A stretch of DNA of 64,000 nucleotides, taken from positions 124,001-188,000 of the forward strand of contig JAQGDQ010000153.1 in NCBI GenBank assembly GCA_030141605.1, in the 5' to 3' direction. Source of the stretch: Tubiluchus corallicola. Its lineage: Eukaryota > Animalia > Priapulida. The notes under the pieces are model-generated. The model was not told the DNA's origin. It made no database searches and saw nothing but the letters and a program-made list of their open reading frames with translations. Below, one piece after another: positions 1 to 64,000 of this stretch. How positions within the stretch are numbered: position 1 is the stretch's first letter; each line of letters opens with the position of its first letter. The translations under genes were made by a program, and so were the position numbers.

Positions 1-612
1 ATAGACGAGGTATAGTGGTTAAGCTGGTCATCTTACATACTCAAGCCAACATAGAACAGACTGAGGTTAAATGCTAAAGCCTTAAGACAGTATGGAATAG
101 AAGATTCGTCTATTTTAGACTGTTATCAAAATTCTTCATGTCAGTTATTATAGACTAAGCAGTGCAGATTAGCAAGTTACCACCATGCAGCATTTTGAGT
201 ACTAAAAAAGTTAATAAAAGCTGAATTACTAGCGGATAATTTCTTTACGTGACAAAAACAATAAAAATAACTCCCAGAACAGAAAGATTTCAGCAAAGTG
301 AAGTTATTTAAAGCAGCTTTCTGGATATACCTACTAAGAGTAACAATTTAACAAACTGGCAAAAATAGATACAGCTACAAAACTGGATGAAAAGTATTGT
401 GCCCAGGGAACATTGCAAGATAAATATGGATATGAACAGGATTAATTTGAAATATTATAAGTAAGCATTTGCAAGACATTTACAAAAAAGTAGTTTTTCC
501 ACTGTAACAAAATGTCCAGCACACACTTATGAAATTGGCCATTGTCCATTGGTCACCGAGAGTGGTGACTGATTATGATGGTCAACCGGTGATGTACAGG
601 TTCATGCAAACC

Positions 613-698
613 TTAGTTAGCTGATACTATGTCTTGCAAAGTCGCTTCCATGTCATCGTTCAGAGCCTTGCGTTTTTGTCGCTCTATCAACAGGTCAT
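613..698 (-). CDS. Tm1: Tropomyosin terminal coding exon ([28 protein letters not shown])
   Basis: AG acceptor at 699-700; phase 1 fits the previous exon; TAA at 613-615. Confidence 0.85.
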
Positions 699-3600
699 CT
701 ATAAACGCAACCACACAAACACAATGCTTTGTTAATGCAAACAATCAAACACGTGAATTCTAAACACAACATGCTTTTAGTTATTTTAAATGTAAATACA
801 AACGATAATAGAAATATCAAATAAAAATAACTGCAAAACCAAGTCTGGTGTTAAATTATTTAAATTTAAGAATTCTTTATAAAACGATTCACTAAACTGC
901 CACTTACAAGTCATAATTCAGAAGCATGCTTGTTAGAAACGAAAGAAAAATTATAATTTTTTGGTAACTTGTGAGAAAGTAATGTACGCATTCAATGAAG
1001 AAACTCTTTCTTGTTTCTTATGATTCATTATTCTACAGTAAGACGTTGCTCATCTATGTAGCACCTTACTTAGATCTAACAGCAATTCAGCAAGCTACTC
1101 TCTCGCTTAACTGTGACTGTTCAATTTTAAAGATGCCCATTTGGCCTTACCTGAAACACTAAAAACATCCACTAATAACATAAATCTAATAAAAGAATTG
1201 TTGCATTTCATTTTATTCCCGACTCTTATCCATCCTATCTTCTATGACAGAATTTATTGCTGGACATTGCTACTTGTGCACCTGTACACACTGTAACTAC
1301 ATAATAGCTGTCTTTCCAGTCCCAACTGTCACTATTTTCATTTGCAATTGAGCTGCCAAAGGAACACAGCATTTAAATTGTTATCGTAAAACAGAAACAG
1401 AAATTCGCAACACTAGAGATTAGATCATTTAGAAACCCAAGTTTAGAATTTTACAAACTATTTCATGTATAGTAACAGCAATGACATTAATGTTATTTGT
1501 AATTCTATGCAGAGTGTGTGGTAACCTTTACAACAAAGAAATTGTTTTGCATTATGCATCTACACCATTGGCTAAAAAAATTACCATTGCCAACAGGTCG
1601 CAAAAGTTTTATGATCAAGATGGTGGAACATCTTAAACCAAACAACAACTCAGTAGTAGTAACAGTACAGCAAAAACAGAATTCTGAAGTTTAGTCAATT
1701 TGTGGCTTGTTATTTTTAATTTATCCAAATAATATGGAAAGTAAAGGAGGACAAATCAGTTGCACACGGTTGTGATAAACCTTTATATGATGACCTCTTA
1801 TATAAAAACCAGCTAGTATGAAAAGTGTTGGTAGTGTTGGTTGCCAAAATGGACCGAATAATTTGAGTCACTCTGTTGCACAAGTTTAAATTTTAGAGTT
1901 ACTGGGGAGTTGTTACAGACAACAAACAAAATCTTCAGTGCTATAAACAAATTTGTTAATTTCAACTATCACATTCACGTTTAGCAAACTTCAAACAACA
2001 GATAAAAACAATTGAACCACGAGGGAGCAACACTAATAAATAAAAAAGCATTAATTAGTATCTTGAACATTTTTAAGATAATTACATACCTTCAAGTCTG
2101 TCAACTTCCTTTTGTAGTTTCTGTACGGTTCGCTCAGCGAATTCAGCCCTGGTTTCAGCCTGAAATGAATAATGTTCATTTTTACTACTACAGTCATTTT
2201 AAATCAAAATTTGCCATTTGATTAATATATGTAGTGCTCACTATGCATATTTACTACTGCAATGTTTTAAATAAACCAGTATGTCCTAGCCCATAAGCTT
2301 TACCACTAATGTTATTTTTGATGGTGAAGTGGCCGTTCGCTGCAGTGTAGTGCTAGGTTGCAAAATAACGTTACTTCTAAACAGATTTACTGATAGCAAC
2401 ATTATCCTATTGCTCAAAAAAAATAACTGCAACATTAAATAAATGGCACATTTACTTGTAAAGCACAAACACAATCATTGAGTTGTAAAATTCATGCTCT
2501 AAAAACTCTGGAGTAGCTTACATCTTTAAGCCTGGCAGTAATGTCTCTCAGCTGTGTTTCATAGGAGTCTTCTCTTTGTGCAGCCTGTACAATAAATAAA
2601 AAGATATTACTATAATGACAGTTAAAAGTGCAAAATATTCATCAAAACAAGCAACTGGTGCATGAAAATAAACGGCATCTAATTCTCTTACAAGACTACA
2701 TTATGAAAAAAGAACAGCAACAAATGAAAGATTAGGCAAAACAGAAATCAAACAAAAGACAATTACCTTCTCTTCGCTGACTTCTAGTGACTTGAGATTG
2801 TTTCCAACAACCCGAAGTTCTTCTTCCAGTTCCACAATCTTCCTGCATCATAGAAAAACACTTTTTCAGTTTTAATAAGTTAGTTATGTGCAAGAACACG
2901 AACAAAATAGCTTTCTGTCAGCTTGTCTACTAATGAACATAATAAACTGATATCAGATGCTGGTAATGGTGTGGTAATAGCAAATAAAATACTGAATGCT
3001 CTTATACCTTCAAGTCCGCACATTCAAAAGAAAATCATTGTAACAAACTTGTATCAAACGTTTACATGTAAAAATGTTGTGAATAAACGGGTTGTTCAAG
3101 TAATGTTGCTCACTCAATTACGGCAATAAAAATATTTTCAAGTAGTAAGCAACTCTATAACTTTGATAAGACTGTACAATAATTATTAAAATAATGTTAA
3201 CTTGCTGATTGATGCCCCATAATGAATTAAGAGGTTGGCAAACACAGTTAAATAGATGCACAGATGCAGTTTGACCTGAAATAGTATCTAGTAAAAAATG
3301 TAGTGGTCTACAAAGTTCAGTAGAGTTACAATTCTCTTACCTGTGTGTTGGGTTTGACACCATTTAGACAGGTTTTATAACTTTCCAGCTACTGATTTAT
3401 TTGCTTACACTTTACCACCCTACAACTTACCTGCTAATAGTACGATAACGTGTTCTGTATGTGTTAGAACCAAGTGCCAACACTGACACCCAGAAGAGCT
3501 ATGAAACAGCATAACATACAATCTAAACTAACAAATCTATAATCAAGCCAGCAAAAAATATGTAATTAAGACCAGCTACAGATAACTTTATTCAGTTAAT

Positions 3601-6600
3601 TGCCATTGTTAATATTAAATAAATCGAATGCGACCACATTCAAAAATAAATAATTCTACAAATATAGATTGTCAAATGCTGAGCTATGCAAAATTAGTTT
3701 GGAATTATTTATTAACCAACAAGGGAATGAGAAAACGAAGACTTGTTATCTCATATGTTACTAACTACAAAGCACAAAGTAATAAAATAATAATTAAACT
3801 TACACAACTATAAGAAACAAGAACTGAATATTAACGAAAAATTTAAATTCTGGACTATTTAGGCCTACATTTATATCTGTCTTTGTCATAGTTAGTAATA
3901 CGAAGGTTAGTTTGTAGTGCATGCACTACATTAACTACAGACAAGGCAGCTGAAATAACCAAAGGCCAGTCAACCAACACGGTTAAAAAATAGTGCAGAC
4001 GAACAGCACACTACAAATTGCAAAACTTGCAAAAAATCACTGCTGTTTCTAAAATTCTGCGTTAACCATGAAATTATACTTACACAAACATGCTGACATT
4101 ATGTAAGTGTATAAAATTTCAGATAAATTTCAAGCATTCCGTAGCGTTATCATGATAACCACCCAAACTGCATGTACTGATGAAACAGAAATCCAAGCTT
4201 TGGCAGTTTGCTCACACATCATAACAGAAGTAAAAATAAGTCACACAGGAAAAATGCAAGATAAGGTGCCATGCCCCCTGGTGTATTAGGTGTTTTTATT
4301 GATGAACTTGTTGGGAAATTAAATCTTCAGGAATGCCAAACAAGGTGCAAAAAACTTAATAATACGAGAATTTAAGAATTTCTTAATCTTTGCTAATTTA
4401 TGAATCAGACAGGTCAAAATGAATGGCCAAAATTTGATGTTATCAGCATTGTTGAATACTAGTCCGGACTTACTACCGTACACTCAGTATTTGAGCGCTT
4501 TCTGTTGTCGTAAGCACACAGAACTAAATTAGGGAGTGTGGTAGCATTTTAGTACTGTTTAAATAATTTTAGAGCACAATGCCTAAAATAGGTGGAATGA
4601 GATTTTGAAGAAGAACAAGAAATATTAAGGGGCATTATTGGGTGTTTCTTCTGTAAAGGCACCTCAAATTCCCAAATTCGAATTATTACCATACTTTCCT
4701 ACCTAACTCTATATATGGAGCTTACTTCCTTTCTTATGTGATCACCTTTCGGCCCCCCATGAATAAAAATTTTGCCAAAAAATGAAACAAATAATGAAAT
4801 GAACGAAACCACCAACATGAATGAAAATCAAAGAATTAAATGCAGGTTAAAAAGTGGTGAGGTACAACGAAGGTCACACAAACCTTTCAGAAAATTTGGA
4901 AATGTGCAGGAATGTGTCAAAGAGCCAGATATATTAGCCAAATGAGGAATGAACAAGTTGCAGACACGTCAAATGGGGAGGCGTGTGTAACTTACATCTC
5001 ACCAGATGATGCCCTTTCTTCTGCCTTTTCCAAATCTTGTTCTACCATTTGCACTTTACGCGAGACCTATCATTGTACAACAATAACTAGGATTAAAATA
5101 CAATAATGGCAATGAAAAACTTACGCCTCACCCGCCTCAGCACGTTCCTCCGCACGTTCCAAATCGGACTCAACCATCTGGACTTTCCGAGAAACCTGGT
5201 ATTGAGAAAAAATGTTAATAGTCATGAAAAGAAAACAGAACTTCTTTCTTCGACAAGTGCAATAATACTTGCATAGATGCTTCGCTTTCATTTTTTACAG
5301 CTTACACCATTCAGTTACACAAATCATTCTTCTACAGTATTTTACCAATTAAACAGCTACTGTAGTTAAGACGTACGGAGACAAAATCTTCACTTATCAT
5401 TAGATGAAACAGTATGAAAATTACTATGCACAGCTCATAGAATATTATTATTGTGTCACCAACTTCATAATCAAGAAATTAATACCGAATGCAAAATTTG
5501 ATCAATTACTGCAGGTGATCTATATTAAGCATATTAGCACTAATTTATTGTTAAAATGCTAAAACAGCATCTAATACCAGGTAGCTACATTGTCAAAATA
5601 AATCATGCTGCCGCCATAAAATAATAATGTTGTAGTAGAAGATCTCATGAAAAATAAAAATATGTCTTTTCCAGAAACTCCAAATTTGATATTCTAAAAA
5701 TTACAAATTTGCAAATGAAACAGAAATAAATGCATTACATATTACCAAGTACCTAAAAAAACAATACAAATGGTAGTTAGTATAAAGTTAACACCACACA
5801 CAAACACAAACTATAACTGAGTAAACACAAAATGCTCCAAGGCATTATACTAATATTAACAAGTTATAAAAATACACCAAAAACATGCATTGCTGTGACC
5901 TATGCATATTTAGGTGAAGCCTATATAAATGACGGGCAATATATGTGGACCAGTTACTTCTGACTAATTACAAAATAAATATACGTAGAAACATATATTT
6001 AGAATAGGTGTTTTCACAAGCACTACGTACTCCACATGGGACGTGTGCATGTAATAAACTTTAAATTATTCATTTTTGATTTCTGTTGCTTAAAGATTTT
6101 CCTTTTGAATAACTAATGAAGAGATTTGTAGGATGTTCAGGCCTTATAAAAATAGGCATTTTAGTTTAAGAAAATGTAATGCAAATAAATTTTGACCGAC
6201 ACTTCCATCCCAATTGCTATGAGAGAAGTAACTGCATTTTGTTCAGCCTCTGATCAAATATGGTTTCTTAAGCCAGTGGAAGTGTTGAAGTTTACTAAGC
6301 ATCTGAAAACATTATTATCACCTTTGGATATATATGCCAACCGTCAATTTAAACGTAATTATATCTGAACTGGCACTATTTGCAGCTTAGTAAAGCACTC
6401 ATGTTATTGTAAGGCAAGCATGTTATCTGTCAAGCAGCCTATGCCAAGCGAACCTCATCAAACTTGCGATCCGCTTCTTCCGCTAAAAACTGCGCCTCCT
6501 TTAGCTGCATCTCGAGAGCATCAGTCCTCTCCTCTTCTGCCTGTACCTTCGATTCCAGCACCTTACGCATTCTTCACACACCGAGAAAGAGTTAGAAAAA

Positions 6601-9600
6601 AGCCACTCTGTTAAACATTATTAGGTATCACATGGCAACTGATACGGGACACAGTGCAAATGCAACACGCCATGCACCAATCACCTCATCAAATTTCCTA
6701 TCCGAATCCTCAGCAAGAATTTGTGCCTCTTTGAGCTGGTTTTCTAGCGCGTCCGTGCGCTCTTCCTCTGTTTGACACTTGTGTTCAAGCATCTTTCGCT
6801 CACTAAACAGCCACAAATCATCAGTTTAATTTCATCCACATCTAGTAAACAAAATTGTTGTGTTCATGAAATGTATACTACAGATATTACCTGTTTTCCA
6901 CCGACATCCACCTACAAGAGCCAAAACCCGCTTATCAAAGAGTTAGTAAAAGGCTATAAGCACCATATTTATTAATAGTACCACTACAGCTATCCTCGAA
7001 GTTGGAATTAAGCTACTACGCCCAGACTAGTTTCGCCACCTGGCGAAACATGAATGCACTAACCTCCTCGTATCGATGTTGTGCATTTTCCGCTAATTCG
7101 CGGGCTTCTTGCAGTTGCATTTCTAACAGCTCTACTCTGTTGTCATCCATTGTGTTTCTATTTTCCATTGCTTTTCTGTTTCTGTAGAGGAAAAGTTTTT
7201 TGTTCATTAACAACATGCTGCATGCAAAAGTGGCTCATATGACATTGAAACATGGTGGTAAGATGCCAAAATTTCCTTTTCAGATGACTTACCATCAAGG
7301 CTCACAGGAAAAAAGTCATTAAATGTTCTCTAATGTGGAATGCATGATAAATAGTATTAGTTTCTACCACCAAGTTTCAATGGTCAGGTCAGCCCTCAAC
7401 ACTGTGGTCACAACACACATGGACCCTACCTCCTCATTTTTCCGATCGGCCTCTTCTGCGAGGTATTTATACTGGTTAAGCTCTCGCTCCAGCTGATCGA
7501 TGCGATCATCGCCACGATTAAATCGATTCTCGAATGATTTCCTTGCTCTACGAATGACAAAGCAGGCATGCAACACAAAAACGAGCATAAACAACTACAA
7601 CAGCAGCAACAATTGACAGTTAAACTGGTTAGTCAATGGCGTTTAGTAATGACAATCACAAATGTGGTTTAGTTTATTAGTAATAATAGCAAAACAGCAT
7701 CATCATGGAACATAAAATAAACCCATTTACCAAATGAACTGCACGGGATTATTGCTGTAAATTTTCTCTGAAAGAATGAAGAAAAGCTGAATCTTTTTTT
7801 AATAATCTTAAATATGATTAGGGGCCATCCACATATAACGATATCAAGTTTAGAGTAGGTAGGTGGCATCAGACGTGATAACGCGATTATAACGCAAGGT
7901 ATGAAGGTGATTTAGTCAAGATATCGTTATCGTCCTTAGAGGTGGGAGAAATCAGCAAGAGAATCTTGTAGGATTTGTAACAATTATCATGCATCTCAAA
8001 AATCCGTGAATTCACACCTAAAGTGTCGTCGTCAAAAACAGCAGATTGCGTCGCTGGTGGCGGTGCAATGAAATGACCAACCAACTCATCCAGTACCAGT
8101 GATGCAGAACAAGGAATGGCTGGATGTAATTGGTTGTGAGGAGGAGAAATCTGTAGGCTGGGTCGATGAGAATGACTTCAGTGAAATGGAGCTGCTATCA
8201 CCTCCACCACCGAAGCAAGTAGAATCCACTGATGGTTTCCTGTTAATTAACACAAGTGATGTTGTTGCCTGTCCCTTGGAGAAAAAATAAAATGTACAGA
8301 AAACTACATCGATGTGATATCAATATCAGAATAAGGGGTAGGTAGGTGGGGGGTGTATAATAACGCCAATACAACGCAAGGTAGGAAGGTTTTCGAAATC
8401 GGTCGAAAACTTGATATAGTTATATGTGGAAGGCCCCTTACCTCCACGCAGTACCATGGTAAGTAAATAGTAATAGTTACAGGCCTAATTCTTTAAAAAG
8501 AGTTCCTCAGCAGAGATAAATGAGAGCAATAGTTTTCAGCATCTAATTCAGGCAGATGTGAACAGCAGCATCATACGTGTTGACAACAATATTTTTTATT
8601 ATTAATAAATATTATTGTACCTTTTAATGTTTATAGTATGAAATACTACATTAAATCACCATCCACATGCTCATTGTGTTTAGGTGATTCAACAAGCAAA
8701 ATTCATTAGACTGCAGCACGTAGTAATTTGGTAAACAAATATACTGAATACTAGCAGAATTACGAGAAAAAATAAAATATTTTTCTTGAATGTTAACAGC
8801 GACAGTTTAACCTACAAAAGCTCTCAAAGGTTTGAACCACAAGATGATCATTAAAGCAAACAAACTTGTTAAATCCTTTCTACTCATATTAAAGGTCAAT
8901 AGCATCTACTATCCTTCACTTTACACCCACAAATAAGACGATCTGCTAACTGACAAACACCGAAACATAACACTGGCAAAAGCAGACGAAACAGTTTACA
9001 TTCTGACAAATACATGTCAGAACAATGCTAAACAATAACATACGCATTGTAATTGAGATGCATTATGTGCATCTCAAGCACAAGTAGCTGAAGAAAATGC
9101 GCAGAGCTCCAAAAGATGCCCGTAGGAACAGCTGCAGCAATTTACACAGAAATTCAAGGATAATTCAAACAAAAATAAGGCTTTTTTAAATCATTGCAAA
9201 ATTTACAGCTGCATGTACATTTACACAAGGTACATAAAATACTATGTTCAACTGCATTCAAAAGAAAGTATATTATTACTTGCATATTTCGATTAAGCAT
9301 TTACTAATGAACTACTCATATCATTGAATTAACTATTTAAGTAATTATATATACGAACTAACTGTGATTGTATATATTTGTCCTTAAAATGTACTATACT
9401 TTTCCACACTACACATAGTGGAAATACTGAGATCAATAACATAGCCTATTGTGTTGTAAATCCTCTCAAAATAAATAATACACACACACATATATATATT
9501 TGTAATTTTCTATAATATAATATAATATAATATATATATATTATAATATATATTATGAATAAATTTACGAGTAAATGAAATTTGATAATTTTTCAGGCAA

Positions 9601-12600
9601 AAAATAATCCTAGTAAGACACCTTGCAGTGTCATACCAACCGTTCGCTTTCATCTGCAGCTTTTGATGCTTCTTCTAGTTTTTCTGTGCTAGTTTTTAAT
9701 CTCTCTTCAGCACGTTCTAAATCTTCTTCTAGGAGCTGAATTCTTCTATTAAGAGCTGCAACTTCTGCTTCTGCCTGCACACATAAATACATACAATTTA
9801 AATAACAAATAATTTAAGTATATGCCACTGTGTGCTTCCAAGTACATTTTTTACCAAAAATTTAACATTTTTCAAAATATCTGAAAAAGTTGAATGTTAA
9901 CCAATTCACTACCTCCAGGTCTTATCAAGTTATCATAGGTTTGGCATTAATTCAATTGAAAATGACATTTTTCATATTATATACACAACATCATAGTTGC
10001 GTGTGTCTCTTAATAATCACTTTAATTATCCACTTTCAAATGCTAAAATTATTTCCTCTTCTGATGCATCACCAAAGGTTATATTTATGCAAATTAATCT
10101 GTAAAAAGATAATTAGAAAAATGCGTAATATGTACCCTGACAGTGGCTTTTGCCAGTATGACTTTTAAGCTTCAAATGTCATACAAAGAAATTACAAGCA
10201 ACTTTTATGCAGGCGACTAGTTGGATGTAACTGAGCTAATTTCAAAAAATATATGGGCCTAACCATTTGGATTTGGTATACATTTATAAACTAGCAGTGC
10301 ATACTTTGTTGGGAACTGCAGAACTGCTAGAATGTGTTGACTTTTACTGGCTTTGTGGGGGCATTTGGTGAAGGCAGTCTATCTGAACAAAGTGTTTATA
10401 CATGGGGCAGCCAAATATTAACATACCCAGCCAATGTAAACATTTGAATTAATATTACTGACACAGACACTAAACGGTTTGCTAATTCACTACAGTGTGG
10501 TACCTATAAACTAATGAACTTTGAGCACCTCATGCGCAAACAGGAAAGAATGTCTCTAATTCCGGTTATAGCTTTTTCTATGATTACTTATATTCATTCT
10601 GAAAACACAGTGTAATTAAAAGTTTGAATCATGTTTCACCTACTAATCAGCATGTTTTATGATTTGCATTTTGACAAAAAAGACTTAGAGATGCAATGTA
10701 CAATTCAGTGAGCTAAATTATAACTTAAATCATAATCACGGCTAAATCATAGCTATGAATCATAACAACAATGCAAGGCAGCATGTGAACAAAGTTTAGA
10801 ATCATTTCTTACTTGGCTCTTTAATTTTGTTCTTACTGTCCCAAAAGGTTGGTTAATTGTATTTTTTTAATAAGACAGCCATGACAAATGATGAGGATTC
10901 AACCTTATAACCAAATCTTGCATTTCATCTTGAAAATAAAATGTGATTGTGAGTAATTTTTTTTTAGAATAGAATAATACTTTATATTTGACACATTCAC
11001 CAAATAAACAATAGATGACACTTCGTTTTTGAGAAAGTCTGGAGAGATTTGGATTACTGATGACTGAATGTGAGCCACAAGTCTGCCGCACTTGCATAGG
11101 GCCTACGGCAGACGCTACACATGAAACTACACGGGCCACCATCTGCAGATTTTCATGGCACAATATCGCATACTTCACTCGATTCGCCTTGTGGGTTTCA
11201 AAACTTCTCACACCATCATTAACCACCAACCGCCATACATGTAATCTTCTGCGAGGGTTTGCTAGTTGTCTAATGCAATTCCAGTGTTCTTGAGGTCAGC
11301 TTTAATGAGATCCTTATATCTAAGCTTTGGCTATCCTATATTTCAAACACCTCCCGTTAGTGCACCGAAGAGGGCTTTGCTTGGGCATGCTGTAGTTTTC
11401 CATCCTCGCAACACGCCCTATCAGCCACAAGCGGCCCTTGTTTAATAGTGTCTTGATCGAGTCACAGCCACCTCTCTCGAATACTTCTCGGTGTGCATGC
11501 CAGTTGATTTGCATAATCTTCAGCAGGTACCTTTGCTGACATGCCTCCAATACACCATCCACATTTTAACAGCATACAGTACAGTGCTGGGTATGACTGC
11601 TTGGAATACTTCCAAGTTCGTGTTGAGGGACATGCTATGACTTTTCTATACTCTTTCCTAAAGAATTCCAAATGAATGCACTGGTTTTACTGATAGTGCT
11701 GTCAATTTCCAAGTTCAGCTGTCTACTGCTGCAGAGAATACTTCCAAGTAGGTAAAAGAGTTGGTATTTTTTGAGTTGCTTTTCAAACAAATAAGTACAT
11801 GTTACCTTGTCAGGTGTTAAGCAAGTCTTAATAAAATAAAATCAGGTTCACCAAATACAAACAGCTATGGGTAGAAATGGAAAGGGAATATCAGTAGGAA
11901 GGCAGAAGAGATCATGAAAATTTAATTTCTAAACTATTAAACTATTATGCTGCCACCTGCCCCTAATTGATGAACTAAATCAAACATGATTCTATTTCAG
12001 AAAAGTGTTTACACCCGTCAGAATTCATTACATATATACTAAATAGAGAAGTCCTGGTTAATAAATTTAAGAGTCCAAATATTTCTCCTGACAAAATATT
12101 AGGTATCCAACTCAAGTAACCTAAACACAAAGCAGTACAAGGCAGTTTGTACTTCATCCAGCAGCCAACCAGCAGCCTTAGAGTAGGTACATTCACACGG
12201 TAACACAGGAATGTGAACTTCATTCCATCATCACACAGTGGTTGTACAACTAGACAAGTTAACAGGTAGTTTGATATTAACTGATGATTTATTGATGTAG
12301 TACATGCGTGTATAGTAGTGCTCTAGGATAAATCCTGTCACACATGGGCAGTTAAAGATAAAATGATAAAATGCATAAGTTTAGGGCTTACTTATGCTGA
12401 TATGTTGGTAGATGATAATTTTTAATCTGTTTCACAGTTAACAACTTTATCAATGGATTGATGAGAAAGTAAAGAAAGCGAATTAAGATTACCAAAATGT
12501 TAGAAATTTTTGCTCTTTTAGCAATTTGAACAAAGTCATTATGATAACAGTTTGGCGAAATATTTTTGGAAATTTTGATGCTCGAAGCTAGAAAAAAGTT

Positions 12601-15600
12601 TGAAGCTTTAACATGATCATGTGGAAGTTATGTATGCCACATACAAATCTTCTGTACTGTTGTGTACAATAAACACCTCTAGCTCGCCAAAATAGTCAAC
12701 ATAGAATTATAATATGAACGCCATTGTATAAAAATACCATTGAGTAGTTAAGCTGTTGCATTTGAGTATACAATAAGGTACATGGTTAAAAAAGTTTAGG
12801 CCCTTACACATCTTTCTTAAACAACTATTATCACTGGCTGTGGATAAATCAAAAATTGATACCAATATGAGCAAAGTCAGTATAAACAAATACAATTCTT
12901 TAAACAGATCACACTACCTACTTGATTTTCTAATTCTCTACAGTGCTATATAGCAAAATAAGCCTTTTTTCTTGTCAGAACTTTGATCAAAAACAGGTTC
13001 TCAAAGCAAACTAATAAAATTTATGCCAAATATATATAGGCACAAAGTAAGCAAACTGATCGCTCTAAACCTATCTATGGAATAAACGCAAGTACAAGTC
13101 ATTGTCAATAGACTGCAGTCCACTGCCATCTCTGCCCTTAGGGGCTCAACTAAGAATACATTGATTGTCATGTTTAAGACGACTATTGCCTGTTTTGACA
13201 GTCTACCCAGTCACTGGGTTGCATACTTAAGGTTGACTCAAACATTTGGCATAAGAAAAGTTCAGTAACTAGAGCAAGAAATCACAGCATTCTGACCAAA
13301 ACTAATCCATGCCTCACCAGACCACTAGGCGAAATCTGCATACAAAAGCATCCAATTAACCAGCCAAGGACAGCTGGTACTAAAACAGTTTTACAAAATT
13401 GCCAGCATTTTGGTAATCCAGACTATGTTTAGGAAAAGTAAGTTCTAGGTGAAAATAGCTAACAGTAAATGCATTATTTCTCTAAAAATGTACTAAAAAG
13501 GATTTGTTCACATTATTGTAAATCTAAAGTCTAGACCTTGCAAACATATACAAACAAGCATTCTATTCTCTTCAGTGTATTATAGCAAAATTCAAGATGC
13601 AGTCTTAACAACTTCAGCTTTGGTACAATCCCTTAAGATTAAAAGTAATCATGATAAAACCAGGCCTGCCTTATTATACGTCAATAAAACAGAAAAAAAC
13701 GTTCATTTGCTGATCAGGTTCTGCATTTTATTCGAGAAATGGACTGGCTGCAACAAAAAATTGCTTTTACAAAGTTCATGTTTTAAAAGAAATTTCTAAA
13801 CATACTTTAGCAGTTAGTAAAGTTTTTGTGTCATATAAATTTCGGTCAATTTAATGACACTCAAGCGGAATGTGCATACACTACAGTTCAATCACAGTGA
13901 CTAGCATTATTTACAAAGACAATGTTCACAGAGTATTTTAATGATCATTTCTATGCATAGCATTTCAGCACTTCTGGCGTTTTAATTTTTTATCATTGCT
14001 TGCATTCTGTTAGGTCAGGCTTGATCAGTAGCTACACAGGATTCCCAAATACAGTTCCAAAATGTATTTCAAAAAATTGCAGTTTCATTATATTTCAGCG
14101 GTACATATATATATATATATATATTATATAACATATGAATACTACATACATTTAATTATGCAATGTATGTCCAGCATTGCTAGCAAGGCAGTGGGATGGG
14201 TTAGGTTTTTCAGTATATCTTAGGAACAGCAGATAAAAATTTTGTATGAGTTAAAACATTTAAAAAATTTTTCGTTTTGGCACTTCCCCATTGATGTCAA
14301 CTTATCTTAACATTCATACATTATAGAAATATATCTAACAGTAGCACAACAAAACAAACAAAAAAGCAATGAGCAACCATGATTGTTTGGCACCATTTTT
14401 CAATCTCATCACAAAGTCCTCAGTCTATGATTATCATCAGGATTCAACCCTTTCAGACAAATTTGATTTTAGTCATTCACGTAGATCACTCACTCCGCAT
14501 TACCTAGCGTGACAAAGACACCTGGTTCTCTTATACGATCAAGTATCAAGCTGGCCACAAAAAAATGTTTCTGTCATACCTCATGAGCTCAAAAAATGTC
14601 AGTAGGCAGGGAGAAAATTTTTTTTTAAAAGCTTTGTGAAGCTGTTTAAAGCTGAAATGTTGAATGTTTAAATTCAGTTAAAATCAAAGTTTGTTTATTT
14701 CCCACTGGTTAGCCAGTAATGTTTTAAATTTTTTTAAATGCACATTTTTTTGCTTTGTTTTTCAACTTTTTGTTTTGTATTACTAAATGATTATGTAATT
14801 ATCGATTATTGTAAATTCTCTTTTTTGTACGGTATGAACGTATGTTCTGATAATATTGGTGTAAACGGCTGTTAATACGATAATTTGGTGGAAAATACGA
14901 TAATTCTAGCTTCAAGTAAGATAATCAGTATCATAGAAAATGGCAACCCTGGCGTACCTGCAGAAAACATGGCTGTACTCTTGCCAAAACAATGGTGTCA
15001 TAATAATTATTATGTTAATGTGTTTTAAGTAAAAAATGACTGGGCCAGGTAAGTATATGAACGTACAAAAAATTATAAAATTCCGCACTGGGTGTGTAGC
15101 AAAAAAATTACCCAGGCAAAAAAAATCACCCAGGAGACAGAAGAATTTTTATTGTTGACCCAATGTTCCACAGCATACTGGTAGTCAAAAAGTCAAATAT
15201 AATGGACAAATTGTGTGCCAAATTTACGCCTCTGCTTCTTAGCAATAAATATGCTTACAGTGAGTCCATTGCGTAGTCCTTCATCATGTGAGTTGGAGAA
15301 GGTATATCATATTCTAAAACCTGCCTCACTATTAATCTTGATGATCAAAAAATACTTGCAAGAATGGTCTGCTAATCATACCTAAAATATCTTTGGCTTT
15401 TTTAACAAATGTTGGCAATGTGAATGGCTGGATTCAATATGCCCAAATAAGGTCTGTGATGGGTTCAAGACATTACCATGTCCATCAATTTATATGGATG
15501 GAAGAGCCTTAATCAGTCCCAGAAGCATTTGTACAATTCAAGCTTCTTAAGTATGCGAGAGAACTGCTTGCAAATTTTGCATCATTTGCAAAATTGGTCC

Positions 15601-16847
15601 CAATATATAATTTCGAGATTCTCATGACAGTACCTTCGTGATTAGAAAGCATGCTACTCTACCACTATATGTGACTCTAATACTAATGATTAGGACTGTT
15701 ATTTGTATTTGCTAATTTAGAAAACAAGCATTTGAGTTTATTGTCATTTTAGGTACCAAACTGTGGGCTTGTCAGGAGGTTGCCAAAGAACTAATGTGAG
15801 ACACCATATCAAAGACTAAAATAGTCGAGATACATAAGACAGTTACATACCATTAATTGTACTTATACATGAATTCTCAGAAATAGATTCATTGTGGACA
15901 ATTTTCCAGCTGAAAAACTGTGCCGTACCTTAGTGGAGAAGCCAACAAGTGTTTCAGTAAAACACAACAGTTAAAAAAAAGATTTTACTTAAAACATAGA
16001 CGGCTTGCAATTTCTGTGATGAGTTATTTCTTACGAAAATTTTGCATTGTGTCCAAGACCGAATTGTGAATTATTTAATGTGAATTTAAATAATATAATA
16101 ATTAGAAATATTGCAGTAAAATCAATTAAATATTCGAAACCTAAAAAGTTAAACCTACTGCTTCCCGTCGTTTTTCTTCTTCCTTTAACTGTTTTTCTAA
16201 ATTTTCTCGTTCATCTTTGGCCTGTTCGAGGTCTTCCCTCTGTTGCCTCATCTTTTTCTTAATCGTATCTAATATTGATTGACCTCCCGCCATTCTGTCT
16301 AGTAATGTAAATAAGAACGACAAACAAACAACCACCGCTTGCTGAAATATTCTACCATCAACTGGAAAACTAAGCAGCAACTACTACACAACAGAAAAAC
16401 ATGAATCACAGAAGGGTTTGGTTATCAACAGGAAATCGCCCGTCTTCCACTTTCCAGTCTCCACCACTCGTTGGCAGCGCTACATGCGCAAACTTTTTCA
16501 CGAAGCGGAAACTTTTAACTAATGAGATTTTGCATCTATTGCGATTTTATTATTGTTATTTTATTATTCTTTTTATTCCTGTCTTGGGGGCGGGGTTCTT
16601 TTATTTTAGAACTCGTGTCTGCCCAATGTCTAAAATACATACAATGTATAATGATAATAATAATAACATTAATAATAATAACAATAATATTAATAATGAT
16701 GATGCAAGGTGCTGAAGGTAAATAACCAAGAAACCGTTGAGTTTCAGTTATCAGTATTATTTTGGGCTCCAATTATGAATCTACTTTCTGCTAAACAATT
16801 ATCATGATTAATATTTTATGTATTTAGGAAGAAAGTTAGACAAGAGG

Positions 16848-16893
<46 letters not shown>

Positions 16894-16897
16894 GAGA

Positions 16898-16950
<53 letters not shown>

Positions 16951-16955
16951 CGCGC

Positions 16956-16989
<34 letters not shown>

Positions 16990-17022
16990 TGAGAGAGAGC
17001 GAGAGAGAGAAGAGAGAGAGAG

Positions 17023-17071
<49 letters not shown>

Positions 17072-17081
17072 AGCGAGAGAG

Positions 17082-17136
<55 letters not shown>

Positions 17137-18737
17137 AGAGACACAGAGAGACAGAGAGACACACAGACAGAGAGAGAGGCAGCTATGGCATAGCCAGAAG
17201 ACGCTATCACTAACTTTATCTGAGATGCCTAACGTACCTTTTTAAGCACAACATTTGCTAGATGTCGCAGCTCGTTGCCAATGATATTAAATTTCATCAT
17301 GGTATTGGAATGCACTGCATGAGAGGAGAAACCAGGATATCCAGCCGAATACTGTCGAGGTTCTCGTGGTGCTTGCTCGGCATGCAACTGTTTTAGTTTA
17401 GGCCTAAAAGCTATTAACTCATTCCAGTACTTATCGAATTCATCCTCTTCCTTTTGTTTGGCTTTCCTTTCTCTGCGTTCCTTGTTAGCTTTGCGTCGTG
17501 CACGATTTTCCCTGCGCGCTTTCTCGTCATTATCCAGGATGATATTTGAGTCGTACTTCGACGAAGCCGTCGTTTCCTCCTCGACCGTGGTCATTCTCGT
17601 GCACTTTTATTATCATTCAATCGCCTCGACCTTCACCTTGAACGATTTACGGAAATTCCATCACAGTTTTCTGCACTATCCCTAGAGGGAAGCCATTTAT
17701 TTGAAAGAACATTCAGTCGCATGCAACTGGTAGGCTTCCACTACTCCGCGTCTCAAGCTGGTTTCCTTATAAGGGCGACTGACGTCAGCTGTGCCAGATG
17801 TCAGTCATGGGCGCACGGCCAGATTTTCCTGCAGTTAAGGAATCTCAGTTGATGGATAGTGAGCCAATGTGAACAAACATGGCTGAACCCGATCGCGTTA
17901 CTGAGCTACACCTACATGTGAATGTAGAAAGATTGGCGAAGGGCTAATCACTAACGGAATTTCTTATAACCATTCTTTCGCGCATGCATTTAAAAGATGA
18001 CTGTAACGGAACTCTGCAAGAACACAATGTCGCCATCTCAATTAGCTGTCACTAATTGGCTAAGTCACTTCAGTGCTACCAAAGTGCATAGTTGTGCCCT
18101 TTTCCTGGAACAGCCCTTTTCAGTTACGTGTTGCACTGGGCCCTACATAAAGAGCAGTTGTTTCGTGTGGTTTACATTGCATCCAACTCCATTGAAGGAA
18201 GGAATTCGAAAAAAAATTGCAACCAGTGTTTTGGTTACGGAAGCCGAAGTGGTAAAAACAAGCAGTGCATTGGCTGGTTGGGCTGGGTCACGGAAAAAGG
18301 AAAAATAAACGAGTGGGTTTATTACACTTTTGACGGGAAACTTTACGTGACTTGTAGCTCGAGTTTCTTTGTCGACTCGAGTACAAGTCAACTTTACCCT
18401 AGTTAGCTTTTAGGCTCCCCGCAGAGTATTCAACTAGCTAGTTTGTTATACTGTCAGTCACCCCATACAAGCCGTCTAGTACTTTGAAGAAGATGCTAGG
18501 CTTTATGATAGTGATATGATAGAATTATTCTATAGCTCCGTAACAACAATTAAAGAAGGAACTTACTGAATTAGTACAGTGGAATTTCAAGACGAATTTT
18601 AAGACCATACCTCATTCTGCTCTAAAATATACATTTTGTTATGCATACATACATACATACATACATACATACATACATACATACATACATACATACATAC
18701 ATACATACGTATATACATACATACATACATACATACA

Positions 18738-18771
<34 letters not shown>

Positions 18772-21700
18772 CATATATATAAGAACTACACTGTTAACTA
18801 GATATGTGCCGGTGAGCGTAGCTAGCAATAACGTCACAACGGGGAAAATTTTCCCATGGCTGAAATTTTCCATGAGCTAAAACAAAAATTAAAATACGGA
18901 CACCTGACAATGGATACTTACAATGATACACAAGAACAAGGCAAATTGTAGTTTTAAAATTTCCAGTTTCTTGCGTGAATAATGCGTGATTTCACAACTG
19001 TCCTAACATCATATATTTAAGCTCTTCTGGTGAATTAAATATCATCAAGTGCAGACAATGGCAGCGATGACAACAATATGCACTGGCACATAAAAATAGC
19101 ACCTCCTGTCACCGAAGCAGAATCTTACGACTTGCAGGTCGAAATTTGCACATTTAAAACAAGACTGTATAATGAGATTAAAGCTATAGCTCTATAGTTG
19201 TAGCAGATTATGAATTAAAATCGGAAATACATATTTTTATTAGTGTATAATTTGTAATATATGAAGCCCTACGAACTGATTCCATTCCTGATAAAGTGTA
19301 CCTTAAAAAACAGAGCATGTGGAGGTGAGCGATTGGCACCATGTTGACAAAAATGTTTCGTCGCGCATAACCAAACATTTTGCCTGTGCTTTTACTTGAA
19401 GCCAAAAAGCTTCTGACCTTTGCCTTGATTTGTCTGTTACAATTTTTACAAACGCCTACAGATTCACGCAGTACTTACACTGGCTACTCAGTGACTTATT
19501 TCAAGTTCTACCACTCATTGCGTTCTCAAATTCTCTAACCCTTTCCCCCAGCCATTTCGACGTACTAGAGACAGACAAGAAACCACAACAGCTGTGTAAT
19601 AAATAAATAATTTTAACTCATTATCTGTATTAAAATTTACGGCAAAGCTGTCAAATTGCAATGTAAGCAAAGACCGAAAGACATTTTATTCTCTATTAAA
19701 ACCATAATAATTATGTAAGATGCACTCACATCGGCTGCTGCCTTGTCTTTTTCTTCCAGTTTCGTTGTGGCTTGTTGAAGCTGTTCCTGTGCTTGATCCA
19801 ATTCATTTTCCACGCTGGTGATCTTTTTCTGCAGAGCTTTCACCTCCTCTTCGGCCTAAAAACAAGACGGGTGAATAATATAATTATGAAAGCCTGTTTT
19901 AAAGATGGCCTAAAAGTGAGTTGGCAAGTTGGAAGAGGCAAGACTACTGGTACTGCGTGGAAGTCACATGCATCTATGTACGGGCATTCTAGCTGTCAAT
20001 AAACTCATTAACATTACATGAGTATAAAGCAAGGTTAACCCATGGCACTTTTCAAGTAACTATTAAACTACCAAACCAGGATGACCATGAATTTCACTAT
20101 AATAAGTTTAATACCAAAACTATATTTAAGGTGTCTTTCTTAAACAAGCGACTCATTTTTCTCCCGAAAGACCAAGAGACAGGGAAGCAAAAAAGAAAAG
20201 AAAAAGAAATCAAGACAATCAAGTCACGAGGAATATAAAAAGTGAAATAAAGAGAAAACATGCATAACACAAACTAAAAAGAAAGGAGAAAGAAGAAAAA
20301 ACAAAAAAGAGAAATAGCAAAGTAAATAAAAGAGAAAAAGAGAGGGAAGAATGACAGGGGTTGAAATTAAGAGGAAGAAAGAAAGATAAAGAAAAAATAG
20401 CACAAATAATGAGAAAAAGAAAGGGAAAAGGAATAAAAAAGAAAATAGAATAAAAATAGAAAGAAAAGATAGGGAAGTGGGGCAATAAAGAAAGAAGTAA
20501 ATATAATGCGCTTATACAATTTTCAATTAATTGCTATAAGATTGGAACACATCTGATGAAAATGTTATGTCTGGCCGTAATTGTTTATTAAACTTTGCGC
20601 CACATGACTTGATATCAAGGAGGAAAATAATCTTTACAATTAGACATAACGATTTGGTTCCTAAAGTTCTTTGTGCGACATGTGGTGGGTCATGTGGAAA
20701 GCTTGCTATCATTGCCACGTGGAAAGCATCCCTATAGCCAGACAGCTGTTAATTCGCGATTGACTCGGGATAAATTATCAACTCTAGCAGTCGGATTTCA
20801 TTAAAATATTTCTAGCGAAATTCTTGGCGAAATTTTGGCCACCTGAAGAAACGAAATTGAATCAGGCATGAATTGTTGACTTGAGGCACATCTGCTTTGG
20901 GCGCATTAATCTTCAGTCTGCATGGTGATTACAGATTACGTCATTTAATGGGAATAGTTTTTGCCAATACGCGAATGTTAAACAAAATACTTGAAAAACA
21001 GATAAACCGCTAAAACGATTTTCTTTAATTACAGAAAATTTCTTTGCAACTATTATAAGATTTTTTATTATATGGGGGTCCGTCTAATAGATGTTTTTTC
21101 GAAGACCATACCCTCATTATGCCATTTACAATTGTTTCAATTCGTGTTTTATTGTTTTTGCATCGTTTCCCTGTAAAAGATCGTTGTGGAACACTCTCCC
21201 AACACCAACTTCATTCCTGGCTATGTTCACACAGTGCTTTCGTTACGGTGGAAACTAAGAGAGCACAAAATGATTCTATTCTGTACATATAATTACTTGT
21301 TCTTGACTTCTTAATTGCTTATCATTTTTTTAGCCAACCTCATGCATATAAATAGTGTTTTTCGTAGAGCCGTGAAAATCTCAGCAAATTATTTGTATTC
21401 ACCGGCTGCGGACAAGCCATATGACACTCTTGAAAAACCCTGCTTGTTTATACATGTATTTGTTTTTTAATTTGATCAATAAACAGTTAATTTATAAACT
21501 GTTAAAATTTCTTAATTGATTAGACGTAATTAAGATTGTTAGTGTTTAAGGTTCAGTACCACACGAGCGAATAGCACGAAGGGGTATCTATAAACAACGA
21601 AAAAATGATGTAATCAATGTCTACAGGCGGAATTTGGAAACCATATGCTTACTTTTTACTTTCTTGAAACAGTAATGACCATTTTAAAAGTACCTCGGTA

Positions 21701-23494
21701 ATTAGTTTTTTACCATCTTCTGACTGCATGGCTTAACTAACATTACAAATTCGTATTTTTTGTAATTAGTGACTGGAATTTTCGACAGATGGATAGGCGG
21801 AAAAGGAGAAAAAACAAACCGACGCCAAACGCGTTCCTATTCCATGACGACGCGTCAAGACAAATAATCACTTTTCTTTAAACAAACTTGTTTGGTTGAA
21901 AATGGTTTAACAAAATTTAATGTATGATTTATCGAGATTTATGCAAAAATCTAATTAATCGTCCGGTCAAAAGTGAAAGATCTGGATCAGAACAAATGCC
22001 ATAAGTAACTACAAATAGGCTTGTAACTTACCGTAGATTTTATCTTAATGTAATTACATGTACTAATTATAGTCTAAGATGGCACATTAAATTTGTATAG
22101 GCCCAATACCATGAATACAATACCATTAACACATCAATACCAGTGTTAATGCATCAATAAGTTTAAATTATAAACCTGTAATCTGTATAAGTAATTTTTG
22201 TTATGTATTATATTTATACGTATGTAAAGTGTTACTGTGTGTATCGAGATAATTTGATGTAATTCTTGACGTATTTTACTTTTTGTATTATATTACATAT
22301 TATTATGTAACCACTGTATCCCTCTACCGTAGTGTATGTATGTGAATTATTGCTTTTAGTTTTAGTTTTATGCACTAGCAGTTTGTATTTTGCACCAAAC
22401 GCATTTGCCTTTAACAGTGTAAATATATTTGTAACACTGAGGATTCCTATTTTATTGTAATCCATTTTAATGGCAAATAAAGAGAATACCTGAGTTGAAG
22501 AATAGTTTTTGTAGAAAAAAACGCATTATTATGTAACCACTGTATCCCTCTACCGTAGTGTATGTATGTGAATTATTGCTTTTAGTTTTAGTTTTATGCA
22601 CTAGCAGTTTGTATTTTGCACCAAACGCATTTGCCTTTAACAGTGTAAATATATTTGTAACACTGAGGATTCCCATTTTATTGTAATCCATTTTAATGGC
22701 AAATAAAGAGAATACCTGAGTTGAAGAATAGTTTTTGTAGAAAAAACGTAAACGGAAGCCAAAATGAATGTTGCTAGTTGTACTGAAAATAGCACAAGAA
22801 AAGTATTCAGTATGGCGACAATCTACAAAATACATTCACATGCATTAAACTTTATTTGAACAACAGTTCTTAAGCGAATTTATAATTGGATGAAAATGAA
22901 ACGCTTCGCATGATTCAGCATAATTATGTGGTATATTTGAACTTATATTTTACTGTTCTCGTACCAACAAGTCTGTTGACAAAAAGGCACTGTTTACAAC
23001 AATCATTTTAATTTCCGGCGGATACACAAATCTTAAAGAGGTGACTCAACACGACTCAACTACACTCTATTTCAACTAATTGAATCATTATGGCATTATA
23101 GGTAACCTTAACTTAGGCCTAGACCTTAACTTAGAAGTACGTTACCATTGAAATGCCTTCTGTATTTCCTTTTACGTAGAATAAATAATAGGTCTGCTAA
23201 CGGGTATTTACGTAACATTTAATATGCATCATATTACATTTATAAATATTACTTAGATTACCCGGTGGAAAATAGTGTGGATATAAAACTGGTTTCATGC
23301 ATCAATGCGCGTGTTATGCTGACTACTGATTATGCTTCCTACACTAGAAAGCTCCTTATTTGTACTTCCTATTCGCTTACCTGGGAAGCTCTATTCTCTG
23401 CTTCTTTCTTAGCAGATTCTGCTTCGTCAGCTCTGTCGATGGCATTTTCCCTCTCCAACTTCATAGCCTGTAATTTCTTTTTGATGGCTTCCAT
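613..23494 (-). CDS. Tm1: Tropomyosin, multi-exon, alternatively spliced (long isoform ~285 aa)
   Basis: Exons read manually with GT-AG borders and consistent phases: 23381-23494 ([23 protein letters not shown]), 19730-19855, 9641-9774 ([26 protein letters not shown]), one of 7430-7547/7064-7181/6685-6802/6454-6571, one of 5125-5195/4996-5066, 2767-2842 ([25 protein letters not shown]), 2522-2584, 2090-2159 ([23 protein letters not shown]), 613-698 (stop TAA). Exon sizes 114/126/134/118/71/76/63/70 match canonical tropomyosin architecture. Other last exons may lie left of the window. Confidence 0.96.
2090..2842 (-). CDS. Tm1: Tropomyosin constitutive exons 2767-2842, 2522-2584, 2090-2159
   Basis: Translations [25 protein letters not shown] / [21 protein letters not shown] / [23 protein letters not shown] with GT-AG borders. 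Confidence 0.93.
4996..5066 (-). CDS. Tm1: Tropomyosin mutually exclusive 71-nt exon variant B ([23 protein letters not shown])
   Basis: TAG acceptor, GTAAG donor, 71 nt, paralogous to 5125-5195. Confidence 0.9.
5125..5195 (-). CDS. Tm1: Tropomyosin mutually exclusive 71-nt exon variant A ([23 protein letters not shown])
   Basis: CAG acceptor, GTAAG donor, 71 nt. Confidence 0.9.
6454..6571 (-). CDS. Tm1: Tropomyosin 118-nt exon variant D ([39 protein letters not shown])
   Basis: AAG acceptor, GT donor, exactly 118 nt, phase 2/0. Confidence 0.88.
6685..6802 (-). CDS. Tm1: Tropomyosin 118-nt exon variant C ([39 protein letters not shown])
   Basis: TAG acceptor, GT donor, 118 nt; ORF 6628..6816. 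Confidence 0.9.
7064..7181 (-). CDS. Tm1: Tropomyosin 118-nt exon variant B ([39 protein letters not shown])
   Basis: CAG acceptor, GTTAGT donor, 118 nt; ORF 7016..7216. Confidence 0.9.
7430..7547 (-). CDS. Tm1: Tropomyosin 118-nt exon variant A ([39 protein letters not shown])
   Basis: TAG acceptor, GTAGG donor, 118 nt; ORF 7364..7594. Confidence 0.88.
7821..8437. mobile_element. PIF/Harbinger-type MITE in a tropomyosin intron
   Basis: ~31-bp imperfect TIRs (GGGGCCATCCACATATAACGATATCAAGTTT ... AAACTTGATATAGTTATATGTGGAAGGCCCC) flanked by TTA on both sides (3-bp TSD). Confidence 0.8.
9641..9774 (-). CDS. Tm1: Tropomyosin shared 134-nt exon ([44 protein letters not shown])
   Basis: Hallmark tropomyosin sequence; CAG acceptor, GT donor. 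Confidence 0.95.
11040..11770 (-). mobile_element. Degraded 3' fragment of an RTE-clade non-LTR retrotransposon
   Basis: Broken frames give RTE C-terminal motifs: [49 protein letters not shown], and a terminal Cys-rich remnant; multiple frameshifts. Confidence 0.75.
13120..13330 (-). mobile_element. Possible decayed SINE
   Basis: Segments such as TGACAGTCTACCCAGTCACTGG and AAGGTTGACTCA resemble conserved metazoan SINE core sequences; recognised from memory only. Confidence 0.3.
14548..15161 (+). mobile_element. Non-autonomous DNA transposon (Kolobok-like MITE), copy A
   Basis: Collinear similarity over ~600 bp with 32961-33627 (shared GGCCACAAAAAA-TTTCTGTC-TACCTCATGA-CTCAAA-ATGTCAGTAGG; AATCAAAGTTTGTTTATTTCCCA; GGGTGTG); imperfect inverted termini. 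Confidence 0.65.
16159..16293 (-). CDS. Tm1: Tropomyosin alternative first exon, short (cytoplasmic-type) isoform
   Basis: [45 protein letters not shown], 135 nt, phase-0 GTAGGT donor; fits the 9774 acceptor; resembles exon 1b of low-molecular-weight tropomyosins. Confidence 0.9.
16646..16705. repeat. Imperfect (AAT)n microsatellite
   Basis: aatgataataataataacattaataataataacaataatattaataatgatgatg. Confidence 0.7.
16851..17177. repeat. Long interrupted (GA)n microsatellite
   Basis: ~330 bp of AG dinucleotide; source of the spurious SLSL/RERE ORFs. Confidence 0.97.
17238..17594 (-). CDS. Tm1: Tropomyosin atypical alternative first exon (Tm1-I/C-like N-terminus), 119 aa
   Basis: ATG-initiated 357-nt ORF ending AAG|GTACGT (phase 0); in frame with the 9774 exon, giving ...[35 protein letters not shown]|[13 protein letters not shown]. 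Confidence 0.8.
17765..17791. promoter_or_regulatory. CArG box + CRE + E-box cluster upstream of the atypical tropomyosin first exon
   Basis: CCTTATAAGG (17765-17774), TGACGTCA (17780-17787), CAGCTG (17786-17791), about 170 bp upstream of the 17594 ATG. Confidence 0.5.
18644..18775. repeat. (TACA)n tetranucleotide microsatellite
   Basis: Direct inspection. Confidence 0.97.
19730..19855 (-). CDS. Tm1: Tropomyosin exon 2 ([42 protein letters not shown])
   Basis: 126 nt, TAG acceptor, GTGAGT donor. Confidence 0.93.
20175..20500. repeat. Purine-rich (A/G) low-complexity tract
   Basis: Strongly A/G-biased sequence with no periodic unit. Confidence 0.6.
22299..22748. repeat. Tandem duplication, 2 x ~226 bp, near-identical
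   Basis: Units start at 22299 and 22525 (attattatgtaaccactgtatccctctaccgtag...); differences seen are one substitution and an A-run length. Confidence 0.92.
23381..23494 (-). CDS. Tm1: Tropomyosin exon 1a (long/muscle-type isoform start)
   Basis: [38 protein letters not shown], 114 nt, CAG|GTAAG donor. Confidence 0.95.
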
Positions 23495-23654
23495 TTTGCC
23501 CTCTTCTGGGTATCTTCTCTTTTCGCTATAAATTTGTTGGATACGTCTGATCGGCAGCAGAGACACAGCACAAACGGCCACCGTCTTCTGGGCAGAAACT
23601 TACTCCAAGACAGTTCTACCGGGCAACAAGAGCAGCAGTAGCAATTCCTCCAGC

Positions 23655-23770
23655 GGGGTTTATTTATTGGGGAGGTGGGATCAAAATGACATCACTACAG
23701 AAAACCAGTCGTTTTTCATGTTAGATATTCCCCAGTCTGTGAGAGGGAGGGACTAGTATGACGTCACGGC
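23655..23770 (-). promoter_or_regulatory. Putative distal tropomyosin promoter region
   Basis: AATAAATA TATA-like element (~23660-23668, minus strand) and CRE palindrome TGACGTCA at 23759-23766, upstream of exon 1a. Confidence 0.35.
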
Positions 23771-26700
23771 TGAATCTCTAGCTTAATAACAGTTAATCAA
23801 TTACGTTTACACGTCTGACGCTACAAAGGGAGCATTTCAGCCTTTAGGAAAACTGGCTGGCTTCGTTTTACATAAGATTGGTTTTGTTGACCTCCAAATT
23901 CAAAATGTATTTGTAAAAAGGCAGTATGAAACAAGATAGACAAATGATCGTCTTTCGCTTTTATCAGCATTTTTATAAAGACTGCAGTTTGGCGTAAGTC
24001 TTTTGCCAAATATCTAATAGTGTGATTTTATGATTTGAAGCATTAACTCGAATCAATTTTGGCTTGCCATATATTTCGTACGTAGCCTACTTACATCATG
24101 TATTTGTGCAACTTATCCACTTGCCAGAGTGCTTGGAATTGGTCTTGTGAAGTGAGAACTCATCTTGATAAAAACTTAATATTACAAAGTATGCGGATGT
24201 CTTCCGACCTCGACTTCCGATTTTCGACTTCGAGTGGTACCTTTCAGATAGTTCAAGTTAAAAGGAAAAGATATACCAAACATATTCATGCTATTGTAGC
24301 TGGAACACAGGCTTACTTTAAACAGTAAAACCATATTTATAATCAAATGGGATTGAGTAGGAGATGCGCTAGCAACAGCATTAGTAAACCGCTAGATATT
24401 ATATCAGGTGGGCTGACAATCAAAACATAATGTCGTAATAATTATGTGAAATTTTCTTTCTTATCAATATTGTCATTATTTTGTAAATACACATTGTATA
24501 ATTTAAGTGTATTTGCGTATGTTCAACTCAATAAATAGCTTTGAGTATTACCATCTCGCGTATTTACATAATAAGCAAATTACAGTTAGTTACTTAGATC
24601 ATGATGAAACAGGAAGACCTATTTCAAGAGTTCATTATACAAGTTGCAAATCAATCGAACCTGCGTATGAAAATTTTTCAACAACTGTAGGTGGCGTGCA
24701 GTCTTGTGATATAATGTAACCTATTTCTAATACGTGTACAAGGAGTTTAGTTATTTTAAGTGACATTGACATGGTCCCTAATTTAAGATGTGCTTAATAA
24801 ACTTTCACGTGCAGGAAACACTATGTTTTCTTTGATAATGGCTGTGATGTTTATTGTAAAAACAGAGCATTTTTAACGACGAGGCGCTTACGAAAATGCT
24901 CTTTTTGTAAACTAATACGTCACCCAAATTTGGAGTCCAGAATAAAAATATACGGAATCAAAAACACTGAAAATTTATCAAAAATAAGGGGTGTCAGGAA
25001 ATGGTTGCCTCCACTGTACAGAAGATACAAAAAAGAATAAATAGAAACGGACATGCAACGAGAAAGAGCATAAAAGTTTGAGTGAAGAACACGTAGGGTC
25101 TCATCTTAATATCTAGTACTGCCATTATTGCAGTTCTGAACACCATGAATAGGTACGAGTCAAATTTGTATAGGTTTCTCAATGGGAATGGCAGCTCATT
25201 TCTTCAAGAATTTCGTTAATTTTTTGTTTTTGACAAAAAGGAATGGAAAGAACAGAAAAAAACACATTAAAACAATATTATAAAAATTAAAATATATGGA
25301 AAACGTTTATACCCACTTGTCATTCGTTTCAAAAATATAGTATCCTATCACTTCCTGACTGTATGTAAAGTTATCAAACCTTTCAAGGAAAATGCCTATA
25401 AAAGACTGATTGGAACTGCGTTCACAATATGCAAGAAGTGCAAATAACTTGTATCTGCGAAGGGGGAAGTTTCAGCTCTCAAAGTTCACACTAGTTGAAT
25501 CTACGTAATGAAAAAATGATAATTATTAGTACTAATTAGCATTATTTGAGAGAATGAGTTGAAAAAACGGAAAAATGTTGACATTGTTACGTTTTGTTCT
25601 CTTGGCGTAATAATCTATAATGCAGTCGAAAAGAAAACAGCAAAACAGCTGTAGGTTTGCTTGTTATGAGCAGCAGTACGGTTACTGCAAACAGGTGCGA
25701 AAAGGAAAATAATAATGAACTACGCTAGCCAAGTATTCCGCGAGCCCTCCACATCTCCGAATAACCTAAGATGTAAATTTGTAATTGAGGCGATTGGGCA
25801 TGACCTTTAGAAGACTTTGGAATTAATGCAGAAATCACCGGAAACTATGCACATTGGATTACTCGTTTGCGAATAACTCTGTTGTTGTTCTCCTTTTCGT
25901 TTTCGTTCAGGTTCATGCAATTAGTGTAGTGGCTTATAGGTAGCATTTTTCGGTCCTGCAGGAAATTGGTGTTAAGTTTTGATACAGTATATCAAGGATG
26001 TCTATCTTAGGACGTAAAGATTGCAAAAATATTGTCATTTTTTAAGCAAATATAAGTTCAAAATTCAAGATGGCGTCCAAGGTAGCTGCCGAGTATTCAA
26101 GGTTCTATGTTCTTGCTTCTCATTAATTGAAATTAATCGTTCAGATCATCAGACGACTAGTTATGGTACCTATTAGTGTCCATAAACGAGTCAAACTCAT
26201 AGTGAAATATCCCCTTGATTAAGCTCCATGCCCTACCCAACCCAATTTTAGTATAGTTTAGACCCACAGTTGGTGAAACAAAAATACATGTACGTGAATT
26301 CACGCCGATTAATTCTGTCTTTGGGATGACCCCAAATGAAACTGAATAACAAGACATAAAGTCCTTAAAAACTACGAAAAAAACTAGTCGTATCAGCAAC
26401 CACGTAATAGTATTACAGATTTGCAGTGCCTAGATGAAATAGTGCCTGGGAAAATGAGTAGTTTCTAGAAAAAAAGAAATTCAATATAGTGCAGCAAATA
26501 TAAACCTACCAGTTAAAAATGTAGATTTCAGATGCTTGCAATTTTGAGCCTCTACTAAGCACAAAATAATGCCATAACAGCAAAAAAACATAGTGCGGAA
26601 AACTGCTAACTATTATGGAGTTTTTATGTTTATGAGCAAAACTGATTTCGTTCAAATATTGTTGATTTCTTTTATCTTCATTGTAAAATCTTTCAGAGCA

Positions 26701-28127
26701 TTTTATTGTGATAACTCTATTAACCCAAAGGATTATTACCAAAAAGTTGGCACATGCACGAACTTTCTCAGTTTCAATAGTTTAATTCAAAGTGCATAAG
26801 AAAAATATGCTACAAAATTTGGGTGACGTCAATAATTATAACTCTTGTTGAACAGGCACTGTGTGGTTATATCATTGGTAGAGCTGCATAAAAATGGAAC
26901 ATTTAATTAGAACATGGGCCTTTTGATTGTACATTTTTATCAGCCTTCACGGGAATGGTCTACATTCTTGATTTGTCATTTAATCTGAACAAATGTATAT
27001 TCTTATTATTAATTTCACCATGTCGTCAACTATCATCATTATATTCTCATCCTCATTAGATGTATATAGGCCCATTACTTGAAATTTCACAATAAGGACT
27101 TTTTACAAGTGTGGCTTCTTTAATGTCCTTCAGCACAACACATTTAAGTGGGAATCTAATCACTTTTTCAAAATTCGCTTCTTATTGGGTATTTTACCAT
27201 TTGTTAGCCATTGAATTATTGAAAAACATTTGTTTCTTTAAATGTTGGCACTGTATTTGTGTTGATGTGAAATAAACAATCTTGCAAAAAATCTTGAAGA
27301 ACTAGGATGGGCAAATAATTAGCTTATAAAACATTTAGTCAAGTTTAAACTTTGTAACAGATGCTACATAACAAACTCTAATGAGCCCACTCTCATATAA
27401 CAGTAAATCTGTTGAAAATATCAAGTAAAAAAATCAACAAAATACACGAAGTGTGTGTTGTGTTTTTAAATTTGTTTACAATCTACAAACAACTTGTTGC
27501 GTAGTTTACAACAATACATGTATATTGTTCAAAATAATCATAATATGCAATACAGTCGCAATACACACCAGTCAATGTTATTGATATACATTATATATTG
27601 TGTGCTGTGCAGGAGGATTTTAATAAAACAATCCAGTTTCTAACAAAACCTTAGTACTACGATGATTTTCAAAAGTCCAATCAAGTTTAAATAAACTTGT
27701 CTGCTTCATAATTGCCTCAACTATTTTTTACCATTTGTATATACACAGTAATTCAGTTTTTAACTGTAATGTGCTATTTTAATAAGCATGCTACTCACTT
27801 ACTCTTATTACAAAAAACATTAGTACAGAGGTCTTCCAAAAGTGCATTTAACATACATGTACATACAAGGGCGTAATGAGTAGAATACAACATTCAAATG
27901 CAGTGGAAGTTGTCACCTTTTATACCACAGGATTGAATCCGTCTACAGAAACCAACGAAGTAACAATACTGCCTTTCTTGAAATTTACTTTAACATGACC
28001 GTTGCAGTTGTCCAATATGCGCAAATAAATTATCATCCAATCAGGAGTGGGAAGTTGAAAATTAGCATACAACAAACACACAATTAATTAAATTCTGATA
28101 CCAAAACTAAAACAGGAAATGTTAAAA

Positions 28128-28512
28128 GGTTGGAATGTAGCCTAGATTGAACCACGGATCTTCTGCTTACATTGCAGATACTTTATCTACTAAACCACTT
28201 CATCTCCCAGTGGACAAAGCAGTACAAAGCTCATTCTTTAATGCATGACAAACCAAATTCAGCATTTCCAATGTAAGATCACTGAAATAGAGTAACTAAA
28301 CCACGCTCAAAATTAATTAAAGTAATAAAATAATCGAATTAGTTATAGAATCGCCTTAGTGTGGGAGATCTAACATTGCAAACGCTGAACTTGGTTGGCC
28401 AGTTATAAGGTATGAACTTGACTGCCTTAACCACTGAGAGATGTGGCTGCCTAGCAGTTAAGGCATCTGCAATGTAAGCGATCCTGGTTCAAATCCAAGC
28501 AGCACCTCAACT
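28128..28512. mobile_element. Cluster of tRNA-derived (SINE-head-like) sequences downstream of TAF5
   Basis: Minus strand 28130-28200 has A-box/B-box-like TGGTTTAGTAG...GGTTCAATC with stem TCTGC-AATGTAA-GCAGA; plus strand 28445-28510 has TGGCTGCCTAGCAG...GGTTCAAATCC; both share ATCTGCAATGTAAGC. Confidence 0.5.
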
Positions 28513-28613
28513 TCTTGAAAGAAATAACATAATAACTAGATTATACAGTAACTAGTGTTGCGGGCCATACATTTGCATATATACACAATACACTTGTCTT
28601 CAACTAACTGCTA

Positions 28614-30626
28614 TCAGTTGCCACCACAGGAAGTAGACGTATTTTCGTCAAAAGGACCTACTGCAAAAAGAAGATTTCTTCTAGTAAAGTGCAAATGTAG
28701 AACTGGAGATTTTTTAGTTGGAAAGGATCCTACAGGTTTTTTGATCACTTCAACCCTTGCATGTAGACTAGAAGATGGCCGTACTTCATCACTATCTTGA
28801 CCATTAAATGGCTGCATATTCCACAACTTAACACAGCAATCATTGCCACCAGATGCCAACTGTGTGCCTTCCCGACTAAAACACAAAGAATAAATTGTAT
28901 CAGTGTGATCTACAAACTGTGCTACCAAAGTGCCACGAGAAATATCCCACACAAGTACATAACCATCAGCTCCTGCACTTGCAAGCAGTCGACCGCATGG
29001 AGCAAAGCACAAAACTTGAACAGCACCCTTGTGCCCAGTGAGATGACGCACACAATTGCCACTTAGTACGTCCCACAATCGAACACACCTGTCGCTGGAA
29101 CCACTGGCTACATAATTAGAGTTGGGATGAAATTTAATACACTGGACGTCAGTCATGTGGCCAACAAATAACCGTATTGGTTGGTGATGATCTGTGGCCC
29201 ATAACCTGGCAGTTCCGTCCTGTCCGGCTGATGCGAAATAGTAACCATGAGGACTAAATACTACATCCCAAACAGGGTAAATGTGTCCTTTGTAGCACAC
29301 GAGGCAAGAGTACGTGAAGGTACTCCACAATCTGATAGTAGTATCTTCAGAACAAGATATAATATAGTTTCTATCTTGGCTGAAGACTGCACTGTAAACT
29401 GGTCCGCTGTGCCCCAGCAGTACCTTCATGTCTGAGGAAGTCCTGTCATCCATCATACGTTCCAAGACATCATCAGCATCTTTATCAATAATAGCCAGCT
29501 CAGATGCTGGTTTCATGCTGCGGAGTGAAGCAGGAGTAAGGGAATAGACACGCAGAACACCGTCAGCAAAGCCAGACACCAGCATGCTAGAGTCTTCTGT
29601 CACATTAACACACGTCACACTGTGGTGGGTGTTAAAGAAAGTATAAAAGCATATAGACGGAAGGCATTCGGCCGAAAGCTTCACACGTTTTGCAGCTTCG
29701 CGCAAAGCTGTAATTTTGTCTATTTTGTCTGAATCTCTTAAATCAGGTAACGGGACCCTGTTAATCGATGGAGCATTAGGATCATTTTTTGACTTGCGCG
29801 AAAACAACTCTTTCTTTGGCTTCTTTTTCTTGGGCCTGTCGTCATTATCACCAATATCATCATCATCTTCTAGAGGAACTGCTAGTTCTGGTTCTTTTAG
29901 TAACCCGTAGCATATTTTGGATTTATTTGCTTCACGTTTAGCCTCTCCACCAAGTGCACCAGCAGCAGCTGTAATTTGCTGTTCGGTACGTGGAATTCCT
30001 TCAAAAACATCTATACAAAGGTGGTCCTGTATAAGATTTAAAAGGAAGTTCTTTTTCTTCTTCTGCAAATGACGTTTAAGACAACTGTAGGAGTCTCTCG
30101 ACATGCGTATCACAAACTTGCTTGATCTGAAGTTTTCCATTATAAAGTCATTTTCTTCCAGCTGTTCTCGTTTGGTCACCATTCGTAGCTGCCGCAGATT
30201 CTCCATAACATATGATTCTTGTTCGTTTGCAAATGCATCAAAGAACTTAATAGCTTCTTCCGTATGATTGTTATAGACCAGTTCCAGATACATGTGGATG
30301 AAGATAGGATATAACAAACTTGCCAGTTCACATTTATAGATGTCCAGTTCATTTTCGATAAAGTTTTTCAAACTAGTATAGTGGTCTATATACAAACTAG
30401 GATCACCTTCACTTTTATAAACATTAAGAGCTGCAGACACATCACTTGGCACTGCTCCACTTTTCTGCTGCTCGAGTTCTTCATCCTCAATGTTTGCCTC
30501 TTTTTTGAACAACATCTGTGTTTCTTTTAAGTTGTTCTTCTTTAAGAACTGCATGACGGCAAGCAATGTCTGCTTGTCCATTGTGTTCTCTGATTTTTCA
30601 GGTTTAACTGGTAATGTTGTTTCCAT
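28614..30626 (-). CDS. TAF5: Transcription initiation factor TFIID subunit 5 (single-exon CDS, ~670 aa)
   Basis: LisH motif (DKQTLLAVMQFLKKNNLKETQMLFKKE), NTD2 domain (LLYPIFIHMYLELVYNNH...), LPSICFYT, WD40 repeats (GHSGPVY, GHIYPVWDV, FHPNSNYVASGSSDRCVRLWD), C-terminal FPTKKSPVLHLHFTRRNLL. First ATG at 30626 (the ORF track starts at GTG 30641). Confidence 0.96.
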   Translation of the reverse strand: METTLPVKPEKSENTMDKQTLLAVMQFLKKNNLKETQMLFKKEANIEDEELEQQKSGAVPSDVSAALNVYKSEGDPSLYIDHYTSLKNFIENELDIYKCELASLLYPIFIHMYLELVYNNHTEEAIKFFDAFANEQESYVMENLRQLRMVTKREQLEENDFIMENFRSSKFVIRMSRDSYSCLKRHLQKKKKNFLLNLIQDHLCIDVFEGIPRTEQQITAAAGALGGEAKREANKSKICYGLLKEPELAVPLEDDDDIGDNDDRPKKKKPKKELFSRKSKNDPNAPSINRVPLPDLRDSDKIDKITALREAAKRVKLSAECLPSICFYTFFNTHHSVTCVNVTEDSSMLVSGFADGVLRVYSLTPASLRSMKPASELAIIDKDADDVLERMMDDRTSSDMKVLLGHSGPVYSAVFSQDRNYIISCSEDTTIRLWSTFTYSCLVCYKGHIYPVWDVVFSPHGYYFASAGQDGTARLWATDHHQPIRLFVGHMTDVQCIKFHPNSNYVASGSSDRCVRLWDVLSGNCVRHLTGHKGAVQVLCFAPCGRLLASAGADGYVLVWDISRGTLVAQFVDHTDTIYSLCFSREGTQLASGGNDCCVKLWNMQPFNGQDSDEVRPSSSLHARVEVIKKPVGSFPTKKSPVLHLHFTRRNLLFAVGPFDENTSTSCGGN

Positions 30627-31357
30627 ATTCTGTTTGGGCACAGAAAACCTATAGTTACAAAAACAAATTATTTAGAAAGTACAATATGTCGATGGTCTGT
30701 AATGCTGTGCAGCTAACCATTTTGAGGCACTTTTTTGCAGGAAACATAGTTACTTGTATTAAAATTTGCGATTTTGGAAATGACTTTTTTCAGTTAAAGG
30801 TCAATGGATAGGCTAAGGTCTCCTATAAGCCTACGAAATGTGTTGAGGAAGAAGAGAGTAAATTACAAATCACTGTACGTATTTAATACTTATAGAAATA
30901 TAGTTCATAGAAGCTTTTTTGTATTAACAACAAAGCATTGCTTCTTCGCTGGCCTTGTGTAGACACAACAATATTATGGAGAAACGTATAATGACACCAA
31001 ATCACATCAAGTTAATTTAAATAAAATCATTTTTCTAGTTAACATTTCAAAAATAGAGAACAATGTGCAACAAAAATTAGCCATAACAAGGACAGGAAAG
31101 TAAAATATTTAAAAGAGTAATAACCCAACAAGACACAGTAGCGAGAGGATTAAAAAAGTCACCAACTTAGTTACCCTTCTATAGACAAAAGAATAAAGTA
31201 ATTTAAGCGTAGTTATAAATGACTGATTAAACAATAACTCACAGTTTATTTAAATGTTAGGAAAAGTAGTTTTGCAGGTATTGTTTGGTTTAGAAAATTT
31301 ATAATGAGTTTTTTGGATGAGAACATAGCCTAGGTCCAAATTCATTAAAGTTCTTAT

Positions 31358-31358
<1 letters not shown>

Positions 31359-31436
<78 letters not shown>

Positions 31437-31441
31437 CCTAC

Positions 31442-31500
<59 letters not shown>

Positions 31501-31505
31501 CTATC
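31359..31505. repeat. (ATCT)n tetranucleotide microsatellite
   Basis: Direct inspection. Confidence 0.97.
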
Positions 31506-31821
31506 TGTCTGTCCATCAATCCATCCATCTATTGATCTAACAATTTGTGTATTTATCTACTCTTTACTAACTTTAACTATCTTTTTCCCTTGTTTTTCTC
31601 CTGCTAGTTTCACTTGTCATTTAGAGCAATGATTCAGCAAAAAAAAAATGCAAATACAAACATGTCCCAAACTTGGTATACGCTGTCAGCATAGAGTAGA
31701 GTGAGAAAGAATGTTTTTGTTATTATTACTATATAGAACGTGCTGCTGAAGTTAGCAAACACATCCTGTAGCCACGGAGAGGTTGAATTTCATCAGCGTA
31801 AAATGTTTATATTTCTATATA

Positions 31822-32597
31822 CAGTAGTCGCCGCTTAATAGACTCGCTTTGGGACTGACGTGTTTTGACCCAATTAACCGACTGAACCTATTAACCGATG
31901 GGTGTAGTATTACAGGTACAGAAGTCTGAGTCTTTAGCTTACTATGCACTGCAAAGGTTTTTAATGAATTTTAGAAAAGAAGTAATGCCTAAATTCCTTA
32001 AATGTGCACTTAAAAATTAGAAAAAAAATTTAAAATATTAATTTATATAAGTGAATTAGCAATAAATTAAAAGGTATACTTTTCTAAATCACAGACTTTT
32101 CTGAGTCTGTTTATTTGCAAAAATTCCTTCAAAGTCGGCTGCTTCATTTTCTCACAAAGAAGTTGGCCCACAATGAAAATCTGTTGTTGTGCGTGACTAA
32201 AACAGTTCTGAATTCGAATAGCTTCCAGAAATTCTTTGGGTAACAAGGTTAATTGCATTGGGCGAGCGGGTAACAGATTCAAAGCAAAACCGCTACGCAG
32301 CGTATTAGCGCATGATAATCATATCTGTTTACACACAAAACGGTACTTAACATGATTGCTTCTACATATATAATGCACAAAAGGGAATTAAAGATGACAT
32401 AAAAGTAGGGAAGGCTGTTTGGGCACATACAAATACATGTCTTATTTTAAGTACGTGAAGGAAAAATGTTGAGTCATTCGAGTCAATTACTGATAGTTTT
32501 TATGTATATTTGAATAGAAGCGGCCCGTTCCATGCGTTTTTGAGTCAATTAAGCGATTGAGTCTATTAGCCGTAAGTCTATTAAGCGGCGACTACTG
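31822..32597. mobile_element. Tc1/mariner (pogo/Tigger-like) MITE
   Basis: Perfect 23-bp TIRs CAGTAGTCGCCGCTTAATAGACT ... AGTCTATTAAGCGGCGACTACTG flanked by TA on both sides. Confidence 0.88.
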
Positions 32598-32960
32598 TAT
32601 CTATATAGAGTTGGGACCCTTTTCTGTATAACACAGTGTGTCAGTCATGATGCTCATGACAGGATACTTTTTAGTATACACTATATATACTATACATATA
32701 TACAATAAACATATTTTATTGTCGACCTCACATTGTTGTTTCGGCAAGGACACTGCCATGATTTTCTACAGCTAACTCTTAGGCTGGCCCAGGGTTTCCA
32801 TTTTGTAAGAATCTGATTATCGCATTAGAGGCTAAAAATTATCATATTTTCCACCATATTATCATATTAATGGCCGAGTAGTGTTACTGTTTATACCATA
32901 ATTACCAGAACATACGATAATTTAAGACTTCCTGCCGTAAGAAAAGAAATTTATATGATA

Positions 32961-33529
32961 AGGCCGGCCACAAAAAATTTTTCTGTCTTACCTCATGAAC
33001 TCAAATGATGTCAGTAGGGAGGGAGGAAAAAATTATTTTCAAAAAAAAATTAAAGCTTTATAAATGAATGTTTAAGACTGAACCATAGAGTACTTAAAAT
33101 CAGTTGAAATCAAAGTTTGTTTATTTCCCAATGAATAGTAGTGTTTCAAATTTTTTCGAAACACATTTTTTCGCACTTTTTGTTTAATAGTTTTTAGTTT
33201 CGCATCACCAAATTATCATATAATTATCGAATATTGTATAGTCTCTTCTTTGTATCATGAAGTACGTACACATGTTCTGATAATTATGGTATAAGCAACA
33301 GCACTACTTGGTTGTTAATGCACCAATTTGGCAAAAAAAATCGTTACTTTTTAGCCTCCAATACAATGAGAGTTAGCAATGCAAAAACATGGCCGCATCC
33401 TGAGTTCTCCGAAGGAACGATGTTATAATAATTATTATATTTTCAATTAAATAAATACGCTTTTATAAGACTGCGTTAAGTAAGTATATGCACGTACAAA
33501 AAATAAAATAAAATTCCCAGCCGGGTGTG

Positions 33530-33567
<38 letters not shown>

Positions 33568-33627
33568 TTATAAAAAACATATCATCCAAGCGATTAGATG
33601 GAAACAGAAGTATTTTTATTGTCAGCT
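32961..33627 (+). mobile_element. Non-autonomous DNA transposon (Kolobok-like MITE), copy B
   Basis: AGGCCGGCCACAAAAAA start; homologous to 14548-15161; TTAA at the right end. Confidence 0.65.
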
Positions 33628-33775
33628 TAATTAAATAAACAAAAAACTAAAAAGCAGTCTGAAAAAATGTCCATTGAAAAAATTAGAACATTACTGCTAA
33701 GTAGTAGGAAATAATCTGAGTTTAATTGTTCCACGATTTAGCCTTGAACAATCAGAAGGCTTCAAAGTTTAAAAA

Positions 33776-33847
33776 AACTTCCTCCCTCCCTACTGACATT
33801 TCTTGAGCTCATGAGGTAAGACAAACAAAATTTTTTGTGGCTGGCCT
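33776..33847 (-). mobile_element. Inverted partial copy of the same Kolobok-like element end
   Basis: Reverse complement of 32961-33030 (TTCCTCCCTCCCTACTGACAT...ATGAGGTAAGACA...TTTTTTGTGGCTGGCCT). Confidence 0.7.
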
Positions 33848-34470
33848 CATTGATTTATTTCATCATGTATAAGCCAAGTACATTGTTTACAAGCAAATAC
33901 AGCGCCTCTATGCTATTGTGCATTAAAATGACTTGTGTCCATCGTGTACCGTGTGCAGAAACAGAAAGCAAAATGTAGGTTGTTGCACGTGTTCACAAGC
34001 TTTTTCTGACATTCCCTCAGTTTTACATGGAAATATTCGGTTTGTTTAGTATAATTTTCACCCAAATTAACAGTTGAAAAAATTAACTTTGGTACCCCGA
34101 AGATTCATCAGACTTTTAGTGATTACAAATGCAGCTTACCGGACCAGATTTTTATACTGGTTCGAATATTCGGTGCACATCTACACATGTGCATCCACTT
34201 GCAATTAATTTTTCATGTTTTTATAAATATTCAGAGGTATCTACAATCCCAAGAACAATGTATCCACAATCAGTGCACTAACTTCATTCAATTCAGTGTT
34301 ATTTCGTAACTATTTCTTATCACTGTACAATTTACATTTATTTCAGAAAATATTAGAATAAGGGCTACATGTACAGGACTGTATAGTTGCACGTTATCCA
34401 GGTAGCCATCGCATTTAGCATTGTAAGCTATTTCAATCGTTATATCACGATGTTACCATTGATGTAATCA

Positions 34471-35094
34471 TGTTGGGCGCCGAGTAACCCACTAGCCGAA
34501 GTAGGACAATTGGTGTACATGGGCTGCCCAGGTAGGACACCAGAAACAGGCGCGAATTGAGTCGTTAAGTGTACTAGCACCATCCGTTGTCCTTGTTTAT
34601 GTAATAATAATAAATAAAAACATCAATACACATTGAATAATTTATTACACATCTGACAAAATAAAAGAATTTTATTCTGAGCTAGTAGAACAGACAATAT
34701 TAAATTTAGCTCCGATATTAATGTTGTTGAAGTGAAATTAACCCACTTTTAGGCGATTTCAACATTTGTTTAAGGTATATCATTTTTTACTTTGTCTATG
34801 AAGGCTTAGCAGTATCTGTCTCATTTTTAAACTTGCAATTATTTCTGTAATAACTAAAAATACATTAATTTTGTAAATTGTCAAGGACTATCCATCATTA
34901 TTATAAAGTTACCTTTTCTCTAAAACAAATTTAGTTTCATGTTTTATGATGTCATCATAATTATCGATTCTCGTCAAAAGTCGGCAGTGCCCCACTTGGG
35001 CTGCCCATGTAGGACACTGCTTTTCTGCAAATTTAGCACATGCATTTTACCGGAAGTGTCCTACTTCGGCTAGTGGGTTACTCGGCGCCCTACA
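34471..35094. mobile_element. MITE with ~38-bp TIRs, TGT...ACA termini and 4-bp ATCA TSD (Ginger-like)
   Basis: TGTTGGGCGCCGAGTAACCCACTAGCCGAAGTAGGACA ... TGTCCTACTTCGGCTAGTGGGTTACTCGGCGCCCTACA; ATCA at 34467-34470 and 35095-35098; internal direct repeat TGGGCTGCCCA-GTAGGACAC. Confidence 0.82.
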
Positions 35095-38000
35095 ATCATG
35101 TTATTGTCCATGTGCGCGAAATAAAGCGATTGTTAAAATCTAGCCTAATAAAGTAAATTTACAGTTCATATATAAGATGGAGTTTAATTAAATTCTATTT
35201 CTGTGAAAAAGTATAACTTCTGCCAGAAGAATTGATACTGTAGATAGGGTGCAAACCGAGAAGTTGAGTTATACATATCGTACAGTCAGTAAAATAGAAA
35301 TAAGAAAAGTTTCCGAGTAAGCTACCAATTATGCCGTATGCTGTATTCCCAGTTATATAATGCTAGATTAGGCTTAATTGCTTTGTGAAGGCTTGGAGGT
35401 TATGATTATTTTTTCTATAACAAAATGTTAATGAACTCACGATGCCATGTTATGGAGACTTATGTAAAGTGAGCCATTGATTTATTAACCATTTCGGGGC
35501 AAGCTCCTAATCAAAGCTCAAAACTTGGCATTACACGATTCAAAGAACTAAATTTTTTTAAATTACTGTAACTTTTTTACGACAGTACATTGTTCTAAAC
35601 GCCTTAATAAAAATATAAGAACGAAGAAATTATTTTAGGCCAATCGATATTCGATAATTAATTTCAAAAGTGACGGTTGACCAAAGATTCGAATTTAAGT
35701 TTGTGGTGAAAAATCAGAACATAACTTTTTATTACGGTGGCGCTGAAGTCATAGCTGAAGTTTACCGGTACAATAATTATTTTAGGTTATTCAAATAAAA
35801 AAACTTCTTAAAGTAAGAGGTTACTTTCTTAAAATCAATGTGAGGCAGACAGAAGAGCTAGTTACCATTAGTGTGTTTTAAATCATAAAGGCCTAAGTCA
35901 CATTATAGAAGCATTACTTTAAAAGGTAGTACTTATTAAAAGCCCACATTTCAATTGTCATTAGTCTTCTCACACTCCTATATAATTTGCTAGGATATGC
36001 TTAGGTGGGTCATTTATCCTGAGGTAGATCAGTGTAAATGCACTCGCGACTTTTGCGCTTTAAACTTTTGTATTGTACTTTTCATAATTTTATTGCATTA
36101 ATTGGCTTAAAAATTTATTGTTATAATATTAAAGCATTACTGTACACTGATCTCTACAGAATGTTTGAAAACATGAATAATAAACTGTACCATTCTCTGA
36201 TAATAAGTACCATATTACAAGTATTATCACAATGTAAAAAGAGCAGCAGATTTTAAAAAGTGGCAAGATATACACGTTATTAATGTTTAATTAGGAAGTG
36301 ATCTCCTCAAAATTGAGATATTTGCTATAATCGAGAATAAGAGGACAGTAAAGCGAAATATTAATATTGAAAGAGGTTCATATATAATTTTTTCAAGCTT
36401 TTCTGACCGAGGGATTGTTCTCATAATGCTTATCGCATTACCTCTTCAAATAATATCTTTGTAAGGCAATAGATAAATGCTGGAATAAAAAGCGTGTAGA
36501 CTTGGTCTCCCCCGTGGCACATTGAATTCGTATACCTAGAGTACTAAGAATTTTTTTTCTGTGCCAAGAGAACATTAATTGGCTTTATTCATTTTCTTGA
36601 ACATTTGTTCACTGGTTGAATTTCTATCTAAATAACCAATAAGTTATTAAGAATGACAGGTTTGTAAATTTCTTACTTTGCTTGTTATATAACTATTGAA
36701 TTGTTCACTTGTTCGCTCTTTAAATAAAATTCTGTATAAGAAATCATAATATTTCAAAATGTTATGATATGCACTTGGCCTGTTTTCTTCATTAAATCTA
36801 AGTGTTATCATACTATTATAACTACATAATGTGATATTAGTCTAAAAGCAAATTCCTAATCCTTTGCTATGGTCACTATAAACAGTTAACTGGAATAGTT
36901 TTTATGTAATATTGCTAGCGTTTAGTGTGAAATTCAGAAATTGGTTTATATTATTATTTGTAATCGACCTGTTGGTTGATATTTTAATTAAGAAGCTGAC
37001 GATGACAACAATCATCACAGTGACAATGACAACATTTTTCACCTAAAATTTTAGTATGTAGTTTTATCAGGGCTGGGCTGACAGTGTTTACATTTTTTGA
37101 CCTTTGAACTGAAATATGACAAGTAAAGTCATACTATTGGCGAGAACATTTATCAGTTGTTAAAGACTGTCGGTTCAAGCCGTATTGTAATACTTGTATT
37201 AAATAAAAATATGTTTAAACTAAAGTCATGCTATAATTATTATGACATCAATTTAAATTTAACTTGTTAATTCGTTTGAAACCAACTTGTCTGTCATGTT
37301 GGTAATATGGCATCGCCGTTTATTTTCGTACATTGTTGTTACTTAACAGTGGCAAATGAGGAAAAGCTTTGAATGGAATCTTTTTAACTAGACATGCTGC
37401 ATCTATGTGGTGTAGAGCATCATGTAGACATTAATGCATAATATGCGAATCGTCATTTAATGTCACTTTGTAACAAAAAATACATGCTGTAACTTTCACA
37501 GCTGTATGATGCTCTAATGTTATGAGTTTGTTTTTGAAATTTTGCTTCATCGCTGTTTATCTTTTCAAGACTGTTTTCTCCTCAGATTTTTTTTTCGTAC
37601 ATTGAAAGCTCCTGTAAACTTTGCTGAATAGTGTGTTGTGTTTAAGTTACTGTTTCTTCGTTAAGTCCTGTTTGTGACATTGATGAGATACTGTTGCTGA
37701 ATTAATTTAAAACTAAACTGAGATTCTGTTATTTGCACCCACATTTTGTACTTACTATTCTAAGTACTTTTTAGTTGATCAGCGCAGGGCAGGTGCTCAT
37801 CCAGTTTTTAGTGGCACAAACTATTTAATATGTTCATGGCTGTGGCAAGAGTAGAACATATATCATTATCATTTCCTAAGATAAAATATTGAACTGGCAA
37901 AAGTGCATTAGCTGTGTTTGGATGTACAAATTGTACAATGTACATGTATACATTCTTCCTCAATAAGACAAATGTGCCAAAGGCAGTGTTGCAGATGAAT

Positions 38001-40025
38001 TTTCCTACTGCACTATGATTTTCCTGGTGACCAAAGTTAATTGCTGCTTTACCTTAGTTGCTAAGAACATATCTTGATCACTCAAAATTTTTTTGCCTTA
38101 AATGTTGAATTTTTTTATCAGTTTTTTTTTGTACAGTACAGCTCTAAGCTTACTGATTACAATCACTGAATCTGATAGCATATGTTTTGTATTTTTGTTA
38201 AGTTCAAGTTTCCTTGTTTCAGCCTTTGGGGAATTTTGATTCCCATTCTTGGACTGAATGAACTTTTGCAGTGCTGCTATTGATATCTTCTCAAATATGA
38301 ACAGTGCATATCTGTTATAATGCAAACACTTTACTTGTGATGAATCAGCGAATGAAAGCAAGGACATCTCGCAAAAGAAAACTCGCTCAGAGAAAACTAA
38401 AACAACGTGTAAATGGTTTATATAAAGCAACAAATCTTCTTATCAACACAACTCATCACTGTGGAAAAAACGACAGACCAGCAGTTAACAGTTGGCAACA
38501 CAAAAGGACATTTTCAAAGTCAGAGAAAGAAAACTTTGAAACTATACTACTGGTAAGCTTGTACACAAAATTTACGTGGTCACAATTACAAATTGTTCAA
38601 ACATTATTCTAGATTAGGTGTATACAAATATCTGTTTGCAAATAGAGTAGTCCCTATCTGGAATGATCTTAATTATGACGTGGTTAATGCACCAAACATT
38701 GCCATTTTCAACAGTAAACTAACAGGCTGCAATTTTTAAGCTGCCATTTTAATTGTTTTGTGTAAGCTGTTTTTTCTTTAGTGTATGTAGTGTCTCTCCA
38801 TTTTAAATTTCTTTTGAGGTCTTAAGTTTTTTCTCATTTAATGATAAAAATTTTACTGCCCATGTATTTGTGTTATAACTGTGGTTGTAAATGTATTGTA
38901 AATTACTTTATATTGTATTATATGGCTAGCATAAGTGCTATGTGCCTGCTGCCATTTTATTTTATAAAAAATGTATATATTTCTTTTATAATAAATGTTT
39001 TAAATAATAATAAAAAAATAATAATAAGACTGTTACTTTTAAATTTTCAGAAAAATTTTTGTCCTGTGAGTGCTTGCTCAACTGTTCTTTAAATTGCTCT
39101 AATATAAGCTCAGCAATGATTTGTATTACTATAGCTAATCAGTATTCAAAAGATTATACTCCAGACATCTACTGCTAGGCCAATGGTATGTGTTGCTATC
39201 CTAGGTAAAAGTTCCTTTACTTGCCATTTTTCATGTAATCTTTAACGATATCTTGCCTATATAAATTACTAGTATGAACTGTTGCAGAAGAAAAATTTTG
39301 GTCTCCATATATATTTATATAGCAGATTAGTAGTTGAAAATCTGATTGAAATGTTCTTGCCGGGTTATTCTTAAAACATAAGAAAGCACTCATTGCAAAT
39401 TAAGCTTAAGAAATTTGCCTTGAAATTTTATATCACTTATGTGCTGTCTTATCGCATACAGGGCTTGCATTGGCAACAACGTTGTACAAAATTTGTAAAT
39501 TTAAACTGCGGTGATGACCATTAGGTGCAGCCGTTTTAACGTTAAGTTATTTTTAAACAAGTTTAAATAACATTGCTTAAAGTTTGAAAAAATTTGTCAG
39601 ACCATACGTGGCACATTCTTTCCTAACTAAGCAAAAGTCTAAATTACTTTATGTTTTTGGTTAGATCAGTAATGTGTTTTTGGTGAATCAGTGGTGCATA
39701 CTGGGATGGCGATACAATGCCTTTTTACCAGGTGGCTTAAACATTTTAAAATATTAAGAATTTTCTTTTTCAATAACATAAGTTTTTCAAACAGTTAAGC
39801 GTAATGCTAAGTAATGCAACTTTGTATGGGAATTTCTTTAGGATACACTTCAAAATTCCCTTTTCTTACCCCTTTAAATTATATATATATATTAATTATT
39901 TAATGTTTTAAATGAACACTGTTTGCTGCAGTGTTGTATGCAAGTTAAAATTTTGTAATTGATGGTGATCTGATTTTTAGCCTAACCAAATTGTCTGTAA
40001 ATTATAAATTTAAATTTCTTTGTAG

Positions 40026-43000
40026 ATTTTAACTGAGGCAGAATCATTTGCTGCTTGCCAGACTTTGTCGACAGAAACCAAACCAATTGCTATGGAAACA
40101 ATGCGTAAGCAAGGGACTAGAGGTGTGGTAGCACGGCACAATCTTCCACAGATACCGACGATGGCTACTGGACGTTCTAGCAGAATTGCAATGAGCAAAG
40201 CCGAGGCTGCAAGTGCTAATGAAGCTGTATGTAAACTGTACAGATATCAATTTTCCAGAAATTGAAAACTTAGTTTGTAATTAAATTAAAACTCGTTAAC
40301 ACTTTAAAGTTTTTTTACAACACATTTTTGTTAAAGCAGCTTCAGATGATTCCCCACTGACAATGAAACTTTACATTTTTAAGGAATTATATAAAATAGA
40401 AACAGGCTGATTTCATAAAATGTAAATTTTATTTTTTGATGAAAATAACTTTATATTGATGAGGATTGGATAATGTAATTGTCTTGAAGTCGCATTGAAG
40501 TTAAACTAAAACTTGAAAGACAAATTTAAATTTCTAGAAAGAGAAGCCTAAGGAGGTGCCAAAGCCAGAGATGATCAGACCTGTAAATTTAATAACAAAT
40601 AGTGTACCACCGGTTATTCCCGCCATGTCTGCAGTAAAGCAAGAGGCACCCCCTGAGACTGTAAATTTTGAACCGGTTAACGAAAACCCACGCAGTGAAG
40701 CAACTGTGACAGCAACAGCAGCAGTGGCGGCGGTGGGAACAGTAACAGCATCGACAACAGCAGGTATGTATTGTATTTGCAAAACAGGGTTAGCCTGAGG
40801 GAATGAACTTGGCTGGAAGTTTCGACAATTTCTGTAGTATAGAGGATGCATATCTACATATGCAATGCTTTTGTATATAGTTTTAGTAGTCTTATAAAAA
40901 ACTATAGAATACCATTTTGTTTTAACTGATTATCCTGTTTATGTAGTTTTGTTGCACCACATGATTAAAATATATGGGAGGTGTATGTGTTGTACTTCCT
41001 TTAAAAAGTATATTATAAATACTGTTTATAGCTCTCGGAAGTTCAATTGCTACAAAGAGTCGAAGGAAATCAAAGTCGCTGTTAAAAGAGCAAGACTTGG
41101 CACAATCAGATAAGAGGCAGAGTAAGGCCAGACTCCCAAAAGGAAAAGGCAAGCAATTCTTCGTTATTATTAGGCCTAAAAAATTACGTTTGTCTCTGAT
41201 TTTTTGCCGTTATGCACTATGGGTAGGTAGGAATTTTATTTTATTTTTCATTTTTTGTTATGTGATAACAGTGATGCGACTTTACTGATTTTTGACTAAA
41301 TTATCAAGTCTTATTTTGACGAGTTTTTCACTTTTTTGCATTTATTTAAAAATGTCACTTTTATAAATGAAATATAGCAATTCATTTTTTGAACTAATTA
41401 ATAAAAGATAGATATGCTTCTGTATGCTTAATTTTCTTTTTCACTTGAGATATAACTAGCATATGAACATGTAACTGTAAGCAATGACTGGCCACTGGAC
41501 ACTGTCCATGAGAACAAGTACGACTCAAGCAGTTTCAGCAATTTGTGTCCAAGCTACTCTCATCACCAGACCATTTACATTTAATGTATGGCTGAATATT
41601 AGTGTGCTATGTAAAATAAGAAGAAGTTCCTTAATATTATATAAATTTATTATTTCGTTTTTTATGTCTTTCAGTTTTTTCTTTTACTACGTTTGTTTTG
41701 TATATAGGTTCAACTTGCCAGATAGATGAACTAAAAACAGTTGTTGCATTGCAATAATTTTGAATCATTTTTTAGTGTCTCTTATCTCAAAATGTTCTAA
41801 TTGTTAGACTTTGGTTATCACGTTACTTGAAAAGTGCTAGATACAAACCTTGTCGAGTTCCACATTCACTTTTACAAAAATGCAGAATTTCTAATTTTTG
41901 ATCCATAGTGAAAACGGTTCATTTTCTTTTTGATATAGTCAGCCCAAATAACGACAAAAATCTGCACTGAACAGTCGACTTTGTCAAAACGATTACTATA
42001 AAATTGTATAATTATGAGTCATGCCGTGTAGACTGTATCGGTGTCTGACAGCTATTGGGTGTATCAAGTTGCAAGTTTGTGTGGCCGTTGGTCATTTTCT
42101 TTACAAAAAAATGTATTTTGATAAATGTAAAAAATAACTTGAAATACGTAATATTTCTTCTAGGCCTTCTGTTTTGATCAACTTAATTTTGATGTTTGTA
42201 GCAAATCTTTGAAAGTGTGTGTGTGTTACTGTCACTGACTCGATTTAAAATACTAATTTGTTTGTATTTACTTTTTTGTAGAAGCAGAGTCGGAATTTGT
42301 TACAAAGAAACCAAAACAAGAGTCTGTATTATCTGCTACAGCATCTTCAATGTCTGTAAAGTCTGACATTGCCTTGCCATTGGCAGAAAAACCAGTGAAG
42401 TGGTTTTTGGGGGATCTTATGTGGGCCAAAGTTTCAGGTCACCCGTGGTGGCCTTGTATGGTAACTGTTGATCCAATTTTAGGCATATTTACAAAAATGA
42501 AAGCTTATAGGCAATATCATGTACAGTATTTTGGAGAGCAACCTGAAAGGGGCTGGGTTAATGAAGCCAGTACACTTGAATTCAAAGGCCTAGAAGACTT
42601 TAACAATACAGTGGCTGGAATAATAGCTGCCTGTCAGAAGAAGCAGTTGATTGTGGTGAAAAAGAAGTTTGAGATGAAGATTCGACACAAGCCGAGCTGG
42701 GATGCTGCTGTTGAAGCAGCTACTACAGCGTTGAAGCTTAGTAAAGAGGATCGCTTGCAGAAATTAACTTTTGCTTATGTCGATTTGCCCGAGAACAAGG
42801 GTGCAGAGAATGAAAAGACACAGACACCATTACAAGCCCAGGCACCTAAAAAGAAACGAGGTAGACCATCATTATCCGCCAAAGCTGATTTGCCTATGAA
42901 CAAATGTTTGGAGAATAATCAGGCACCATCTGTCACAGAAACGCTTAAAAAGAAACGTGGTCGGCCACCTTCTACTACTGAATACACTGAGGGTAAACCA

Positions 43001-46000
43001 AAAAAGGCAAAAAGAATGAAATTGTTGGAAAGCATGGATAGCACGAGTGACATAGAGAAGTTGCTGAAGAAAGAAAAAGAGCTAAAGAAGATGATAAAGC
43101 ACATTCAGAAAAGCTCCCCTCCTGGTCATCATCATCATCGGAAAATTGAAAAGAAACACGAGAAAAAGAAAAAGCATAAAAGGCACAAATCAACTGATGA
43201 AGTACCTGTGATTTCCCAACATGGTAAGTGCAAACAATTTTTAAAAAGCTGTTATGGCTGTTTTTAGTTATAATTCTTTTTTGCTAGTCAGTCTCCACAG
43301 AGTCACCTTCTGAAAGTCCTGTTCTTTGAATCAAGGGCACAAAACAAATGCTGAACTTGGAAATGGGAATCATAGTTTGTTCATTTATTTCTGAAATAAC
43401 CGTTTTTGTCTAGGCACGTCAGTGACAGTTTCACTTTATTTTGCTGCTAGTGATAAATAATGATGAAAGGTGCTGTGAATTTTAGTCAAAACAGCATATT
43501 CCATTTATAGTCCCAAACAGGTTTTGACAACGCTATATCTTTCGCTATGTATGGTAATTACGTCCCACAAATATATGCCAAAATGTTCGTTAAATGCAAA
43601 TTTTGATATTATTGTTATTTTGGTCTGTTTTTCATGTCATTATTGATACATGTAATTGATGTTTTGAAAATATTTTTCATTGATAACTTGTTTGAAACTC
43701 GTGGTTTTTGCAGTTTGACGTCCGTATTTAGTTTGCCTGCTGTGATTTTTTCACACTGTTGAATTATTGATCGTTTTAAGTATAAACCCAGTAATTCAAT
43801 CACGCAAGATTATTCTACTTTATAAGGTCTGCACTGATTATTCCGGATTATAGTGTATGCAAATACAGTACATGCATTCATTTATTTTTTCATATTAAAT
43901 AGCACTGTCTGATGTTATATAAATAAAAATTCTTTGAGATTGAAAAAAAAAATTTTGCATTGTCAGTTTTGAATTTGGTCTGTTTTCATCGCTCTTTATT
44001 TATGCATTGATAGCTTACTTACTGCTTGCTTATTGTTGTGCATGTTTTTTATAACAAATAAAGTTGCCTTAACTTGCTAAAATTAATAAATGGAACAAGT
44101 TTTACATATAAATTGTCAGTAGTTTGGTATACAGACAGTGGCAGGAAGTTTCAATTTGTAATTTACTGCTGAATTAAGTATGATGTGTGCAACTGACAAT
44201 GGCTTTCGTTTTTCATAATCATCTAAATCTGATTTGTCTTGTCATGATCACATTCAAAGTGTAACATCAATTTGCATTTTGAGAGTTTGACAAATGAGGC
44301 ACCTGAGATTAACTAATTATGTGAATGTTCGTTCCATAGAAATTGTGCTGGAAGTTATTATTAAACTTTGCTGGCGAGTTATGACAATTATCTAAGCAAA
44401 CAAGTACATTCATTTTTACCTTCTGTAGCACAACCTAGTACTACACTTAGTCACCCTGTGATAAGCGAGGGAACTGAAGTTAAAAGTGAAGTTAAACCTC
44501 CAGCTCAACTTGAGTTTACTGAAAAGTTAAGCAGAGTTTCTACTGCACCTGCACGACGAAAAAGTCCTAAGGATTCGGGGGTAAGTTCCTGTTAATAGTA
44601 GATCTTATAATACAGTTTTATTAATTGACATCTGATTAGAGTACGGCTTTATCACTTTGTCTGGTGAATGCAAAACTGTAGCTCGTGTATTGTTTTTTAT
44701 TTAAAGGAAAATCAGACTCACTCTTAAACTATAGCTTAAAACAATGTAACCTCTAAAATATTGAAAGAAAGCATGCTGTTCTTTTCAAAAATGAGTTAGG
44801 TGAAAGAACTATTACGAGATTTCTCGTTCGTGTGGCCAGTTATTCACTGATGCATGCATTTGGCCATTCGCTTGTTAGACAGGCACTAGCGCCTACATCT
44901 TGGGAATGTGTTGCACAAAAAGGGAATGCCTCTCACTTCAGATGTCCATGTGTGATGTAGCGCACACGTTCGAGACCTTATCTGTGAGCTCAGCAATAAG
45001 CTTGAAATCTAAATTTTTAAAATTATAATTTGCCAAATTTTGCCAATCACACTGACTGTTGCACAGTAGCACTGTTTTTGCAGTTTTTGCTTTCGCAAAC
45101 ACGTGCAGCACACATGTAGAATGTTTGTGCTGTTAAAAATTATGCTCATTTGTGACGTCATCACTACCTAGGCTCCCTAGTCATTAATCATTTAATTATC
45201 AGTAATTCTTTGGCATTATGATAGGTGTTAAATTGTATGCTTTTTATCTTACTACAAAATAGGGTAGGATATGGAAAATCATCCCTTTTTCCTTTAATTC
45301 AACATTCATTTATTTCAATATTTGTCATATGTTCCTTGATGCATGATACATTGTTGTAAGAGTGCAAAGTCTGCATTGGTGTCTGCTGAATGCTTACGGG
45401 TGTTAGAATATTCTCTAACAGATTTAGTTGTGAAAAATATTTTTGTTGATCTGCAGTTTTTGTTTGATAAGCCATCATGATGCAGAAACACTTATGGAAT
45501 TGTGTCTTTGTGAATTAACTTTGACACGAATGTTTCATTTCAAAAGGTTAATGTATTTAAGTTATTTGTGAAAAGTCAATGTCACTGTCATTTTTATATT
45601 CACACCGCATGTAATTTGGGTTTTATTGCATCAGGTTGCTCACAGCATGTCTCTGTACATACTTGTTGACGAGATAACCGATGCTTATGATGGATAATTT
45701 TTTAGGACAGTGATGAGGGTAACCTGGTGATAGACCACAGCAATGGTTCGTCATCTAGTCGTTCCAGTACACCAAGCTTAGCGACCAGTGATACAAGCAA
45801 AAGCAGTAGCGGAAGGAAGAGAGATCTGGTTTGTGTGACCTGTGAGAAGGCTGGTGAGGATTTGATTACATGTGAAGGCTCGTGTCACCTATCATTCCAT
45901 GCTGAATGCGCTGAAACGACACTTAACATCGTCGATTTTAAATGTGCCGATTGCATGGCAGGTATGCATAAAGCGTGCTCACAGAGTAAAGAGTGTTTGC

Positions 46001-49000
46001 CACTTCATCTTTTCTTCGAATGTGCTACACACTGAAACTTGTGCATTGGACTAAAAGTTAGAATTAAAACTAGTGTACACTTTAGTAGCTTTTAGGTACA
46101 GGTAAGACAGAAAAGAAGCTTTTGTCATTCATGGTTAAACTATTAAAAAATCTTTAGGTCTTGTGACGAGCTGATATAGGACTCTAATGCTGATGTGTTA
46201 CTGGATGGAATAAGAAAGCCATTGCAAAGGAGATCCACACTAGTAATGTTAAGTAATGTCTCACAAGTTGACACCACTTTTTTTTCTTAATTGCTTTTAT
46301 GAAAAATTATAATTGTGAAATAATCTTATAGGCTCTCATCCATGCTTCATCTGTCATGACAAATCTGGAGAGATGGTACGTTGCGATGCTCCCCATTGTG
46401 GTAAATTCTATCACATTGCTTGTGTAAAGGATTTTCCTGGTAGCAAAATGGATGGTAGCAAACGGTATTGTCCGCGTCATATATGTGTGGCCTGCCTCAA
46501 TGACGAAGTTCGCTGTTCTCGAGCAACTAAAGGTTGTTAAAATCTCATTTATGTTGTTTCATAATTAAAGAAAGTAATTTTTTGTACAAATTTAGCAATT
46601 ATGTAAAAATATTGTTTAACAGATTAAAGTATCCTTAGAGAAGTTTTACCTAGAAGTTCGTGAAGTTGTTCAATAAGAAAAATTAGTACTAAGAGCTTGA
46701 TACCATACCATTCATAAATTCCATATTAGTTGTGTGATACTGACAACATGCATGAAATTCCTATTCTTTATGCTTATTACTCAAAAATTAGATTGACGTA
46801 ATTCGCATAAATTGGAATTCTACCATTTATTTCATAAAAAATGAGATTTGAATAGTCTTTGTGAAACGTTTGTTAGACAACTGTGAAAATATAGTTTAAC
46901 GAGATTTCTTTAGGTATCATGCAGCGTTGCATCAGGTGTCCCACAACGTACCATGCCAACGAGAATTGCATCTCTGCTGGTAGCATTAGCTTGACGTCTA
47001 GAGTCTTTATCTGCACTCGTCATTTCAAACCTCAGAAGTCTGTAGGTGGTCACAAGCATATCAATGTGAACTGGTGTTTCATATGCGGACGAGGTAGGCC
47101 AGCTGTTTATATCATTGGTTAACAGAGCCTTAGAATGTAACATTTCATGAGGATAAAGATGTGAATTGGTTGTTGGAGTGTTCATTTAGGTCTTTGCATT
47201 TTTATTCTGAAATAATGCATTCCCACTTCACAAGGAGATTGCACTAGGAAACTTAACGCTAGAAGTTCTTCGAACTCATGAGAATAAAGTATTTGGAGTC
47301 TAAGAGAAGTTTATGCTGCTACAGGCTATACAATAATTGACTCAGTCGCAGTGTGACTTTAGTGATGAACTCAATGACCACTTTCGATGCTGACGAGTCA
47401 AAAATTGACATTTGTGGTGTTGCTAGGTATATGGTTTGGTTTGTCTCACTTAAAATGTTTAAGAAGACGTAAATTTTTAGCCTTTTCAGCTTGTGAGTAC
47501 GATATCGATGTACTTACTAACGATTCTTAACACTATTTCCCGAATGAAAAAGGTCTTCAGTTTTTTAAAAAACCTAATATATAGCAAATTATTTTAGGCG
47601 GTGAATTGTTGTGCTGCGACATGTGTCCGACCGCATTCCACCCGGGTTGCATTGGGATGCAGATGCCAAAGTCGGAAGATTCGTGGTTCTGTCCAGATTG
47701 TGAGACGGGTGTGCGGCCTCGCTATGGTGATATCGTTTGGGTTAAAGTCGGTTGTTATAGATGGTGGCCTGGAAAGATCTGCAATCCTCGGAATGTACCT
47801 GATAACATTCGAGCTAGGCCACATCAGGTGTGAAAATTCTGTTATGCAGGCAATATATTTCTTAGTTCTATTGCTAGTTATAGTTATTTATTAGTTTAAT
47901 ATAATTCTGTTATAACGAGGCTTGTTATAACGAACCTTTGGTTATTACGAGCGACGTCCAGCCAAATTTTAGGATTAAACAATTTATTTAAACATTTCTT
48001 ACAGCGATTGCCGATATAATGAGACTTTACTTATTACAAATACATTTAACCGTCCTGTGATTGTATTTACCCTGTATATAAGGGTATATACACAGCTGAG
48101 GGCGAGTTCTATGCATGCACTGGATATCACGAAGGACAAAAAAGGTCATGAACAAGTAGGCATGAGAATTCATTTATTGATTGTGCAAAAGCACGTACGC
48201 AAGATACATTCAGCTATCAGCAGACCTCGCAAATGAATGAATCACATTCACAGCAGGAGTTTTGGAAAGGAACTCGAGTTTCTTTCAGTTTTATGCAGAA
48301 ATTTATTGCATGAATATACCTTAGTCCTAGAAATAATAGAGTCTAAACAGTAGTCATGCCATTAATTAGTTAAAATTTAAGCCAATGAGCAAAACTGTTG
48401 GGTTTTTATTATTTTGCTCTTTCTAAGTTTGCGTGATATACAATATTCGCAACTTTTTTTGTTGGAAATATCTGGGATTTGCGAGTTAGTACAGGACCTC
48501 GTCTTTGCCCCACCTTATCAGTCATTTGTCTAGACAATCACAATCAATACTTTAGTTTTGGCACACTGAGTACTACACATGCAACAAGAGGACAAAGCTA
48601 AATAAATTTTTGAATTTTATTGATGGACAAAGGCGATGTCTAACCATCCATGCTAGTTGATGCCGCAGAGATAAGCAAAGCAGCTAAACAATCAAAACAG
48701 CTTTATTTAAAATGCTGTTCTTGATTAGATTAGTAATGCTAGTTTAATAGCGTTATCACTAAACTGATGAGTAGCCTAATTAGGCAAAATAACTGCTTTA
48801 TAACAATACTTGTTAAGTACTATAAGAAGCAATGTGATCACAGTAACGTGTTACGCATTATTTTCCAACTCTGTCTGTCCGACAGAAACTTATAACTGTG
48901 GTAATGGAAACGTGGCGCTATCTGGAGGCAAATCAGATCGCAAGGTGGATACATGCAGGAAGTAGCATTTAAAAAACGTGGCTGAAAAACAGCAACTCTT

Positions 49001-52000
49001 TAACAAATGCTGATGCAATGATTCTAAGGGAAAAAATTATTTACTGATATCCACATGTTATGGTATTGCTTGCTAGGTGTTTGTCTGGCCAGTTACCCAA
49101 TAAGTAAAAGATTATTTGGCCTAGATAAGCACTAAGCAGTGTAAATATGCCACTGAAGTGTTTTTCCCAGAAAAGAAAATTATCATTAAGTTGAATTTGC
49201 TAACTATGTATAATAATGTATGTAATAAAAACTGTTAATTGCCAGGTAATCTCTTCACAGATTTTTACAAAAATAAAAAATGTAATTATTTTTTGAGAAC
49301 AACAACTATCTAACAACAGGTTGTAATTGCCCATGGAAAGAAGCACCCATCTCAGCCATAACAATCGGCTGTCTACTTTTGCTGATATGATTAACATGAC
49401 CTCAACCTAGACATATATGAATTGCAAGGAAGGTTTTAAATTCCTTTACTAAAGTGGACAAACTAGATGTAGATACATGAAGGTGCTAAAGAAAGTAGAT
49501 TATAATACATATAGATGCTGCAAAAGTAAATGTAGATTAAAGGTAGATGAAAGAAAAGTAGATGTTCAACACTGTTTGTACAGTCTTTAGACGGACCACT
49601 TGTTATTGAGGCCATGTCAATAAGAGGCTTTAAACCTCTGGTATAGTGTAATACAATAGAACATTATCGACTAAAATAGTACGTCATGTTGGTGAAGATG
49701 CTCTAAAAATATTTATACATATCTGTAATGTTTATTTTTTGACAGGTTGGCGAATTTCCAGTGCAATTTTTTGGCTCACGTGATTATTATTGGACGCACC
49801 AAGGACGAGTTTTTCTATTTGAGGAAGGCGATAAAGGCTCCAATGAATCGGCAAATTCTAAAGCTTTAGTAAAAACATTTCGCTTAGGTATAAGTTTATT
49901 CCTTTAGCAACGACAGTATGTTTAACATAATGTTGACATTAAATTAAATTGTCCGCTTACTTTGACTGAATTGTACGCTGGCAGATTCAAAGGAGAAAAG
50001 TACACTTCTGTCGTCATAGCGAATTTGTTACATGACAGATGTACAAATGAATCTGCATTTTGCTAGAATATATTAGTCTTATAGTCTGGGAATATGTTTG
50101 AGAAAAACTCAAAGCTTAGTTCTTTGTATAATATATCATATCATGCAATTATGTTATTTTCACACCTGTTAGAACTAACGTAACTGAAAACCATGTTGTA
50201 CTTATTAATCCTATATTTGATAGGTATGATTTGAAAAATTACATTGAAATTTTGATTTAGCTGTTGAAGAAGCTACTGAAGCTTTCAAGCAATGGCAAAT
50301 AGCGAAGGACACGCGTGCAGCTGTGGAATCAGAGAAAAAAGGACGGAAGCCTCCTCAATATAAGCACATTAAGGTCAGATGATAATGATGGGTACTAAGT
50401 TTTTTGCTTTGTGTTATAACAGTTAGTAATCCTCCGAATTCATAAGAGCTGATATCGATGCACGAAATGCACATGATGAAATCATGCAGTATGGTTTATT
50501 GGAGTTACCAAAGGCAACAAATTGCATTGCTCTTAAGATGAAGATGCAGAATTTGCAAATGCTTCGGGAGTAGAATGTTTCCTTCGTTATGTTTCATAGA
50601 AGCTTTTGTTCCAAAATATCCTCTAAATGCATACATTTACTTAGACGAATGCTGCTGTCAAATAACAATGTACTCAGGTCCAGACCTATGTTGGTTTAGA
50701 AGCTTTGTTGGTGATTCATATATTGCCTTTAACAATGTTGGTTTGCAGTCTTTTGCTCCAGCCAAATAAAATCTTGCTTTCACAATACACTGAAAGCACT
50801 GATTTATATATACAATAGACAAAGTTATATACAATACTTTGTATGAAAGAATTAACAGTCAAACATTTCGTGTTTATTCTCATTTTTATGTTAAAATTGT
50901 GTCTCAAACATCAAAAAATGATTGAAGGCAATAGAAACTGGCTGCAACAAGCTTGTCATAATTACAGTGCAAAAAATTAATGTTTAATGTTTCAGACAAA
51001 TAAGCCAATAGGAAAAGTTCAAATCCACACCAAAGATCCATCCCAGTTGACACCATGTGAGTGTCGGATTGACATGGAGAATCCATGTGGTTCTGACAGC
51101 GACTGTCTTAATCGTATGATGATGTACGAATGCCATCCAGCCGTATGTCGATCCGGAGAAAAGTGCAAAAATCAAAGGTAATTATTACTTTTTGAATTCG
51201 TTCTTTGAGTTTTCTGACCACCAAAATTTTAATTTTTCACTTTAGCTTTTAGAAATATGGGTTAGAATATTTTGTTTTAATTATGTGTTAAAAATCTTTT
51301 GCTGTTGATGTGTTGTTTAGTGCACAGAGGTTTAGTGACCAGAACGAACTTTTCAACTTGTTTTCTTATTTAGTGATTTATTTATTTAGTGTTGTTTCTT
51401 TTGATGGATTTGCGACCATGTTTGAAGCACTAGAAGTTTGTTTTCGTTGAGTTGTTGTCTTCTTAAAAAACCACTTATATTGTAAATCAACCATATCTGT
51501 GCATTTGTTTTTCTTTGGCAGACGATTTATTCATTTTTTTGCTGGTGCATGGTAAGCTAGCTGTCTGTGTAATGATAATGTGACCACCTTTTCAAGTATT
51601 AGTAAGTTAGTAGTTATATAAGCATTTTCTCACAAATGATAAATTGTTACTTTATGTTTTTTAGGCTATCTTTAAGACAATACAGCACAGGTGGGTGCTG
51701 GTTATTGAAAATAGGGAAGATAATCTGTAACCTTAAAATAGTAAAGAAAACTTGAAAAATTGTGTACTTTTAGATTAAGAGTATGAAGTCTTAGTCTTTA
51801 CTATGGGAACTATTCGGTATAGCTGTAATTGTTCACTGGTGTTTGTAGGTTTGTCAAAATGCAGTATCCAGAATGTATTGTCTTCAAAACAGACAGCAGA
51901 GGTTGGGGACTGAAAACTTGCAAGGACATCAAAAAGGTACCGCTAAACTTTTTTGTTGCAGCTTTGTCAGTTGCTGTTTTGTAATTCAACTCTTTGTAAG

Positions 52001-55000
52001 ATAAAGAGGTACAACAGACCATCTTAGAAATGGCTACCTTGAGAATTTGTTATTGTAGTTTCTTGATTAATGCTAACAAAAATGTTGAAATTATATTTAA
52101 AGATAATATTTAGTGGCGTCACTCTGTGCTGTAAGAAAAAATAAAATTGAGGCAGTTGTGTGGCAGTGTCACGACAGAGGCTGTAAATAAAAAAATGATG
52201 CAAAATTGATCAACTGCATTTATTGGTATTGTGTTTACCAAAATATTAAAACCAATAACACCAGTCAGGTTTCTTGAGTTGCCTGTTTGTTATGTGTGAC
52301 GAAATATTATACCCATTGTGAGTTTAAGCTGTTTAGTAACTCCTTAAGGCAATACCTCTAAGTATATTTCATGCCAACCAAGTCACCTTTATTGGTCACT
52401 AGAGGAACTTGGGGCTGCGATACATACTGCTTCTATCTTTGATTAATTTATAGCTTGTATGTTATCTAAATGATAGTAAAGAAACATAGTAGCATGTAAA
52501 AATAAAGCAATGGAGTGTATTGTGTCATAACATCATTGCAGTGTTAATACTTTACTAGCGTTAATGTTAACAGCACTGTGTGTAATTGTTAGGTATTAAG
52601 AGTTTGTGATGATTATTAAAAGTTTGTCGGCGATCACTATTCATTACTGTTTGATAGGGTGAATTTGTTGGCGAATACGTTGGAGATCTGATTGATGAGG
52701 AAGAATGCAGGAGGCGACTACGACGCGCTCATGCAGACAACGTCAGTAATTTCTACATGCTCACTATTGACAAGGATCGAATCATCGATGCTGGACCCAG
52801 GGGAAACCTGACTCGTTTTATGAATCACAGGTAAGAGGGAAGGAGATTTGGGCTACAACCCTGTCTTAGGGTTTGCTTGTATTTGTGTATTTTGCATCTC
52901 AAATTAATTGTTTTTGACTTTTTGTTGTTAAGCTTCCTGTTTTTTTGTTGAGTGGAGAAAATCGCTAGAGTTTTTGCGGATTAATATTTTGCAGAGTAAT
53001 TACAAAAGTAAATCAATGTGATTATCTGATTTGTATTACGTTAGTTTAATACAGCTATTTGTGATGATAGCAGAATCCTTTAGGTCAATAACTGTGAGTG
53101 ACTTTGTGTACAATAATTTGCAGTTGTAGTCCAAATTGTGTCACCCAAAAATGGACTGTGAATGGTGACACTCGAGTTGGTCTTTTTGCCTTGCGGGACA
53201 TTTCAGCAGGTATTATTGTTTTCATTTTTAAAAAAATCGTAGTATATCACAAAACATTTCGCTATAATAGTTTATGAAAATGAAGTTTTTTTAATTAAGT
53301 GATATACTACATTTAATGTTCCATCTGATTTTCAATGTTTTCATTTAGTTTGCCACCATTTTATTTCGAATCGCTGATTTCATAATGTGTTTTTACTAAA
53401 TAAGGTAAGATCATGCTAATCTGCAAAATTAAATTTTATTGCCTGGTGAATTACTAAGTTGTTTCTGAATGGTAAGCAGCAGTCTGGTTGGTTTTGTACC
53501 TCTTTGATTGTTATTAGGGCTGTCCATTGTTTTTTTGGAACGTCGGCGTACTAAGTAGAATAGTGTACAATAATTTCCTTATGGCAACATTTTCCTTTGT
53601 GTGGAAAACACATTGTTCTTGCATCATGTACAATGGGTTTTTTGTACTGTTAAATTTCTGTATTACTCATTTGAATGGTCATGACAACAATTTTTTTTTA
53701 GGTTCAGAGCTGACTTTCAACTATAACTTGGACTGTCTTGGCAACGAAAAAATGAAATGTGCTTGTGGTAGTACAAGCTGTAGTGGATATATCGGAGTGA
53801 GGCCCAAGGTTTGATAACATTCTTCAGTATAACTTGGTTGTGGCTTCATTTTTGGCTCTCTGTGCATTTATGTTCGTAAGGTTTGACTTCCTAAGGTTTA
53901 GCTGTGTATTGGAGTTCCCCTAAGAAAATAAACTAGGTTTGGTCATGTGTGAGACGGATTACAGAAATTGCAGATCTGTCAATAGCAATTCCTGAGAAGC
54001 TGAAGATTTGTTTTGAGCATCTTCATTGGTTTTTTTATTCAAATAAACTTCTTACAACTAATTTGCCTGTGATAGGAGGTGTCTGTGACATTCTTCTTGT
54101 AGTAGGTAAGGTAGTAATTAAGAGGGAAACTATTTTGTGGTAGAGAATTCCACTGATAAGGGGCCTGAGGAAAAAACTGGATTGATAGGCAACTCTTCTG
54201 GTTGTATTATCCTAGAGTAATTTATGATTTTAATATTTTACAATAGTTTTAATGGTTGCAATAAATCACATCGTGTCAGCCAGTGCTTTAATTTGTATTG
54301 GCCATGTTCTGTAAGTAGTGCCTAAAACATCAAATAAATTATTAGGTTATTATTTTACATTTGTCTATAATGAAAATGTGTTCTGATGTGTCTATGTGTT
54401 GACAGGTGATGCCCTCTATACTTTTCTGGCACAGATAAAGTGATAATGAGTCTCTGTAAAATGTGTAATGCGTAAGATAATGCGTAAGTAAGTGAGAGGA
54501 AGTGTGAAAAACGTCTCTTTTTTGCCACTTTTTCCTCATTGTAGAAAAATTGCCAGTATACAATAAGCTTAAATCAGTGATGTTGCATGTAATAAAAATT
54601 CATATTGATATAGTATATTAGCCTTTTTAAATATAAAATTTAGTCTTTTTTGCAGCCTGGGTTACCAATTCCAGACATTAAAACTGCGAAAAGCCATAAG
54701 AAAAAGCGGAAGCATCGATCATCATTGCGCTTGAAACACGATGATGAGTGTTTTCGCTGCCACGAAGGCGGAGAACTGGTGATGTGTGATCGGAAAACGT
54801 GCCCTAAAGTTTATCATCTCACTTGCCTGAATCTGGAAAAACCACCTCACGGTATTGTTATTTTGCATGCTTTTATTGTGCAAAACTCTTTTGATATTAA
54901 TTACAACTTACTTGAGCAATGAAAAAGTAATTGCCTTATTTTGAAATGTAAAGTAGTTGTAACAGTTACTTTTTTCAATAGTTACTTATTGAAAGAACTT

Positions 55001-58000
55001 GTTGCAGTTACAAATTACTTAAGTTGTAAAAAGTTTCAGTAAATTTTTGAAAGAAGTGAAATAATAATTACTTTCTAGTTGCTATCTATATGTTAGCTGA
55101 TATAGTATTTAGTTCTACTGGTGTTAAAACAGTGGATTGTAAATTTGCAATAAATCAAACTGCACAGTATTCACATAGCCACACGTAGATCTGTTTATCA
55201 GGTAATGATGCCAGTCTCTTTTTGCAGCATGTTGTTAAAGACCGCTGCATTGTTGGTTTCTTTATCTGTTTTTTGCCTTACGCTCGATGATATTCTATTT
55301 ATAAGCTCCGAACCAACATTCCTGCATAAAATTCTGCACCCTTCTATTATATCATGATTTTAGGAATCTTCCCATAGAAGCAAAAAGTTAATCGTACTCA
55401 ATGGAAGTTTTGGGAAACGAAGTTTGGCTTATATATGTCGTGTTTCTTGGCCTGCTTTGTCATAAGCCACATTTTAACTCGGTGCTTTTAGTCGCTTGGT
55501 TGCCATTAGGTAATAAATGCCACAAACACAGTTTGACTTTTATGTTAAATATGAGATGTTTAGTGCTACTCTTCTATTTAGAATTTGTTGCTTCCAGTGT
55601 GATGTGCTTTCGTATTTTTAGGTCGCTGGGATTGTCCGTGGCATCACTGTGATGACTGTGGAAGAGCTGCGACTTTAATGTGTGCAGAGTGCCCAAATTC
55701 TTTCTGTCAGTCACATTCCGAGGGCAATATTGCACAAGCAGCAGACAATAATTTATACTGTCATGAACATACGGCTGCAGAAGTCGAGGTGATTTGTTTA
55801 TATTGTCTGCTGGTTGCACAATGGCATTTTAGTATGAATTTAAATTGAAAATGTTAAGAACAATTCAGTTTGATTTTAGAATGTCTACTGTTTTAGGAGT
55901 CATGACAATTTAGAATGTCTTTCTTTACAATCAGCCCATGTTTTTCGTTGAGTTTTTCGTTACGTGTTTCATTCGTGCAGTTAGCATGCATTTTATAATG
56001 ACCTTTTTATAATTCTTGGTGTTTTTTGTTTGTATTTTCTATTGAGATAGATCATTGAGTTCATTGACCTCAATGCTGCCTTTTATTGTTGCCTTTTTAT
56101 TTGCACAAATACATGCCTGTACTTTGCCTTCATCGTGCAGTTACTTCTGACTATTTTCTTGTCCTGATGGTTCTCTTCTAAGTACAACTATTACACATTG
56201 GTTTAAAGTAAAATTTTGTTCTCAGCTGGATTCGTTGTGTGAGATATGGATTCCGGTAGATTTTACTAATCAGATCGGCAAATGTTGCAGTATGTCTTGC
56301 AAGCAAAATGTCACTTGCTAGCGGAAAATACACCATTTTACTATTAGCAACCTTCTTTAGAAAGACAAACATCAATCTAAACAAGCATTTCAGAAATGTG
56401 ATGCGCAGCATGTCTGTCTTCCAAAGTGCAAGACTGAAAATGAAAAGCTGTCAATTGTATTGTTATAAACAGACTAATTTCAAGCGACTTGGCTGCTGTT
56501 ACCATTATCTAGGATCATCTCTCTTAAATTTTGTGTGTATGCGTTGTTCATTTTATGAAGTAGTAAATTTGAATAATTTTGTGATGTTTATGAAAAGCAC
56601 AAACTATTGCACTCATACCTGTTGCTATAGAGAAAAGATGAGCATCACAGCAGCTGAGGGAAGCACTAGTTTTTTAAGATGTGCTCTCGTTAATTGTCGT
56701 TCAGCTTGCAATAAAACTGCTTCAATCAGTGAATTAATCACCAAATCTGATTTAGATATTTTATTTTTGACTGAATCGTGGTTTAAAGAAAATTATTCGT
56801 TAACTACTGCTAAAGTTCTCTGCCTAGCTGATTATAAGCTTCACCATGTTGCGAGACCAAGCCGCGGAGGAGGTGTTGCTATCATGTACCATTCAACCGT
56901 CCTTATGATTAAAGTATTTCGGATGTTTAATTTCAACACCTTTGAGTTGCTTGAAGCTCATTTAATAGGCACTTCTACCTTTGTGACTTTGAGTGTCATT
57001 TATCGTCCACCACCTAATGTTAAAAACAAGTATACTCTAGATGCATTCATTCGTAGTTTTTCAGAGTATCTCCATCAGCACCGGTTTGCAACTTCCTCAT
57101 TAGTGTGTTTAGGTGATTTTAATTTGCATTATGAAGACGAGAACTGTAATGATGCAAAGAAGTATAGAAATATGTTGACGTCTTATTCTATGATTCAGCA
57201 TGTGACAGAGCCTACTAACAAGCATGGCCACATAATTGATCATATACTGACACGGTCAATTGATGATGTTATCACCGATGTACGTGTGGAACCGTTAAAT
57301 TCCATATCCGACCATTATCCCATTTATTTCAAGTTAAAATATAGTAGACACTGCAGTAAGTGTCAGACTGAAGGCTACATTAATCATACTAATATCAGAC
57401 AACCTATGCTGAGAAAACTCATTAGTCCAACATACGATTCAACTCCCCATACTACAGATGGCAGTTACTGTAATGTTCAAGGCAACAGTAAGGACTTGTC
57501 AAAGAACATACTGAAAAGTAAGGTATAATAACTAAGTGTTAGCAAGTATACTGCTTTAGTTCTGAATATGGTAGACATATGGTAGAACATTTTGAAGAAT
57601 GTTATTGGTTCAGATATGCTGGAAGTATTTCACTTAAGTGCAGAAGTAGCTTGGTCAGTACACGTTAGCAAGCTTGTTTTCTGTGCGGGAACTTGTGGTT
57701 CAATTCTTAAATGTCATGTTAAAGACTTATGAAATGGTAATGGTGATTCTTTATCTGAGCAGGCAGATCTTTTAATTAATGTAAAGACCAGATACAGGCC
57801 CTTGTTTCGTCATATATCTGTATCTCTGTATATGTAATTCTTTATTTGTGCTTTTATCCTGTGTAGAGTTGTAAGTGCAAGCTACAAAAAATGGCCACTC
57901 CTGCTTTGATGTTTGAACAACTCAGATAAATGTTAATTTTCTTTCTCTAGGAGCGGATAAGAATAAACGCTGCTATTGCTGCAAGTATCCAGGAAGCAGT

Positions 58001-58011
58001 CAACAGTGAAT
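40026..58011 (+). CDS. NSD: NSD/Mes-4 family histone H3K36 methyltransferase, multi-exon; 3' end beyond the window
   Basis: Phase-consistent exons: 40026-40226, 40538-40763, 41032-41121 (or -41148 with a GC donor), 42282-43223 (PWWP1 [14 protein letters not shown], two KKRGRP AT-hooks), 44429-44580, 45706-45961, 46332-46532, 46914-47093, 47598-47827 (PHDs; PWWP2 [11 protein letters not shown]), 49746-49887, 50261-50373, 50996-51177 (AWS), 51849-51936 (RGWGL), 52658-52830 (SET, RFMNHS), 53124-53209, 53702-53808 (ELTFNY, post-[16 protein letters not shown]), 54656-54851, 55622-55788 (PHD5-C5HCH), 57951-58011. Start codon uncertain (first in-exon ATG at 40092). Confidence 0.94.
42282..43223 (+). 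CDS. NSD: NSD large exon: PWWP1 domain, AT-hooks, basic region
   Basis: ORF 42350..43267: [18 protein letters not shown]...[15 protein letters not shown]; KKKRGRPS and KKKRGRPP. Confidence 0.93.
47905..48060. mobile_element. Possible decayed Tigger/pogo-like element end
   Basis: Repeated GTTATAACGA / TTATTACGA subterminal motifs; second end not identified. Confidence 0.3.
50996..53808 (+). CDS. NSD: NSD AWS-SET-postSET exons
   Basis: [18 protein letters not shown]; RGWGLKT; FVGEYVG; [21 protein letters not shown]; ELTFNYNL; [10 protein letters not shown]. Confidence 0.95.
56308..57528 (+). mobile_element. Stand-alone LINE-type (CR1/L2-like) AP-endonuclease (EEP fold) ORF without RT, in an NSD intron
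   Basis: APE motifs in order: [41 protein letters not shown]...IDHILT, SDHYPI; ORF stops ~60 aa later; no RT motifs downstream. Confidence 0.8.
57645..57765 (+). mobile_element. tRNA-derived SINE head (decayed)
   Basis: A-box-like TAGCTTGGTCAGT and B-box-like GGTTCAATTC, followed by GTCATGTTAAAGACTTATGAAATGGTA. Confidence 0.45.
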
Positions 58012-58033
58012 GTAAGTTTCTTTTATAATGGAA

Positions 58034-58434
58034 TGTGAGAGACTACTACTTCATGATGCCCAAAGTCAAAAATTCATGTTTGAGTAGCTTTATTACGTTT
58101 TATCTGTAAAAAAATATAACAAAATATAACAAACTAATTTGAGCCAAAAAGAAAACAAAGAAATTAATAATAAAGTGAGACTGAATAATCAAAATAAACT
58201 TACATCATGGCTCTACTACTCTTGACAAATAAATGGTTTAACTGAGACAAAACAACAACAACTCTCTTAGCCAATAACAAACTGCCAACTAACCAGGTAA
58301 ACTAGCTCTGTCAATAGAGCATGACAGAAAGAAGCCAAGCCAAGACTTACATATGAATGCAGTTGAAGGACAGTATAGGGGGTTTACAGAATAAGAGAGC
58401 ACTGAACTAATAAAATAACCCAAAATTCTTCACA
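58034..58434 (-). repeat. 3' LTR (401 bp, TGT...ACA)
   Basis: Begins TGTGAGA and ends TCTTCACA; polypurine tract AAGGGGGCGG lies immediately 5' on the minus strand (58435-58444); direct repeat of 63742 onward. Confidence 0.95.
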
Positions 58435-58500
58435 CCGCCCCCTTAAATGCGACTTTAATTACAGGACCATTTACCAAAATAATTGAGTTTACAACAGAAA

Positions 58501-60880
58501 TTAGATGTGTCCTTCAATTAAGCATAATTGATTAATATGTCGTCTTAGAATGCCAGAAGCTGTCTTCAATGTTGCAAACCGCACCAAACCATCTTCATCA
58601 GGACTGGCTACTATTACTCTGCCTAGAGCCCAACTGCTTCGTGGAGTCTGGATGTCTTTAATTAAGACGATGTCACCTTCTTGGATGTTTTTGTTGACTC
58701 TGTTCCATTTAGACCTTTGCTGGAGCATAACTATATATTCCTTCTTCCACCTTTGCCAAAATATGTTGGCCATATGTTGAATGTGGCGCCATCTTCTTGA
58801 GTACACATCACAGTCGGTGAATTTTCCAGGTGGTAGAGTAGGACCATTGCGAAACTACAGAAATCAGACGACTGTTCAGGATATTCTCAACCTGACAAAA
58901 ATATGTATGTAATGCTTCATCATCTATGGTGTGCTTGTCCATGATAAAGGCAAGTGTTCGTTTTACGCTCTTTATCAGGTGCTCCCAAACTCCTCCAGTG
59001 TGTGGAGACTGAGGAACATTAAATTGCCATTCGATTCCCTTTTTTTGTAATGCCTTGGAAATGTCCTCATTGATCCACTGCTCGATTGATCTCTTCAGTT
59101 CACGATCTGCTTCAGTTAAATTAGTGCCACAATCAGATCGCAGCATCTTGGGGTCGCCTCTTCGACAAACAAATCTTTGGATAGCATTAATTAAGGAGTC
59201 ACTTTCCATTGTATATAGCCAACGCTGCCATCTTTCTTGGATACCACTGTCCAATTCATCATTCCAAGACTTCCTGTGAAGCACAGTGGCTTCCTGAAAG
59301 AGAAGTTTTCCTCTAACAACATAGGGAGATAAGAAGCCCAGGGGATCATACACTGAGCATAAAATTTGGACCGATTTTCCACGTTTCTCTGCTGGTATGC
59401 TTTCCAAGACTTCTTTCTTGTTGCTCAGCCATTTGGTAAGGTTGAAACCACTTTCAGCTAATAGTGAAGTCATTTGATGAACTAAGTTACAAGCAGCTTG
59501 CACAGTATCAACCGACTTTAAAAAATCATCGATGTAAAAGTTCCGTTCAACAGCCTGGGTTATTTCCTTGTCGTACTTGTCTTCGTTGTCTGTGGCTGTG
59601 CGTCCAAGGGCAAAAGAAGAGATACTGGGAGACCATACACCTCCAAAGAGATGAACTGTCATCCGATAAACTTTTACAGTGTCTTCCAGATTTCCGTCTC
59701 TCCAATATAAGAATCTCAGTGTATCTCTATCTTCGGGCCTGACACGGACCTGGTAAAACATCGCTTCAATATCTGCCATGACAGCGACGTCCTCCAGACG
59801 AAAGCGTATAAGAACTCCTATGAGCTTGCTAGTCAAGTCAGGACCTTGCAAGACAACGTCGTTAAGTGAGACTCCATTAAACTTGGCCCTGCAGTCGAAA
59901 ACAATGCGAGTTTTATCAGGCTTGTTGACATTAAAAACTGGGAAATGAGGGATATACCATATCTTCCCCATGACGCCTGAATCTTCATCAACTTCTTCAG
60001 CATATCCACAAGTTAACAGATTGGAGATTTCTGCTGAATACTTTTTGTGCAGTTCTGGGTGTTTAGAAAGCCTGATCTTCAAACTTGATAGTCTGGATTC
60101 AGCTATTGGTCGATTATCCTCCAAATTTGGATCGTGCTCCTTAATTAGGAATGGCTAATTGATAATGGTTATCAGCGGTTTTTACTATGCTATTTTCCCA
60201 GATTTTTAGTGCACGCTTGTCTTGTTTTGAGTGAGTTACAGTTTCATCATCGTCATTGATACATCTCTCCAATCTCCAAAATTTTTCAACCTGTGTTGAC
60301 AGTATGTGATCGTTGTTTATGTCAACGTGAGCATAATTGGCTATGTAACATAGTGATTGGCTGCCGCCCCCTATGGGCCCATTTAGAGTCCATCCGAGTG
60401 CAGTTCTGATGTCATAAGGATCCATTGGCGAAGAACCAAGTTTCACTTCAAGAGGTGCCAAGGCAACCGGTACATCCTGTCCAATGAGAAGCATGACGCA
60501 GTTAAAGTCTACATCAGGAAATGAGAGGTCACTGAGATGATCTAAAGTGGACAAATCAGTCTTTTTAACAATACTCTCTGTGAGGCTTGGAAAGGCATCT
60601 ATTGCATAAACTGTATTCAGTTTAATAGCTTCTTTGGCCTCTCCACAGTTGTTGCCTCTTACTGTAAGAGAAATTTTCTCAACTGATGTAGTCTGCTTCT
60701 GACCTAATGTGGAAAGCGTCAACGATGTTTTATGTCCTTTTAGACCTAGTAGCTTCAAAAGTCTTTTACAGCAAAATGAACGATTGCTTCCCCCATCCAG
60801 AAAAGCATAAGTAGATATGGACTATGAGCTGCCTTCAGATGTAACAGTTACAGCGACAACTGGCAAAACGATTTTTTCCT
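58501..60880 (-). pseudogene. pol: Bel/Pao pol (protease-RT-integrase) with stops, frameshifts and internal deletions
   Basis: ORFs 60141..60758, 58808..60124, 58501..58806; in-frame TAG before the protease motif; RNase H and the N-terminal integrase region appear deleted near 59215. Confidence 0.9.
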
Positions 60881-62686
60881 TTATAGAAAGTGCAGATGAT
60901 GCACATACTGTGGCATCAGCTTCCATTGCCTCACTGGTTTGTGTGCCCTTTTACTTGCTTGCATCTGATGGCAACCAACTTTCCAATGCTGCATGGAGTA
61001 AGTCAGAATGGCTTGATTGCATCCTTGTCTTTGACACTGTGCTGCTCTATGTCTGCCAGGATTTAGACAATTGAAACAAAGATGTTTTTCCTTGACGTAT
61101 TGGAGACGAGCATCATCTGTCATTTTCTTGAATTTTCCACATGCTCTGAGATGGTGATTTTCCTTACACATCAGACATGTCTTTGAAGCTGGCTGGTCAG
61201 GTCTCTTCTCTTTACTTGGAGTTTCAACTGAAGAACTTGAATAGCTGACAAAACTCTTTACAGGATCCTTTTTGTTTTTGTAATCTTTGGCATTATCGCT
61301 ACCGCTCTTACTGACCTTTCGAGCATCAGACAAGCAGCCGTACACAGGATGAGACATCTCTTCAGAAACTTCTTGAACAAAGTTCTTTACATCAAACATG
61401 TCTGGGTTCCTGTGTTCTGATCTTGCAGTTTGAGTAACCTTAGTCTGCCATCTGCTTTGATATTTGTATGGTAGCTTTTTGATCACGTCCAAGATGTTTG
61501 CTTGAGTGTTAAGCTCCCCGAGACTATTCATTGACCATAGTGTCTCTATACAACTATTTAGCAGATCAGAAAAGTCACGTAATTTCTCTGGTTCACTTGG
61601 CATAATGCTTCCAAACTCTTTTAATTTGTTTACCCAAGCTTGTGTTATGATGTAGGGCTGGCCAAAGCGTTCTGCCAACAATCGCTTAGCATGGGCATAT
61701 GCAGTGTGTGGTTCCATATAGTTGCACCTTTCAATGACTTGCTTAGCCCTGCCTGTGCACAATTGTAGTAGACGACTAAACCTTGCAGACTCATCTGTAG
61801 TGTAACACTCTATGCTAGCCTCTAGTCTTCTCATAAAACGCCAGTAATGTAATGGATTGCCGTCAAAAACGTCAACTTCTACTTTAGGCAAATGTAGTGT
61901 CTGGTAGATACTATTCTGTTGTCTTTGACCTTCCATCGTAAAGTTGATCATAGCACTGAGGTCAGGATTGTGTGATGTGGACGGCTCATCCATAATATTA
62001 GCTGCAAATCTGGGAGTAGAACCCTCCATATGATTATTGTTGCCGTTCGTTGGAGATGCACGATGTGGAATAAAATGCGGAGCCATTGCACTCAAGTTTC
62101 TCATCTGTCTACTGGGAGGCATATTTTCAGAGCGATTTTCATGTTTGAATTTTCGAAAGTCATGCATGAGTGGTTGTACACGTGTCTGATATATTTGTCT
62201 CCAAACATCTACATAACGAGAAAAATGCGATGCTTCATGGCGACGCAGCACTTCCATATTCATCCAAGGCTTCTGCTGACCAATAAAGTGTACTACCTTG
62301 ACATCTCTTTCAAACCGGCGCATTGCAGCAATGTAACCATACCTTGCATCATCATCAACATTGACCATATTGTAAGTATATGGAAGATGTTTGTCGAAAT
62401 CGCCTGCCCATTTACGGAAAAACATATTCAGCAGTCCCTGATCACCTCCATCAAAGCTACCATTTTGACAAGCAAATGCTAGTAACTGTTCATATGGTGT
62501 CACATCCGGCTTAAACACGAAAACACCAGAATTGAATAAGTCTGGCCAGTCAACGTCAGGAGCTGCGGATAATTCCTGCCTCTGAAATAAATCATCTATG
62601 TTTGCCATAACCAAAGTGTCAGCATCAAGGAAAACACATTTACTAAACTGTGTAAGTTTCCAGCAATGCAGTTTCGTGAAACTCAC
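60881..62686 (-). CDS. Glycogenin-like GT8 domain fused in frame to Bel/Pao Gag (DUF1759 + CCHC knuckles)
   Basis: 601-aa ORF: residues 1-174 glycogenin-like (FTKLHCW, CVFLDADTLV, FNSGVFV, SFDGGDQGLLN, KHLPYTYN, KVVHFIG--KPW); then LPKVEVDVFDGNPLHY...; CLMCKENHHLRAC and CFNCLNPGRHRAAQC. Confidence 0.9.
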   Translation of the reverse strand: MSFTKLHCWKLTQFSKCVFLDADTLVMANIDDLFQRQELSAAPDVDWPDLFNSGVFVFKPDVTPYEQLLAFACQNGSFDGGDQGLLNMFFRKWAGDFDKHLPYTYNMVNVDDDARYGYIAAMRRFERDVKVVHFIGQQKPWMNMEVLRRHEASHFSRYVDVWRQIYQTRVQPLMHDFRKFKHENRSENMPPSRQMRNLSAMAPHFIPHRASPTNGNNNHMEGSTPRFAANIMDEPSTSHNPDLSAMINFTMEGQRQQNSIYQTLHLPKVEVDVFDGNPLHYWRFMRRLEASIECYTTDESARFSRLLQLCTGRAKQVIERCNYMEPHTAYAHAKRLLAERFGQPYIITQAWVNKLKEFGSIMPSEPEKLRDFSDLLNSCIETLWSMNSLGELNTQANILDVIKKLPYKYQSRWQTKVTQTARSEHRNPDMFDVKNFVQEVSEEMSHPVYGCLSDARKVSKSGSDNAKDYKNKKDPVKSFVSYSSSSVETPSKEKRPDQPASKTCLMCKENHHLRACGKFKKMTDDARLQYVKEKHLCFNCLNPGRHRAAQCQRQGCNQAILTYSMQHWKVGCHQMQASKRAHKPVRQWKLMPQYVHHLHFL

Positions 62687-62923
62687 ACCCAGCTCAGGTC
62701 GTCCCTATGCACTTAGATTTTCATGATCCAAACTGTCAATGATGTCAAAGGTCTCCACCTGATCAAAAGTCTTTTGAAGAAGACCCTTCACCTGGTCAGA
62801 CACATCAGCAGATATCAGGATTACTAACTGTCGTTGTGTGCCAGTCTGCTTCAATGAATTGGCAAGTACCATAGCAGCTGTTGCATACTGATCGTTGGTT
62901 GCTAGCATAACATAAGCCTCGTC
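62165..62923 (-). pseudogene. GYG: Captured intronless glycogenin catalytic domain with one in-frame TAG (62705-62707)
   Basis: DEAYVMLATNDQYATAAMVLANSLKQTGTQRQLVIL...DSLDHENLSA*GRPELGVSFTKLHCW is collinear with the glycogenin N-terminus as I recall it (AFVTLTTNDAYAKGALVLG...RPELGVTLTKLHCW). Confidence 0.9.
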
Positions 62924-62967
62924 TACTGATATTCTATCACACAATGAAGACTTCTTAAACCATTCTG

Positions 62968-63492
62968 TCACTTTAGTTTTACATGCAACTTTGTCAAATT
63001 TAACTTTAAAAAACTTTTCTGGCTTGCAGTCAGTTTATCAATATCACTTCCCAAATTACTCTCATTTTCAAGCCGCTTTTGCTTCACTTTTAGTGCTTGC
63101 AGTTTTAATTCACACTCCTGAATTTTTAATTCATTGTCCTTGAGTTTGCGAGAATTCTCAGAAAGCTTCCCACCAGTTTTAAAACTCGAGTAACCACTTT
63201 TGGAAATTCTCGACCGAGTGTTTGTGGTGTGTTGCTCCCCCATGCTACCTGTAGCATGTAGCTGCTGCATGTGGCTGACTGTAGCTTCGGCCTTGAAACT
63301 ACCTGTGGGGGGTGGGCTGTCCACTGCTGGCACATGATGAGCAATAATTCTCTCCACTAGTTCAGCTTTAATTCCACCAACTGCTAAGCCTTTCTGACGA
63401 AGTATTTCTTTTAATTGTTCTCTGGTTTTTGTTTTCAGTTCTTCTTCTGTGTATTGCTTTTCAGCCAGTTCATAAAATTTAGGCTCTACCAT
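62968..63492 (-). CDS. Element N-terminal ORF: SAP domain + coiled coil
   Basis: LKTKTREQLKEILRQKGLAVGGIKAELVERI matches the SAP consensus (L..LK..L+.+GL...G.K.EL+.R); ATG at 63492; ends in a -1 frame overlap with the glycogenin ORF. Confidence 0.75.
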   Translation of the reverse strand: MVEPKFYELAEKQYTEEELKTKTREQLKEILRQKGLAVGGIKAELVERIIAHHVPAVDSPPPTGSFKAEATVSHMQQLHATGSMGEQHTTNTRSRISKSGYSSFKTGGKLSENSRKLKDNELKIQECELKLQALKVKQKRLENESNLGSDIDKLTASQKSFLKLNLTKLHVKLK

Positions 63493-63741
63493 TATAAACA
63501 AGCTGTGAAAAATTTATACTAGACAAATAAACCAGTTACTGCTGAATCTAGGTCACAGAACTCAAACCAGGTATTGCAGATTTTCAATGCCACTGTCTGA
63601 TCAACACCAGGCTTGTAGGCTGTACAGCTTGTCCTGTATAACAAATGCAGTCATCATTGCTGTCCATGTCTGACTTTGTACTCAGCAAACCTTCTCCTGT
63701 CCTGTAGTTTTCCCAACAAGAATGGTAGAAGGATATAAAAC

Positions 63742-64000
63742 TGTGAGAGACTACTACTTCATGATGCCCAAAGTCAAAAATTCATGTTTGAGTAGCTTTA
63801 TTACGTTTTATCTGTAAAAAAATATAACAAAATATAACAAACTAATTTGAGCCAAAAAGAAAACAAAGAAATTAATAATAAAGTGAGACTGAATAATCAA
63901 AATAAACTTACATCATGGCTCTACTACTCTTGACAAATAAATGGTTTAACTGAGACAAAACAACAACAACAACTCTCTTAGCCAAGAACAGACTGCCAAC
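63742..64000 (-). repeat. 5' LTR (partial; continues beyond the window)
   Basis: Matches 58034-58290 except for two substitutions and one AAC-unit indel by eye. Confidence 0.95.

Follow-up and report, generated by a model that had tools for sequence, protein, structure and literature searches.

What use could a retrotransposon have for glycogenin, an enzyme of glycogen priming? The question is raised by a stretch of 64,000 nucleotides from the priapulid Tubiluchus corallicola (contig JAQGDQ010000153.1, positions 124,001 to 188,000; hereafter the window), in which a Bel/Pao LTR element carries a glycogenin catalytic domain in the middle of its Gag. The original prediction, made from the letters of this stretch, regarded the domain as a host sequence captured by the element and retained by selection. 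Here we describe the copy in the window, its relatives in public sequencing runs, and what the captured enzyme may do for the element.

The element and its copy in the window

The element occupies the minus strand from 58034 to 64000 and runs past the end of the window; all features given below are on this strand unless stated otherwise. Its 5' LTR (63742..64000, ending in CA at 63742) is cut off by the window end, and its 3' LTR (58034..58434, 401 bases, TG...CA) is adjoined by a polypurine tract (58435..58444). As far as the 5' LTR is contained in the window, it agrees with the 3' LTR at 254 of 256 aligned letters, with one 3-letter gap; the glycogenin domain thus lies between two direct repeats, as predicted. 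We found no clean tRNA primer site after the 5' LTR of this copy. The element has probably inserted antisense into an NSD-type host gene, 22 bases into the intron that follows an exon putatively assigned to this gene (57951..58011, plus strand). This exon has AG/GT borders, and PWWP, PHD and C5HCH exons are located upstream of it.

Gag has its first ATG at 63495 and begins with a SAP domain (63337..63438; Pfam PF02037, E 4e-8), which is also found at the start of Gag in two relatives. The SAP domain is followed by a Ser/Arg-rich stretch and a coiled coil (63035..63336), recognized in the translation and typical of this Bel/Pao Gag group, where relatives exhibit the same layout. The glycogenin (GT8) catalytic domain, identified by profile, alignment and predicted structure, comprises 255 codons (62156..62920). 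It is intronless and continues in frame, with no break, into the DUF1759 part of Gag, in agreement with the original prediction, by way of a low-complexity spacer (61961..62155) that contains a degenerate motif of the LNPxAxE(W/F) type and lacks the glycogen-synthase-binding tail. The capsid region (61016..61960), assigned by profile and model, combines DUF1759, which scores above the profile cut-off and is predicted to have the two-lobed retro-capsid fold, with Cys-His zinc motifs, two of which can be read directly and the third of which is disrupted by a frameshift. A DUF1759 capsid with Cys-His motifs in Gag is a hallmark of Bel/Pao elements.

Downstream of Gag we located the protease region (60141..60902; tblastn of full-length relatives), which frame breaks separate from both Gag and the reverse transcriptase (RT) in this copy. 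Profiles identify the RT, the start of Peptidase_A17 and the second half of the integrase (58808..60154), joined by internal deletions (the long form is represented by record 24 of run X5, described below), and finally DUF5641, the C-terminus of Bel/Pao Pol (58504..58854; E 5.5e-33). The RT is 46-57% identical to the RTs of 26 related loci. The LTRs, the polypurine tract, the protease-RT-integrase order, DUF1759, Peptidase_A17 and DUF5641 all agree with what the accessible part of the literature describes for the Bel/Pao group (Belpaoviridae; de la Chaux and Wagner 2011, PMC3118150).

The copy in the window is dead. An in-frame TAG (62705..62707) cuts the glycogenin domain after its first 71 codons, and the SAP/coiled-coil leader, which was correctly predicted upstream, is not fused intact with the domain but lies in another frame; the shift falls within 62968..63034, as judged from overlapping frames and from sibling contigs of other length near this place. 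Because of the stop and the frameshift, the reported "601-aa ORF", thought to hold the complete domain, holds only its last two thirds: the stop-to-stop frame comprises 607 codons (60881-62704) and begins at the RPELG motif. The frame is broken again near 61008, 60147 and 58850. In pol, the greater part of RNase H is missing together with the first half of the integrase, approximately 430-450 codons in comparison with four full-length relatives. The LTRs of this copy are less than 1% apart, yet its body, with its many breaks, differs by about 2% from the main form of the family; the copy may have been made from a template that was already defective.

A multi-copy family and its sister lineage

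Four of six listed public runs were compared with the window as contigs, and X1, X3 and X5 were compared again over a narrower stretch; X1 and X2 derive from one sample, X3 from another study, and X5 from a third. The depth of these short-read contigs is a rough guide rather than a copy count, and by this guide the glycogenin domain is as deep as Gag and 6-10 times deeper than the host flank (70-77 versus 6.7 in X1, 1456-1775 versus 203-242 in X2, with the values of the domain similar to those of Gag in both runs). A single X1 contig covers 62045-63114, crossing the leader junction and extending 110 letters into the downstream spacer, and X3 contigs are found at 62578-63321 and 61257-62144. 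None of the 12 listed joints skips the glycogenin domain. Hence, a multi-copy Bel/Pao family carries the glycogenin domain in gag. The high depth of X3 over part of the domain was considered as a possible trace of host message, and this was rejected, as it is due to short fragments with adapter ends.

The defects of the window copy are not those of its siblings. The stop codon at 62705-62707 reads differently in all three runs in which this place was compared (X1, X3 and X5) and is private to the window copy, and the length differences between the sibling contigs and the window are, at each frame break, compatible with one continuous frame, as pieced together from contigs none of which covers the whole. 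One X3 contig crosses the large pol deletion without a gap, with an overlap of only 30 letters, and for this reason the main form of the family is probably non-autonomous, although this assignment is not firm.

In X5 the main form is almost absent, and the run contains instead pieces that are 8-13% diverged over the LTR, the leader, the glycogenin domain, Gag and a full-length pol, with depths of 15-18 in the coding parts. The X5 glycogenin piece (62330-62965) has a depth of 15.3, compared with 16.4 for Gag and 17.5 for Pol, and a divergence of 9.1%, compared with 10.8% for Gag and 10-13% for Pol. From the equal depth and the equal divergence we infer that the X5 domain is linked to Gag.

The two lineages allow for an estimate of selection on the domain, carried out for one lineage pair over 107 of the 255 codons (62462-62785, where the list of differences is complete, with the stop codon excluded), a segment that contains neither the acceptor tyrosine nor the second pair of conserved aspartates, which are both seen only in the window. 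Between X5 and X1 there are 17 synonymous and 3 replacement differences, corresponding to dS of 0.22-0.31, dN of 0.012-0.013 and dN/dS of 0.04-0.06 (one-sided P of 1.8e-7 or less against neutrality); between X5 and X3 there are 17 synonymous and 4 replacement differences (dN/dS 0.05-0.08). Fifteen of the 19 changes specific to X5 fall at third positions. The three replacements between X5 and X1 are all located in variable columns, and two of the three between the window and X1 affect near-invariant ones. The RT offers 14 differences (6 synonymous, 8 replacement), which are no fair sample and were excluded as a control. These results support strong purifying selection on the glycogenin domain in the lineages and decay in the window copy. 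With siblings that carry the domain and dN/dS of 0.04-0.06 rather than about 1, support is gained for the prediction that the element took up a spliced host glycogenin and that selection has preserved it in a multi-copy lineage. Part of the divergence that had been taken as a further sign of selection, namely the PDVDWPDL motif, is instead due to decay in the window copy alone.

The glycogenin domain and its place in Gag

The GT8 profile (PF01501) matches the domain with 50 bits against a cut-off of 24, and the structure predicted with X placed at the stop (pLDDT 87) resembles human glycogenin-1 (3u2w) with a TM score of 0.88. The motifs DADT (62626), FTKL (62680), SFDGGDQG (62458), ARYGY (Tyr 62341-62339), VVHF and KPW are all found where they had been reported. 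Identity and conservation were measured against 270 full-domain homologues, to which the domain is at most 57% identical (median 52%), while among the hosts the identity is typically 61%. The domain has lost 10 of the 85 near-invariant columns (median 0 and 95th percentile 4 in hosts); for only two of these ten losses could decay confined to the window copy be demonstrated, and at least three recur in all runs. In a tree of the 271 domains the branch of the element is long, and neither its sister group nor a donor can be assigned with confidence.

Eighteen positions of the donor, metal, catalytic and acceptor sites were checked, and 17 of them match the majority of the 270 homologues. The equivalent of the acceptor tyrosine (62339..62341; rabbit Y194, human Y195) falls in a column with Tyr in 269 of the 270. 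The eighteenth position, corresponding to rabbit Thr82, carries Ser both in the window and in X1, X3 and X5; glycogenin with this Thr82-to-Ser exchange reportedly stays active. Thr83Met is a disease allele of human glycogenin (PMC13671788, from the accessible part). Judged by its residues and predicted fold, the enzyme looks competent.

In its fold, metal motif, catalytic aspartates and acceptor tyrosine the domain agrees with animal glycogenin as presented in the available portions of Marr et al. (2022, PMC9188544), and it differs from it in having neither introns nor the synthase-binding tail and in residing inside Gag. The C-terminal region of about 34 residues is described there as the minimal synthase-binding region. 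Its motif is present in 230 of the 270 homologues and in none of the six frames of the element, where the best match of the tail profile has E of 0.27; on this point the original prediction was right.

The relatives of the element possess a low-complexity spacer of variable length between the coiled coil and the capsid, and it is in this spacer that the element differs from other Bel/Pao members by the presence of a 255-residue enzyme. Since the spacer is low-complexity and variable in length in the relatives, the glycogenin domain appears to have been inserted at a permissive site upstream of the capsid. The LNPxAxE(W/F)-type motif, seen here in degenerate form behind the glycogenin domain, is found in the same spacer in 7 of 20 relatives. 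The best structural matches of the Gag model are the capsids of Copia, PNMA2, Arc and Ty3, which make up one consistent class with modest scores (Foldseek E 0.02-0.14; Z 8.4, 164 aligned residues, rmsd 7.3). In PNMA2, according to the part of the report that is accessible (10.1101/2023.02.09.527862), residues N-terminal to the capsid stick out as an outer spike, and by analogy the glycogenin domain would face the cytosol.

The same fusion was looked for in several collections. Among proteins of near length, none of the best 120 of 2215 matches contains both the glycogenin and the Gag half; among longer proteins none of the best 120 of 162 matches does, in what was a weak search. With the domain alone, no fusion is found in the best 120 of 2750 matches, the top one being 54% identical over most of the domain, and in 1.84 billion representative proteins each of the best 150 of 10204 matches hits one half only. 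Metagenome and viral contigs likewise yielded no such fusion. None of the 28 matches scanned has both halves in one protein, none of 21 proteins of related elements carries glycogenin, and the domain is missing from all 26 RT-related loci, the whole start of Gag being visible in 14 of these (about 8 distinct elements). The protein sets searched are thin in transposon proteins of animals, and Repbase and Dfam lay outside the search. Within this scope, and in a literature from which most subscription papers were out of reach, no glycogenin- or GT8-bearing retroelement was found, in line with the original statement that no description of such an LTR family was known.

That LTR elements take up host domains is already known. 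Host domains in frame in the polyprotein of a retroelement, some of them under purifying selection, are reported in the accessible parts of the studies of captured-domain transposons (Abrusan et al. 2013, PMC3597677) and of the planarian Burro (PMC6431247). The former contains no GT8 or glycogenin in the available passages and in four of its five supplements; the extras of Burro, as far as the available text describes them, are related to apoptosis, ubiquitin and dUTPase and include no self-modifying sugar enzyme. In the literature examined, captured domains serve nucleic-acid handling, ubiquitin, apoptosis or membranes. Set against these cases, the present element stands out by its unusual cargo and by unusually clear evidence of selection.

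Possible roles of the captured enzyme

We propose that a spliced host glycogenin message was picked up long ago, likely by template switching, into the variable spacer between the coiled coil and the capsid. A great age of the capture is suggested by a second, far more distant glycogenin piece in X5, which has the usual Thr motif and of which 19 of 30 letters are alike by eye; this piece has loose ends at 62616 and 62674. The likely route is that of LTR-mediated retrocopies, in which an LTR element encloses a spliced message, in many cases in frame (Tan et al. 2016, PMC5131818). In the accessible portion of that study, however, these are young chimeras in discontinuous elements; the present family has retained gag, the sister lineage also has a full-length pol, and the insert has long been constrained.

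Unbroken members of the family would make one SAP-coil-glycogenin-capsid-protease-RT polyprotein, as suggested by the length differences that fit one frame. On the particle the domain would point outward, like the N-terminal part of PNMA2, and would meet cytosolic UDP-glucose; crowding on the Gag lattice could bring the domains together as dimers and yield chains of approximately 8-13 glucoses. Because the synthase-binding tail is absent, glycogen synthase would not be tethered, and the short glucan stubs would not grow into a glycogen granule. On balance we lean towards an active domain that, exposed on the particle surface as part of Gag, adds glucose to its own tyrosine and leaves such stubs, a view that combines the retained residues, the predicted structure and the analogy with PNMA2. 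An enzyme kept almost unchanged between two diverged lineages suggests that the particles probably acquire a self-made coat of short glucose chains. It is tempting to regard the element, tentatively, as one that glycosylates its own particle, with an alpha-1,4-glucan on the capsid surface mimicking a glycogen seed in germ cells. The most likely benefit would be that a glycogen-like coat places the particles among glycogen stores and allows them to evade clearance in germ cells; that the coat helps the particles to persist there is a guess, and one that may well turn out to be wrong. The original prediction named self-glucosylated particles, a glycan shield and targeting to glycogen as possible roles; the analysis covered two premises of these, the retained active site and a place outside the capsid fold. 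As a counterpoint to the picture of a fused enzyme, the protease of the element could release the domain.

A central carbohydrate enzyme fixed in Gag at dN/dS near 0.05 implies that the element gains from sugar chemistry. If true, self-glucosylation makes the sharp prediction of tyrosine-linked glucose on Gag. It would link transposon biology with glycogen metabolism, would point to a hitherto unknown means by which particles in the cytoplasm hide or move about, and would provide a natural test of glycogenin function without the synthase tether.

Alternatively, the active domain could be freed by the protease of the element, or act in trans, and glucosylate another protein, such as a host restriction factor or a Gag partner, or make free short glucans. 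Flexible spacers flank the domain on both sides, its acceptor arm is altered by a 3-residue insertion, and changes in conserved columns occur family-wide. A precedent exists in Gat1 of Toxoplasma and Pythium, a glycogenin-like GT8 without the synthase tail, which modifies Skp1 and shows no self-glycosylation in the accessible part of its description (10.1101/764241). Gat1, however, is reported there to prefer UDP-galactose, whereas the domain of the element still has the acceptor tyrosine together with a donor site of the glycogenin type and is much closer to true glycogenin (221 bits, far above 96 for Gat1). We regard this alternative as unlikely.

The domain could also be a docking or dimerizing module, which pairs with host glycogenin and hence with the synthase and glycogen granules, its catalysis being incidental. 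Glycogenin acts as a dimer (PMC9188544 and 10.1101/764241, in the parts available), and a folded binding surface would also give strong constraint. Nonetheless, the changes, which affect about 45% of the domain and include the loss of several invariant columns outside the catalytic site, have spared nearly every catalytic residue. A dead scaffold would show the opposite pattern, and we consider such a role improbable.

The low dN/dS could also come from a host gene, if the X5 piece were an intronless host paralogue and the copy in the element a recent, neutral cargo. No X5 contig joins the glycogenin piece to Gag or Pol, X5 has no host-flank coverage to provide a single-copy reference of depth, and the minor long-pol form in X1 shows no glycogenin piece of its own. 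On the other hand, the X5 piece has no listed loose end, extends 45 letters into the upstream linker, and matches the Gag, Pol and leader of X5 in depth and divergence; the second, distant X5 piece is a better candidate for the host gene; and neutral cargo of 765 bases would hardly be present in what seems to be every copy, with no form that lacks it. We therefore give this explanation little credence.

Even less can be said for co-option of the family by the host as an extra source of glycogenin, with selection acting for the host. The strong constraint and the intact active site would suit such a role; the tail needed for normal priming is, however, absent, the near-identical LTRs are associated with many different flanks (seen as loose ends), and the window copy decays freely, so that we hold co-option to be very improbable. 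Finally, an assembly chimera or a one-off retrocopy, conceivable insofar as there is only one assembled copy, is largely refuted by short-read contigs from two studies, which have the depth of a multi-copy sequence and extend across the junction regions, and by the diverged form in a third.

The motif of the Gag spacer

The low-complexity Gag spacer carries a motif of the LNPxAxE(W/F) type in seven of 20 relatives (P0121, P0122, P0124, P0125, P0126, P0196 and P0358), and a degenerate form of it is found in the window element at 62060-62100, within the spacer (61961-62155) that separates the glycogenin domain from the DUF1759 capsid. This motif, a putative PAM2-like sequence, had no match across 140,817 glycogenin residues. 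PAM2 is a motif that binds the poly(A)-binding protein.

LTR abundance and the insertion site

In runs X1 and X2, which derive from one sample, the contig depth at the LTRs (58034-58434 and 63742-64000) is some hundreds of times that of the flank, a figure inflated by short overlapping contigs, whereas the depth of the element interior is only 6-10 times that of the flank. Thus, the LTR is common to many solo LTRs or to other interiors. In run X3, from another study, a contig at 57840-58058 bridges the host flank and the LTR by about 25 letters; therefore, an LTR may be present at the identical site in that sample, although this bridge is shorter than the 31-letter mark.

Other glycogenin sequence and neighboring features

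Run X5, from a third study, contains a second, distant glycogenin piece (at window 62616-62674); each of its ends is loose and continues as coding sequence. It possibly represents the host gene or host message, or possibly comes from another organism in the run.

A LINE-type endonuclease fragment (56260-57528, plus strand) adjoins the Bel/Pao insertion and is located amid NSD-type exons. Elsewhere in the window, a TAF5-like gene with TFIID_NTD2 and WD40 domains (28614-30671, minus strand) forms a single uninterrupted frame of 685 codons, and hence its coding part lacks introns.
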